Assembly: GCA_965112735.1 (NCBI GenBank)
Contig: OZ218950.1
Span: 6,324,001-6,388,000 of the forward strand
DNA from: Phaeosaccion multiseriatum
Taxonomy: Eukaryota; Protista; Ochrophyta, other classes
Direction: 5' to 3'
Length of the DNA stretch: 64,000 nt
Shown: positions 1 to 64,000 of the stretch, piece by piece
Numbering within the stretch: the stretch's first letter is position 1
Layout of the letters: every line of letters starts with the position of its first letter
Notes under the pieces: model-generated
What the model was told of the DNA's origin: nothing
The model's database searches: none
Seen by the model: the letters and a program-made list of their open reading frames with translations, nothing else
Made by a program: the position numbers and the translations under genes

Positions 1-1250
1 TTTGTGCTGATGAGGCTCTCGTAGGGAAGGCACTCGCGCTGCTGCCAGCATCGGTCAGGCTTTTGCGCTTCTCTGAGTATTTCAATCAGGCCGACGTATG
101 TCTTCCTGGCACAGTTATGGAAGTGGAGCTCGGCCGGGAATTTAACAAACACATCGATCTCCCCGCCTCTCTGAAGAAGATCAAGTTTCATGAGGAATCT
201 CACTTCAATCAGCACGTGGTCCTTCCTTGTGGTGTGGAGGAGGTGGAGATGGGGCTTTACTTTAATCTCCCCCTGGAGCTGCCTACATCTCTGAAGAAGA
301 TCAAATTCGGCTATCTCTTCAATCAGCACGTGGTCCTTCCTTGTGGTGTGGAAGAGGTGGAGATGGGGTGTGACTTTAACCGCCCTCTGGACTTCCCTGC
401 CTCTCTGAAGAAGATCAAATTCGGCTCTTGCTTCAATCAGCACGTGGTCCTTCCTTGTGGTGTGGAGGAGGTGGAGATGGGGCATGAGTTTAACCTCCCT
501 CTGGAGCTGCCTGCCTCTCTGAAGAGGATCAAATTCGGCTCTCACTTCAATCAGCTGTTGGTCCTTCCTTGTGGTGTGGAGGAGGTGCAGATGGAGGGTC
601 ACTTTAACCTCCGTCTGGACCTGCCTGCCTCTCTGAAGAAGATCAAATTTCATGAGGAATCGGAGTTCAATCAGCAGTTGGTCCTTCCTTGTGGTGTGGA
701 GGAGATGGAGATGGGGTATAGCTTTATTCTCCCTCTGGAACTGCCTGCCTCGCTGAAGAAGATCAGATTTTATGAGGCATCTCGTTTCAATCAGCAGTTG
801 GTCCTTCCTTGTGGTGTGGAGGAGGTGGAGATGGGGGATGACTTTAACCTCCCTCTGGAGCTGCCTGCTTCTCTGAAGAAGATCAGATTTGGCTATGACT
901 TCAATCAGCACGTGGTCCTTCCTTGCGGTGTGGAGGAGGTGGAGATGGGGGGTGACTTTAACCGCCCTCTGGACTTCCCTGCCTCTCTGAAGAAGATCAT
1001 ATTTGGCTATGACTTCAATCAGCACGTGGTCCTTCCTTGTGGTGTGGAGGAGATGGAGATGGGGTATCGCTTTAACCTCCCTCTGGAGCTGCCTGCTTCT
1101 CTGCGGACTCTGATACTGGGACCGCGTTACACCTGCCCTTTGGAGAGCCTGCCTGCTGGACTGAGGAAGCTTTGGGTTGGGACCGACTACCCGCTGCCTG
1201 CAGATCTACCCGAGGAGCTGGAGGTATTCCTGGGAGAAGAGTATTATTGA
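1..1250 (+). CDS. FNIP-type (LRR-like) repeat protein, copy 1; 5' end lies outside the window
   Basis: Open frame from base 3 to the stop at 1250. Eight 38-40 aa double repeats FNQxxVLPCGVEEVEMGxx-FNLPLELPASLKKIKF(Gxx/xxxSx). Paralogous to copies 2-4. No introns. Confidence 0.85.
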   Translation, partial: CADEALVGKALALLPASVRLLRFSEYFNQADVCLPGTVMEVELGREFNKHIDLPASLKKIKFHEESHFNQHVVLPCGVEEVEMGLYFNLPLELPTSLKKIKFGYLFNQHVVLPCGVEEVEMGCDFNRPLDFPASLKKIKFGSCFNQHVVLPCGVEEVEMGHEFNLPLELPASLKRIKFGSHFNQLLVLPCGVEEVQMEGHFNLRLDLPASLKKIKFHEESEFNQQLVLPCGVEEMEMGYSFILPLELPASLKKIRFYEASRFNQQLVLPCGVEEVEMGDDFNLPLELPASLKKIRFGYDFNQHVVLPCGVEEVEMGGDFNRPLDFPASLKKIIFGYDFNQHVVLPCGVEEMEMGYRFNLPLELPASLRTLILGPRYTCPLESLPAGLRKLWVGTDYPLPADLPEELEVFLGEEYY

Positions 1251-2516
1251 TTGATGATTGAGGGTTAGAGGGTCCGGATCTTAGCACTGCTGAGTGGGAG
1301 GTTCGCCTGCATTCTCTTCTCGCGTCGTGTGAGGCGGTGCCGATGGCAGCAGACGGAGGAGGACGACCACGAACGACGAGAGCAGGAGAGGAGCATGGTG
1401 GGTCGAGGGCAGAGCTTCGACCCCCTTCAGCGGAGGGGGCTCTCAGGGGCAGGAGAAGAAAGCCCAGCGCCAGCAGCACCGGCGACCCTCCCGACGCGCA
1501 GCCCCAGCCTCATCTTCAGCGGCGGCACTGCTTGGGTGAAGGGCAGGAGTCGCGACCTCGATGCCCGATCCCCGAGACTCCACCCTCCCGCTCCTCCTCC
1601 CTCTCCCGCTACGGTGCGTCTGCAGGGGCTTGGTACGTGCCCCCCGGGGGAGAGGGAGCATCTCCTCTGCCTGGTCCGGATGGAGACAAAGGTGAGCGAT
1701 CGTTTCATGTGGACATCGCGTCAACCCCCCCCCCCCCTCTCCTTGCGCTGTATGGGAAGGGGATGTGTGTTGCTCTCTCACTTCTCTTAAATTGACTTGC
1801 AGGCACGTACTCTCTGACCCCTCCTCTTTGTTCTGTCGCTCTCTCTCTGTCGCCCTCTTCCATCTCTTTCGTGTGCCTCTCGTTCTCCAACCCTCTGTTG
1901 CATTGCTCGAAATCTGCCTTTCTCCCCCTCCCCTGTTGCCCTCTCCTTCTCTCCCTCTCTCCTTCTCACTCGCGGTATCTCTCTCACACATAATTGTCCC
2001 TCTCTTTCCCTCTCTCTCTCTCCCTCTCTCCCTCTTCTCTCTGTCTCTTCTGCTGCTGCATCGCTTCATGTCTGATCTCTACTCACAGCTCGGGCCTACA
2101 TGTCTCTGAACGACCTCTCCTCCGCCAGCGCTCACCTCGCCAGGGCACTAGAGGTGGATTCTCACTGTCCAGGAGGTGCGTTGGTGGGGAGGGAGGATGG
2201 CAGTGGATGGGGGGGGGGGAGGAGGACGAAGTGGGCAAGCAGAGGAAGGACCATTCGCATTCACTCACAGCCTTAATTGGGCCTTGTTGATCTTTTGTGT
2301 CACCCCTTTCACCCCTTCCCTTCCCTCCCTCCAGCCTATGTGGACCTTGGTCAGTTGCGCATGCAGGAGGGCAAGGTGGAGGAGGCGCTTTGTCTGTACG
2401 AGAAGGGCGTGCTCCACTGGCGCTACTTGCACGAGCTGCACGATGCCATGACGTGTCTTGTGGCCAAGGAGCACCTCGCTGCCAAGGAGGAGCTGGGGAT
2501 GGGGGACGAGGAGTGA
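1251..2516 (+). pseudogene. Decayed spliced TPR-like gene in the spacer of the duplicated unit (other copies at about 4794-6210, partial 8962-9370, and 46245-47720 on the minus strand)
   Basis: Exon-like pieces: ...LCLVRMETK|gtgagc (about 1692); cacag|..RAYMSLNDLSSASAHLARALE|gt (about 2090-2153); ccag|..YVDLGQLRMQEGKVEEALCLYEKG..GDEE* (2335-2516), which has a TPR-like helix pattern. Frames differ between copies. Confidence 0.4.
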
Positions 2517-2944
2517 AGCAGGAGGGGAGGGGAGGAGAGAGGGCGGAGGGGAGAGGAGTAGCGTAGAGTAAGGATTCTTGGCAGCAGCACTGAGAGGAGC
2601 GTCAAGGAGGGGAGCGGCGCAGGGAAGCTCAGCAACAGCGGAGACGTGCAAGTACTCAGAGTAGGGAGAGGCAGAGGCAGCAATTACCCTATCAATGAAT
2701 CAAAGGCCCTCTTCAGCCCCCGAATCCGCTTGGCTTCCATCCATCTGTGACTGGATTGGCTGGATTCTACCCGAGGACCTTGCCCGCAGCTTGGCAGACG
2801 GAGCAGCAGCCAGCAGGGCAGCGAGAGACGCAAGAGAGAAGAGGAAGTAGTAGCAGTGGTGGCAGAGGACGGAGCAGGGCGGTCCCAAGGAGGGCCCCAG
2901 GACAGAAAGAAGAGATTCGCCGGGGGAAGGTCGAGGGGGGAGAA

Positions 2945-4793
2945 ATGAGGGGGGAGACGGGCGATGCTACGCCTGGGGCAGGGACAGCGGCTCTGAGGAC
3001 TGTGGCCAGCCTCATCTCCGACAAAGCTCTGTGGGGGGTGTGCAAGGAGGTCGATGAGGTCACCACCCGCACTCTGAGGATCAACGCCGAAATGCCCGAG
3101 CGTGTCCAGCAGCGCATGCTGAGTCTGCTGAAGCGGCAGCAGCAAGAGGAGGGGAGAAGCGCTGCTTTGGCTTGGTCTTCCGCAACTATGCGTACTGCCT
3201 CTGCTGCTCCATCTACTGGCTGTGAGGAAAGACGTCCTGCGGAGGGAGCGCGAAGATCGGGGAGGATTCGGGCGAGGCACGAAGCGCAGCAGCAGCAGGA
3301 GCGACGTGGGAAGAGGCAGCGCAATGAGGCTGGATGTCCTGGTGAGGGGGGCTTTTTTCGCGTGGTGTCTGTGGAGCTCGGCCTCAGCACGTACCTACAT
3401 TCTGAGTACGATGCCAAGGTTTGTGCTGATGAGGCTCTCGTAGGGAAGGCACTCGCGCTGCTGCCAGCATCGGTCAGGCTTGTGCGCTTCTCTGAGTGTT
3501 TCAATCAGGCCGACGTATGTCTTCCTGGCACAGTTGTGGAAGTGGAGCTTGGCCGGAAATTCAACAAACACATCGATCTCCCTGCCTCTCTGAAGAAGAT
3601 CAGATTTGGCTATGACTTCAATCAGCACGTGGTCCTTCCTTGTGGTGTGGAGGAGGTGGAGATGGGGTATAGCTTTAATCTCCCTCTGGAGCTGCCTGCC
3701 TCGCTGAAGAAGATCAGATTTGGCGAGAATTTCAATCAGCAGTTGGTCCTTCCTTGTGGTGTGGAGGAGGTGGTGATGGGGCGTGACTTTAACCTCCCTG
3801 TGGACCTGCCTGCCTCGCTGAAGAGGATCAGATTTGGCTATCACTTCAATCAGCAGTTGGTCCTTCCTTGTGGTGTGGAGGAGGTGCAGATGGGGAATGC
3901 CTTTAACCTCCCTCTGGAGCTGCCTGCCTCTCTGAAGAAGATCAAATTTTATGGGTACTCGAAGTTCAATCAGCAGTTGGTCCTTCCTTGTGGTGTGGAG
4001 GAGGTGGAGATGGGGTATCACTTTAACCTCCCTCTGGAGCTGCCTGCCTCTCTGAAGAAGATCAAGTTTGAATGGTTCTCGGAGTTCAATCAGCAGTTGG
4101 TCCTTCCTTGTGGTGTGGAGGAGGTGGAGATGGGGCGTTACTTTAACCTCCCTCTGGACTTGCCTACCTCGCTAAAGAAGATCAAGTTTTATGTGGAATC
4201 TCGCTTCAATCAGCAGTTGGTCCTTCCTTGTGGTGTGGAGGAGGTGGAGATGGGGCGTGAGTTTAACCTCCCTCTGGAGCTGCCTGCCTCTCTGAAGAAG
4301 ATCAAGTTTCATCGGTTCTCGCATTTCAACCAGCAGCTGGTCCTTCCTCCTGGTGTGGAGGAGGTGCAGATGGGGGGTGACTTTAACCTCCCTCTGGAGC
4401 TGCCTGCCTCTCTGAAGAAGATCAAGTTTCATCGGTTCTCGCATTTCAACCAGCAGCTGGTCCTTCCTCCTGGTGTGGAGGAGGTGCAGATGGGGTATGC
4501 GTTTAACCTCCCTCTGGAGCTGCCTACTGAAGAAGGTCAGATTTGGCGGGAAGTTCAATCAGCACATGGTCCTTCCTTGTGGTGTGGAGGAGGTGGAGAT
4601 GGGGTATGACTTTAATCACCCTCTGGACCTGCCTGCTTCTCTGCGGACTCTGATACTGGGACCGCGTTACACCTGCCCTATGGAGGGCCTGCCTGCTGGC
4701 CTGAGGGTGCTTTGGGATGGAATCGACAACCCGCTGCCTGCAGATCTACCCGAGGAGCTGGAGATATTCCTGGGAGAAGATGATTATTATTGA
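2945..4793 (+). pseudogene. F-box-like/FNIP repeat protein, copy 2; frameshifted near 4526
   Basis: ATG 2945 (MRGETG, conserved in copies 3 and 4). Nine double repeats. ctgcctgcctctctgaag is reduced to ctgcctactgaag (about 5 nt lost), so the last repeat and C-cap are in another frame (ORF 4473-4793). Confidence 0.75.
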
Positions 4794-6475
4794 TTGATGA
4801 TTGAGGGTTAGAGGGTCAGGATCTTAGCACTGCTGAGTGGGAGGTTCGCCTGCATTCTCTTCTCGCGTCGTGTGAGGCGGTGCCGATGGCAGCAGACGGA
4901 GGAGGAGGACCACGAACGACGAGAGCAGGAGAGGAGCATGGTGGGTCGAGGGCAGAGCTTCGACCCCCTTCAGCGGAGGGGCTCTCAGCGGCAGGAGAAG
5001 AAAGCCCAGCGCCAGCAGCACCGGCGACCCTCCCGACGCGCAGCCCCAGCCTCATCTTCAGCGGCGAGACTGCTTGGTTGAAGGGCAGGAGTCGCGACCT
5101 CGATGCCCGATACCCGAGACTCCACCCTCCCGCTCCTCCTCCCTGTCCCGCTACGGTGCGTCTGCAGGGGCTTGGTACATGCCCCCCGGGGGAGAGGGAG
5201 CCTCGCCTCTGCCTGGTCCGGATGGAGACAAAGGTGAGCGATCGTTTCATGCGGACATTGAGTCAACCCTCCTCCCATTCTCCTTGCGCTGTATGGGAAG
5301 GGGATGTGTGTTGCTCTCTCACTTCTCTCGAACTGACTTGCAGGCACGTACTCTCTGACCCCTCCTCTTTGTTCTGTCGCTCTCCTCTGGCTCCCTCTCT
5401 CTGCTCTCTCTCCATCTCTTTCCCCCTCTCTCTGTGTGCCTCTCTTTCTCTAACCCTCTGTTGCATTGCTCGAAACCTGCCTTTCTCCCCCTCCTGTCGC
5501 CCTCTCCTTCTCTCCCTCTCTCCTTCTCACTCGCGGCATCTCTCTCACACATAATTGTCCCTCTCTCTCCCTCTCTCCCTCCCTCCCTCTTTTCTGCTGC
5601 TGCATCGCTCCATGTCTGATCTCTACTCACAGCTCGGGCCTACATGTCTCTGAACGACCTCTCCTCCGCCAGCGCTCCCCTCGCCAGGGCACTAGAGGTG
5701 GATCCTCACTGTCCAGGAGGTGCGTTGGTGGGGAGGGAGGATGGCAGTGGATGGGGGGGGGGGGGGGAATGATGAAGGAGAAGGGAAGTGCCTTCGTGGG
5801 GTGTCAAGCGGGCAGGAGGTGGAGGCGGGGGCGGCGGCGGAGGAGGAGGAGGAGGAGAAGGAGGCGATGGGTTGTCAAGGATGAAGAGCAGAGGAAGGAC
5901 CACTCACAGCCTCACCCACTTCAGGCTCCTCTCCTGTTCCTAATTGCACGTTCGTCCGTCTGTTGTGCGCCTTCTTCGCCCCTCCCTCCCTACGTCCTTC
6001 GCTCCCCTCCCCCCCCTCCCTCCAGCCTATATGGACCTTGGTCAGTTGCGCATGCAGGAGGGCAAGGTGGAGGAGGCGCTTTGTCTGTACGAGAAGGGCG
6101 TGCTCCACTCGCGCTACTTGCACAAGCTGCACGATGCCATGACGTGTCTGCTTGTGGCCAAGGAGCACCTCGCTGCCAAGGAGGAGCTGGGGATAGGGGA
6201 CGAGGAGTGAAGCAGGAGGGGAGGGGAGGAGAGAGGGCGGAGGGGAGAGGAGTAGCGTAGAGTAAGGATTCTTGGCAGCAGCACTGAGAGGAGCGTCAAG
6301 GTGGGGAGCGCCGCAGGGAAGCTCAGCAACAGCGGAGACGTGCAAGTACTCAGAGTAGGGAGAGGCAGAGGCAGCAATTACCCTATCAATGAATCAAAGG
6401 CCCTCTTCAGCCGCGCTCTACCCGTACCCGCTTAGCTTCCATCCATCCGTGACTGGATTGGCTGGATTCTACCCG

Positions 6476-6733
6476 TCGGCTCCAGGCGACAGAAGCCGTA
6501 GCCCCCTCCAGGCTTCGGGCTTCTGGCCGCAGGCCAGCGCAGGCTTCTGGCCGCAGGCCAGTGGTCAGGCTTCAGGCTTCTCAGGCTGGGAGAAAAATGG
6601 GGGACTTGGCAGGCTTCTCGCTACTTTCTGCAGGCTTCTGGCCGCAGGCCAGCCGCAGGCTTCTTATTTTCGGCCGCAGGCCGCCGCAGGCTTCTGCTTT
6701 ATCGGGGGCCCGAGAAACCTCGCCTGGAGCCGA
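6476..6733. mobile_element. MITE (family A), 258 bp, perfect 14-bp TIRs, 6-bp TSD
   Basis: TCGGCTCCAGGCGA at 6476 and TCGCCTGGAGCCGA ending 6733. TACCCG is duplicated at 6470-6475 and 6734-6739. The paralogous empty site at about 2768-2773 has one TACCCG. Internal CAGGCT/GGCCGCAGGC repeats. Confidence 0.9.
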
Positions 6734-6751
6734 TACCCGAGGACCTTGCCC

Positions 6752-7308
6752 ACATCCGACCACGAATATGGGGACGGCCACAAATCACTTATGATTGATG
6801 TCACGCTCACAGATGCCACCAACATCACCAATCGGGCCAAGGCATCGAAGGAGGCACTCGCGGCAGCCAAGAAGGCTGAAGCAACCAAGCGGACCAGGTA
6901 TGGGGTGCCACAGGTAGGCATGGAAGGCCAGCGTGGGGATATCCACTATGACCCCACGAGGTACCACCTCGTCCCTTTCGCAATGGAACAGCAAGGCGCA
7001 TTTGGTCCTTCTGCTCAGACGTTTATGAAAACACTTGCCACCCCACATGGCTGGGGGGCACGAACATCTGGACATGAGGGCTTACGCGAGAGCTGTTTGC
7101 GTCATTCGGCGGCGATTAGCCGTAGCGCTCCAGCGGGCCCGACACGAACGATCGGTTCGACACAGGATCCTGGCTGGTATCAACTTTGTTCCAATGGGGA
7201 GAACTGATGAGTCAGAGGGACACGACCTCGAGGGCTAAGTTCCCCGGGGCGGTGAGACATTACTTTTAGACAACCATAGATGGCACTTAAGGGTGTAATA
7301 TATATCAT
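6752..7308 (+). mobile_element. 5'-truncated non-LTR retrotransposon with a restriction-like endonuclease C-terminus (CRE/R2-like), 9-bp TSD
   Basis: ACCTTGCCC is duplicated at 6743-6751 and 7309-7317, and is single at the empty site near 2777. Translation LMIDVTLTD...AAAKKAEATKRTRY...LVPFAMEQQGAFGPSA fits the RLE domain. AT-rich 3' tail (taatatatatcat). Confidence 0.8.
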
Positions 7309-7476
7309 ACCTTGCCCGCCGCTTGGCAGACGGAGCAGCAGCCAGCAGGGCAGCGAGAGACGCAAGAGAGAAGAGGAAGTAGTAGCAGTGGTGGCAGAGG
7401 ACGGAGCAGGGCGGTCCCAAGGAGGGCCCCAGGACAGAAAGAAGAGATTCGCCGGGGGAAGGTCGAGGGGGGAGAA

Positions 7477-8958
7477 ATGAGGGGGGAGACGGGCGATGCT
7501 ACGCCTGGGGCAGGGACAGCGGCTCTGAGGACTGTGGCCAGCCTCATCTCCGACAAAGCTCTGTGGGGGGTGTGCAAGGAGGTCGATGAGGTCACCACCC
7601 GCACTCTGAGGATCAACGCCGAAATGCCCGAGCGTGTCCAGCAACGCATGCTGAGTCTGCTGAAGCGGCAGCAGCAAGAGGAGGGGAGAAGCGCTGCTTT
7701 GGCTTCGTCTTCCGCGACTATGCGTACTGCCTCTGCTGCTCCATCTACTGGCTGTGAGGAAAGACGTACTGCGGAGGGAGCGCGAAGATCGGGGAGGATT
7801 CGGGCGAGGCAGGAAGCGCAGCAGCAGCAGGAGCGACGTGGGAAGAGGCAGCGCAATGAGGCTGGACCTCCTGGTGAGGGGGGCTTCTTTCGCGTGGTGT
7901 CTGTGGAGCTCGGCCTCAGCGCGTACGAAGATGACGACGCCAAGGTTTCTGCTGATGAGGCTCTCGTAGGGAAGGCACTCGCGCTGCTGCCAGCATCGGT
8001 CAGGCTTGTGCGCTTCTCTGAGTATTTCAATCAGGCCGACGTATGTCTTCCTGGCACAGTTATGGAAGTGGAGCTTGGCCGGAAATTCAACAAACACATC
8101 AATCTCCCCGCCTCGCTGAAGAAGATCAAGTTTGAAGTGGACTCGGAGTTCAATCAGCAGTTGGTCCTTCCTTGTGGTGTGGAGGAGGTGGAGATGGGGG
8201 GTGACTTTAACCTGCCTCTGGAGCTGCCTGCCTCTCTGAAGAAGATCAAATTCGGTGGGGCATTCAATCAAGAGTTGGTCCTTCCTTGTGGTGTGGAGGA
8301 GGTGGAGATGGGGGATGACTTTAACCTCCCTCTGGAGCTGCCTGCCTCTCTGAAGAAGATCAAATTCGGCTCTCGCTTCAATCAGCATGTGGTCCTTCCT
8401 TGTGGTGTGGAGGAGGTGGAGATGGGGGGGTATGACTTTAACCTCCCTCTGGAGCTGCCTGCCTCTCTGAAGAAGATCAAGTTTTCTGGGCACTCGAAGT
8501 TCAATCAGCAGTTGGTCCTTCCTTGTGGTGTGGAGGAGGTGCAGATGGGGTATGACTTTAACCTCCCTCTGGAGCTGCCTGCCTCTCTGAAGAAGATCAA
8601 GTTTTCTGGGCACTCGAAGTTCAATCAGCACGTGGTCCTTCCTTGTGGTGTGGAGGAGGTGGAGATGGGGTATCACTTTAACCTCCCTGTGGAGCTGCCT
8701 GCCTCTCTGAAGAAGGTCAGATTTGGCTGGAAGTTCAATCAGCACATGGTCCTTCCTTGTGGTGTGGAGGAGGTGCAGATGGGGTTTGACTTTAACCTCC
8801 CTCTGGACCTGCCTGCTTCTCTGCGGACTCTGAATCTGGGACGGAATTACACCTGCCCTTTGGAGAGCCTGCCTGCTGGCCTTAGGACGCTTTGGGTTGG
8901 GACCAACTACCCGCTGCCTGCAGATCTACCCGAGGGGCTGGAGGTGATTCGCTGGTAA
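7477..8958 (+). CDS. F-box-like/FNIP repeat protein, copy 3 (intact, six double repeats)
   Basis: ATG 7477. N-terminal LRTVASLISDKALWGVCKEV resembles a degenerate F-box. Intronless ORF ending EVIRW*. Confidence 0.85.
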   Translation: MRGETGDATPGAGTAALRTVASLISDKALWGVCKEVDEVTTRTLRINAEMPERVQQRMLSLLKRQQQEEGRSAALASSSATMRTASAAPSTGCEERRTAEGARRSGRIRARQEAQQQQERRGKRQRNEAGPPGEGGFFRVVSVELGLSAYEDDDAKVSADEALVGKALALLPASVRLVRFSEYFNQADVCLPGTVMEVELGRKFNKHINLPASLKKIKFEVDSEFNQQLVLPCGVEEVEMGGDFNLPLELPASLKKIKFGGAFNQELVLPCGVEEVEMGDDFNLPLELPASLKKIKFGSRFNQHVVLPCGVEEVEMGGYDFNLPLELPASLKKIKFSGHSKFNQQLVLPCGVEEVQMGYDFNLPLELPASLKKIKFSGHSKFNQHVVLPCGVEEVEMGYHFNLPVELPASLKKVRFGWKFNQHMVLPCGVEEVQMGFDFNLPLDLPASLRTLNLGRNYTCPLESLPAGLRTLWVGTNYPLPADLPEGLEVIRW

Positions 8959-10213
8959 GGGATGACGTTATTCAACAGAATTGGAGGGTTAGAGGGTCAG
9001 GATCTTAGCACTGCTGAGTGGGAGCTTCGCCTCCATTCTCTTCTCGAATCGGAGGAGGCGGTGCCGATGGCAGCAGATGGAGGAGGAGGACCACGAACGA
9101 CAAGAGCAGGAGAGGACCAATGTGGGTGGACGGCAGAGCTTCGACCACCCCCTTCAACGGAGGGGCTCTCAGCAGCAGCAGAAGACAGCCCAGCGCCAGC
9201 AGCACCGGCGACCCTCCCGACGCGCAGCCCCAGCCTCATCTTCAGCGGCGGCACTGCTTGGGTCAAGGGCAGGTGTCGCTGCCTTCACACCGGACTCCCG
9301 AGACTCTCCCCTCCCGTGCCTCCTCCCTCTCCCCGTACGCAGCGTCTGTAGGGGCTTGGTACGCGCCCCCCGGGGAAGCATCAGTACGGGACCACCCTCG
9401 CCCGACAAGCTCTCTTGTGTGCGCGCGCATGTATCGGCGGCGTTTGCCATTCGAAAGAGGAAGAGATGTGTGGTCGGGGTGTTGAAGAGAGGAAGAGAGC
9501 GAGCGAGAGCTGCATGTCAAAGGCTCTGGTACTTGCTGACACATGTTCGTGCGCAGCCAAACAAACACACCCTCGGCTGGGCAAAGCATTTTGTTTTGTG
9601 TGTGTGAGTAGGAGCTTCTAAACGGAACTCTGAAATACATTCAATCGTAAAATAAGTGAGATCTATGTCTGTCCCTACTTCTATCTGTCACTCTCTTCAG
9701 CTCCTTGGCACTGTGTGAGGAATGCTGAGGTATATGGGCACTCAGTACCCGGTGTCAGAGCCGCAAAAGCCGCCCCGGTCGACTCTAGACCAGCGGAGAG
9801 AGGGGAAGGGGGGGGGGGGGCGGGAGGAGAGGCGGAGGCTGAAACCCTCGAACCATCCCCAACCCACTCACTGAGCTGAATAGAAAAGCAGGGCACACCA
9901 CCACCAAAGCAGGCCAACTCCTCTCAGTAAGCAGAGCAGAAGGGAGAGTGGCACCGCCCACCACCACAAGAGAAGTACTCACCCCCCCCCCCCACTCCCC
10001 CTCCCTCTCCCACCCCCCCTCCCCTCAAGGTGGGTGGGTGCTTGCTTGCTATATTTCGCGCTACAAGGTATCACACGCACGTACAGTCATGTAGTGCAGT
10101 AAAAATGTGTATCGCCCGGCCGGGTGAGCTACCGATCCCACCGTCAGTCAGTCAGCAAATCCCTTAGCCAGGCCGACAGTCGTCTGGCTAGTCAGCCGCT
10201 TCGGTTTTGTCGG

Positions 10214-13247
<3,034 letters not shown>

Positions 13248-13388
13248 GGTGCAGTGTGTGGAAGGCAGGGGGGATTAATTATATGAGAAGATGAGAAGAG
13301 AAGGGATGAGGTGGAGAAATTTAGAAGTATATCGGCAAGAATGGCTCACTCCTACCATTTTTTTTTCCTGCCTGCAGAGGCGATTATC
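13248..13388. promoter_or_regulatory. Probable very short bidirectional promoter
   Basis: Only about 140 bp separate the divergent ATGs at 13247 (minus) and 13389 (plus). Confidence 0.4.
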
Positions 13389-18470
<5,082 letters not shown>

Positions 18471-19198
18471 AGCAGCAACCAGGAGCTGGAGTAAAGCAGC
18501 CGCAGCAGCAGCAGCACCAACAGCAACAGAGCTGAGGCGGGAAAGGGAAGGCAAGGCAAGGCAAGGCAAGAGACAGGAAGTAGAGAAGGAAGGAAGGAGG
18601 GGAGAAGGGGGGGGGGGCGGTGCCTATGGTTTTGCGGCGAAGTAACAACGGAGCAGAGGCAGCAGGCAGGAAGGAGGGACAGAGGGAAGGAGGAAGGAAG
18701 GACGGCGGAGGGAAGGAAGGAGGGATGGGAGGACTCAAGAAAGTACGGGGGGCACTCTCTGCCCTTTCGCTTGGGGATGGTGTGGGAGCAAGAGGAGGGT
18801 GGGGGGCGTGGTGCCCCTCATCACCAAAGGCTACAGCTGTCAAGGGATGGCACCCGAAGGAAGGGCCTGGTGTATCGGTTACGGTAGTGTATAAAAAACA
18901 GTGGGGCGAAGCAGCCGCTGACCTTGAAGCGGCTCAGACCAGCGGCGTTTTTTTCTGCCTTGGTTACCATGTAAAAATATGAAAGGACTTTAGACTTTGG
19001 AGCTTCCCCCATGACAAATATGACCATTTATCCCAAAGGATAGCGTATAGGATTGGTTCCACACTCAATGGCTGCAGGGAGGAGAGGGGGGAGGAGAGAG
19101 AGATACACATAGAGAAGAGGGTCACACAGACATACAGAGAGAGAGACAGAAAGAGAGCGAGGGGAGAGAGAGGGAGAGGACAGCAAGTCCATGTTCCC

Positions 19199-20724
19199 TC
19201 ACTCCACCAGCCTCGGTAGCACGTAGGAAGTGGAGGCATCCACCTTGAGCGTTACATCCAGCCCGGCCTTGTCGGCCCGTGTGGGCCCCACATTCACAAT
19301 GACCACCTGCACAGAGAGAGACAGAGAGAGAGGGAGGAGGGGAGGGAGTGTGAGTGCCAGTGCTGTGGCCTTGACCCACACACCTACAAAGAGTGTGAGT
19401 GGGGGGGACGCAAGCCTTGGCCCGCAGGATAAGCCTACAGAGACTATTGTGAGTGCCAGTGCAGTGCTGTAGACAAAGCCTTGACGCAGGCCATACACCG
19501 ACACCTGTACCCTGTACACCTTCTCACCTTCTTTCCCTGCTTGACAGCCCTGTCCACAAAGCGGAAACCCGAGTACACCATGAGTGAGGTGCCTGCCACA
19601 AGCAGGAGGTCCGCCTCATCCACCAGGGAGAACGCCGCATCCACCTACATACGTACAAAACACGTGCACAAGTGGGTGATTGAGGGTTGTTACAAGTCAC
19701 TATGGAAGAGCACACTCACACACCCACACTCACACACCCACACACACATGCACCCCCCCAACACACACACGCACACGTATACACACACACAAACACACAC
19801 ACATACACATACACACACACACACACAAACACACGCACACGCACACACACCGTGGGCTTAGGTACGCTGTCTCCGAAGAAGACAACGTCAGGCTTGATGA
19901 AGTGCCCACAGCGCTCGCAGCCGCAGATCTCAAAGGAGCTGTAATCTTCGGCTCCGAGGTCCACGTCTCCATCTTGACAAAGGGAGGCGCAGGAAGAAAA
20001 CGGTTACAGACAAAAGAAGGAAGGAAGGAAGACAAGAAACAGTGAGGATATTGGATCCGTGCACGTGGTGTGGTGTCCCAGTTCCCGCATAATAACATAC
20101 CTACACAACAAAAAATATGTATGTACATACGTACTACAGACGGACTTTGGGGGCGAATGGGACGAACCTTAACGACAGTTAACGAAAGAACGAAACACAA
20201 GCCAAGAACACGTTGAGACTCCCCATAAAGCAACACGCCCACCATTTCTCGGCAGTAGCGAAGGGAAGGAGAGAAAGACGCAAGTACACACATACACACA
20301 CACAGAGAGAGAGAGAGAAAGGAGAGAGGAGAGATAGGAGGGAGAGAGGAGAGGGAGAGGAGAGAGAGAGGAGAAAGAGAGAGGGAGGAGAGGAGAGTGA
20401 GAGGAGAGGAGAGGAGAGGAGAGAGGAGAGAGAGAAAGAGAGACAGGAGCGGCAGAGAGAGAAAAGGAGGGCCACAATGGAATAGGTAGGTAGCTCTTGG
20501 CTCTCGCCTCGCGTCGCATCTCGCCTCGCGTCGCATCTTGGCATCGACATTGCTTGGTTAAGGTCCATTGAAATGAAACTGCAACTCCAACTCACCTGCT
20601 CGCATGCTGCCATCTCCCACCTTTCGCTCCACCTCTTTCAGCCACTCCTTGTTCATGAGGAGAAGCTTCTCCTGATCCGGCAGGACAGGACAGTGGTGAG
20701 CAGAGCGAGCGCGAGTGAGCGAGC

Positions 20725-20816
<92 letters not shown>

Positions 20817-22265
20817 AGACAGCACAGATCGGTCCAGAGAATTGGGCAAGCACCACTCTTCGACATCCAGTCGCACTTTGGCTTGGCTTGCCCCTCCCTC
20901 ACGCACCCACCCACGCACCCACACTCCCACCCACACACCCACACACACCCACACACACCCACACACCCACACACTCACACACTCACACACCCACACCCAC
21001 ACCTGCAGTCTACGCCTCTTGATCTTCAGGCCACAGCCCATGCACACCGCTCGGTCATTACGCCCGTGCAAGTCGACAATGGTCGTGCTGCCTGATGAGA
21101 TTGTGGCAGGCATAGGGTTGGACACCGACGGTAACACACACGAACACACACACACATACACACACACACACACAGAGGAAGTCACCAGGTCAGCAACACC
21201 ACCCCCTCTTGCTCCTTGTCTTCTTGGTCCTAGGAGATTCAAGAGTGGGTAGAGCCCCCTCCCTCCTCACGGGCTACATGGACGGGTTGGTGCTTCAAAG
21301 AGACGGGGCGTGGCGATGTGAAGAAAACTTTGACGGAAGAAGTATCTTTCCTACGGCGAAAATTATTATACCTGCTTTGCGATGCAGCGAATCAACGTTC
21401 TGCGTGATGACACCGGCCATCTTGCCAGCATACGCCGTCTGTGACCAGGACCGTGATGTAGAGGGGTTGGGCATATGAGAAGGAGGTTGGGGTCAGGGGA
21501 TTAGGGGCCAGGTTTTGGTGCCATATGAGGTGAAAGACAACCATTATCCTTACCAGTGTCGACAAACACAATTTATTCACTCACCTCCATCTTTGCCAGA
21601 GCCAAGTGTCCCTCGTTGGGCTTGGCGACGCCGAATGTAGACCATCCCAAGGTCGAGCGGGCCCAGTAACGTCGCTGGTTGAGGTCTGATCTCATAAATT
21701 CGTCGTGCACCATTGGCTTGTGCCCTCGTGAATAGGACCCGTTCTTGCCTCTATAGTCCGGGACGCCGGAGGGGGTAGATATGCCTAATAGAACGGGGGG
21801 TTGGGGGGGGAGGGAGAGAGAGGGAGAGCGGTTCCCATAAAGGGGGAGAGACGGAGTGAGGGAGAGAGAGAGCAAGAGAGACGGAGACAGGCAGAGAGAG
21901 AGGGAGAGATGAAGAGAGAGAGAGAGAGCAAGAGAGAGAAAGCGAGAGAGAGAAAGCGAGAGAGAGTAAGCGAGAGGGAGATGGTTACAGAGACGCATCG
22001 TACCTGCCCCTGTCAAGCAGACGATGCTTCCCGACTCAGCGAGGAGTCCCTTCACCTGCTCCACTGCCTCATCAACGAGGTCCTTGTCCTCGGTGTGCCC
22101 AAAGGCCGGTGGGGCATAGGGGTTAGGGCTTGAGGGCACAGCAGACAGATGCCTCTTCCGAGAACGAAGAGGGGCTGCTGCTCTGGTGACGAAGAAAAGG
22201 CTGCTACTCTTCCAATGAGGCACAGCCGCAGCTGCAGCAGCGGCACCAACAAGAAGAGGCCTCAT
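19199..22265 (-). CDS. SIRT4: Class II sirtuin (SIRT4-like NAD-dependent deacylase)
   Basis: Spliced motifs LTGAG|ISTPSGVPDYRG, RRYWARS, ITQNVDSLHRKA|G, DLHG, CxxC..CxxC, A|DGD, KPDVVFFGDSVP, GTSLMVYSGFRF, VNVGPTRAD. Transit-peptide-like N-terminus. Confidence 0.9.
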
Positions 22266-22456
22266 TGAAGAGGAGGGAGGAGCAAGACGGATTGTGGGAA
22301 GTGTCTTTGGCAAGCAAGGAGAGAGTGGGGCAAGCCAAAGAAAAAAGTGGGGGGAAATCCAGTTTCAGTTTCAGTTGAAGAAACATGACTCATGAATCGG
22401 CCCCCTCCCCCTCTTTTTAGGTAATATGTACCGCTCTCATGCGGCGGCGGCGGCGG

Positions 22457-22558
22457 CGGCCTAGGCCTATTTTGGAAAATTGCCCGGCCTAGCGAGGGCC
22501 GTAGGCCCTCGGCCTATTTATATCCCGCCGCCTAGGGCAGACGCCAGCCAACTAGGCG
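22457..22558. mobile_element. One arm of a family C MITE (inverted partial copy of 28671-28773)
   Basis: gcggcctaggcctattttggaaaattgcccggcctagcgagggccgta...gggcagacgccagccaactagg matches the reverse complement of 28671-28773. Confidence 0.65.
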
Positions 22559-23413
22559 TCGGCCCCAGACTGGCCTAGAAACCCGCCGGCCTAGAGGGGG
22601 CCGCAGGCCCCCGGCCTAGGCCTATTTTTCGCGCAGCCCCCCCGGCCTAGGCCTGTTAAACCCCCCCCGGCCTAGGCCTATTTTTCGCGCAGCCCTCCCT
22701 CCCTCCCTCCCTCCCTCCCTCCCTCCCTCCCTCCCTCCCTCCCTCCCTCCCTCCCTCCCTCCCTCCCTCCCTCCCTCCCTCCCTCCCTCCCTCCCTCCCT
22801 CCCTCCCTCCCTGCCTGCCTGCCTCCCACCCTCCCTTCCTCCCTCCCTCCCTCCCTCCCTCCCTCCCTCCCTCCCTCCCTCCCTCCCTCCCTCCCTCCCT
22901 CCCTCCCTGCCTGCCTGCCTCCCTCCCTTCCTCCCTCCCTCCCTCCCTCCCTCCCTCCCTCCCTCCCTGCCTGCCTGCCTCCCACCCTCCCTCCCTCCCT
23001 CCCTCCCTCCCTCCCTCCCTCCCTCCCTCCCTCCCTCCCTCCCTCCCTCCCTCCCTCCCTCCCTCCCTCCGTCCCTGCCTCCCTGCCTGCTCCCTCCCTC
23101 CCTCCCTTCGACCCTGGACAAGGTTACGGTGTGCGCCGGCCGTAATCAGTAATCAGCCCCCGGCTGGCGCATAATCAGTAATCAGGCCGGCTGGTCACCG
23201 GCTGCAATCAGCAACCAGGCCGGCTGGCGCCATAAACAGTAATCAGGCCCGCTGCGCCGGCCGTAATCAGTAATCAGATAGGTCGAGGCCTAGCTAGGCC
23301 TAGAACCGCCGGCCTAGGGAGAAAAAATGGCCGGCCTAGAGTGGCCAACGGCCGCAGGCCTAGGCCTAGAGCGCCGTAGGCCGACATAGGCTTCTAGGCC
23401 AGTCTGGGGCCGA
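22559..23413. mobile_element. MITE (family B) containing a (CCCT)n array and a nested family D element
   Basis: TIRs TCGGCCCCAGACTGGCCTAGAA and TTCTAGGCCAGTCTGGGGCCGA. Dense CCTAGG/AGGCCT repeats. Nested tcgaccctggacaag...ggtcga (about 23109-23286) with TAATCAG repeats. No TSD found. Confidence 0.8.
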
Positions 23414-23773
23414 CTCCAAACCACTGCTTTTTTTTTCTAGTTCTTCATCTTCAGCTAGCTAAAGTGCCAATGGATGGAAGTGTGAAAGAAACAAAGGCTT
23501 TGCACTGCGGAGGGAAAAGCGAGCTACCTCCTTCCACCTTTTAATCCTACACAAGGGAGCCTTTTCACCTCTACCTTGTAGCTACCACAACGGTTTGAGT
23601 CGAGAAACGTGCCCCCCTCTCTGCCCCCCCCTTTACTTGAACGGAAGCACCCGCCACACTCTCACCAGCCAGTCCGGGCAGAGGAGGGCCCACACCGACC
23701 AACTATCTTCTACTACGAAGTACATCATACCGATAAACGCCCACCACCTGCCCACTCCGCAACGCTTTTCCAC

Positions 23774-26168
23774 TCAAGAGTGGCGCGCGGGGAAAACAGT
23801 GCCCCAAGGCCCGTCCACAACGTAATCCTCGTCGTGCACAGAGTTCAGTATGGCATTGCGCCCCTTGAGGGCCTGGCCAGTGGCGGGGTCGAGCTTGAGG
23901 GTCTGAGTCTCGCCGAGCACGCCGCTCCACGCCTCCACGCCTTCGTCATTGGGGAAGAGCATCATGGTGGCGTCCACCACGTGGGCGTGGCAGCGCTCGA
24001 CCTCCTGGCGGTAGTCGATCTGGAAAGCGTAGGTAGATGTGGTGATGTACACGGAGGCCCAGCTGCCGGGGGAGTCGAAGAGGTCACGGTCAGTACGCTT
24101 CTCGGCGATCCAGACCGAGCACGCTTCGATGTCCTCCATCGCGAAGAGACGAGCCTGTAGCACATCCAGCGCACGAAGGTCGGCGCTGGCTGCCCAGTCT
24201 TCGTCGTCGAGCCGACGTCGCGATGAGGCAAGGAGCTCCTCCTCCTCCTCCTTCTTCAGGCGCTGCATCATATGCATATCCCTCCTGATCTGGCAGGATC
24301 CAACATTGTTGAAAGCCCTCACCGAGGCGCCTTCCTCGAGGTTGTACTCGCCAGGGCTGGTGATTGTCTGGCCATTCAGGACCATCTCGAGGGAGCCCTC
24401 GCCGAGACACGTGTCGCCCTCGCCGGCCGGGCATCCGGGGTTGTATTTCGTAACATCCTTCACGCCAACTTCGATCTCGTACTCCGCCAAACCGTCCTCC
24501 GAGAACAGGGTAAACGCATGTCTCGTGACGTACGTCTGGGCGGGGAGAGGCCGCGTGCAGAGCAGATGCAGCAAGGAGGGGCGAGACGGTGCTCAACGTC
24601 AGCAAAAGACCTCATCGCGTGTAGCGAGGCGAACCCGAACCTTTTCGCGCTACAATAAGAAGATGCAAGAGCAAGTTAGACCCTCGCAGTCACTCACCGG
24701 CATGAGGCCATCCTCGCACTCCTCGAAGAGATGGAGGAGCCAATTCCACTGCAGGTGCCGCTCGGCAATGGCGGCGAACCACACGGCGTGAAGGCCCTTG
24801 AAGAGAAAGCTTTGACCCTTGAGGCCCGTCACGACGGGGTCACTCTGGACGGCCACGAAACCGTTACAAGACTGAGTCGCCGGATCCAACGCATTTGCGC
24901 TGAAGGAGCAGAGAGAGAGAGAGAGAGAGAGAGAGCGATGTGGATAGGCCGCGGGCGCGGGGGGCAGCAGAGATTGCATTTGGTAATGAGCTTCCAAGCT
25001 CAGCCCCGAATGCGCGCGTGCGTGGATGGAGAGGTGTTACTCGAAAGTCAGCCAGGGAGCGGGAGGAACGAAAAGGCTCAACATGTGTGGGCGCGCGCGG
25101 CGGTGATGCGGAGGATGCACATACCATGAGGGGCCGTCGCAACAGGTGCCGGTCGCAAAAGTCGCACCCTGTTGTGCGCGCGAGAGATGCGAAAGGTAGG
25201 ACGGGTCACGCAACAGCAGCAGCGGGAACGGCACACCGGGGAAGGCAGGGGGGGGACGGGGTCATGGGAGGCAAGGGGTCCACAGGAAGCGTCTCAGCGC
25301 TCCACTACACGCCACCACGTACCTGACAGCCAAATATGCAAAGGGCTTGGGCTCCTGATTCAAATGTCGCATCCTGCACAAGAGGTGGGATGCAGCCAAG
25401 CAGAGGAAGGAGAGTGATGGTGGGGTGGTCGTTGTCATGCCGATCGCGCGTTGCTTAGTATACTAGCGTTTCGCTACTAAAGCGCCATGTACACCGCACG
25501 TATTAATAAGTGGACTCACCTGGCAAGTCCCTGCCTCTAAGCAAATGTAGCAAGACTTTTCTCGAACAAACCGTCGGTTGCAGCCAGCCACCAACCAGTA
25601 GCAAGGGCGAGCAGGCAGGGGCGCGGAGACGGGGCGAGCAAGAGCCATGGGGGAGGACGGCGGGTAGGAGGAAGCAGACGTGTGAGGAGCGAGATAGTGC
25701 CTAATCAAAACAAGGGAGCTGTCTGCGGAAGGAGTTCATCGACCAGTACAAGGCAGCTCGCTGCAACACCACCACACTCTCGACTGGTCGTGGCACTAGC
25801 CACCCTCCTAGTAAGCCATCACTTACACCACCAGGTAGCGGAGCCTGAGAGAGTAGAATGATAAGGAGCGAGAGAGGAGAAGGAAAGAAGGAAGCAACCA
25901 GCAGCAGCAGAAAGTGTCAGCGCAGCACCAGCCCTCCAGCACCAGCAGCCGGAGAAGGTACTAACACAGGAACGAAGCAAAGACCGAGCAAGGCGGCAGA
26001 GGCAGGTGCGGTAGCCAGGAGGCGCGCGTCAATGCTACTTACCACCGTGCAGGAGTCGACCCCGCAAGAAACCTGTGGGACATTGTTACTTGTGCAGGTA
26101 GGGGGAGCACAGAGCCCCTGAGAGACCAGGGACGCCAGTGCGATCAAAAATAATAACATCTTCACCAT
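23774..26168 (-). CDS. Secreted Cys-rich protein with a GDPH/vWD-like (root-cap-like) domain
   Basis: Signal peptide MVKMLLFLIALASLVSQGLC (26043-26168). Small Cys-containing exons including 25827-25844 and 25323-25373. Exon with SDPVVTGLKGQSFLFKG (about 24698-24899). Last exon about 23774-24535. Middle exons not fully resolved. Confidence 0.55.
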
Positions 26169-26291
26169 CTCTCCCTTTTTTTGCATGAAAGTGGACTGAA
26201 GTGAGAAAGAGGAGACCAACACCAGCAGCCAAGGCATTATTTTTGTAGCTACCCCTTGCCAACAGTTTTTTTGGGGTCACACAGATACTCG

Positions 26292-26410
26292 TCGGCTCCA
26301 GGCGAGGCTTCTCGGGCTCCGGGCTCCTGGGCCATAGCCCCCTCCAGGCTTCGGGCTTCTGGCCGCAGGCCAGCGGTCTGGGCTTCGGGCTTCTCAGGCT
26401 GGGAGAAAAA
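26292..26410 (+). mobile_element. Left arm of a family A MITE (truncated)
   Basis: TCGGCTCCAGGCGA...ccccctccaggcttcgggcttctggccgcaggccagcg...ttctcaggctgggagaaaaa closely matches 6476-6598. Confidence 0.75.
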
Positions 26411-26689
26411 ATAAAATAAAATTAGGGGGAGCCACGTGCGCACACACAGGCACACCTTGATGCAGCTTAAGCTAGGAGATGACCTGACCCCGCCTTGATG
26501 TAGCTTTAGGCAGATGACCAGACCAACTTGAGTAAAGAAAGAAGCTGTCTGAAGTATATATATTTAATTTTTAACACTCGATTTGCGTAAGAATCGCCCC
26601 AATCGCCGGATTTCCGGCCCAAAACGGTTTTTGCGCATTTGCAGGAAAATGACGCTCTGAATATGGTCTTTCGGCTTTCATCGCCTCTT

Positions 26690-26955
26690 CCCTTCCGTAG
26701 TTGTCAGCATTTCCGCAGCAGCACCCCCTTCCCGGGGGGGGGAGAAGGGGGAAGTGCACGCCACGGAAATCGCTCATGGGCAGCTTGCCCGCCCTTCTGC
26801 AAGAGAACAGGCGCAGCGCTACGGCGGCTAGCTACAGTGGAGCAGCAGCAGGACCCTTGGCAAGCCTGGTGCGATTTCCGTGGCGTGCACATCCCCCGTC
26901 CCCCCCCCGCCGGGAAGGGGGTGCTGCTGCGGAAATGCTGACAACTACGGAAGAG
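26690..26955. repeat. Long inverted repeat (about 80-bp arms, about 100-bp loop), MITE-like
   Basis: cttccgtagttgtcagcatttccgcagcagcacccccttcccgg...gtgcacgccacggaaatcgc (26692-26772) pairs with 26871-26953. Confidence 0.8.
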
Positions 26956-27244
26956 TAAAGAGCGGCACTTCGGACCATCGCACTTGAGAATGAAGTGCCT
27001 CCTCTTGTTCCTCTGACATTTTGAGCAGGCAGCGTGGTGGCTGTGCTGGCTGACCGTGGGAGCTGCCTGGCGCACACGAGCTGCTTGTGGGGCTCAGGAG
27101 ATGCGTGAGACTATCACACCCGAGCTACAGATACACCAGGGGGGTAGAACAAATGCTTTGATAGTGAGGCGCGTAAGCAGCCAGTGTATCGAGAGGGGAA
27201 GGTAGTGCTATGGCAGCAGCGAGCTGCTCTCAGAGAGATGAAAT

Positions 27245-28315
27245 TCGGCTCCAGACTGGCCTAATTAGAAGCCTATGCTCTAGGCCGGTCATTTTTTCTC
27301 CCTAGGCCGGCGGTTCTAGGCCTAGGCCCTATCTTACTGATTATGGCGCCAGCCCGAGGAAATGGCCGGCGCCAGCCGGCCTGGCTGGCTGGTTGTTGAT
27401 TACAGCCGGTGACCAGCCGGCCTGATTACTGATTATGCGCCAGCCGGGGGCTGATTACTGATTACGGCCGGCGCACACCGTAACCTTGTCCAGGGTCGAA
27501 GGGAGGGAGGGAGGGAGGGAGGGAGGGAGGGAGCAGGCAGGGAGGGAGGGAGGGAGGGAGGGAGGGAGGGAGGGAGGGAGGAAGGGAGGGAGGGAGGGAG
27601 GGAGGGAGGAAGGGAGGGAGGGAGGGAGGGAGGGAGGGAGGGAGGGAGGGAGGGAGGGAGGGAGGGAGGGAGGGAGGGAGGGAGGGAGGGAGGGAGGGAG
27701 GGAGGGAGGGAGGGAGGGAGGGAGGGAGGGAGGGAGGGAGGGAGGGAGGGAGGGAGGGAGGGAGGGAGGGAGGGAGGGAGGGAGGGAGGGAGGGAGGTGT
27801 AGAGGGAGGGTGGGAGGGAGGGAGGGAGGAAGGGAGGGACAGAGGGGCAGAGGGATAGAAGGAGGTAGGTAGGTAGGTAGGGAGGGAGGGAGGGAGGGAG
27901 GGAGGGAGGGAGGGAGGGAGGGAGGGAGGGAGGGAGGGAGGGAGGGAGGGAGGGAGGGAGGTGTAGAGGGAGGGTGGGAGGGAGGGAGGGAGGAAGGGAG
28001 GGACAGAGGGGCAGAGGGAGAGAAGGAGGTAGGGAGGGAGGGAGGGAGGGAGGGAGGGAGGGAGGGAGGGAGGGAGGGAGGGAGGGAGGGAGGGAGGGAG
28101 TCGACCCTGGACACAAGATCATCTGATTCTGATTACGGCCGGCACACCGTAATCTTGTCCAGGGTCGATAGGCCTAGGCCGGGGGGGCTGCGCCCAAAAT
28201 AGGCCTAGGCCGGGGACCTGCGGCCCCCTCTAGGCCTAGGCCGGGGGCCTGCGGCCCCCCTAGGCCGGCCAGATTTCGTCTCTAGGCCTAGGCTTCTAGG
28301 CCAGCCTGGAGCCGA
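27245..28315. mobile_element. MITE (family B), inverted relative to 22559-23413, with (GGGA)n and two nested family D pieces
   Basis: TIRs TCGGCTCCAGACTGGCCT and AGGCCAGCCTGGAGCCGA. Internal sequence is collinear with the reverse complement of 22559-23413. Mini-element 28101-28168 has TIRs TCGACCCTGGACA/TGTCCAGGGTCGA. Confidence 0.8.
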
Positions 28316-28346
28316 TATCAGGGGTTGATAATCTTGTGATCTCTAT

Positions 28347-28792
28347 TCAGCCCCATGCACACATACTTTAGGCCGCTAGGCCGCTCGGGGGGGGGGGGGC
28401 CTTCGGCCGATCTAGGCCTAGGCCGGCGGCCTCCGGCCGCTCTAGGCCGCTCACTTTTCAGTCCTAGGCGGCCTCTAGCCCGCCTCCAGGCTCGACCAGG
28501 CAGCCTCCCAGTGACTGTGGGCGCGTGCGTGGTGCCGCTCAGCCAGTGGGTACAGCACACCTGTAGGTCTGCCCTCCTCGTAGGGCCAGCGAGGCGGAAA
28601 GAGACAACACGAACCAATCTACTCTTCACTTCCAATCCCATGCAATGAAACTGACTACTCTTTGCACTCTGGCCTAGTTGGCTGGCGTCTGCCCTAGCTA
28701 GGCCGCCTAGGCGGCGGCATATAAATACGGCCCTCGCTAGGCCGGGCAGTTTTCCCAAATAGGCCTAGGCCGCTAGGCGTGCATGGGGCTGA
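28347..28792. mobile_element. MITE (family C) with perfect 14-bp TIRs
   Basis: TCAGCCCCATGCAC at 28347 and GTGCATGGGGCTGA ending 28792. Subterminal TAGGCCGC repeats. Confidence 0.75.
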
Positions 28793-29109
28793 TCGTATAC
28801 CATGTATCGATGATGGATCGTTAGCAAGGGAAAGTGTGAAAGTGTAAAGAAAAAGGGAAAAGAAAAAAGTTTTGTTTCCATTTTTTTCACAATAATTCCC
28901 CTTAATAACATAATGACTCATTTCACCTGATCTACCGTTCCCTATGCTTCACCACCTTGATGCCTGACGATTGAGACAAGTCCAAAGAGAAAGAGTTTCC
29001 TGCACTACCCGCCCGTGTCCACAGAGTCGCACCTCACTCACATCAGTACCGCCCAAGGCAGGAAAAACACGACAACAAACCTTCGCGAGCCGTCCCTTGC
29101 CGACTCTCG

Positions 29110-29168
<59 letters not shown>

Positions 29169-29561
29169 TCTCTCTCTATCTCGCTCTCTGTGCCTCTATT
29201 TAGGCCTCGTCCTCGAAGGTCGCATTGAATAGAGCAAACACACCAAAGTCCTAATGTCAAAGCGTCAAAGCCCCCCCCCCCCCTTTGCCCGACCCCCCGT
29301 CGCACGCCCTTCCTTCACAAATGCACACCTTTGGCGTCCGCGCACCTTCCGTTGCTCGCTAACTCACTCTCTCTCTCGCTCTCTCTCTCGCTCACTCACA
29401 CCATCTCGCGCGTCCTCTCCTCTCCTCTCCGCCCCACCCCACTGTTAATATAATCGGCCATACGTTCCCGCCTCCCTATACCCTACATGATGTAACGGAT
29501 ATGAGCTGAGCCGAGTTGAACTCTCCCTCTCCTTCTTTAGACTGCGTCTCTACGTGCGTTC

Positions 29562-30124
29562 TTACGTCATCTCTGAGCCGATGCCGTCGTCATAGCCTGA
29601 GGTCATGTGGTAGCCTCTGTGCCCTTCCCTGCGGCGCTGCTGAAAGCGCTTCACGGCAAAGACGGCCAGTGCCAGGCACGCAAAGCCCACGGCCATTGCC
29701 GCGAGAATGCCCCCCGCCCCTCCACCATCCGGTGGGCCACGTCCTCGTGACGACTGCTGGCCTTGCGAGTTGTACTCGTCAAACTTGTCGTGGTACTCCT
29801 CCTGAGGTTGCTGCGGTCGGGATGGCAGCGTTGGTGACACAGAGGGAGGCGACCCTCCTCCTGCACCCTGATTGGCTTTGGCCCGCTGCCACTGCTCGTA
29901 ATAGTCGTGCATCCTCTCGGTCATTGTGGTGGGGCTGAGGGGCAGCGGCATGCTGCTGTCGGTGAGGGGCGGTTGGTCTTCGCCCGTCATCTCTGAGGTG
30001 GACACGAAGCTCCCGGGCAGCAGCATCTCGGGCGCTTCGAAGGCGGGGTTGAGAGCACACACCATTAGCGCCGTCATGGCCCACTCGCTGTACATGCTGC
30101 TCCGATGGACGATGGCAGCAAATG

Positions 30125-30162
<38 letters not shown>

Positions 30163-31700
30163 GAGGAGGATAGTAGAGGACAAGGAAGAGAGGGGTGGTA
30201 AGTAGGTCAGTCGGTCCGTCCATGTGTGTAGGGGGAAGGGAGGGGGAGGAGGGCGGACGAGGGACGAGCAAGGTCGTTTCTATGACTGCGGGTTGAAAGG
30301 AGGCAAAAGCACGACCTCCTCCATCCCATCCTGATGGAGGTGCTCCCAGGGCCAGGGAAGGGGGTTTATCAAGCACAGACACTAGCCTGCCCCCCTCCCC
30401 CCTCAGGCCGGGCGAGAGCCGTGTGGGCCTCACACCAGACAACCGGGGTGGACGGGCCTACCACCTGACACCTCTTGTAGCACCGGGTTCAAATGTCAAT
30501 TGTCAAGTGTGCGGTACGTGTGTACGTGTACTTACTTCCAGCGGCCGCAGTACGGAAGATCTTCAAGCAGACTTGGCAGGCAGTTGCATGTCACCAGCTC
30601 GTCCTGCGTCAGCGAAAAAGACACGCACATGCACGTACGCACACCCCACGCACAAGCGCACATGCACAAACACACACGCGCAGAAAGGAGGGAGAAAGGA
30701 GTAAGGAGTGAAGGACGTCATCAGTGAGGGGGGGGGGGAGACGGCGTGATGAAAGGTGTAGTGAACGGGGGAACACAAAGAAGCCTCGGAGGAGGACGGA
30801 GAAGGAACACGAGACAGCATCGGGATCGTTTGGGGGGGGGGGGTTGATGCCACGCCGACGAGAGACCAAACTCGGGGGGAAGGCAGCAGAGGGGAAGGAG
30901 GGGAAGGACAGCCACATACGCCTCAGGCACCCACCTGCAGCAGCTGCAGAATGGCGTCATCCAGCAGAAGGTCGTCCTTCGAAAGCGGCTTGAGCTCCTC
31001 CACGTCCGTTGCCCCAGCTCCGCCCTCGTCTTTAAGGCCCCTACCCCCCCCCTCCTCCTCCTCCCCGTCCCCTTTTTCCTTCTTCGGCTTCTTCTTCGTC
31101 TCCTTCTTCTTGTTCCCATCCTCCTCCTTCTCCGTCTCCTCCTCCTGCTCCTGCTCCTCCTCCTCCTCAACCTTCCCCTCATCCTCGTCATCACCCTCAT
31201 CCTCGTCATCACCCTCCTCGTCAGCCTCAGTATCCTCCTCCTGCTGTAGGCAGAGGACGAAGGCATCGGCTAGCGCATCCGGGTCGACGGCCTCCTGGTT
31301 CTCCGCGATGACTGTGTAATAATTGTCGGTCAAGTTATCCGGGTCGACGGGCTTCCCATTCTCCGTGACGAATACCTTACTCGTCGCCTCGTCCAGGGCA
31401 TCCTCGATGCAGGGCAAGGCTGGGACAAAGAGGCTGAGGTCGGTCATGATGAGGGAAAGCACTGTCTCGGCAGAGAGGTTCGCGCAGGTGGCGAACTTAT
31501 CCGAAGCATCGAGGCCGGCAGTGTGCTCCAGCACCCCGCAGGCGTCGTCGCCCCCCATCATGCTTCCTCCTCCTCCCGCGGACCCCGGGCTTCCTCCACG
31601 CCCTCCCTCCTCCTCCTTGGGGGGAGGGGGCCTTTCGTTTCCGCGATTCGCGGCGCTAGAGTGCGGGGGGGGCTGCTCACTCCCACGATTCCCGGGCCGC
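29562..31700 (-). CDS. Uncharacterised type I membrane protein (Cys-containing ectodomain, acidic insert, C-terminal TM helix); 5' exon unresolved
   Basis: In-phase exons about 30935-31700, about 30535-30602 (DELVTCNCLPSLLEDLPYCGRW) and 29562-30096. TM segment GGILAAMAVGFACLALAVFAV followed by KRFQQRRR. Confidence 0.6.
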
Positions 31701-32188
31701 TGGGAAGAGGGCAAGGTAAGGTCATGCAAGGTCAAGTTAGCTCGGGATGGAGGTTCTCTCTCTCTCTCTCGCTCTCTCTCGCTCTCTCTCTCTCCCTCTC
31801 ATCCCCCTCCATACCTGCTGACCCGGCATCACAATTGGGGGCGGCGGCCCATGCTCCCCCCGTTTCCCCCCTGCGCCCATCATGTCTCCCCTTTCCTCGC
31901 GCGCTCTCTGCTGATGTTTCGTCCGCCTTTCACTCACTGCGTCCTACGTACTCTCTTCGTGGAAAATTAGGGCACGTTCCATTAATGCACCCAGTTGTGG
32001 GTCTTGGCTCCCCATATCACCAACCAGGGAAGAACCAGCAGGTCGGGAAACACACATCACAGTCAGATCACAAAGGTAACTAGAAGCTTTCAGGCTCTCT
32101 CGAAGGATGGGCGTTCCCAGTGTCAAAGTTTAACTCCCTCCAACTCTTTTATGCTCCAAGCTCCGTGTTGTGATCTCTCTCTGGAAGG

Positions 32189-35100
32189 ATGAGAGGTACC
32201 GATGGACGTGCCGAGGGCGAGGGTGTCGATGGTGTTAAGGTGGGCGCTTCGAACGAGTGGGACTCGGCGTCTCTCCTTTCCAAATGGACATATTCCTTTG
32301 TGCAGCCTCTGCTCACCCAGGGGATGGATCATCCATTGGAAAGTGCCGACCTATATCAACTCAGCGAGCACGACAGCATATCCGACATCTCGCGTCGCCT
32401 GGCAGCGAACTTCGAGGCGAGCGGCGGCAAGAAGAAGAGGGGAGGCAAAGCGTCCTCGCGCTCGCTTCTCCGGGCTTACTACCAAACCTTCTACCGAGAC
32501 CTGTGGTGTGGGGCCCTCTATACCGTATTGGAGTCTTGCGTCCGCATCTCACAGCCCATCTTGCTGAGATATCTTATCAAATGGCTGGATCAGGTGCGTG
32601 GCTTGGAGGGCGGGGGGGGGGAGCTAGAGCTGGCCCAGTTTGCACTGAGAGGGCTCAGTGGCTCCTGGGGGAGAAGCTCTTGAAGCTTCTCTGAAGGCAC
32701 GTGGCTGTTGACGCTTCTCCTCACGCCCATTCTTCCCCTCCTGCCTCCTCCCTCGTCCCCCCTCTCCCCCCAGCAGGGCGAAGACAGCACCGCCACGCAG
32801 AGGCAGCAGCAAGGCGCGTGGTTGGGCTACTCCCTTGCCATCGGCCTCGGCGTGCTCTCCGCCGTGCAAGCCTTGACACACCACATCCTCTTCTTCCTCA
32901 CCATGCGCCTCGGCTGGAACATCAAAATGGGGGCTAGTGGCGTCATTCATGCCAAAGTGCTCCGTCTCGGCTCAGCCGCTCTCCTCGCCACCACCCAGGG
33001 ACACGTCGTCAACCTGGTGTCCAACGACATCCAACGCTATCTGGAGGCCGCGGTGCTCTTTCACTTCCTGTGGATGGCTCCCATCGACTGCCTGGCCATT
33101 ACTGTTCTCGTGGCCATGGAGCTTGGCTGGTACCCCGCCCTCGCAGGGACTGGCTCCATCCTCCTCCTTGTCCCTGTGCAAATGATGTTCTCCAAAATGT
33201 TTCAGCAGAACCGTCGGGTAACGGCCAAGGCAACGGATCTGCGCGTCAAGACCACAGGAGAGGTGCTAGCCGGCTTACCGAGTGTCAAGAGCTACGGCTG
33301 GGAGGCCGCCTTCACAGCACACAATTCGCAGATTCGGGGGCGAGAGAGCGAAGCCATTTGGCGCTCGCAAGTGCTCAAGGCGTTTAACAGCGCCGTGTCC
33401 TTCGCGACCCCCATCGTGGCAAGTTATGCCTGCTTTAGTGTGTACTGGGCCCTGGGCAATGAGCTGGACGCGTCTAACGTGTTCGCCACTCTGGGTCTGC
33501 TGCACGTGCTGAGGATATCCTTCGGGCATCAATGGACTCGGGCCGTGGAGACGAGCAGCGAGGCGCTTGTGTCTACAAGGAGGATTGAGCGCTTCCTGAC
33601 GCTGTCGGAGATTGGCAGCAGCAGCAGCAGCAGCAGCATTAACAGTAACAGTGGGAGTGGTGGTGCTGGTGTTGACCAGGGGGGAGGAGGGAGGGGAGCT
33701 TCTTCTCCTGCCGACCTCCTTCGCCCGGCCACCAAGCCCAAGGGCACCAACTCGGGAAGGAGAGCCTCCGTCAGGGACGCAGTTGCAGCCGGAGGAGCGG
33801 CGGGGGAGGAGAAGGAGCAGGAGGGATGGGAGGAGGAGCAAGGTGCCGACACGAGAGAAGGAGGGGAAGGAGGAGAAGCAGTTACTTCGCGGGCGCTGGT
33901 GTCTTTCAAAGACGCGGATTTGACTTGGGCCGTGAATGCAAGGGAAGTGGAAGCAGTAGGGGGAGGAGCAACCGCAGCAGAAAAGGATGATGATGATGGT
34001 GAAGGTGGAGGAGTGAACCCCAGCTCTCTCGACATTCGTATTGTACCGCCTGGGAGGGCCAATGGTGGCAACGCGAGGGTCCAAGATGCCACACTGGAAA
34101 CCACTGAGGCAGCACCAGCAGCAGTTGGTGATACAGCAGCACCATCGTCGGCGGGGAAAGCGAATCTCCGCAGGCTGAACTGTGAGATCCGCCCGGGAGA
34201 GCTCACAATTGTGTGTGGACCTGTGGGGTGCGGCAAGAGCTCCTTCCTGGGGGCTATATTAGGGGAGCTCCAGCTGGTAAGGGGGAGGGTGTGGAAGGCA
34301 CCGAGGGGAGGAGAGGATTCGCACTCGGCGGTGGCGTATGTAGGGCAGAGTCCCTTCATCCGCGCCGAGTCCCTCGCCGAGAATATTACCTTCTCCCGGA
34401 GACGGAGACGGGGACAGGGCACAGTCGACAGTGGAACGACAGTGATTGGCATAGCAGATAGTGGAGCGGGGAGTGGGACAGGGGGTGGAGCAACAGAGAA
34501 AGGTGTGACCATGCAGGACGCCATCGAGGCGTGTAACTTGGAACCGGATCTCGAGGGCATTCCCGGTGGGCTGCAGGCGGAGATCGGAGAGAGAGGCGTC
34601 AATCTCAGCGGAGGGCAGAAGGTGAGGATGTGTTGTGAGAGGTTTGGGAGACAGTGGTAGTAGCTGCCGTACCACCAACTGCTCCGCCATCATCGCCGCT
34701 GTATCACACACAACTGCTGCTCTGTTCTATTGTACTGCACCACTACCTACCTGGTGTCATCAGGCTCGCCTCGCCTTGGCCCGAGCGGTGTATGCTGACG
34801 CCGACATGGTCCTCCTTGACGACCCTCTCAGCGCCGTCAACCCTGAAGTCAGCAAAGTAAGTGCCATGACACCTTGGGTTTCAGTTTGTTGTTTATTGGA
34901 TGATCAGTATCGATCCTGTGGGCGTCGATGCTCAGTTCGCCGTATTTCATTCCCTTCCTTCCTTCCTCCCTTCCTCCCTCCCTCCCTCCCTCCCTCCCTC
35001 CCTCCACTCCCCGTACCCCCCCCACCCCCCCTCCACTCGTCCCTTCCTCCCCCCCCCCTTCCTCCCTCCTTCCCCTCTATCCCTCCCTCCCTGTGAACTG

Positions 35101-38100
35101 CAAAACTATGTACCACCAACCACAGCACATCTTCCACCGCTGCATCAGGGGCGCACTGCGGTCCAAGGCCGTGGTGCTCGTGACTCACCAACTCCAATAC
35201 GCCAGATACGCCGATCAAGTGCTCTTGCTGTCCAAGACCGGCGCTCAGCTCTACTGCGGGAGCTTGAAGGGTATGGCAGCCGCTGGCGTAGCGTTGCCCT
35301 CTGCCCCGGGGGCGGGGATGGGGGAGGGCGAGGGAGAGAGAAAGGAGGGAGGAGGGGACGGCTTGGGTCTCCTGAAGGAGGTGAACGACGAAGGGGCAGA
35401 GGAAGGGGCAGGAGCGGGGGCAGGTTTAGGAGCAGAGGCAGGGGAAGGGAAAGCAGAAGATGCAAACGGCTTTGGAGAGGTCAATGGCAAAGGGGGACCA
35501 CAACGAGCGAAGGAGGAGAATGGGCTGGACACGACACTTGACAAGAAGCTTGGCCCGAGGAGTGGAACAAACGCTGCCACCGCCTCTGAGACAGGGAACG
35601 GAAGAGGAGGAGGAGGAGGAGGAGGAGGAGGAGGAGATGGAGGAGGAGGAGGAGGAGGAGGAGGAGGAGGAGGAGGAGGAGGAGGAGGAGAAAGAGAAGG
35701 AGAAGGAGAAGGAGAAGGAGACGATGCTGCTTCAGATGATGCTGCAGTGAAGCAGCGGCTGGTCAAGGCAGAGGAGTGGCAGCAGCTGGTCAAGGCAGAG
35801 GAGCGAGAGGTGGGGCGCGTGAAGTGGGGCACATACTTGAGGTGAGAAATGCGCTGAGAAATGCGCTATTTATTCGCGTCGGGGTGTGTGTGTGTATGAG
35901 TGTGTGTGTGTTGTGTGTGTGCGGTGTGTGTGTGTGTGTGTGTGCACGGATGGGGCTGCTGGCTCTGACGCACTGCTTAGGTCTCTCTCTCTCTCTCTCT
36001 TCTCTCTTGACTCTTTGACTTTCTCTCCCTCTCTCTCTCTCTCTCTTGTCGTCGGGACTGACACACGCGCCTCTTTCCCTCTCTCTCTCTCCTCGACTCC
36101 ATCCACACATCAACGCAACAGATACATTCAACTCGGCGGCATCCCTACGGCGTCCCTCCTGGCCTTCCTCTTTGTGGCTGCTCAAGTAAGCTTCATGGCC
36201 TCAGACTACTGGTTAAAGGTGTGGGCCGGAAGGGGCAGCAAGGAGCAGCAGGGGAAGATGTACTTCTTCTACGTCTTCACCGCGCTCATCGGGGGTACGC
36301 TGACGTTGGGCCTGCTCCGCGGAATCATATTCTTTCACATGTTCCGCTCGGCGAACAACCGAATGCATCGGAAAATGTTTGCGGCTGTGGTGAAGGCGCC
36401 GATGACCTTCTTTCTGGCCAACCCGCTCGGGAGGGTGGTGAACAAGGTAAGGAGGAGAGGAGGGGAAAGGAAGGGGAGGGTATGTAACCTATCCATGGGT
36501 GGTTGGGATGGATCGGGCCTATTGTTGGGTCTCTATTGATCTGTCTGTGCGTGTGTCTGCACATGACATGAGTGGAAAGTGTTGCACACGAGAGAGGTTA
36601 GAGGGAGCGGAGAGAGAGAGATTTTAGAGGAAGAGGGGAGAGAGAAGAGAAGCAGAGAAACAGACAGATAGAGGGAGAGACAGAGAGCGCGAGAGAGAAA
36701 TGAAGGATTGCCTACTATCGCACACTGCCACAGTGCCGACCCTCCGTCTACTGCCATCCTCCCTCTGCTTACTGCTGCTCCTCTTTTGTGCTGCTCTGTG
36801 CTGCTGCTGGACAGTTCTCGAAGGATCAAGGCAATGCGGATGAGCTGCTCCCCATGGCAGGTAGGAAGGGGCTCGTACTGTGTGTAATCGGGAGAGAGAG
36901 AGAGAGAGAGGGAGAGAGGAGAGACAGAGGCAGGGATACATCGAAGGGGAGGGGGAGAGAGATGGAGAGAGAGGCAAGGAAGGGGAGGGAACAACGTCAG
37001 AGAGGGGGTAGGGCAAGCGTGTCACACCGCCACGCGATTCTTACCCTTCTAACCCTTCCTTCTCTCACTCATTCCGCTCAGTGCCCTCCTTGACAATGCC
37101 GAGTGACAACGCTGAGTGTGAAGCATACGCTTCCCTCTCCCCTCTGCCCGTTATTCTCATCCCTCTCGACGTTTCGCTTCCCCGGCGTTTCTCCCCTCCC
37201 ATCATTTCCCTGTCCTCCCCACGGCACTGCGATTCTTCTATCGGTCAATGTCACCATTTTTGTCACTGATACCGACACCGATACCGAATATCGACATCGA
37301 CATGGACACCGAATATCGACATCGATATCGACATCGATATCGAATATCGATACCGAAATGGACACATCGATGTCTATATCGGACCCCAGCCCTGTCGGCC
37401 CTGGAGATTCTGGCGTTCTGTGTGGGGGCTGTGGCGATCGTGGTGATCGTGATCCCTTACATGCTGGTGCTGCTGCTGCCCCTCGTGTGGCTCTTCAACA
37501 AGGCGAGAATGAGGTGAGCGGCAAGAGAGTGAAGGGGGGGAAGAGCCCCACTCATCCACCCCACTCATCCACCCCACCCACCCACCCCCCTACTCCTCCA
37601 CCCCACCCAGCTTTTCTAAACCCCCACCTTTCTCAACCCACAACCCCAACCCCCCAACCAACCCCCCAACCAAAGGTACCTGGCAAGCTCAAGAGAGATC
37701 AAACGTATCGAAGCCATCTCGCGCTCTCCCATCTACGCAGACTTCAGCGCCACTCTCTCCGGCCTCACCACCATCCGAGCCTATGGAGTCGAAGACTTGG
37801 CTCACTCCAAGTACCTTCAGCTGCTGGAGGACAACGGGCGGGCGTGGTTCTGCTTCATCCTCGTGTCGAGGTGGCTTGGTTTCCGCCTCGATATGGAGAC
37901 GGCCCTCTTTCTCCTCTCGACGGCGGTCATGACTGTGCTGCTCAGGGACGAGGTGGGCGGCGGCACGGCGGGATACATTCTTCTCTACTCGCTCAGGTGT
38001 GTGGGTGAGGGATGAAGGGCATGAGGGAGGGAGTGAGAGAGGGATGAAGGGTGTGAGGGAGGGGGTGAAAGAGGGAGGAGAAGGGCGTGAGGGAGGGAGT

Positions 38101-41100
38101 GAAGAGGACAGAGGGAGGAAGGGTGGATATGAGGGAGGTAGTGAGAGAGGGTGTGTGTGTATGCAGAGAGCGTTGCATTGACGAGTTCTCTCTTCTCTCT
38201 CTCTCTTCTATCTCTTTCTTCTCTCTCTCCCCTCCCTCTCTCTCTCCCTCTCCCTGTCCCTCTTTATCTCTCTCCATCTCTTGCCCTTCTTGCCTCTTCA
38301 CTCCCCTGCTCTTTTCTCACTCTCTTTGCTCGCCATACTCTTGTTGGGTAACGATGATGCCGCCCCTTCCGCAGTTTGTCAGGAGGCTTTCAGTACGCTG
38401 TGCGGATGAGTGCCGAGACGGAAACCTTCAGTGAGTGCTTTGTCATCAATCATCCCAAACGAATGAATGAATGAGCAAACCAACTCACTCACCCGCTTAC
38501 TCACTCAGTCATTGACCCACTTACTCACTCACACCCCCTCCCTCCTCTCTTCATCCCATGAAGTGACGGCGATTGAGCGCATGCTCCACTACTGCGATCT
38601 CACCCCCGAAGAGGACAGCGGAAAGACCGTTGCCGACATCGTTCGCGAGGATGGAGCGAGCAGCAGCAGGGCGCCGCAGCAGTTGGTGGTACGGCCAGGG
38701 GCTCCCTCCTGGCCAGAGAAAGGCCAGATCGAGGTGACGAACCTCGTTGTGACGTATAGGGCGGACCTTCCTCCAGCGTTGAAGGGGGTGAGCTTCACCC
38801 TGCCCGCTGGGAAGAAGGTGAGTCACACGATGCGTGAAGGAGTGAGGGGTGAAGGGTGAAGAGGGGTGGAGGGGGTGGCAAGGGGGCGAGGGAGGGAGAG
38901 GGAGAGGGAGAGAGGGGGGGAGGGAGGGAGGGAGGGAGGGAGGGAGGGAGGGAGGGAGGTAGGGAGACAGGGAGACAGGGAGAGGGAGAGTCAGAGTTAC
39001 AGAGAGAGAGTCAGAGGGACAGGGAGAGGGAGAGTCAGAGTTACAGAGAGAGTCAGAGGGACAGGGAGAGGGAGAGGGAGAGTTACAGAGAGAGTCAGAG
39101 GGACAGGGAGAGGGAGAGTCAGAGTTACAGAGAGAGAGAGTCAGAGGGACAGGGAGAGGGAGAGTCAGAGTTACGGAGAGAGTCAGAGTTACAGAGAGAG
39201 AGTCAGAGTTACAGAGAGAGTCAGAGGGACAGGGAGAGGGAGAGTCAGAGTTATAGAGAGAGTCAGAGGGACAGGGAGAGGGAGAGTCAGAGTTATAGAG
39301 AGAGTCAGAGGGACAGGGAGAGGGAGAGTCAGAGTTACAGAGAGAGTCAGAGGGACAGGGAGAGGGAGAGTCAGAGTTACAGAGAGAGAGTCAGAGGGAC
39401 AGGGAGAGGGAGAGTCAGAGTTACAGAGAGAGTCAGAGGGACAGGGAGAGGGAGAGTCAGAGTTACAGAGAGAGAGAGTCAGAGGGACAGGGAGAGGGAG
39501 AGTCAGAGTTACGGAGAGAGTCAGAGTTACAGAGAGAGAGTCAGAGTTACAGAGAGAGTCAGAGGGACAGGGAGAGGGAGAGTCAGAGTTACAGAGAGAG
39601 TCAGAGGGACAGGGAGAGGGAGAGTCAGAGTTATAGAGAGAGTCAGAGGGACAGGGAGAGGGAGAGTCAGAGTTACAGAGAGAGAGTCAGAGGGACAGGG
39701 AGAGGGAGAGTCAGAGTTACGGAGAGAGTCAGAGTTACAGAGAGAGAGTCAGAGGGACAGGGAGAGGGAGAGTCAGAGTTACAGAGAGAGTCAGAGGGAC
39801 AGGGAGAGGGAGAGTCAGAGTTACAGAGAGAGTCAGAGGGACAGGGAGAGGGAGAGTCAGAGTTACAGAGAGAGTCAGAGGGACAGGGAGAGGAAGAGTC
39901 AGAGTTACAGAGAGAGTCAGAGGGACAGGGAGAGGGAGAGTCAGAGTTACAGAGAGAGTCAGAGGGACAGGGAGAGGGAGAGTCAGAGTTACAGAGAGAG
40001 AGTCAGAGGAACAGGGAGAGGGAGAGGGAGAGTCAGAGTTACAGAGAGAGTCAGAGGGACAGGGAGAGGGAGAGTCAGAGTTATAGAGAGAGTCAGAGGA
40101 ACAGGGAGAGGGAGAGTCAGAGTTACAGAGAGAGAGTCAGAGGAACAGGGAGAGGGAGAGTCAGAGTTACAGAGAGAGAGTCAGAGGAACAGAAAGAGGG
40201 AGAGGGAGAGGGAGAGTCAGAGTTACAGAGAGAGTCAGAGGGACAGGGAGAGGGAGAGTCAGAGTTACAGAGAGAGAGTCAGAGGAACAGGGAGAGGGAG
40301 AGGGAGAGTCAGAGTTACAGAGAGAGTCAGAGGGACAGGGAGAGGGAGAGTCAGAGTTACAGAGAGAGAGTCAGAGGGACAGGGAGAGGGAGAGTCAGAG
40401 TTACGGAGAGAGTCAGAGTTACAGAGAGAGTCAGAGGGACAGGGAGAGGGAGAGTCAGAGTTACAGAGAGAGTCAGAGGGACAGGGAGAGGGAGAGTCAG
40501 AGTTACAGAGAGAGAGAGTCAGAGGGACAGGGAGAGGGAGAGTCAGAGTTACAGAGAGAGAGAGTCAGAGGGACAGGGAGAGGGAGAGTCAGAGTTACAG
40601 AGAGAGAGTCAGAGGGACAGGGAGAGGGAGAGTCAGAGTTACAGAGAGAGTCAGAGGGACAGGGAGAGGGAGAGTCAGAGTTACAGAGAGAGTCAGAGGG
40701 ACAGGGAGAGGGAGAGTCAGAGTTACAGAGAGAGTCAGAGGGACAGGGAGAGGGAGAGTCAGAGTTACAGAGAGAGAGTCAGAGGAACAGAAAGAGGGAG
40801 AGGGAGAGGGAGAGTCAGAGTTACAGAGAGAGTCAGAGGGACAGGGAGAGGGAGAGTCAGAGTTACAGAGAGAGAGTCAGAGGAACAGGGAGAGGGAGAG
40901 GGAGAGTCAGAGTTACAGAGAGAGTCAGAGGGACAGGGAGAGGGAGAGTCAGAGTTACAGAGAGAGAGTCAGAGGGACAGGGAGAGGGAGAGTCAGAGTT
41001 ACGGAGAGAGTCAGAGTTACAGAGAGAGTCAGAGGGACAGGGAGAGGGAGAGTCAGAGTTACAGAGAGAGTCAGAGGGACAGGGAGAGGGAGAGTCAGAG

Positions 41101-43932
41101 TTACAGAGAGAGAGAGTCAGAGGGACAGGGAGAGGGAGAGTCAGAGTTACAGAGAGAGAGAGTCAGAGGGACAGGGAGAGGGAGAGTCAGAGTTACAGAG
41201 AGAGAGTCAGAGGGACAGGGAGAGGGAGAGTCAGAGTTACAGAGAGAGTCAGAGGGACAGGGAGAGGGAGAGTCAGAGTTACAGAGAGAGTCAGAGGGAC
41301 AGGGAGAGGGAGAGTCAGAGTTACAGAGAGAGTCAGAGGGACAGGGAGAGGGAGAGTCAGAGTTACAGAGAGAGAGTCAGAGGGACAGGGAGAGGGAGAG
41401 TCAGAGTTACGGAGAGAGTCAGAGTTACAGAGAGAGAGTCAGAGTTACAGAGAGAGTCAGAGGAACAGGGAGAGGGAGAGTCAGAGTTACAGAGAGAGAG
41501 TCAGAGGGACAGGGAGAGGGAGAGTCAGAGTTACAGAGAGAGTAAGTGGGACAGGGAGAGGGAGAGTCAGAGTTACAGAGAGAGTCAGAGGGACAGGGAG
41601 AGGGAGAGTCAGAGTTACAGAGAGAGTCAGAGGGACAGGGAGAGGGAGAGTCAGAGTTACAGAGAGAGTCAGAGGTATAAAGAGAGATATTGTTTTTGTG
41701 GCCACCCACTCACCCACCCACAACACCCTCACACCCCCACCTTGATAGATTGGACTTGTGGGTCGAACGGGTAGCGGCAAGTCCACCTTCCTGCTCGCCC
41801 TCCTTCGCCTGAATCTCATCAGCGAGGGAGACATCAAGCTGGACGGCGTGAGTCTGCCTCGCCTCGGACTGAAGGAGGCACGCAAGCACTTGTCTTGGAT
41901 ACCTCAAGACGCCTACCTCTTCAGCGGTACGTGGTGTTTTGTGACCCTTACGTGACCCTTATGCGACCCTTACGCGATCCTTTCGCGACCCTCACGTGGC
42001 CCTTATGCGATACACCCCACATGAACAACGAAATACTCCCTCGCCTTCCTATCGGGTACCCTGAGGTTGAGCTTCTGTGTGCCTGCCTTTACATGCCTCT
42101 CGTATGCCTCTGTATGCCTCTGTATGCCTCTCTTACACCTCTCATATGCCTCTGTATTCCTCTCTTACACCTCTCATATGCCTCTGTATTCCTCTCTTAC
42201 ACCTCTCATATGCCTCTGTATGCCTCTCGTATACGCCTCTGTATGCCTCTCGTGTACCTCTCATATGCCTCTGTATGCCTCTATGTATGCCTCCCTCCCC
42301 TCCCCTCCCCTCCCCTCCCCTCCCTTCCTCACCAGGCACCCTGCGGTTTAATCTGGATCCGTTTCAGCAGTTCTCCGACGCCCAGCTGTGGGATGCGCTG
42401 AGGGAGGTGCAGCTAGCCGAGGTGTTTGCGCCACACCCGTTGGTGATACAGCCCCCGAAGAAGAAGCAGCAGCTGCAGCAGCTGCAGCAGCAGCAGCACC
42501 GCAAGGAGGAGGGAGAGGGAATGGAAGCAGGGCTGGCTGATGAAAACAACGCCATAGCTGCCCCCAGCGAAGAAGCAGCAGCAGCAGCAGCAGCAGCAAC
42601 AGCAGTTAGTGATACAGTTGGCAGCGCCGCTACAGCTGCAGAGGAGCGCCAGAGGAGGGCCTCCTCCTCCTACCACATGCCCGTCAGCACCACTCCCCTG
42701 CGCGGCCTGGACACGGAGGTGGCTGAGCACGGCGGAAACCTGTCGGTGGGGCAGCGGCAGCTCCTGTCTCTGGCCAGGGCACTGCTCTTCAACAACAAGG
42801 TCCTCATCATGGACGAGGTTGGTGAAGTATGTCAATGGGTGGGTGGCTGTAGTATATCAATGGTGGGTGGGTTAGAGCGTGCGTGCGTGCGTGCGTGGGT
42901 GGGTGGGGTGAGTTAGTGAGTGAGTGAGTGAGTACATGTGTGCGAGAGCGTAATGAGTGCGTAAGTGTTCAGAATGCGTCAGTGTAGCACATTGCTCAGT
43001 TGTCTTGTGTATTCCCTTCAAATCACGCTGTATCACCAACTGCCGTAGTTTCGGGGATGCACTATCGCCCTAGCTATTGTCTCCTTTACTATTTCGAGGT
43101 CCCTAATCATGGCCTTCCTCGCTTCTTCCCTCCCTCTCTTCCCCCCCCCTCCCTCTCTCTCTCACCCCTTCCCTCCCTCCTTGCTTCCCTCCCTCCCTCG
43201 CTCCCTCCCTCCCTCCGTCTCTCCCTCCCTCTCTCCCTCCCTCCCTCCCTTTCTACATCCCTCCCTCCCTCCCTCCCTTCCGCACTCGCCCCCCCCCACT
43301 CCCCTATCTCAGGCGACTGCCAACGTGGACTTCGCCACAGATGCCTTGATCCAGACTACTTTACGCACCTGTGAGAGACTCAGAGACACAACGGTCGTGG
43401 TCATTGCGCACCGCATCAAGACCGTTCTTGACAGCGATCTCATCATTGTGCTGAGCCACGGCAAGGTGAGAAGAGAAGAGAGAGAAGGAGTCTCCTCCTC
43501 ACTCAGCACGACCTCCCACAAGCGTCGGAAGGAGGGGGGGGTATGAAGGTCTGGGTGTATGGGAGGTCTGGGGGTCTGGGAGTCTGCATTAGGGGGCCCT
43601 GCATATTCTTTTCGGTTCCCTCGTCGTCATTTGTTGCCCTTCTTCCTCCCCATCCTTCTCCTCCACATTCTGATCCTCCTTCTCCTCCTCCTCCTCCTCC
43701 TCCTCCTCCTCCTCCTCCTCCTGCTGCTGCTGTTATTACTACCCTTCAACCCTTCCCCCCCCCCCTTTACTGCTCTTACTGCCCTTGACCCATGCAATGG
43801 TACTGTGGCTACCCTTAGGTGGCCGAGATGGGGTCCCCGTCGGAGCTGCAGCAGAGGGAGGGGGGGCTCTTCCGCCTCATGGTCCAGCAGGACGACACGC
43901 ACACACACGCGCACACACACGAGGCCGAATGA
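32189..43932 (+). CDS. ABC transporter subfamily C (MRP-like, short form)
   Basis: 14 exons: 32189-32593, 32774/32777-34621, 34764-34856, 35126-35841, 36122-36446, 36815-36860, 37390-37513, 37676-37996, 38375-38430, 38564-38817, 41749-41926, 42336-42817, 43313-43465, 43819-43932. NBD1 GPVGCGKSS / LSGGQK / LLDD. NBD2 GRTGSGKST / LSVGQRQ / IMDE / IAHR. Confidence 0.92.
37265..37378. repeat. Intronic CpG-rich hexamer repeat (ATCGAY/ACCGAY)
   Basis: accgacaccgataccgaatatcgacatcgacat...atcgatatcgacatcgatatcg. Confidence 0.75.
38968..41675 (+). repeat. About 2.7-kb intronic minisatellite, 42-bp unit (24-bp plus 18-bp subunits)
   Basis: Unit gtcagagggacagggagagggaga-gtcagagttacagagaga with variable (AG)n, roughly 60 copies, inside ABCC intron 38818-41748. 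Confidence 0.95.
42090..42292 (+). repeat. Intronic short-period tandem repeat (tatgcctctg / tacacctctca)
   Basis: Repeated 10-11-bp subunits upstream of the 42336 acceptor. Confidence 0.8.
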
Positions 43933-43961
43933 AGCATATACAAACAACCAGTATATATTGA

Positions 43962-43992
<31 letters not shown>

Positions 43993-44217
43993 TGGTTGCC
44001 CAGCCGAGGGTGTATTTGTTTGGTTGCGCACGACATGTGTAAGCAAGCCCGGTCCACCTTGGCGCTTCACTGTCAAGGCACAGCTCCTTCCTCCCTGCTG
44101 CTGCTCTTCTGTGAATACACCTCCATACACCTCGACTTCCTCCTGCCCAGCCTCGCCCATGACCTTTCCTTTCTCGGCCTCGAGTGCCCCTCCAAATCAG
44201 TTGAGGCACGTCATCCC

Positions 44218-45792
44218 TTACAAGCGAAACACCTTCAGCCCCTCGGGTAGATCCGCAGGCAGCGGGCACTCAGTCCCGACCTCAAGCACCCTAAGGCCAG
44301 CAGGCAGGCTCTCCAAAGGGCAGGTGTAATTCCATCCCAGTATCAGAGTCCGCAGAGAAGCAGGCAGCTCCAGAGGGAGGTTAAAGTCATACCCCATCTG
44401 CACCTCCTCCACACCACAAGGAAGAGCCATCTGCTGATTGAAGTGATAACCAAGTCTGATCTTCTTCAGAGAGGCAGGCAGCTCCACAGGGAGGTTAAAG
44501 TGATACCCCATCTCCACCTCCTCCACACCACAAGGAAGGACTAACTGTTGATTGAACTCCGATCCCTCATAAAATTTGATCTTCTTCAGAGAGGCAGGCA
44601 GCTCCAGAGGGAGGTTAAAGGCATTCCCCATATGCACCTCCTCCACACCACAAGGAAGGACCAATTGCTGATTGAATTCCTCGCCGAATTTCATCTGCTT
44701 CAGAGAGGCAGGCAGCTCCAGAGGGAGGTTAAAGTAATACCCCATCTGCACCTCCTCCACACCACAAGGAAGGACCACGTGCTGATTGAAGCAAGAGCCG
44801 AATTTGATCTTCTTCAGAGAGGCAGGCAAGTCCAGAGGGAGGTTAAAGTCACGCCCCATCTCCACCTCCTCCACACCACAAGGAAGGACAACGTGCTGAT
44901 TGAAGTGATAGCCAAATCTGATCCTCTTCAGAGAGGCAGGTAGCTCCAGAGGGAGGTTAAAGTCATACCCCATCTGCACCTCCTCCACACCATAAGGAAG
45001 GACCAACTGCTGATTGAACTTCGAGGTCGCATGAAAAAAGATCTTCTTCAGAGAGGCAGGCAGCTCCAGAGGGAGGTTAAAGTCATACCCCATCTGCACC
45101 TCCTCCACACCACAAGGAAGGACCAACGGCTGATTGAACTCCGAGGAGTATGCAAACTTGATCTTCTTCAGAGAGGCAGGGAGATTGATATGTTTGTTAA
45201 ATTGCTGCCCGAATTCCACTTCCACGAGCGTGCCAGGAAGACATACGTCGGCCTGATTGAAACACTCAGAGAAGCGCACAAGCCTGACCGATGCTGGCAG
45301 CAGCGCGAGTACCTTCCCTACGAGAGCCTCATAAGCAGAAACCTTGGCGTCGTCATCTTGGTAGGTCTTGAGACCGAGCTCCACAGACACCACGCGAAAG
45401 AAGCCTCCCTCACCAGGAAATCCAGCCTCATGACGCTCCTGCTGCTGCTGCGCTTCCTGCCTCGCCCGAATCCTCCCCGATCTTCGCGCTCCCTCCGCAG
45501 GACGTCTTTCCTCACAGCCAGTAGATGGAGCAGCAGAGGCAGTACGCATAGTCGCGGGGGGGCAAGCCAAAGCAGCGCTTCTCCCCTCCTCTTCCTGCTG
45601 TCGCTTCAGCAGACTCAGTATGCGCTGCTGGACATGCTCGGGCATTTCGGCGTTGATCCTCAGAGTGCGGGTGGTGACCTCATCGACCTCCTTGCACACC
45701 CCCCACAGAGCTTTGTCGGAGATGAGGCTGGCCACAGTCCTCAGAGCCGCTGTCCCTGCCCCAGGCGTAGCATTGCCCGTCTCCCCACACAT
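44218..45792 (-). CDS. F-box-like/FNIP repeat protein, copy 4 (intact, seven double repeats)
   Basis: 524-aa intronless ORF. Same N-terminus, repeats and C-cap as copies 1-3. Flanks 45793-47360 are an inverted copy of about 1380-2940. Confidence 0.88.
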   Translation of the reverse strand: MCGETGNATPGAGTAALRTVASLISDKALWGVCKEVDEVTTRTLRINAEMPEHVQQRILSLLKRQQEEEGRSAALACPPATMRTASAAPSTGCEERRPAEGARRSGRIRARQEAQQQQERHEAGFPGEGGFFRVVSVELGLKTYQDDDAKVSAYEALVGKVLALLPASVRLVRFSECFNQADVCLPGTLVEVEFGQQFNKHINLPASLKKIKFAYSSEFNQPLVLPCGVEEVQMGYDFNLPLELPASLKKIFFHATSKFNQQLVLPYGVEEVQMGYDFNLPLELPASLKRIRFGYHFNQHVVLPCGVEEVEMGRDFNLPLDLPASLKKIKFGSCFNQHVVLPCGVEEVQMGYYFNLPLELPASLKQMKFGEEFNQQLVLPCGVEEVHMGNAFNLPLELPASLKKIKFYEGSEFNQQLVLPCGVEEVEMGYHFNLPVELPASLKKIRLGYHFNQQMALPCGVEEVQMGYDFNLPLELPASLRTLILGWNYTCPLESLPAGLRVLEVGTECPLPADLPEGLKVFRL

Positions 45793-47720
45793 TTCTCCCC
45801 CCTCGACCTTCCCCCGGCGAATCTCTTCTTTCTGTCCTGGAACCTACCTGGGACTGCCCTCCTCCGTCCTCTGCCACCACTGCTACTACTTCCTCTTCTC
45901 TCTTGGATCTCTCGCTGCCCTGCTGGCTGCTGCTCCGTCTGCCAAGCTGCGGGCAAGGTCCTCCACCCTCGGGTAGAATCCAGCCAATCCAGTCACAGAT
46001 GGGTGGATGTCTAAATTCTAAATTCCCCAACTTTTGATTCATTGATAGGGTAGTTGCTACCTCTGCCTCTCCCTACTCTGGGTACTTGCACGGCTCCGCT
46101 GTTGCTGAGCTTCCCTGCCCCCTGCGACTGACGCGCCGCTCCCCTCCTGGACGCTCCTCTCAGTCCTGCTGCCAAGAGTACACCAGACCTTACTCTACGC
46201 TACTCCTCTCCCCTCCGCCCTCTCTCCTCCCCTCCCCTCCTGCTTCACTCCTCGTCCCCCATCCCCAGCTCCTCCTTGGCAGCGAGGTGCTCCTTGGCCA
46301 CAAGCAGACACGTCATGGCATCGTGCAGCTCGTGCAAGTAGCGCCAGTGGAGCACGCCCTTCTCGTACAGACAAAGCGCCTCCTCCACCTTGCCCTCCTG
46401 CATGCGCAACTGACCAAGGTCCATGTAGGCTGGAGGGAGGGGAGGGGAGGGGCGAAAGGGGTGACACAAAAGACCAACAATGTCCAATTAAGGCTGTGAG
46501 TGAATGCGAATGGTCCTTCCTCTGCTTGCCCACTTCGTCCTCCCCCCCCCCCCCCCCATCCACTGCCATCCTCCCTCCCCACCAACGCACCTCCTGGACA
46601 GTGAGGATCCACCTCTAGTGCCCTGGCGAGGTGAGCGCTGGCGGAAGAGAGGTCGTTCGGAGATATGTAGGCCCGAGCTGTGAGTAGAGATCAGAGATGG
46701 AGTGATGCAGCAGCAGAGAAGAGGGAGGGAGGGAGAGAGGGAGAGAGGGAGAGAGAGAGGGAAAGAGAGGGACAATTATGTGTGAGAGAGATACCGCGAG
46801 TGAGAAGGAGAGGGCGACAGGGGAGGGGGAGAAAGGCAGATTTCGAGCAATGCAACAGAAGGTTGGAGAAAGAGAGGCACACGAAAGAGATGAAGAGGGC
46901 GACAGAGAGAGAGCGAAAGAACAAAGAGGAGGGGTCAGAGAGTACGTGCCTGCAAGTCAGTTCGAGAGAAGTGAGAGAGCTACACACATCCCCTTCCCAT
47001 ACAGCGCAAGGAGAAGGGGGGGGGGGTTGACGCGATTTCCGCATGAAATGATCGCTCACCTTTGTCTCCATCCGGACCAGGCAGAGGCGAAGCTCCCTCT
47101 CCCCCGGGGACGTACCAAGCCCCTGCAGACGCACCGTAGCGGGACAGGGAGGAGGAGCGGGAGGGTGGAGTCTCGGGTATCGGGCATCGAGGCCGCGAGT
47201 CCTGCCCTTGGCCCAAGCAGTGCCGCCGCTGAATATGAGGCTGGGGCTGCGCGTCGGGAGGGTCGCCGGTGCTGCTGGCGCTGGGCTTTCTTTTGCTGCC
47301 GCTGAGATCCCCTCCGCTGAAGGGGGTCGAAGCTCTGCCCTCCACCCATCATGCTCCTCTCCTGCCCCTCCTCCTCCTCCTCCTCCTCCTCCTCCTCCTC
47401 CTCCTCCTCCTCCTCCTCCTCCTCCTCCTCCTCCTCCTCCTCCTCCTCCTCCTCCTCCTCCTCCTCCTTCTCCTCCACACAGTGGTCGTCCTCCTCCTCC
47501 CTCTGCTGCCATCCCCGCTGTCTCCTCCCACACTGCCGAGAGCTTGCAAGTGAGAGGAGCTCCTTCTCTCTCTCTCTACTCCCCGAGGATCTGACCAAGG
47601 AGGGTGCGGCGTTTGCCCCTGCCTTGCCATGGAGGACGAGACCCCTTCAGCCCTCATGCCCCTCGCATTGGCCTTGACCCACGCAACGCTACTGCTTCTC
47701 CCCCCCCCCCCCTCCCTCAT

Positions 47721-47837
47721 CTAAGTGGCCTCCCTGCTCCTGCTGGTGCTTGTACTACGCAAGTAGCCGGGCGTCGCATGTATGTCGCGCTTCGCTCCCG
47801 TCCCTCTCCCACTTGCCAAGCTTCTGCCGCCGCCACC

Positions 47838-47868
<31 letters not shown>

Positions 47869-48041
47869 TGACTACCCACCCCTTCCCGCCCCACATACTG
47901 CTTGTGAGCCTCGTGAGTGATGGTCAGCTTGCCGCTGCTCTTACTCCCCTTCGGAAACCCATTTCGCGTTGCCGCTTTCCCATAGCTGGCCCGCAGGCCC
48001 ACATCGCTACACCTTCTATTACTACCACTACTCCTTCTAGA

Positions 48042-48074
<33 letters not shown>

Positions 48075-50662
48075 TCTGTGGCCGCTACTCCCGCTACTGC
48101 CGCCCTTGCCTCGAGTCACTAAGCCCTCTGCCCCTCCGTTGGACACAGACGGTGCAAGGACTGCCTCCTCGAGGGCCGTGCACTTGCTGCGGCCCTGCCC
48201 GTTCTGCCTGTTCTGCCCGGAGTGCCCGTAACCGTCGCCGCCATGGTGATATGCGTCATCGCTGTCGTCGCCATCTGTCCTCCCAGACGATTGCGATTGG
48301 TACACGCTTGGGTCGTAAGCCCACCGGCGCCGCCCCCCCCCACCCCCACCTTCCGACGATGAGGCGGGGGGCGGCGGCGGAGGCATCAAGTCTCTGTCAG
48401 TCTCCACGCCTCTCTCCCGACGCCTTCCTCCTCCTCTTCCTCCTCTGCTGCTGCCCCCCCAGAGGCCATTCTTCACCCCCACCCCTGCTGCGGACGTCCC
48501 GGCGGCTTTGGAAGGAGAGAAGAAGCGCGAGTCCTCCGCTGGAGTGCGGGCCGAGGATGACGACGACGACGACGACGACGACGACACTCGCAGAGGCAGG
48601 GGTGCCGCCAACAGAGATGGCCTTGCCTGCTCTCGTCCCGGCTCTGCCGCTCCTGCCGTTTCCGCCGCTCCTTCTGTCTCTCTCGCTTCTTTTCCGAAGC
48701 TTGTCTCTACTGGACGCGATTGTGGGCGCGCGCGTGGTGATGACACGGGAGAGAGGCTCGAGAGCGCCATGCTTCCCACGCTGCCAATCCAGCTGCCCAG
48801 TCCGCCGAGGGCACCGCCGAATCCCCCCCTTTCGAAGACACCCCGAGCTTCTCCGTTTCCTCCTCCTCCTTCTGGTGAAGGTGGTGATGTGGTCACAGCA
48901 GCATCATCATCCTCCCATCGAGCGAGAGCACGAGGAGGAGGAGGAGAAGAAGCGACAGTAGGCCTACTCCTAATACGCCTCCTTGTGCTCTCTGCGGTGT
49001 GTGTGTATACGACGTCGACAGTTGTGTCTTGTCCTTCGTCGTGCGCTCTCTCGGGAGGGGGGCGGGCATCCACCACGCCACTACGGCTACTTGTCGCCAT
49101 ATCACCAACGCCCCCCCCGTTCATCACCCCCTCGCTGGCGCGGCTGCTGACACCAGATTGTAGGCTGACACCAGGTCGTGCCCGGGGGGGCGATAGCGAC
49201 ACTGACATGAGCGCCTCCTTCTCCTCCTTGGCCAGCTCCTCCTCGAGCCTTCTATCCGCCTCAGCCATGATGCGCTGGCTCCTCATGTCCGCCTCCGGAG
49301 TCATGAAGTTGTCCACCCCCTCGGGCAGGCATGCACAAAGATACTCCGCAGGCGCTGTATTACCAACTGCTCCTGCTGCTCCTGCTGCTCCTGCGTCGGC
49401 CCACACCTTCAGCGGGGTCAACCCTTCTATAAAGTCATCCAATTGCGCCCCACCAATCGCACCGCCATCCACCGCCACGCCGTAGCGCACAGGGAGAGTC
49501 TGCCCGTGCTCATCTACGAGCATCAAGTGGCGCTGGGGCGGTGTCTTCACCTGCCTTCCTCCCCTCCTCCTCTGCACGAGGGGCACCGCGGCAAGGAAGT
49601 GGCCGCCCACCCCTCCCGCTCTGGTGGTGAAGCCGATCACGAGAGGCACCTTGCAAACCCCTGCCTCTTCCCCTACCCCTGCTCCTGCTCCTGCTCCTGT
49701 CCCTACCCTTGTCCTTGTCCCTCTCTGCTGGGTCATCCCTCCTGTCTGGTGGACGAAGGTAGGCAAGTACAGACCCTTCATGGCTCCCTCCTGCACCCGC
49801 CCACCGCTCGAGTCCCTCACATACTCGTCTGCGTACACAATGATGGCTCGATGGCAGATGTTGGCCAGCACAAACACATGGAAGGAGGAGAGAGACGTGC
49901 CGAACTCCGTGGCATCTTGCTGCAGGCGTTGCCACTCCTGATCCATCTGTGAATCGTCCCGCTCAAAGCCGTACACAGCCTGGTCCTGACGCCTCTCCCA
50001 CGCCTCCCACACCCTGCGCAGTGCGACCCTCTTCGCCTCGTCTACGATCATCCACTCGACCAGCAGGCCGCGCAGCTGCTGGCTGCGGTCATGGTCGGTG
50101 CCCCACATGGCAATGGAGCAGGCGTAAAGGAGGCAGTTGCCGTCGCCCTCGGTCAGCAGGGGGACCAGCTCGCAGTTCAAAGCGCGGACCACTCTGCGTG
50201 TGCGTGTGTGCGTGTATGTGTGTGAGTGTGAGTGTCAGGCAGTGTGGGGGGAAATGGAGGGGAGAGAGGGGCAGGTTGTTGCTGGTTAGGCGGGACAAGC
50301 ACAATAGCTCAACAGGCCAGCAGATGTACTTGCTCAGTCACTTACTTGCTCACTTACCCGTCTGTGGGGAGCGATCCAGGCGGTCTCCAGCGCAGCATGG
50401 GGCCCAATTGCTCTTTCACCTCCCTGCTCGTGTCCAGGGGAAGGAATGCGATCACCCTTCTGTCCTTGGCGACAAGCATGAAGGTAGAGAGCATGCTCTT
50501 TTGAATGGAAGGGAAGGGGAGAAGAGGAGAGAGTAGCCGAGTATTACGAGGGGAACAAGGGGAGGAGGGGGGAGAAGAAGGTGGGTCGGGGAGATGAGAG
50601 AAAAGTATAGCAAAAGCCCCAAGCATCGCCGCACTTACCTCCTGCGGACCCTCCTCCGCCAT
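47721..50662 (-). CDS. OTU deubiquitinase of the A20/Cezanne/TRABID type with a long disordered C-terminus
   Basis: GDGNCLLYACSIAMWG, FHVFVLANICHRAIIVY, GLYLP, GHF. Exons about 50639-50662, 50357-50497 and 47721-50193. Confidence 0.85.
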
Positions 50663-51003
50663 ACTGAGTCGCCTCCGCGGGAGAGCCAGCAGGCTTCCTT
50701 TCTACCCTCCCGTAAGCCGAAATATTATTCGAACTACATCCCCCCCCCCTCGTCTCCCCCCCTCGTCTCCCCCCCTCGCTCCGGATCGTGCTGCGCTCTC
50801 GTGCAATTTCGCCGTCCAGTTTCCTCTCTCCGGAGATAAGCAAACTTCCTCTAGTGTACTTCCACCGCTGCGTCTTTTCTTGTCCTCTCCTCTACGAGCT
50901 CCGCCTCTTGCGGCGTTTACAATCCAATGCGTTGGAGATCAACAGACAGATGGCACCCGATGCGCACCGAAAAATCTCATCAATAAACTCGCCCTCTGCG
51001 GCG

Positions 51004-52695
51004 ATGAATGTTATCCAGGAGATCAAGCGAATAAACGAGCGGGAGCTCAAGGAGGGTATCTCTGAGAGCGCCTCTTGGCACACCAAATATGAGAGCAGCG
51101 CCTGGGTCTATGTCGGGGGGGTGCCATACGAGCTGACTGAGGGAGACCTCCTCTGTGTGATGAGCCAGTGGGGAGAGGTGGAGGACATCAACCTCGTCCG
51201 AGACAAGGAGACGGGCAAGAGCAAGGTATGCGTGCAGGCACCGGCGGGAGGGAAAATGGATCGCGCTCGGAGGTATAGGGTGGAGCTTATGGGGTTGTGG
51301 CAGTGCCTATGGGCGGTACTACTCCTCCTCCTCCTCCTCCTCCTCCTCCCCCTCCCCTCTTCTCAATGACTTCCGCGAGCCTCAACTCTTCGTCCTCCCT
51401 CCGGCGCACCGATTTCCCTGCTCTATGCCCGCTCTGCTTCGCCCCCCCTCACTCACTCCCCCCTCATTCACCCACTACACTCGCTCGTTAACGTATCCAT
51501 CCAGGGCTTCGCCTTTCTCAAGTACGAGGACCAGCGCAGTACCGTACTGGCGGTGGACAACTTTAATGGCGTGCAGATCCTGGACAGGACCATCCGAGTG
51601 GACCACTGCGAGAAGTACAAGCTGCCCAAGGAGGTGAGAGTGGGAGGTCGTATACGTTACAGAGGGGAGAGGAAGTAGCAGTAGCCTTTGCTTGGCAAAT
51701 TGTGGTATAATTGCGGTATTATATGCCAAGGGCAAGGGAGCAGTGAGCAGTGGTGACTCCCCGGTTTGGACAGTCGACTTTCTAAGCGTGGACTGGTCAT
51801 CTCTCCTCTCCCACCTCTTTCTCACTCTCCCATCTCCATCTCCATCTCACTCTCCGTCTCTTTTTTGTCTCTATCTCTACCTCTATCTCTCTCCCTGTCT
51901 CTCCCTCTCTCACCCTCTCTCCCTCTTCTCTTTCTCTCTCTCTCTATCTCTCTCCCTCTCTCTCCCTCTCTCTCTCCCTCTCTCTCCCTCTCTCCCCCTC
52001 TCTCTCCCTCTCTCTCTTCCTCTCCTTCCACCTCTGTCATGAATCTGCAGCTGAAAGACAAGGAGGAAGCGGCCGAGGAGGCGGGCACGGGAGACGGGGT
52101 GGTGCGATGGACACCGGGACACGCTTACGAGGGGAAGAAGATTGTGGGGGATCACAGCCTCAAGAAAGGTGTTGATTTGTGGGACAAGACTGCGGCTGAG
52201 GAGGGAGGGGAGAAGAAGCATGGCAAGAAGAGGCGGAGGGGGGAGGGAGGGGGAGGAGGGAGTGAAGACGGCGGGAAGGAGAGCAAGAAGGAGAAGAAGG
52301 AGAGGAAAGAGAAGAAGAAGGAGAAGAAAGAGAAGAAGGAGAAGAAGAAGGAGAAGAAGGAGAGGGAGAGCGGCGAGCAAAGAAGGGAGGGCGACGGTTA
52401 CCTCCGAAACGGCAGAGGAAGCGAAGGAGGGTGGTCTGGGGGAGGGGGTCGAGGAGGGGGCCGAGGAGGGGGCCGAGGAGGGGGGGGTATGCCCGCACCG
52501 GAGGCAGAGCTGGGTAACATCCTCAGGCCGAGAGACGCGGGACCTGTGGGCGACTGGAGAGGCATCATGTCGGAGGGTACAGGGAGAGGGGGGAGGGGAG
52601 GAGGACGAGGGGGAGGGGGAGGAGGACGAGGAGGGTTCTCGAGCCGAGGCGGAGGAGGAGGAGGAGGGAGGGGGGGAGGGAGAGGCAGGGGGTAA
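51004..52695 (+). CDS. RBMX2: RES-complex RRM protein RBMX2/Ist3/Snu17
   Basis: Exons 51004-51225, 51505-51633, 52051-52695. [53 protein letters not shown]. Lys/Glu-rich and RGG tail. Confidence 0.92.
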
Positions 52696-53142
52696 GCCCC
52701 GAGCTGTATTGGTAGGCGGGTTGGTAATAGGGGGGAGAAGGTATTTGTATTTTTACATTTCTAGTCCGAGTCCCCCAAAGAAAAGAGAGGGGTAAAGGAC
52801 TAAAATACTTGCCAAAGGTTAATCCCAACTATTGTACTCAACTTTTAAAATGGGCGACGTCTGATGTGCGCCGAATTAACCAAAATCAATCGATCGATCA
52901 TCATAAATAATAGAAATAGTTCTGTCCCCTGTCCCCCTCTTCTTACTGTACTTCCTTCTAAATAATGTAAATTGTGTGCCTCACTCGAAATCAGCGAACT
53001 TGACGCGTAAATGGGGCAAGCACACACACACAGCTTTGCTTTGTTTTACTTGGCCTTGCCATACTTTACTCTGTTTTTCTTTGCTCTGTCCTCTCGTCTG
53101 CTCTGGTCTGGATCACCAACTGCTCTGATTGTGTAGTCTCTC

Positions 53143-53398
53143 TCAGTCGAGGAAAAGTACCACGTGGTCAGGGAAGCCAAGGTCTCTTAGATGCTCGTAC
53201 ATGCTCTGTAGAGCCCATGATTCACAAACGGGAAAAGCGTCGGGGGTAGAGGCGTATGGGTAGGGGTGGAGGAGGGGCGGTATGGATGAGAGGAGGCAGG
53301 CAAGCCAACAGGATAGCACGAGGGTCGACAGCCGTAAGGGGCATCACCCGCAGCAGCAGCAGCAGCAGCAGCAGCAGACATACAGATAGAAAAAAGGC

Positions 53399-53479
<81 letters not shown>

Positions 53480-53504
53480 GGATAGACAGACAGACAGACA
53501 GACT

Positions 53505-53551
<47 letters not shown>

Positions 53552-53576
53552 GGATAGACAGACAGACAGACAGACT

Positions 53577-53638
<62 letters not shown>

Positions 53639-56272
53639 GAGACAGACAGACAGGCAGACAGACAGACACACAGACAGACAGACGGACAGACAGATAGACA
53701 GACAGACAGAGACAGGCCACAGTCATAAAACCCCATTCAAGACCACGTAACACCAACGAAAGGTTCCCCTCCTTCGTTGAGTCAGTCCCTCCCTCCCTCC
53801 TTGCCTTGTACTCACGTCGGCAAAGGGCGGCGGACCCGACACGATTATCACCGTGTTTCGGGAGTGCTGCTCCGGCTCCGGAGGGGCCGCCGAGTTCTCC
53901 CTATCCTTCTCCTTCTTCTCCTCCACCTCCTCCTCCTCCTCTTCCTCCGCCTCCCCTCCCTTCGACGACATTAGACGCCGCATACTCCTCTGCACATCTG
54001 CGTTGTCACTCCCCATGTCCCGCATGATCATCGATCGGAGAATGTTCCACGCCTCCTTGTCCTTCTTGCTCTTGCCGATACCCAGCCCTCCTAGGAGAGA
54101 GTCGACCTTCTCCAGCTGCTCCTCATGGGGAAGCTTCCGCATACTGTCGTGGTGCTTCTCCCACTCGAGGCCCTCCAAGGGCTTGGCCAACATGGTGGCA
54201 ATGTCGTCCTGTTGGAGCAGTCGCCATTCGTTGTGTAGTGTGTTTTTTTTTGGGAGGTGGTGGTGGTGTGTTGATGAGAAAGAGGAGCGAAAGACGTAGG
54301 CGACTCGCATGTTAGCTCAAAGAGGGAAGGGAAAGGGATGGTTCGGAAGGACGAGGGACGCGCAGACCATGGAGCCATCAAAACATTCATACAGAGCGCA
54401 CGGACGCACGCACGAACGTACACACGCACGCACACATGTACGCATACACAAACGAGGCGCCACTCCCTCGCTCCTCTCCCCCCCTCTAATTCTAGTGACT
54501 TGCCCGAGAGATCCTTCCGACAATGCATTGCTCACGCTGGCGTCGGGCCTCCTGAGCTGCCAAAACAACTGCCGCTAGCCCCTGCTGCCGTTGTTGTTGC
54601 TGCTGCTGCCCTTCCGGCGGCGGCGGTGGTGGTACTGAGGCAGAACTCAAAGGAGAGTGCAGCGGACTCTGCGTCGGGGTGATCTCAATCCCATCCCCTT
54701 GGTCGCCTCGGATAGACACACTGGAGTGGGTCCCTACCCCTGTCCCTGACTCTGCCCTCCCGCCGCTGCCTGTTGCTGCCCCTGCCCCGCTCTTGCTGCC
54801 GACCCCTGCCTGCATGGCGACCGTAGACCAGGAGGAGGGGATGGCGGTCTGGCTCAGGCCGTTGTTGTGGGGCATGCTCACGGACTGGGGCCTCGTGTAA
54901 TCCTTGGGATCAGCAAGATTCGCGGTCAGAAGACCTCCTCCTGCCTCCTCCTCCTCCGCCCCCACCTCGGATACCGCAGCTCTTTTGGTGTCTGCGAAGG
55001 AGGAGGAGGAGCACGAGGAGGAGGAGGAGGAGGAGGAGGAGGAGGAGGGGCACGAGGACGAGGGGCAGGAGGAGGGGGGGGGAAGAGGAGGAGGAGGAGA
55101 AGGAGGAGGAGGAGGAGGTGGTGGTGGTGGTGGTGGAGGAGGAGGAGGAGGAGGAGGAGGAGGAGGAGGAGGAGAAGGAGGAGGAGGAAAAAGAGGAGGA
55201 GAAGAGGAGGAGAAAGAGGAGGAGAAAAAGGAGGAGAAAAAGGAGGAGGGTTGGGCCAAGGGAAAGAGAGAATGAGCCTGACCTGACCTGATCCCTAGCG
55301 CCTCTGCACCCTATCTGTATCAGTCAGTCAGTCAGTCAGTCAGTCAGTCAGTCAGTCAGTCAGTCGTCCCCCTGAGTCTGTCCCTGAGCCTGAGCCTGAG
55401 CCTGAACCACTTCATGCTCTTCGTCTCACTCACCCTTGGCGCAGCTAAGGCCGAAGCAACTCGACGCTGGCGGGGCCTCCTCCGAGCTATCCGACAGTAA
55501 AGCAATCAAAAGCCGGGCAAAGCGCCGGGGTGGGGTGGGGTGGGGTGGGGTGGGGCGGTTAAGATGGTTGTAACGTGCTAAGGTGCGTAAGGATGGTGAG
55601 GCGCTAAGGTGGTATGTGACGCGTAGTACACATAACAGGGAAGGAGAGAGAGAGAGATGGATGGAGATCCATCGCTCCCTTCTCCCCATCCCTGCCTGCC
55701 TCCCTCCCTCCCTCCCCCTCTTGCCCTTTCTCCTCACCATCCCACACACACATACACACACAATTACGTAATTCTTAAGTGGATTCCCGTAAGTCAACAT
55801 ATACATCTCCTCACCATCCAACGAATTGTCTCCAGCCCCCGACGAAGAAGCTCCCCTTCCCGTCTGTCCCACTGCCCCCCTTCTTCTTGAGCTTCTTAGG
55901 CCCGTGCTTGTCTCCCTCGCTGCAGTAGACAGAGTAGAGGAAGGAGTCCTTCTCAGCGTCTGCTACCATCTCCTCCAGCTCCGCCAGGCCGAAAACGTCT
56001 CTGCGGAAAAGGGAAAAAAAATGGACGCAAGAGGGACAAAGAGGGAGAGAGAGCGACAGAGAGAAACAAAGAGGCAAGCAAGAGACAGAGACCAGAAACA
56101 CAAACACGGCGACAGGAGCACTGTGTTGATGAGTTGAGCCCCTTTGCCGGTGAGCTTTGTGCCCACCCTCACCCCAAAGCAGCTGGACCAGGAGGATAAG
56201 GCAGACGTACAGAAAGCGCGAACGAGCTGAAACTCAACACCCACACAGCAGGCGCACGCACGCACATACACG

Positions 56273-56316
<44 letters not shown>

Positions 56317-59300
56317 CACGCACTTTTTTGACCTCGTCTGCCAAAGCAGCGTGAGGGTCTCAACCGCATTATTGAAAAAGCTGTCCAGCCGCTTCTGCTC
56401 CTCCTCCTCCTCCTCCTCCTCCTCCTGCTGCTGCTGCTGCTCCTCCTCCTCCTCCTCCTTCTCTGCCATTTCCACATCCTTCTCGTCCTCCCTCTTCTCC
56501 TCGGGCATGGCAGAGAGCCCTGACGTGTCGAGTAGTCCACGTGGCACACGGACCGTCGACCTTGTTGTGGCCATGGCCTTTGCCCACGGCCCAGGCAGCG
56601 CGCCTGGCTCCTCCTCCTCCTCGTCCTCCTCCTCCTCCTCCTCCACCTCCTCCTCGTCGCCCTCGCTGGTCAAGGAGCTTTGCTTCTTCAGTAGCTCCGC
56701 ACCCTTGTCTCCTCCTCCTCCTCCTCCTCCTCTTCCCTGTCCTCCCTCGATGAGCGTGGAGGTACTGGCCGCTGCTCTTTTCCAGAGTGACGCTGCGCTT
56801 CTCACCCCCTTCCTTCCCGTCTCGCTCCCAGCCTCCCCCCAGCGGAGACTGCGCTTCTTGCGAGCCTCGATGTTGACGATAATATGCTGCAGCATCGGGG
56901 TGACTCCCGTGCCTGAGGAGGGATGGCAGTGCATGAGGGGAATGGCAGTGGTTGCGAGGGATGGCAGTGGATGCCGGAGGAGTCAATGGATGTTCGATGG
57001 ATGACAACTAAAGAGGGCTCAATAGCCTACCTCCCCCGCCGAATGGCCTCATTCCCTCTCTAAAGGCCCCCCTCCTCCCCTCTCTCCCTCCCTCCCTCCC
57101 TCCCTCCCTCCCTCACCGGCGGCGAGCATGTAGACATGCTTGGCATTGTGCTGCAGCTGGGGGATCTGGAACGGGCCCTGCACGCGGATGGTGTTGCCCG
57201 CCTAGGCAAGCAGTTGGTGATACAGGGCAGAAGTTGGTGATACAGCGGCAGTTAGTGATATGCAGCACGAGTTGATGATTTGGTGATACAGCAGCAGCTG
57301 GTGACACAGAAGTTAGTGATACAGAAATTTGATGGTGCGGCAGCAGTTCGTCATACACAAGGATAAACACCCATTGACTTACTAACCACCCACCCACCTT
57401 GAGCTGCTTGAAGGCCCTGCTCATTTGGCCTGTGGGGTAGAGCCGTACGTAATAGTCATAGACATCGAAACCATTGAGCCGCCGCCGGCGGACAGGTGTG
57501 TAGGACCTCTGGATCACAGCGCCCTTGTGCACGATGCGGAACTGTGAGTACGACGGTTGGTGATACGGATAGGGAGATAAGCCAGTGGGTGATCACGGGG
57601 AGAAAGGCGAGAGGGGGGGGGGTCAGTCAGCAAAGTCAGCCAAGGGAAGAGCAGGGGGAAGGGGGAGGAAGAAGCATGGGAAACAAGCCAACCAAACACC
57701 AAGCCGCAAGTTGCAAGCCCCCTCTCTCGTCCTCTCTTCAACTAAATGATCTCTCCTCCTCCTCCTCCGCCTCCTCCTCCGCCTCCTCCTCCTCGATTCA
57801 TTATTCCAATCAAATCCAATACACCGCACCTTCATATACGTCCCATTGCTGAGGCGTGGCAATCGGTCATCCATCCCCGACCGCAACGACAGCTGCAGAA
57901 TGGGGCTCTCCTCCTCGCTCGGCTCCGGAGAGGAGGTGCGGTTGACCTGAGTCTTGCTCACCACGACGAACTTGGTGAATTGGAGCTCCTGCGCGAAACT
58001 TCTGGAGCGACGGCTTGACCGAATCCTGTGGGTGGGAGTGGGGAAAGGAGTATGGGTGTGGTTATTGGGGTGGGGGTTGGTGAGGGGAGTAGAAGAGGGA
58101 GGGAGAGGGGAGGGGGGGTGTGATGTGTGTGAATGTTGGTGATACAGAAAGGCGCGAAGACTTGTGCGATGCGATGCGCGAAAGACAGGTGGTGGGTGGT
58201 AAAGACGACGTACTTGGCAAGGATGCTGTGCTTACTGACGCCCCCCTCCTCCTCGTCAGCCTCCTCGACGTCAGCTGCGAGCTCGTGTCTGCAGAGGAGA
58301 GAGTGAAGAGAAGGCAAAGAATTAGTATCTCACTCACGCACTCACTCACGTACCCACTCACTCCCTCTGCCTTGGTCCCTCTGCCCCCTCCCTCCCTCCA
58401 TCCCTCCCCTCCCCTCCCCTCCCCTCCCCTCCCCTCCCCTCCCCTCCCCTCCCCTCCCCTCCCCTCCCTCCCTCCCTCCCACCTCTCCCCTCCTCCCCCC
58501 TCCCACATACCTCTCAAGCCAGCCCACGACATTCTGGTTGATGGCTGCCCACGCTGTGGCAGAGTGCTTGTGTGGATAGGTATACACGCCATGCCCCATG
58601 GAGCGCAAACCGCGTACTTCCTGCGTCACGTCGAGCCCGATGCTCTCCTTCAGTATGCGGCTGCCTCCGGGGTGCACCTTTGGCAGTTGGCGATACAGTG
58701 GTACGGCAGTTGGTGATACAGTGGTAAATTCAAATTGATCGAACGTGAGATTGTATGGTACGTCAGTTGGTGACAGATTCGCTCGTCGATTTCACTTGGC
58801 AGACAGGCGTCCGAATGATAAGCAATGTTGCGTACCTTCATGAAGCCTCCGATGTCGACGACCATGTCGTTTACAACCACCCACTGAGGGTAGGAGAAGT
58901 GGGGGGGGGGACGGGGCGGGATAAGCACAGAGGGTCTGGGAAGATGCTGTGTGTCGTGTCGTTGTCTTCTTCTCCTCTCTCTCTCCCCGCCCCGTTCCGC
59001 CCATCCTATTCGTCCCTCCTCTGTCTCTACGATACCCTTTTGGTCGCGCGCGCACACACACACACACACACCTTCTCTCCGTTGAAGACTTTGTCATTAA
59101 ACTCCTCCCAAGAGTAAGCCCTCCCCCCCATGAGCAGTGCATCTTCGATGGTGCCTCCCTTGGCGTGGCTCTGTTGGTAGCGAATCTCCTTGTGGATGAA
59201 GACCAGCAGGTACGCACACACAAAGATCCAGTACAGGTAGCTCTGTGTGTGTGTGTGTGCGTGAGCGTTCCAAGAGAAAAAGGGAAACGGGCGACGTATC

Positions 59301-62300
59301 GGCGGGACCAGTCAGTACAGCTACAACACTGGAACTGGCAGAGAGAGAGGCCCGAAGCAGAGCAAGCAGACAAGAAAACCACATGGGACGAAACGATGGC
59401 AGTGGATTTCACCTGTACTCCTCTGTGTACTTGGGTCTGTACTCACCTTGATGGGCCCAAAGATGTCTACATCGAGTCCGATGGAGTCGGTGCCGCTGCC
59501 GTTGTCGATGCCCTCAATGACAATGGTGCTGTCCTCAGGCGAGATGAGAGTGAGTCCGAGATAGACTTGGTACAGCCCCGTCACGAGCATGAGGCGGCCC
59601 GCGATCCTGTGCATCCACTGTGTTTTGTTCGTTGGCGTCAGCAGTTCATTCGTTCGCGTCAGCAGTTCAGTTCAAGACGAGGTGGGGAGGGGGATAGGGG
59701 AGTTAGGCTTACGGTTAGGGTAAGCTCCCTCTTCTCTCTCATCTCTCCCTTTCTCTCCCTCTCCCTCCACCCGTCTCTACTTCCTTCCTTCCCTCCATCC
59801 CTTCCTCCCTCTCAATGCACGCACTAACCTTGTTGACCATATGAAACCGACTGGTGTTGGTGCCGATCCACTTCACACCCCTGTTCTGTATGCCCAACAT
59901 GCGAATGCTGCCTGTGACAATCTGCCCAACGATGGCAATGAGCATGGCAAGGCCAATCTTGCCGTGGCGGGTTCGAAACCCAGTTGAAGACGTGGCGATG
60001 GCGCTAATGGCGAGAGGGATGGAGGCCTCCGCGACGAAGCTCGACAGGACTTCGTGGATCTCCAGCCAGTTAGGCATGTTCTTGCAGTAGCGGGCCACGA
60101 ACACTGGATGGTGGTACGGTGTGGGGTGTGGGTGGGGGGGTGAGTTTGGCAGATGTGTATGTACTTGGGCGTGTGTACGTGGCGTGCAGAGGTGAAGGGG
60201 TGGGGATGGCAGTGGATGATGTTATCCTTATCTTCTCTTCTCTTCGGCCTTCCCTTCTCCAGCGCTATACGACCATATTCGCTCCCCCTCCCACCACCAC
60301 AACAACAACACAACAACTCCCTCACACACCAGCACACACACACTCACTCACGCTCCCTTACACCCACACATATCCACCCTCACCCACCTTAACCTACACA
60401 TACACTCACATGCACACACCTACCCACATCCACACCCACCCACACCTGCACCCACACCCACCCACATCCACCCCCCCATCCAGCCATTCACCCACCCACC
60501 CACCACCCACCACCCACCCACCTGAAATGGGCGCTGCAATTCCCCACGCCAAGAGCATGAGTATCCCGTGCAGCGTGAAGAAGGGTGAGTCGTCTCCGCC
60601 CCTCACGGTGTTGACACCCCCCCCTCCAAAGAAGTCTGCGTCCCCGGTGCCATAGCTCGACGGTGAAAGAGCGTGCTGCCCAAATCGATTCTGATTCAGG
60701 CTCCATATAAAAGGTACCCTCTCCCCGGCTATGAGGGCGGTGTCCTGGGCAGTGTCTCCTGTATCCAACAGCCGTGAGAAGGTCGCCGTGACCCAGCCAT
60801 CGTCCCCTTCTCCTTCCTCAGTGAAGAAAGATTGTTCGAGGATGTGTTGGGTAACGTCCACGGGAGGGAGGGCGTTGGCGATGGCTCTTCTGTCGGTGAC
60901 ATTGACCTTCTTGGCACCGGTTTCCTCGTCGATGGTGTGCTCTGCAATGTAAATGTCGGCACCGATCATCTGTTTAGAGAGAGAAAGAGAGAGAGAGAGA
61001 GAGTGTGTGTGTGTGTGTGTGTGTATGAAGGGGGGGGGGGGGGGGTTAGATCTCGTCCGATTCATGCCTCTATGCCTGTCTGTCTCGCTCATATTAGCCT
61101 ATTTGCCTCACGTAGGCCCATCCATACCACGCCTCACAATGGCAGAGGACTGCAAGACACTGCAATACGAGCCACCGAGGCATACACGGAGAGAGAGAGA
61201 GCAGAGCAGAGACAAGAAAGGGAAACGAAACGCAAAGGGAGAGACACAGAGAGAGAGAGCGACGGAGCGAGAGGAGAGGGAGAAGAGAGAGAAAGGAAAG
61301 AGAGAGATACAGAGCCAGAGACAGAGCCAGAGAGGGAGAGGGAGAGAGAGAGAGCGTGTGCGAGAGAGAGGGATGCAAAGAGAGAGTGCTCTTTGCCTTA
61401 CCCTGTTGCTGCCGATGCCAAAGCCCATGTAGCCGTTCTCTGCAATGCCCTTCATCCTGTACGTGAAGGTGATGACGTCGCCTTCGATGGACCAACGCAC
61501 TCTGTGAGGGCGGGAAGGGGACGAGGAGGGAAGCAACAAGCAAGGAAGAGGGAAGAGGGAAGGAAGGAGGGAAGCAACAAGCAAGGAGGAGGGAGGGGGG
61601 AGGAGAAACGAGGAAAGCCACGAGCAAGGAGGGGGGAGGAGGGGGTATGGAAGCAGCAGACAAAGAGGAGCAAAGCAACAAGCCAAGGAGGGAAGGGGGA
61701 GAGAAGGAGTGGTGAGCAATAGAAAAAAGGTCCTTCGTCCACCTGAGAGTAAAGGCAATACTCCGGCGAGAAGCCGATGGCAGTGCATGGATGGTTGCGT
61801 CAGTGGGTCGGTCCTCTCGTGGGAGGAATTGATGGCAGTGGACGGTTGGGTCAGTCCATCGGTCCTCCGTTCTCCCCTTATGCGTCGAATCTCAACACTT
61901 TTCTCCCTTCCCCTCCCCTCGCTTCCCTCCCCTCCCTCTTCCTCCCCTCACTCACTCAAAAGTATCCTCCGAAAGCGTTGCCCCCCCCTCAATCACGAGA
62001 CTTGCGTTACAGGATGCTTGTGCAATGAGCGGCGACGAGTAGAAGGCGTTCTCGAAGCCATGCAGACCCACTTGCCCCCCGCTAGTCTCCCCCTCCGCCG
62101 CCTGTAGCGCCCGTAAATAATAGCCTCCTCCTCCTCCTCCTCCTCCTCCTCCTCCTCCTCCCGCCACCGGTTCGTACTCGTCCTTGTCCTCCCCTCCTGG
62201 GTATTCATCCGCGTCCTCCTCCTCCGCGTCCTCCTCCTTCTCCTCCTCCTCCTCCTCCCTCACAGGGTCGGCGTTATCCGTCATCAGTTTGGCCATTTTA

Positions 62301-63367
62301 TACCCTATGGCACCTGCGGTCAAGTTGTTCTGTGGTGGAGAGGACGGGGGGGGGGGGAAGGAGGGAGGGAGGGAAGGAAGGGCCACTTATCAGCCATCCT
62401 CTTAATTCGGTGTGAGTCAGAACTCCAAATTCGTCTAGGGGTGCCCTCCCTCCCCTCCCTCCCTCCCTCCACGCTTCACACCTGGTGCGAATGCCAGAAG
62501 CGATCTCCGCGGCGTGTGGTCTGCCAAAAGGTCCTCCTCACCGACTCTCTGAAGAGCGGAGAGAGGAAGAGCGAGGGGTTTGATGCACTGGCTCTGCTCT
62601 CCGCCAAGCCGCCTGTTGGAAGGGGGGGGGGGGGGGGGGGGGTGGGGATGGTGGGGTGAGTGAGGGAGAGAGAGACAGGTAGGAAGAGAGATAGATAGAA
62701 CGAGAGAGAGTAGAGAGAGAGGACAGAAAGAGAAAGACAGTTAAAGAGAGAGGGGGGGGAGAGCACTAAGAGGCAAACACACACGCGCGCACACGCACAC
62801 ACACAGCGGCCCGTCGCTCCTCACCGGGCAGGGCCTCGAGAGAGTCCACGTCTCCGTACACAGAGCGGAGCAGCTCTGTGGGCCGGGGGAGGGGGGTGCC
62901 AAGACGGAGGAGGGGTGTCAGGTGTCAGGACAGAAGAGGGAGGGGAAGGGGTGTCAAACAAGTGATAAAAACTGGAACACTCAAAGCCGAAAACTGAAAC
63001 TTGAAAAACCGAACCCGAATAGTTGCGCTGTCTTCCTTCTACTCGTGCATCGTACGACACTGGAGTTTCGTCTCCCCCTCACCTGCCACCCCGGGGTCGG
63101 AGGTGACGTCATCGAAATCAGCGGCTCTGCTGAGGCCGAGAGCGGCTCGGGCGTCGTTGTAGGAGGGGATGGCGACGTCTCGCGCTCGCTGGATGTCCAA
63201 CACGGGAGCGTTGAAGGAGGTCTCTGTGAGCAGGTCGTCGACGGTGTGGCTGTGTTTTTGGGGAGAGGAGGGAGAGGACGGGAGGGGAGGGGAGGGGGGA
63301 GAGATGAGAGGAGAGAGAGACACACATACAGAGAGAAGTGACAGGGGAGAGGGAGAGACAGAGAGAC

Positions 63368-63442
<75 letters not shown>

Positions 63443-63858
63443 AGAGAGGAGAGAGAGACAGAGATTGAGAGAGAGAGAGAGACAGAGACAGAGAGAGAGA
63501 CAGAGACAGAGAGAGATAAGAGGAGAGAGAGACAGACAGAGAGAGACAGACAGAGACAGAGATAGATAGATAGAGAGAGAGAGAGCACGCTAGACAGAGC
63601 AACGCACAGCACATACTCAGAGCGAGAGGGCGCCCTTGCCAGCGCGGCCCTGGGCCTCCGGCGCATGTTGGTTCCCCACGCACAGAGTGCGCCGCTACTC
63701 ACAGATCTGTCTCGTACATGACGCCACCCACCATCCCGTTGAGAACGGGATTGAGGCCGTGAGTGGCAAACACGTCGTCGATGAGAGAGGGGTCGAAGGA
63801 AGAGCGGAGAGGGACGGGGTCATAGCTGGACACCGGGGACAGGTCCTCCTTCAGCAGC
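53143..63858 (-). CDS. Multidomain membrane oxidoreductase: animal-type heme peroxidase, DOMON, cytochrome b561, cytochrome b5, FAD/NAD(P)H reductase; 5' part beyond the window
   Basis: Peroxidase [25 protein letters not shown] (62480-63858). [29 protein letters not shown] (60670-61501). b561 LHG/IHE/RHG/MHR (59450-60580). b5 [16 protein letters not shown] (58214-59130). Reductase RSYTP, GQMS, GPF, AGTGVTPM, SGPP..LRDLGF (53143-57990). Inter-domain splice phases that were checked are compatible. Confidence 0.8.
53400..53712. repeat. (GACA)n microsatellite in the last intron of the oxidoreductase gene
   Basis: About 310 bp of nearly pure gaca repeats. Confidence 0.95.
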
Positions 63859-64000
63859 CTAAGGGGGTGGGGGAGGGATGTACATGTGCATGAAAGCACG
63901 AAAAGTGGTGGTCGCGAAGGTGGGGGTAATGGTGGTGGTGGTGGTGGTGGTGGTGATGGTGGTGGTGGTTGTGGTGGTGGTTGTGATGGTTGTGATGGTG

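Follow-up and report, generated by a model that had tools for sequence, protein, structure and literature searches.

Gene structure at the locus

The window considered here is the whole stretch of DNA that was analyzed: 64,000 nucleotides of Phaeosaccion multiseriatum (assembly GCA_965112735.1, contig OZ218950.1, positions 6,324,001 to 6,388,000). Its minus strand carries the gene that is the subject of this analysis. A pyrimidine tract and AG precede the first exon in the window, E1, whose first base is 63858; the gene ends with a stop codon at 53145-53143. From 63858 to 56324, 17 exons (E1 to E17), all with GT donors and AG acceptors, splice to a single open frame of 1115 residues; beyond these, three further exons lead to the stop at 53143. 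The 5' part of the gene, including its start and the residues of the peroxidase active site, lies beyond base 64000, that is, outside the window.

The order of domains is the one proposed in the original prediction, and it is the same in relatives: peroxidase, DOMON, b561, b5, reductase. Three of the domain boundaries each fall within one exon: peroxidase/DOMON in E5, DOMON/helix 1 in E7 and helix 5/b5 in E10. Seven relatives produce tblastn matches that follow one another in collinear order along the minus strand, from 63860 to 53146. The spliced product aligns (blastp) to the relative P0010 with 38.6% identity over 674 residues (E 5e-139), and to P0029 in a single HSP of 902 residues that runs from the peroxidase through the NAD domain. 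On the evidence of these sequences, chance is excluded as the source of the collinear alignments to full-length relatives, and 63858-53143 is one gene encoding all the domains from peroxidase to reductase: an environmental-contig ORF, a Tribonema gayanum transcript ORF and annotated proteins have the identical domain order. The alternative, that two or more adjacent genes have been wrongly joined (for example, peroxidase-DOMON-b561-b5 and a separate reductase), draws on the fact that the b5-to-reductase link needs splicing, the b5 exon running to a stop ~60 codons on when read past its donor, but it is very improbable, since phases match at every junction, E13 and E14 offer no ATG upstream of the FAD domain for the start of a separate reductase gene, single HSPs span the b5-reductase junction, and the full chain is found in relatives as uninterrupted ORFs and, in one case, as a transcript.

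Every sequence motif quoted in the original prediction is present in the gene, and the splice junction given there as TF-GA|A-VRWS is correct (it joins E5 to E6). NVVGWLER, which had been taken for a 23-nt micro-exon, is actually the contiguous 3' end of the b5 exon at 58677-58511.

Relatives with the same architecture

The family is small; its members are found in xanthophytes, Chrysoparadoxa, Phaeosaccion multiseriatum and environmental sequences, and the relatives are predicted proteins only, uncharacterized. Pfam identifies An_peroxidase, DOMON, Cyt-b5 and FAD_binding_6 in P0005, P0010, P0028 and P0014, and the first three of these in P0029; for P0043, all four are on record as precomputed domains. 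In some relatives an ORF without interruption encodes the chain, one such ORF on an environmental contig being 4.9 kb long: the ORF of P0005 lies on an environmental contig dense in genes, and that of P0029 on a contig of 5.6 kb. P0010 is a Trinity transcript ORF of T. gayanum. Annotated proteins of Tribonema minus and Chrysoparadoxa also have this domain order. A cluster of 179 members in the ESM Atlas combines An_peroxidase, DOMON and Cyt-b5, and other combinations of the modules are found there as well: DOMON+b5+FAD in ciliates, An_peroxidase+DOMON and b5+b561 in Mucoromycota. A literature search found no paper on the peroxidase-DOMON-b561-b5-reductase architecture and no functional study; the original prediction likewise knew of no functional characterization.

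The peroxidase-family and DOMON domains

The N-terminal part of the chain, as far as it is encoded in the window (62264..63858, minus strand: E1 63858-63703, E2 63249-63083, E3 62875-62825, E4 62612-62482 and the first 66 nt of E5), is the C-terminal third of an An_peroxidase domain (peroxidase-cyclooxygenase superfamily). Pfam recognizes An_peroxidase in the E2 piece (3.2e-8, 33 bits; the curated cut-off is 25 bits) and, at 0.045, in the E4 piece; relatives score 118-212 bits. In alignments, this part of the protein corresponds to the C-terminal end of the peroxidase domain in P0005 (39.9% over 188 aa), P0028 and P0010; sequences matched by the peroxidase domain include DUOX1 chains. The claim that the gene encodes a peroxidase domain holds in that An_peroxidase is matched, but the window contains only the last ~190 residues (~360-530 of the 530 positions of the Pfam model). 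E5 (61956..62329, minus strand) is one exon with a continuous ORF for the last ~22 peroxidase residues, an acidic, Gly-rich linker and the first DOMON strands, so that the peroxidase-DOMON link requires no assumption about splicing.

The DOMON domain (60640..62011, minus strand) is encoded by the 3' part of E5, by E6 (61501-61402) and by the 5' part of E7; Pfam detects it on exon pieces at 4.7e-7 and 0.007. The model of a homologue matches the fold of the DBH DOMON (Z 15.8) and of the cytochrome domain of cellobiose dehydrogenase (CDH; Z 14.3), and DBH is also among the matches of the family profile. As in CYBDOM proteins, the domain would be a beta-sandwich with a Met/His pair, and these candidate haem ligands are specified by codons 60969-60967 (Met) and 60675-60673 (His); the DOMON haem ligands of HYP1, for comparison, are M90/H174 (PMC10784544).

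The membrane module and its predicted topology

A five-helix cytochrome b561-type module follows (59192..60582, minus strand: 3' end of E7 60969-60522, E8 60103-59829, E9 59617-59447 and the 5' part of E10 59242-59072). Its four b561 His are all located at helix starts. The codons of the outer pair begin at 60570 and 59966, those of the cytosolic pair at 60056 and 59611; one more His, the fifth that is conserved (codon start 59843), is in a cytosolic loop. The hydropathy profile of the Phaeosaccion protein has four helices above threshold (the fourth is just below), and most relatives have five; the AF2 model of the DOMON-to-b5 region of a homologue (pLDDT 80) consists of a beta-sandwich, five helices and a b5 fold. 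The Pfam model Cytochrom_B561 (PF03188) finds no match in the exon pieces or in the relatives, and the b561 identity therefore rests on weak matches of the family profile (Dcytb 7e-4, Arabidopsis b561 7e-3), on the fold, for which 4o6y (Z 14.3) and 5zlg (Z 14.2) are the best natural helical matches, and on the His pattern. That pattern, four His in four consecutive helices, is the one that in CYBDOM proteins makes two haem sites, and it probably does so here.

Given five helices and the signal-peptide-like N-termini of full-length relatives, the peroxidase and DOMON domains are predicted to be at the outer face, and b5 and the reductase in the cytosol. Hydropathy, the AF2 helices and the N-termini of relatives thus support the number of helices and the sidedness that had been proposed. 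The candidate haem ligands that had been named (DOMON Met/His, the four b561 His, and HPGG and HKHS of b5) are conserved in 10/10 aligned family members.

The cytochrome b5 and reductase domains

Cytochrome b5 (58511..59119, minus strand) is encoded by the 3' part of E10, which contains both helix 5 and the start of b5, by E11 (58883-58836) and by E12 (58677-58511). The codons of its haem-ligand His are 58674-58672 (HPGG) and 58566-58564 (HKHS), and the family alignment shows VHPGGS and HKHS to be conserved. Pfam Cyt-b5 matches the exon piece at 0.006 and the relatives at 1e-7 to 1e-10; the family profile matches solved b5 chains at 8e-7, and Foldseek comparison with b5 structures yields TM 0.75-0.80. 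A b5 fold with its axial pair of His is accordingly the predicted structure. E13 (58214..58288, minus strand) encodes an acidic linker to the reductase; its phases (AG|A and AA|G) are compatible with the neighbouring exons, and it is spanned by the blastp HSPs to P0010 and P0029.

The FAD-binding domain is of the cytochrome-b5-reductase type (57117..58025, minus strand: E14 58025-57830, E15 57541-57398, E16 57201-57117). Pfam detects FAD_binding_6 in the E15 piece (5.8e-6), and the family profile A2 finds NADH-cytochrome b5 reductases (1.3e-17 to 1e-12), nitrate reductase (1e-10) and CYB5R4 (1e-9). The NAD-binding domain (53143..56912, minus strand) is split by long low-complexity inserts and distributed over four exons: E17 (56912-56324), with GTGVTPMLQ, an acidic insert and LTLLWQT; E18, from 56000, whose donor is uncertain, near 55815; E19 (54208-53816), which ends in SGPPPFAD; and E20 (53205-53143), which ends in LFLD, followed by the stop. 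The joins between 55815 and 54208 are uncertain and fall within a disordered insert of the NAD domain. The motifs of this domain and the C-terminal FLD are conserved in relatives, which, the T. gayanum transcript ORF included, have inserts at the same two places. Among the motifs of b5 reductases, RxY(T/S), GxxS/T and GTGxxP are represented by RSYTP, GQMS and GTGVTPM; in place of CGPPxM there is SGPPPF here and SGPxGF in all relatives, Cys being replaced by Ser while the GPP core is kept. The Ser in place of that Cys and the two long disordered inserts may lower or alter activity.

The proposed electron path

With gene structure, domain identities, conserved ligands and predicted topology as described, we infer how cofactors are loaded, in which direction and by what path electrons move, and where they go. 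The protein is, with a probability of about 0.7, a single-chain trans-membrane electron exporter carrying electrons from cytosolic NAD(P)H to the DOMON haem, from which they would exit to the peroxidase domain or to an external acceptor. The cytosolic b5-reductase-type flavoprotein would accept hydride on its FAD, the donor being NAD(P)H and most likely NADH, and pass electrons one at a time to the fused cytochrome b5; the b5 haem would reduce the cytosol-side haem of the b561-type module, which would hand its electron to the outer b561 haem and thence to the Met/His-ligated haem of the extracytoplasmic DOMON. Two exits can be envisaged: the N-terminal peroxidase-family domain, if it binds haem in the Phaeosaccion copy, or an acceptor outside the cell, for example chelated Fe(III) or Cu(II), as for plant CYBDOM proteins. 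One can think of the protein as a CYBDOM conduit that would have exchanged the soluble donor ascorbate for a built-in NADH/FAD/b5 feed and acquired a peroxidase-like cap; the fused b5 and reductase suggest NADH rather than ascorbate as the donor. The path from NAD(P)H through FAD, b5 and b561 into DOMON and peroxidase was already proposed in the original prediction. As far as the DOMON haem, the putative chain (NADH, FAD, b5, two b561 haems, DOMON haem) is well supported by the conserved ligands and the predicted topology; its final step, from the DOMON haem to the peroxidase domain, is not, in view of the degenerate relatives considered below.

To our knowledge, the b561/CYBDOM conduits described so far depend on the soluble donor ascorbate, and those trans-membrane oxidoreductases that draw on NADH or NADPH are built on the NOX/FRE ferric-reductase fold. 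A third solution would be found in this family, whose b561-type conduit would have an NADH/FAD/b5 feed of its own, a DOMON exit haem and a peroxidase-family head, all in one chain holding FAD and four, perhaps five, haems. If so, cytosolic NADH is wired to the cell surface by a compact, genetically encoded device, b5 can replace ascorbate at the cytosolic haem of b561, and a natural experiment is provided on the repeated placing of peroxidase-like heads atop trans-membrane electron exporters (compare DUOX). Possible physiological roles are iron or copper acquisition, wall chemistry and the handling of ROS.

Comparison with known systems

The CYBDOM proteins (Arabidopsis HYP1 and CRR, animal FRRS1/SDR2) share with the Phaeosaccion protein an extracytoplasmic DOMON with Met/His ligands and a five-helix b561 core with two His pairs, with the N-terminus out and the C-terminus in (here by prediction); the AF2 model matches CYBDOM clusters of plants, fungi, nematodes and chordates in the Atlas (TM 0.47-0.55 by query). 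HYP1 itself, a CYBDOM with five helices, contains three haems and transfers electrons outward, to Fe(III) and Cu(II) (PMC10784544). The differences lie at both ends and in the middle: the donor of HYP1 is cytosolic ascorbate, whereas the Phaeosaccion protein has a fused cytosolic b5 and NADH-b5-reductase-type flavoprotein; it has a peroxidase-family domain at its outer end; and it has a long cytosolic loop between helices 3 and 4 with a family-specific conserved His, in a module that the Pfam b561 model does not match.

With DUOX, the common feature is a single chain that begins outside the cell with an An_peroxidase-family domain, in which haem-binding residues are often degenerate, and continues with a two-haem membrane conduit and a cytosolic FAD/NAD(P)H dehydrogenase. 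The conduit, however, is a b561-type module rather than the six-helix ferric-reductase haem domain of NOX, the dehydrogenase is of the b5-reductase type with an extra b5 haem, and there is an extra, outer DOMON haem. Membership in the DUOX/NOX family is rejected on these grounds and because Pfam finds no Ferric_reduct, FAD_binding_8, NAD_binding_6 or EF-hand in six relatives. The notion of a DUOX analogue holds for the overall logic but not for the membrane module or the dehydrogenase: the resemblance is convergent, that of an architectural analogue.

The cytosolic half resembles Ncb5or/CYB5R4 and the C-terminal half of nitrate reductase, both found among the profile matches, in that one chain contains b5 and, after it, an FAD/NADH b5-reductase module. 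Those fusions are soluble, and CYB5R4 has a CS domain between b5 and reductase; here the pair is attached to a membrane conduit, no CS domain was found in it, long inserts interrupt the NAD domain, and SGPxGF is the motif. The DOMON domain has a further counterpart in the cytochrome domain of CDH, a DOMON-like beta-sandwich with a Met/His-ligated b haem (structural match Z 13-14) that serves as a mobile exit port from flavin to external acceptors. CDH is secreted and soluble, with its flavin domain on the same side as the cytochrome, whereas in the Phaeosaccion protein the flavin would be across the membrane from DOMON.

A working peroxidase or an inert head?

If the electrons reach the DOMON haem, what is the peroxidase-like domain for? 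One answer is that it is not catalytic: the DOMON haem would be the exit to Fe(III) or Cu(II) chelates, monodehydroascorbate or a partner enzyme, and the head a scaffold, adhesion or regulatory domain. We entertain this reading seriously, if tentatively. On the outer face, the CYBDOM proteins HYP1 and CRR act as reductases of ferric and cupric substrates. The haem-poor peroxidase-homology domain of mammalian DUOX is a scaffold, adhesion or regulatory ectodomain of the kind envisaged here. The decisive residues of the Phaeosaccion copy, the positions of distal His, catalytic Arg and proximal His, are upstream of E1, and it is the relatives that must be consulted: in four of six, the peroxidase site is degenerate, with W in P0005 and P0029, Y in P0010 and L in P0028 in place of the proximal His. 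Against an inert head stand the retention of the domain across lineages and the complete His/His set of P0043 and P0014 (the two that retain the proximal His), an argument that some members are catalytic.

The other answer is an NADH-driven extracellular haem peroxidase or oxidase, in which the DOMON haem would reduce a haem in the fused peroxidase domain; the domain would then either reduce external H2O2, as cytochrome c peroxidase does when fed by cytochrome c, or, once ferrous, react with O2 and release superoxide or H2O2. A peroxidase-family domain adjoins DOMON in every family member, stand-alone An_peroxidase+DOMON fusions form a Mucoromycota cluster, the 179-member Atlas cluster couples the two domains to Cyt-b5, and P0043 retains catalytic Arg as well as both His. 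We nevertheless consider this answer unlikely, though a real possibility. The distal His is kept in three of five relatives and lost in P0028 and P0029; the Arg is kept in five of six and lost in P0014; the Asp/Glu of animal peroxidases that provide covalent haem linkage are absent in all six relatives aligned; and the Phaeosaccion copy is closest to P0005 and P0010, both lacking the proximal His. One position of the site is within the window: the motif position that probably corresponds to MPO Asn421, as judged only by alignment spacing, is Asp instead of Asn in the gene (codon 63197-63195), and D, E or T in relatives. In MPO, Asn421 hydrogen-bonds the proximal His, and His95, Arg239 and His336 are the distal His, the catalytic Arg and the proximal His (PMC3533774). 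The claim that the wire leads "into a heme peroxidase" consequently lacks support in that form, with the active-site positions off the window and four of six relatives devoid of the proximal His. That the Phaeosaccion copy itself retains a haem-binding peroxidase site, and would be a self-contained NADH-powered extracellular peroxidase/oxidase working through FAD and four b haems, is quite doubtful; were it so, the protein would be a convergent counterpart of DUOX made from CYBDOM and b5/b5-reductase parts.

Domain architecture and relatives

The best-supported reading of the minus-strand gene at 63858-53143 is that of a CYBDOM conduit (CYBDOMs, of which Arabidopsis HYP1 is one, combine DOMON with cytochrome b561) in which a fused cytochrome b5/b5-reductase feed stands in for the ascorbate donor. 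Single exon pieces match An_peroxidase (E 3.2e-8, over the Pfam cut-off), DOMON (4.7e-7), Cyt-b5 (0.006) and FAD_binding_6 (5.8e-6); Pfam Cytochrom_B561 has no match in the exon pieces or in the relatives. Exon E7 (60969-60522; exons are numbered 5' to 3'), searched exhaustively with HMMER, returned only 31 proteins, the closest at 43% identity: the protein of Phaeosaccion multiseriatum itself is thus absent from the searched library. A word-based protein search added a sole new member (P0043, 1460 aa, from Tribonema minus).

The predicted domain order is found again in these relatives. By Pfam, An_peroxidase, DOMON, Cyt-b5 and FAD_binding_6 follow one another in P0005 (environmental, 1633 aa), P0010 (a Tribonema gayanum transcript ORF, 1623 aa), P0028 (1637 aa) and the divergent P0014 (1268 aa); P0029 (1514 aa) has An_peroxidase, DOMON and Cyt-b5, and P0015 has DOMON, Cyt-b5, FAD_binding_6 and NAD_binding_1. 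The spliced product is collinear with P0010 (38.6% identity over 674 residues, E 5e-139), shares 37.9% identity over 686 residues with P0005 (39.9% over 188 in the peroxidase part), and aligns with P0029 in one 902-residue HSP that runs from the peroxidase through the NAD domain. In tblastn with seven relatives the matches are collinear on the minus strand from 63860 to 53146. (A technical note: 58375-58499, a purine-rich GGGAGG-type repeat that is intronic in the gene model and has no effect on the reading, was masked in these local searches.) Public predicted proteins with this architecture already exist for Tribonema minus, T. gayanum, Chrysoparadoxa australica and environmental sequences. 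A literature search for the domain combination yielded only CYBDOM, peroxidasin and unrelated papers, none describing or testing the architecture, in agreement with the original prediction, for which no functional characterisation was known.

The tested features of CYBDOMs and of cytochrome b5 are present in the fusion protein, as are those of b5 reductase, the Cys of CGPPxM excepted, and by sequence the protein is a member of the An_peroxidase superfamily. The proposal of a DUOX analogue survives only in part: the overall layout is alike, but the fusion protein lacks a ferric-reductase domain, NOX-type FAD/NADPH domains and EF-hands, and is not a member of the DUOX or NOX families.

Haem ligands and the membrane module

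All the candidate haem ligands of the DOMON, b561 and b5 modules are conserved in a ten-member family alignment: in the DOMON, Met (RMIGADI) and His (..QH); in the b561 module, four His, each at the beginning of one of four successive helices (FFxxHG, WLxxH, xxHGKIG and KxxHR); and in b5, the His of HPGG and HKHS. RSYTP, QGPF and GTG(V/I)TPMLQ are likewise conserved.

When the DOMON-b561 part of a homologue was compared alone with PDB sequences by phmmer, there was no match. The family profile reaches solved b561 proteins (Dcytb at 7e-4, Arabidopsis b561 at 7e-3), cytochrome b5 (8e-7) and the DOMON of DBH (8e-5). For the DOMON-to-b5 stretch of the homologue, AlphaFold2 predicts a beta-sandwich, then five long helices and a b5 fold (pLDDT 80, pTM 0.63). 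The model resembles the DBH DOMON (Z 15.8) and the CDH cytochrome domain (Z 14.3); the best natural matches to its helical part are Arabidopsis b561 4o6y (Z 14.3 over 168 residues) and Dcytb 5zlg (Z 14.2), and its similarity to cytochrome b5 is at TM 0.75-0.80.

Hydropathy detects the helices, and full-length relatives begin with signal-peptide-like segments; together, such a start and five helices would leave the b5 and reductase domains cytosolic and put the peroxidase and DOMON domains outside, the topology originally proposed. The predicted His pairing joins helices 1 and 3 in an outer pair and helices 2 and 4 in a cytosolic pair, and the pairs of HYP1 are arranged likewise (PMC10784544). 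Helices 3 and 4 are joined by a long, conserved cytosolic loop with the motif G-I-x-N-x-x-x-K-x-x-G-T-N-Y-x-x-x-H-x-x-N-K, which carries a fifth His that is invariant in the ten-member alignment (59841-59890). This loop may be a docking surface for the fused b5. We know of no counterpart to it in plant CYBDOMs.

The reductase and the proposed electron path

The best matches of the flavoprotein profile are NADH-cytochrome b5 reductases (1.3e-17); nitrate reductase and CYB5R4 come next, far ahead of plant-type FNRs. The CGPPxM motif has become SGPPPF in the fusion gene (53816-53845) and SGPxGF in every relative, so that its conserved Cys is Ser in every member; the protein ends in a conserved FLD. 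Two long disordered inserts interrupt the NAD domain, and all close relatives, among them P0010, known from a transcript, have them at identical sites; the NAD domain of P0014 is compact and has neither. The inserts, the Cys-to-Ser change and the long helix 3-4 loop are oddities that need explanation.

The best-supported path for electrons leads outward. NAD(P)H, probably NADH to judge by the family, would reduce FAD; FAD would reduce the b5 haem, which would pass electrons to the cytosolic b561 haem, and from there they would move to the outer b561 haem and on to the haem of DOMON. Pairs of these modules recur in other lineages in the ESM Atlas: DOMON+b5+FAD_binding_6 (995 aa) in a ciliate cluster, An_peroxidase+DOMON (752 aa) and Cyt-b5+b561 (328 aa) in Mucoromycota, and a cluster of 179 members with An_peroxidase+Cyt-b5+DOMON. 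Recurrence of this kind argues for real electron exchange between neighbouring modules.

The peroxidase head

Where would the electrons go after DOMON? The residues of peroxidase catalysis, in MPO numbering, are Gln91, His95, Arg239, Asp94, Glu242, His336 and Asn421 (PMC3533774); except for Asn421, the equivalent positions lie upstream of E1, beyond the window. At the Asn421-equivalent position the window encodes Asp, and the relatives have D, E or T. Among six relatives the proximal His is kept in two (P0043 and P0014) and replaced in the others: P0005 and P0029 have W, P0010 has Y and P0028 has L. The Asp and Glu of the covalent haem link are absent in all relatives examined. The window copy is closest to members without the proximal His. 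A non-catalytic, peroxidase-like head, with external acceptors reduced instead, is a tentative reading to which we give somewhat less than an even chance. The distal His is present in P0005, P0014 and P0043 and missing from P0028 and P0029, and five of the six relatives retain the catalytic Arg. That electrons are delivered to a haem in the peroxidase domain, making the protein an NADH-driven peroxidase or oxidase, is possible and on balance rather unlikely; other outcomes take up the remaining probability. To judge from these residues, the heads of the family are a mixture, some possibly competent and some clearly degenerate.

Gene model and the single-gene reading

The exons were assembled by hand from the sequence and the model was then verified by script. 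On the minus strand, the GT-AG model comprises E1 (63858-63703), E2 (63249-63083), E3 (62875-62825), E4 (62612-62482), E5 (62329-61956), E6 (61501-61402), E7, E8 (60103-59829), E9 (59617-59447), E10 (59242-59072), E11 (58883-58836), E12 (58677-58511), E13 (58288-58214), E14 (58025-57830), E15 (57541-57398), E16 (57201-57117) and E17 (56912-56324). All 17 are bounded by an AG acceptor, in most cases preceded by a pyrimidine tract, and a GT donor, and spliced together they form a single open frame of 1115 residues. E17 includes a putatively coding acidic stretch of 190 residues. E18 (from 56000) and E19 (54208-53816) add further parts of the NAD domain, and E20 (53205-53143) completes it as far as the stop at 53145-53143. 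For the E18-E19 join an exhaustive GT-AG search gave one solution, itself unconvincing, in which the middle exon is 55 nt long. The predicted 23-nt micro-exon NVVGWLER falls away, its sequence being an unbroken part of the b5 exon. The start of E1 falls midway through the peroxidase domain, and the 142 bases between E1 and the window end are a CAC/CAT-type repeat, intronic in appearance; the 5' part of the gene thus lies outside the window and, judged against relatives, would encode about 390 residues.

No run on record as RNA for Phaeosaccion multiseriatum contains the stretch; four sequencing runs that do contain it also contain its introns. The single-gene reading, as originally predicted, is supported by four lines of evidence: 1) the 16 junctions of E1-E17 all have canonical splice sites and consistent phases; 2) the peroxidase end and DOMON start share E5, DOMON and helix 1 share E7, and helix 5 and the b5 start share E10, so that these three links need no splicing assumption; 3) there is no ATG able to start a separate reductase gene; and 4) relatives are uninterrupted, P0005 being one 4.9-kb ORF on a gene-dense 10.5-kb environmental contig, P0029 one ORF on a 5.6-kb contig with in-frame stops upstream, and P0010 an ORF of a Trinity transcript from EukProt. 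Two separate genes would be a very improbable reading.

Setting

The window is intron-rich eukaryotic DNA (GC ~57%), in which microsatellites are numerous and tRNA genes absent. Most of the fusion gene's last intron is (CTGT)n in minus-strand reading (53400-53720), and like repeats, CT-rich and GGGAGG-type, fill other introns (e.g., 63300-63600). Exon-like minus-strand ORFs at 10214-10802 have the look of an NmrA/short-chain dehydrogenase; the DNA at 10802 gives another HPGG-like match, which falls within this unrelated reading frame, and the 14-mer that these ORFs have in common with the b5 exon is coincidental. The intron-free ORF of P0005 (L002:3576-8477, on a contig of 60% GC) has a VKOR-domain gene ~1.2 kb upstream and is flanked by other genes on both strands. 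Tail to tail with the fusion gene, and ending ~350-450 bases from its stop, is a plus-strand ORF (51766-52795) in which RGG/GGRGG repeats come after a Lys/Glu-rich stretch and which resembles the final exon of a gene for a Gly/Arg-rich (GAR/RGG-box) protein.
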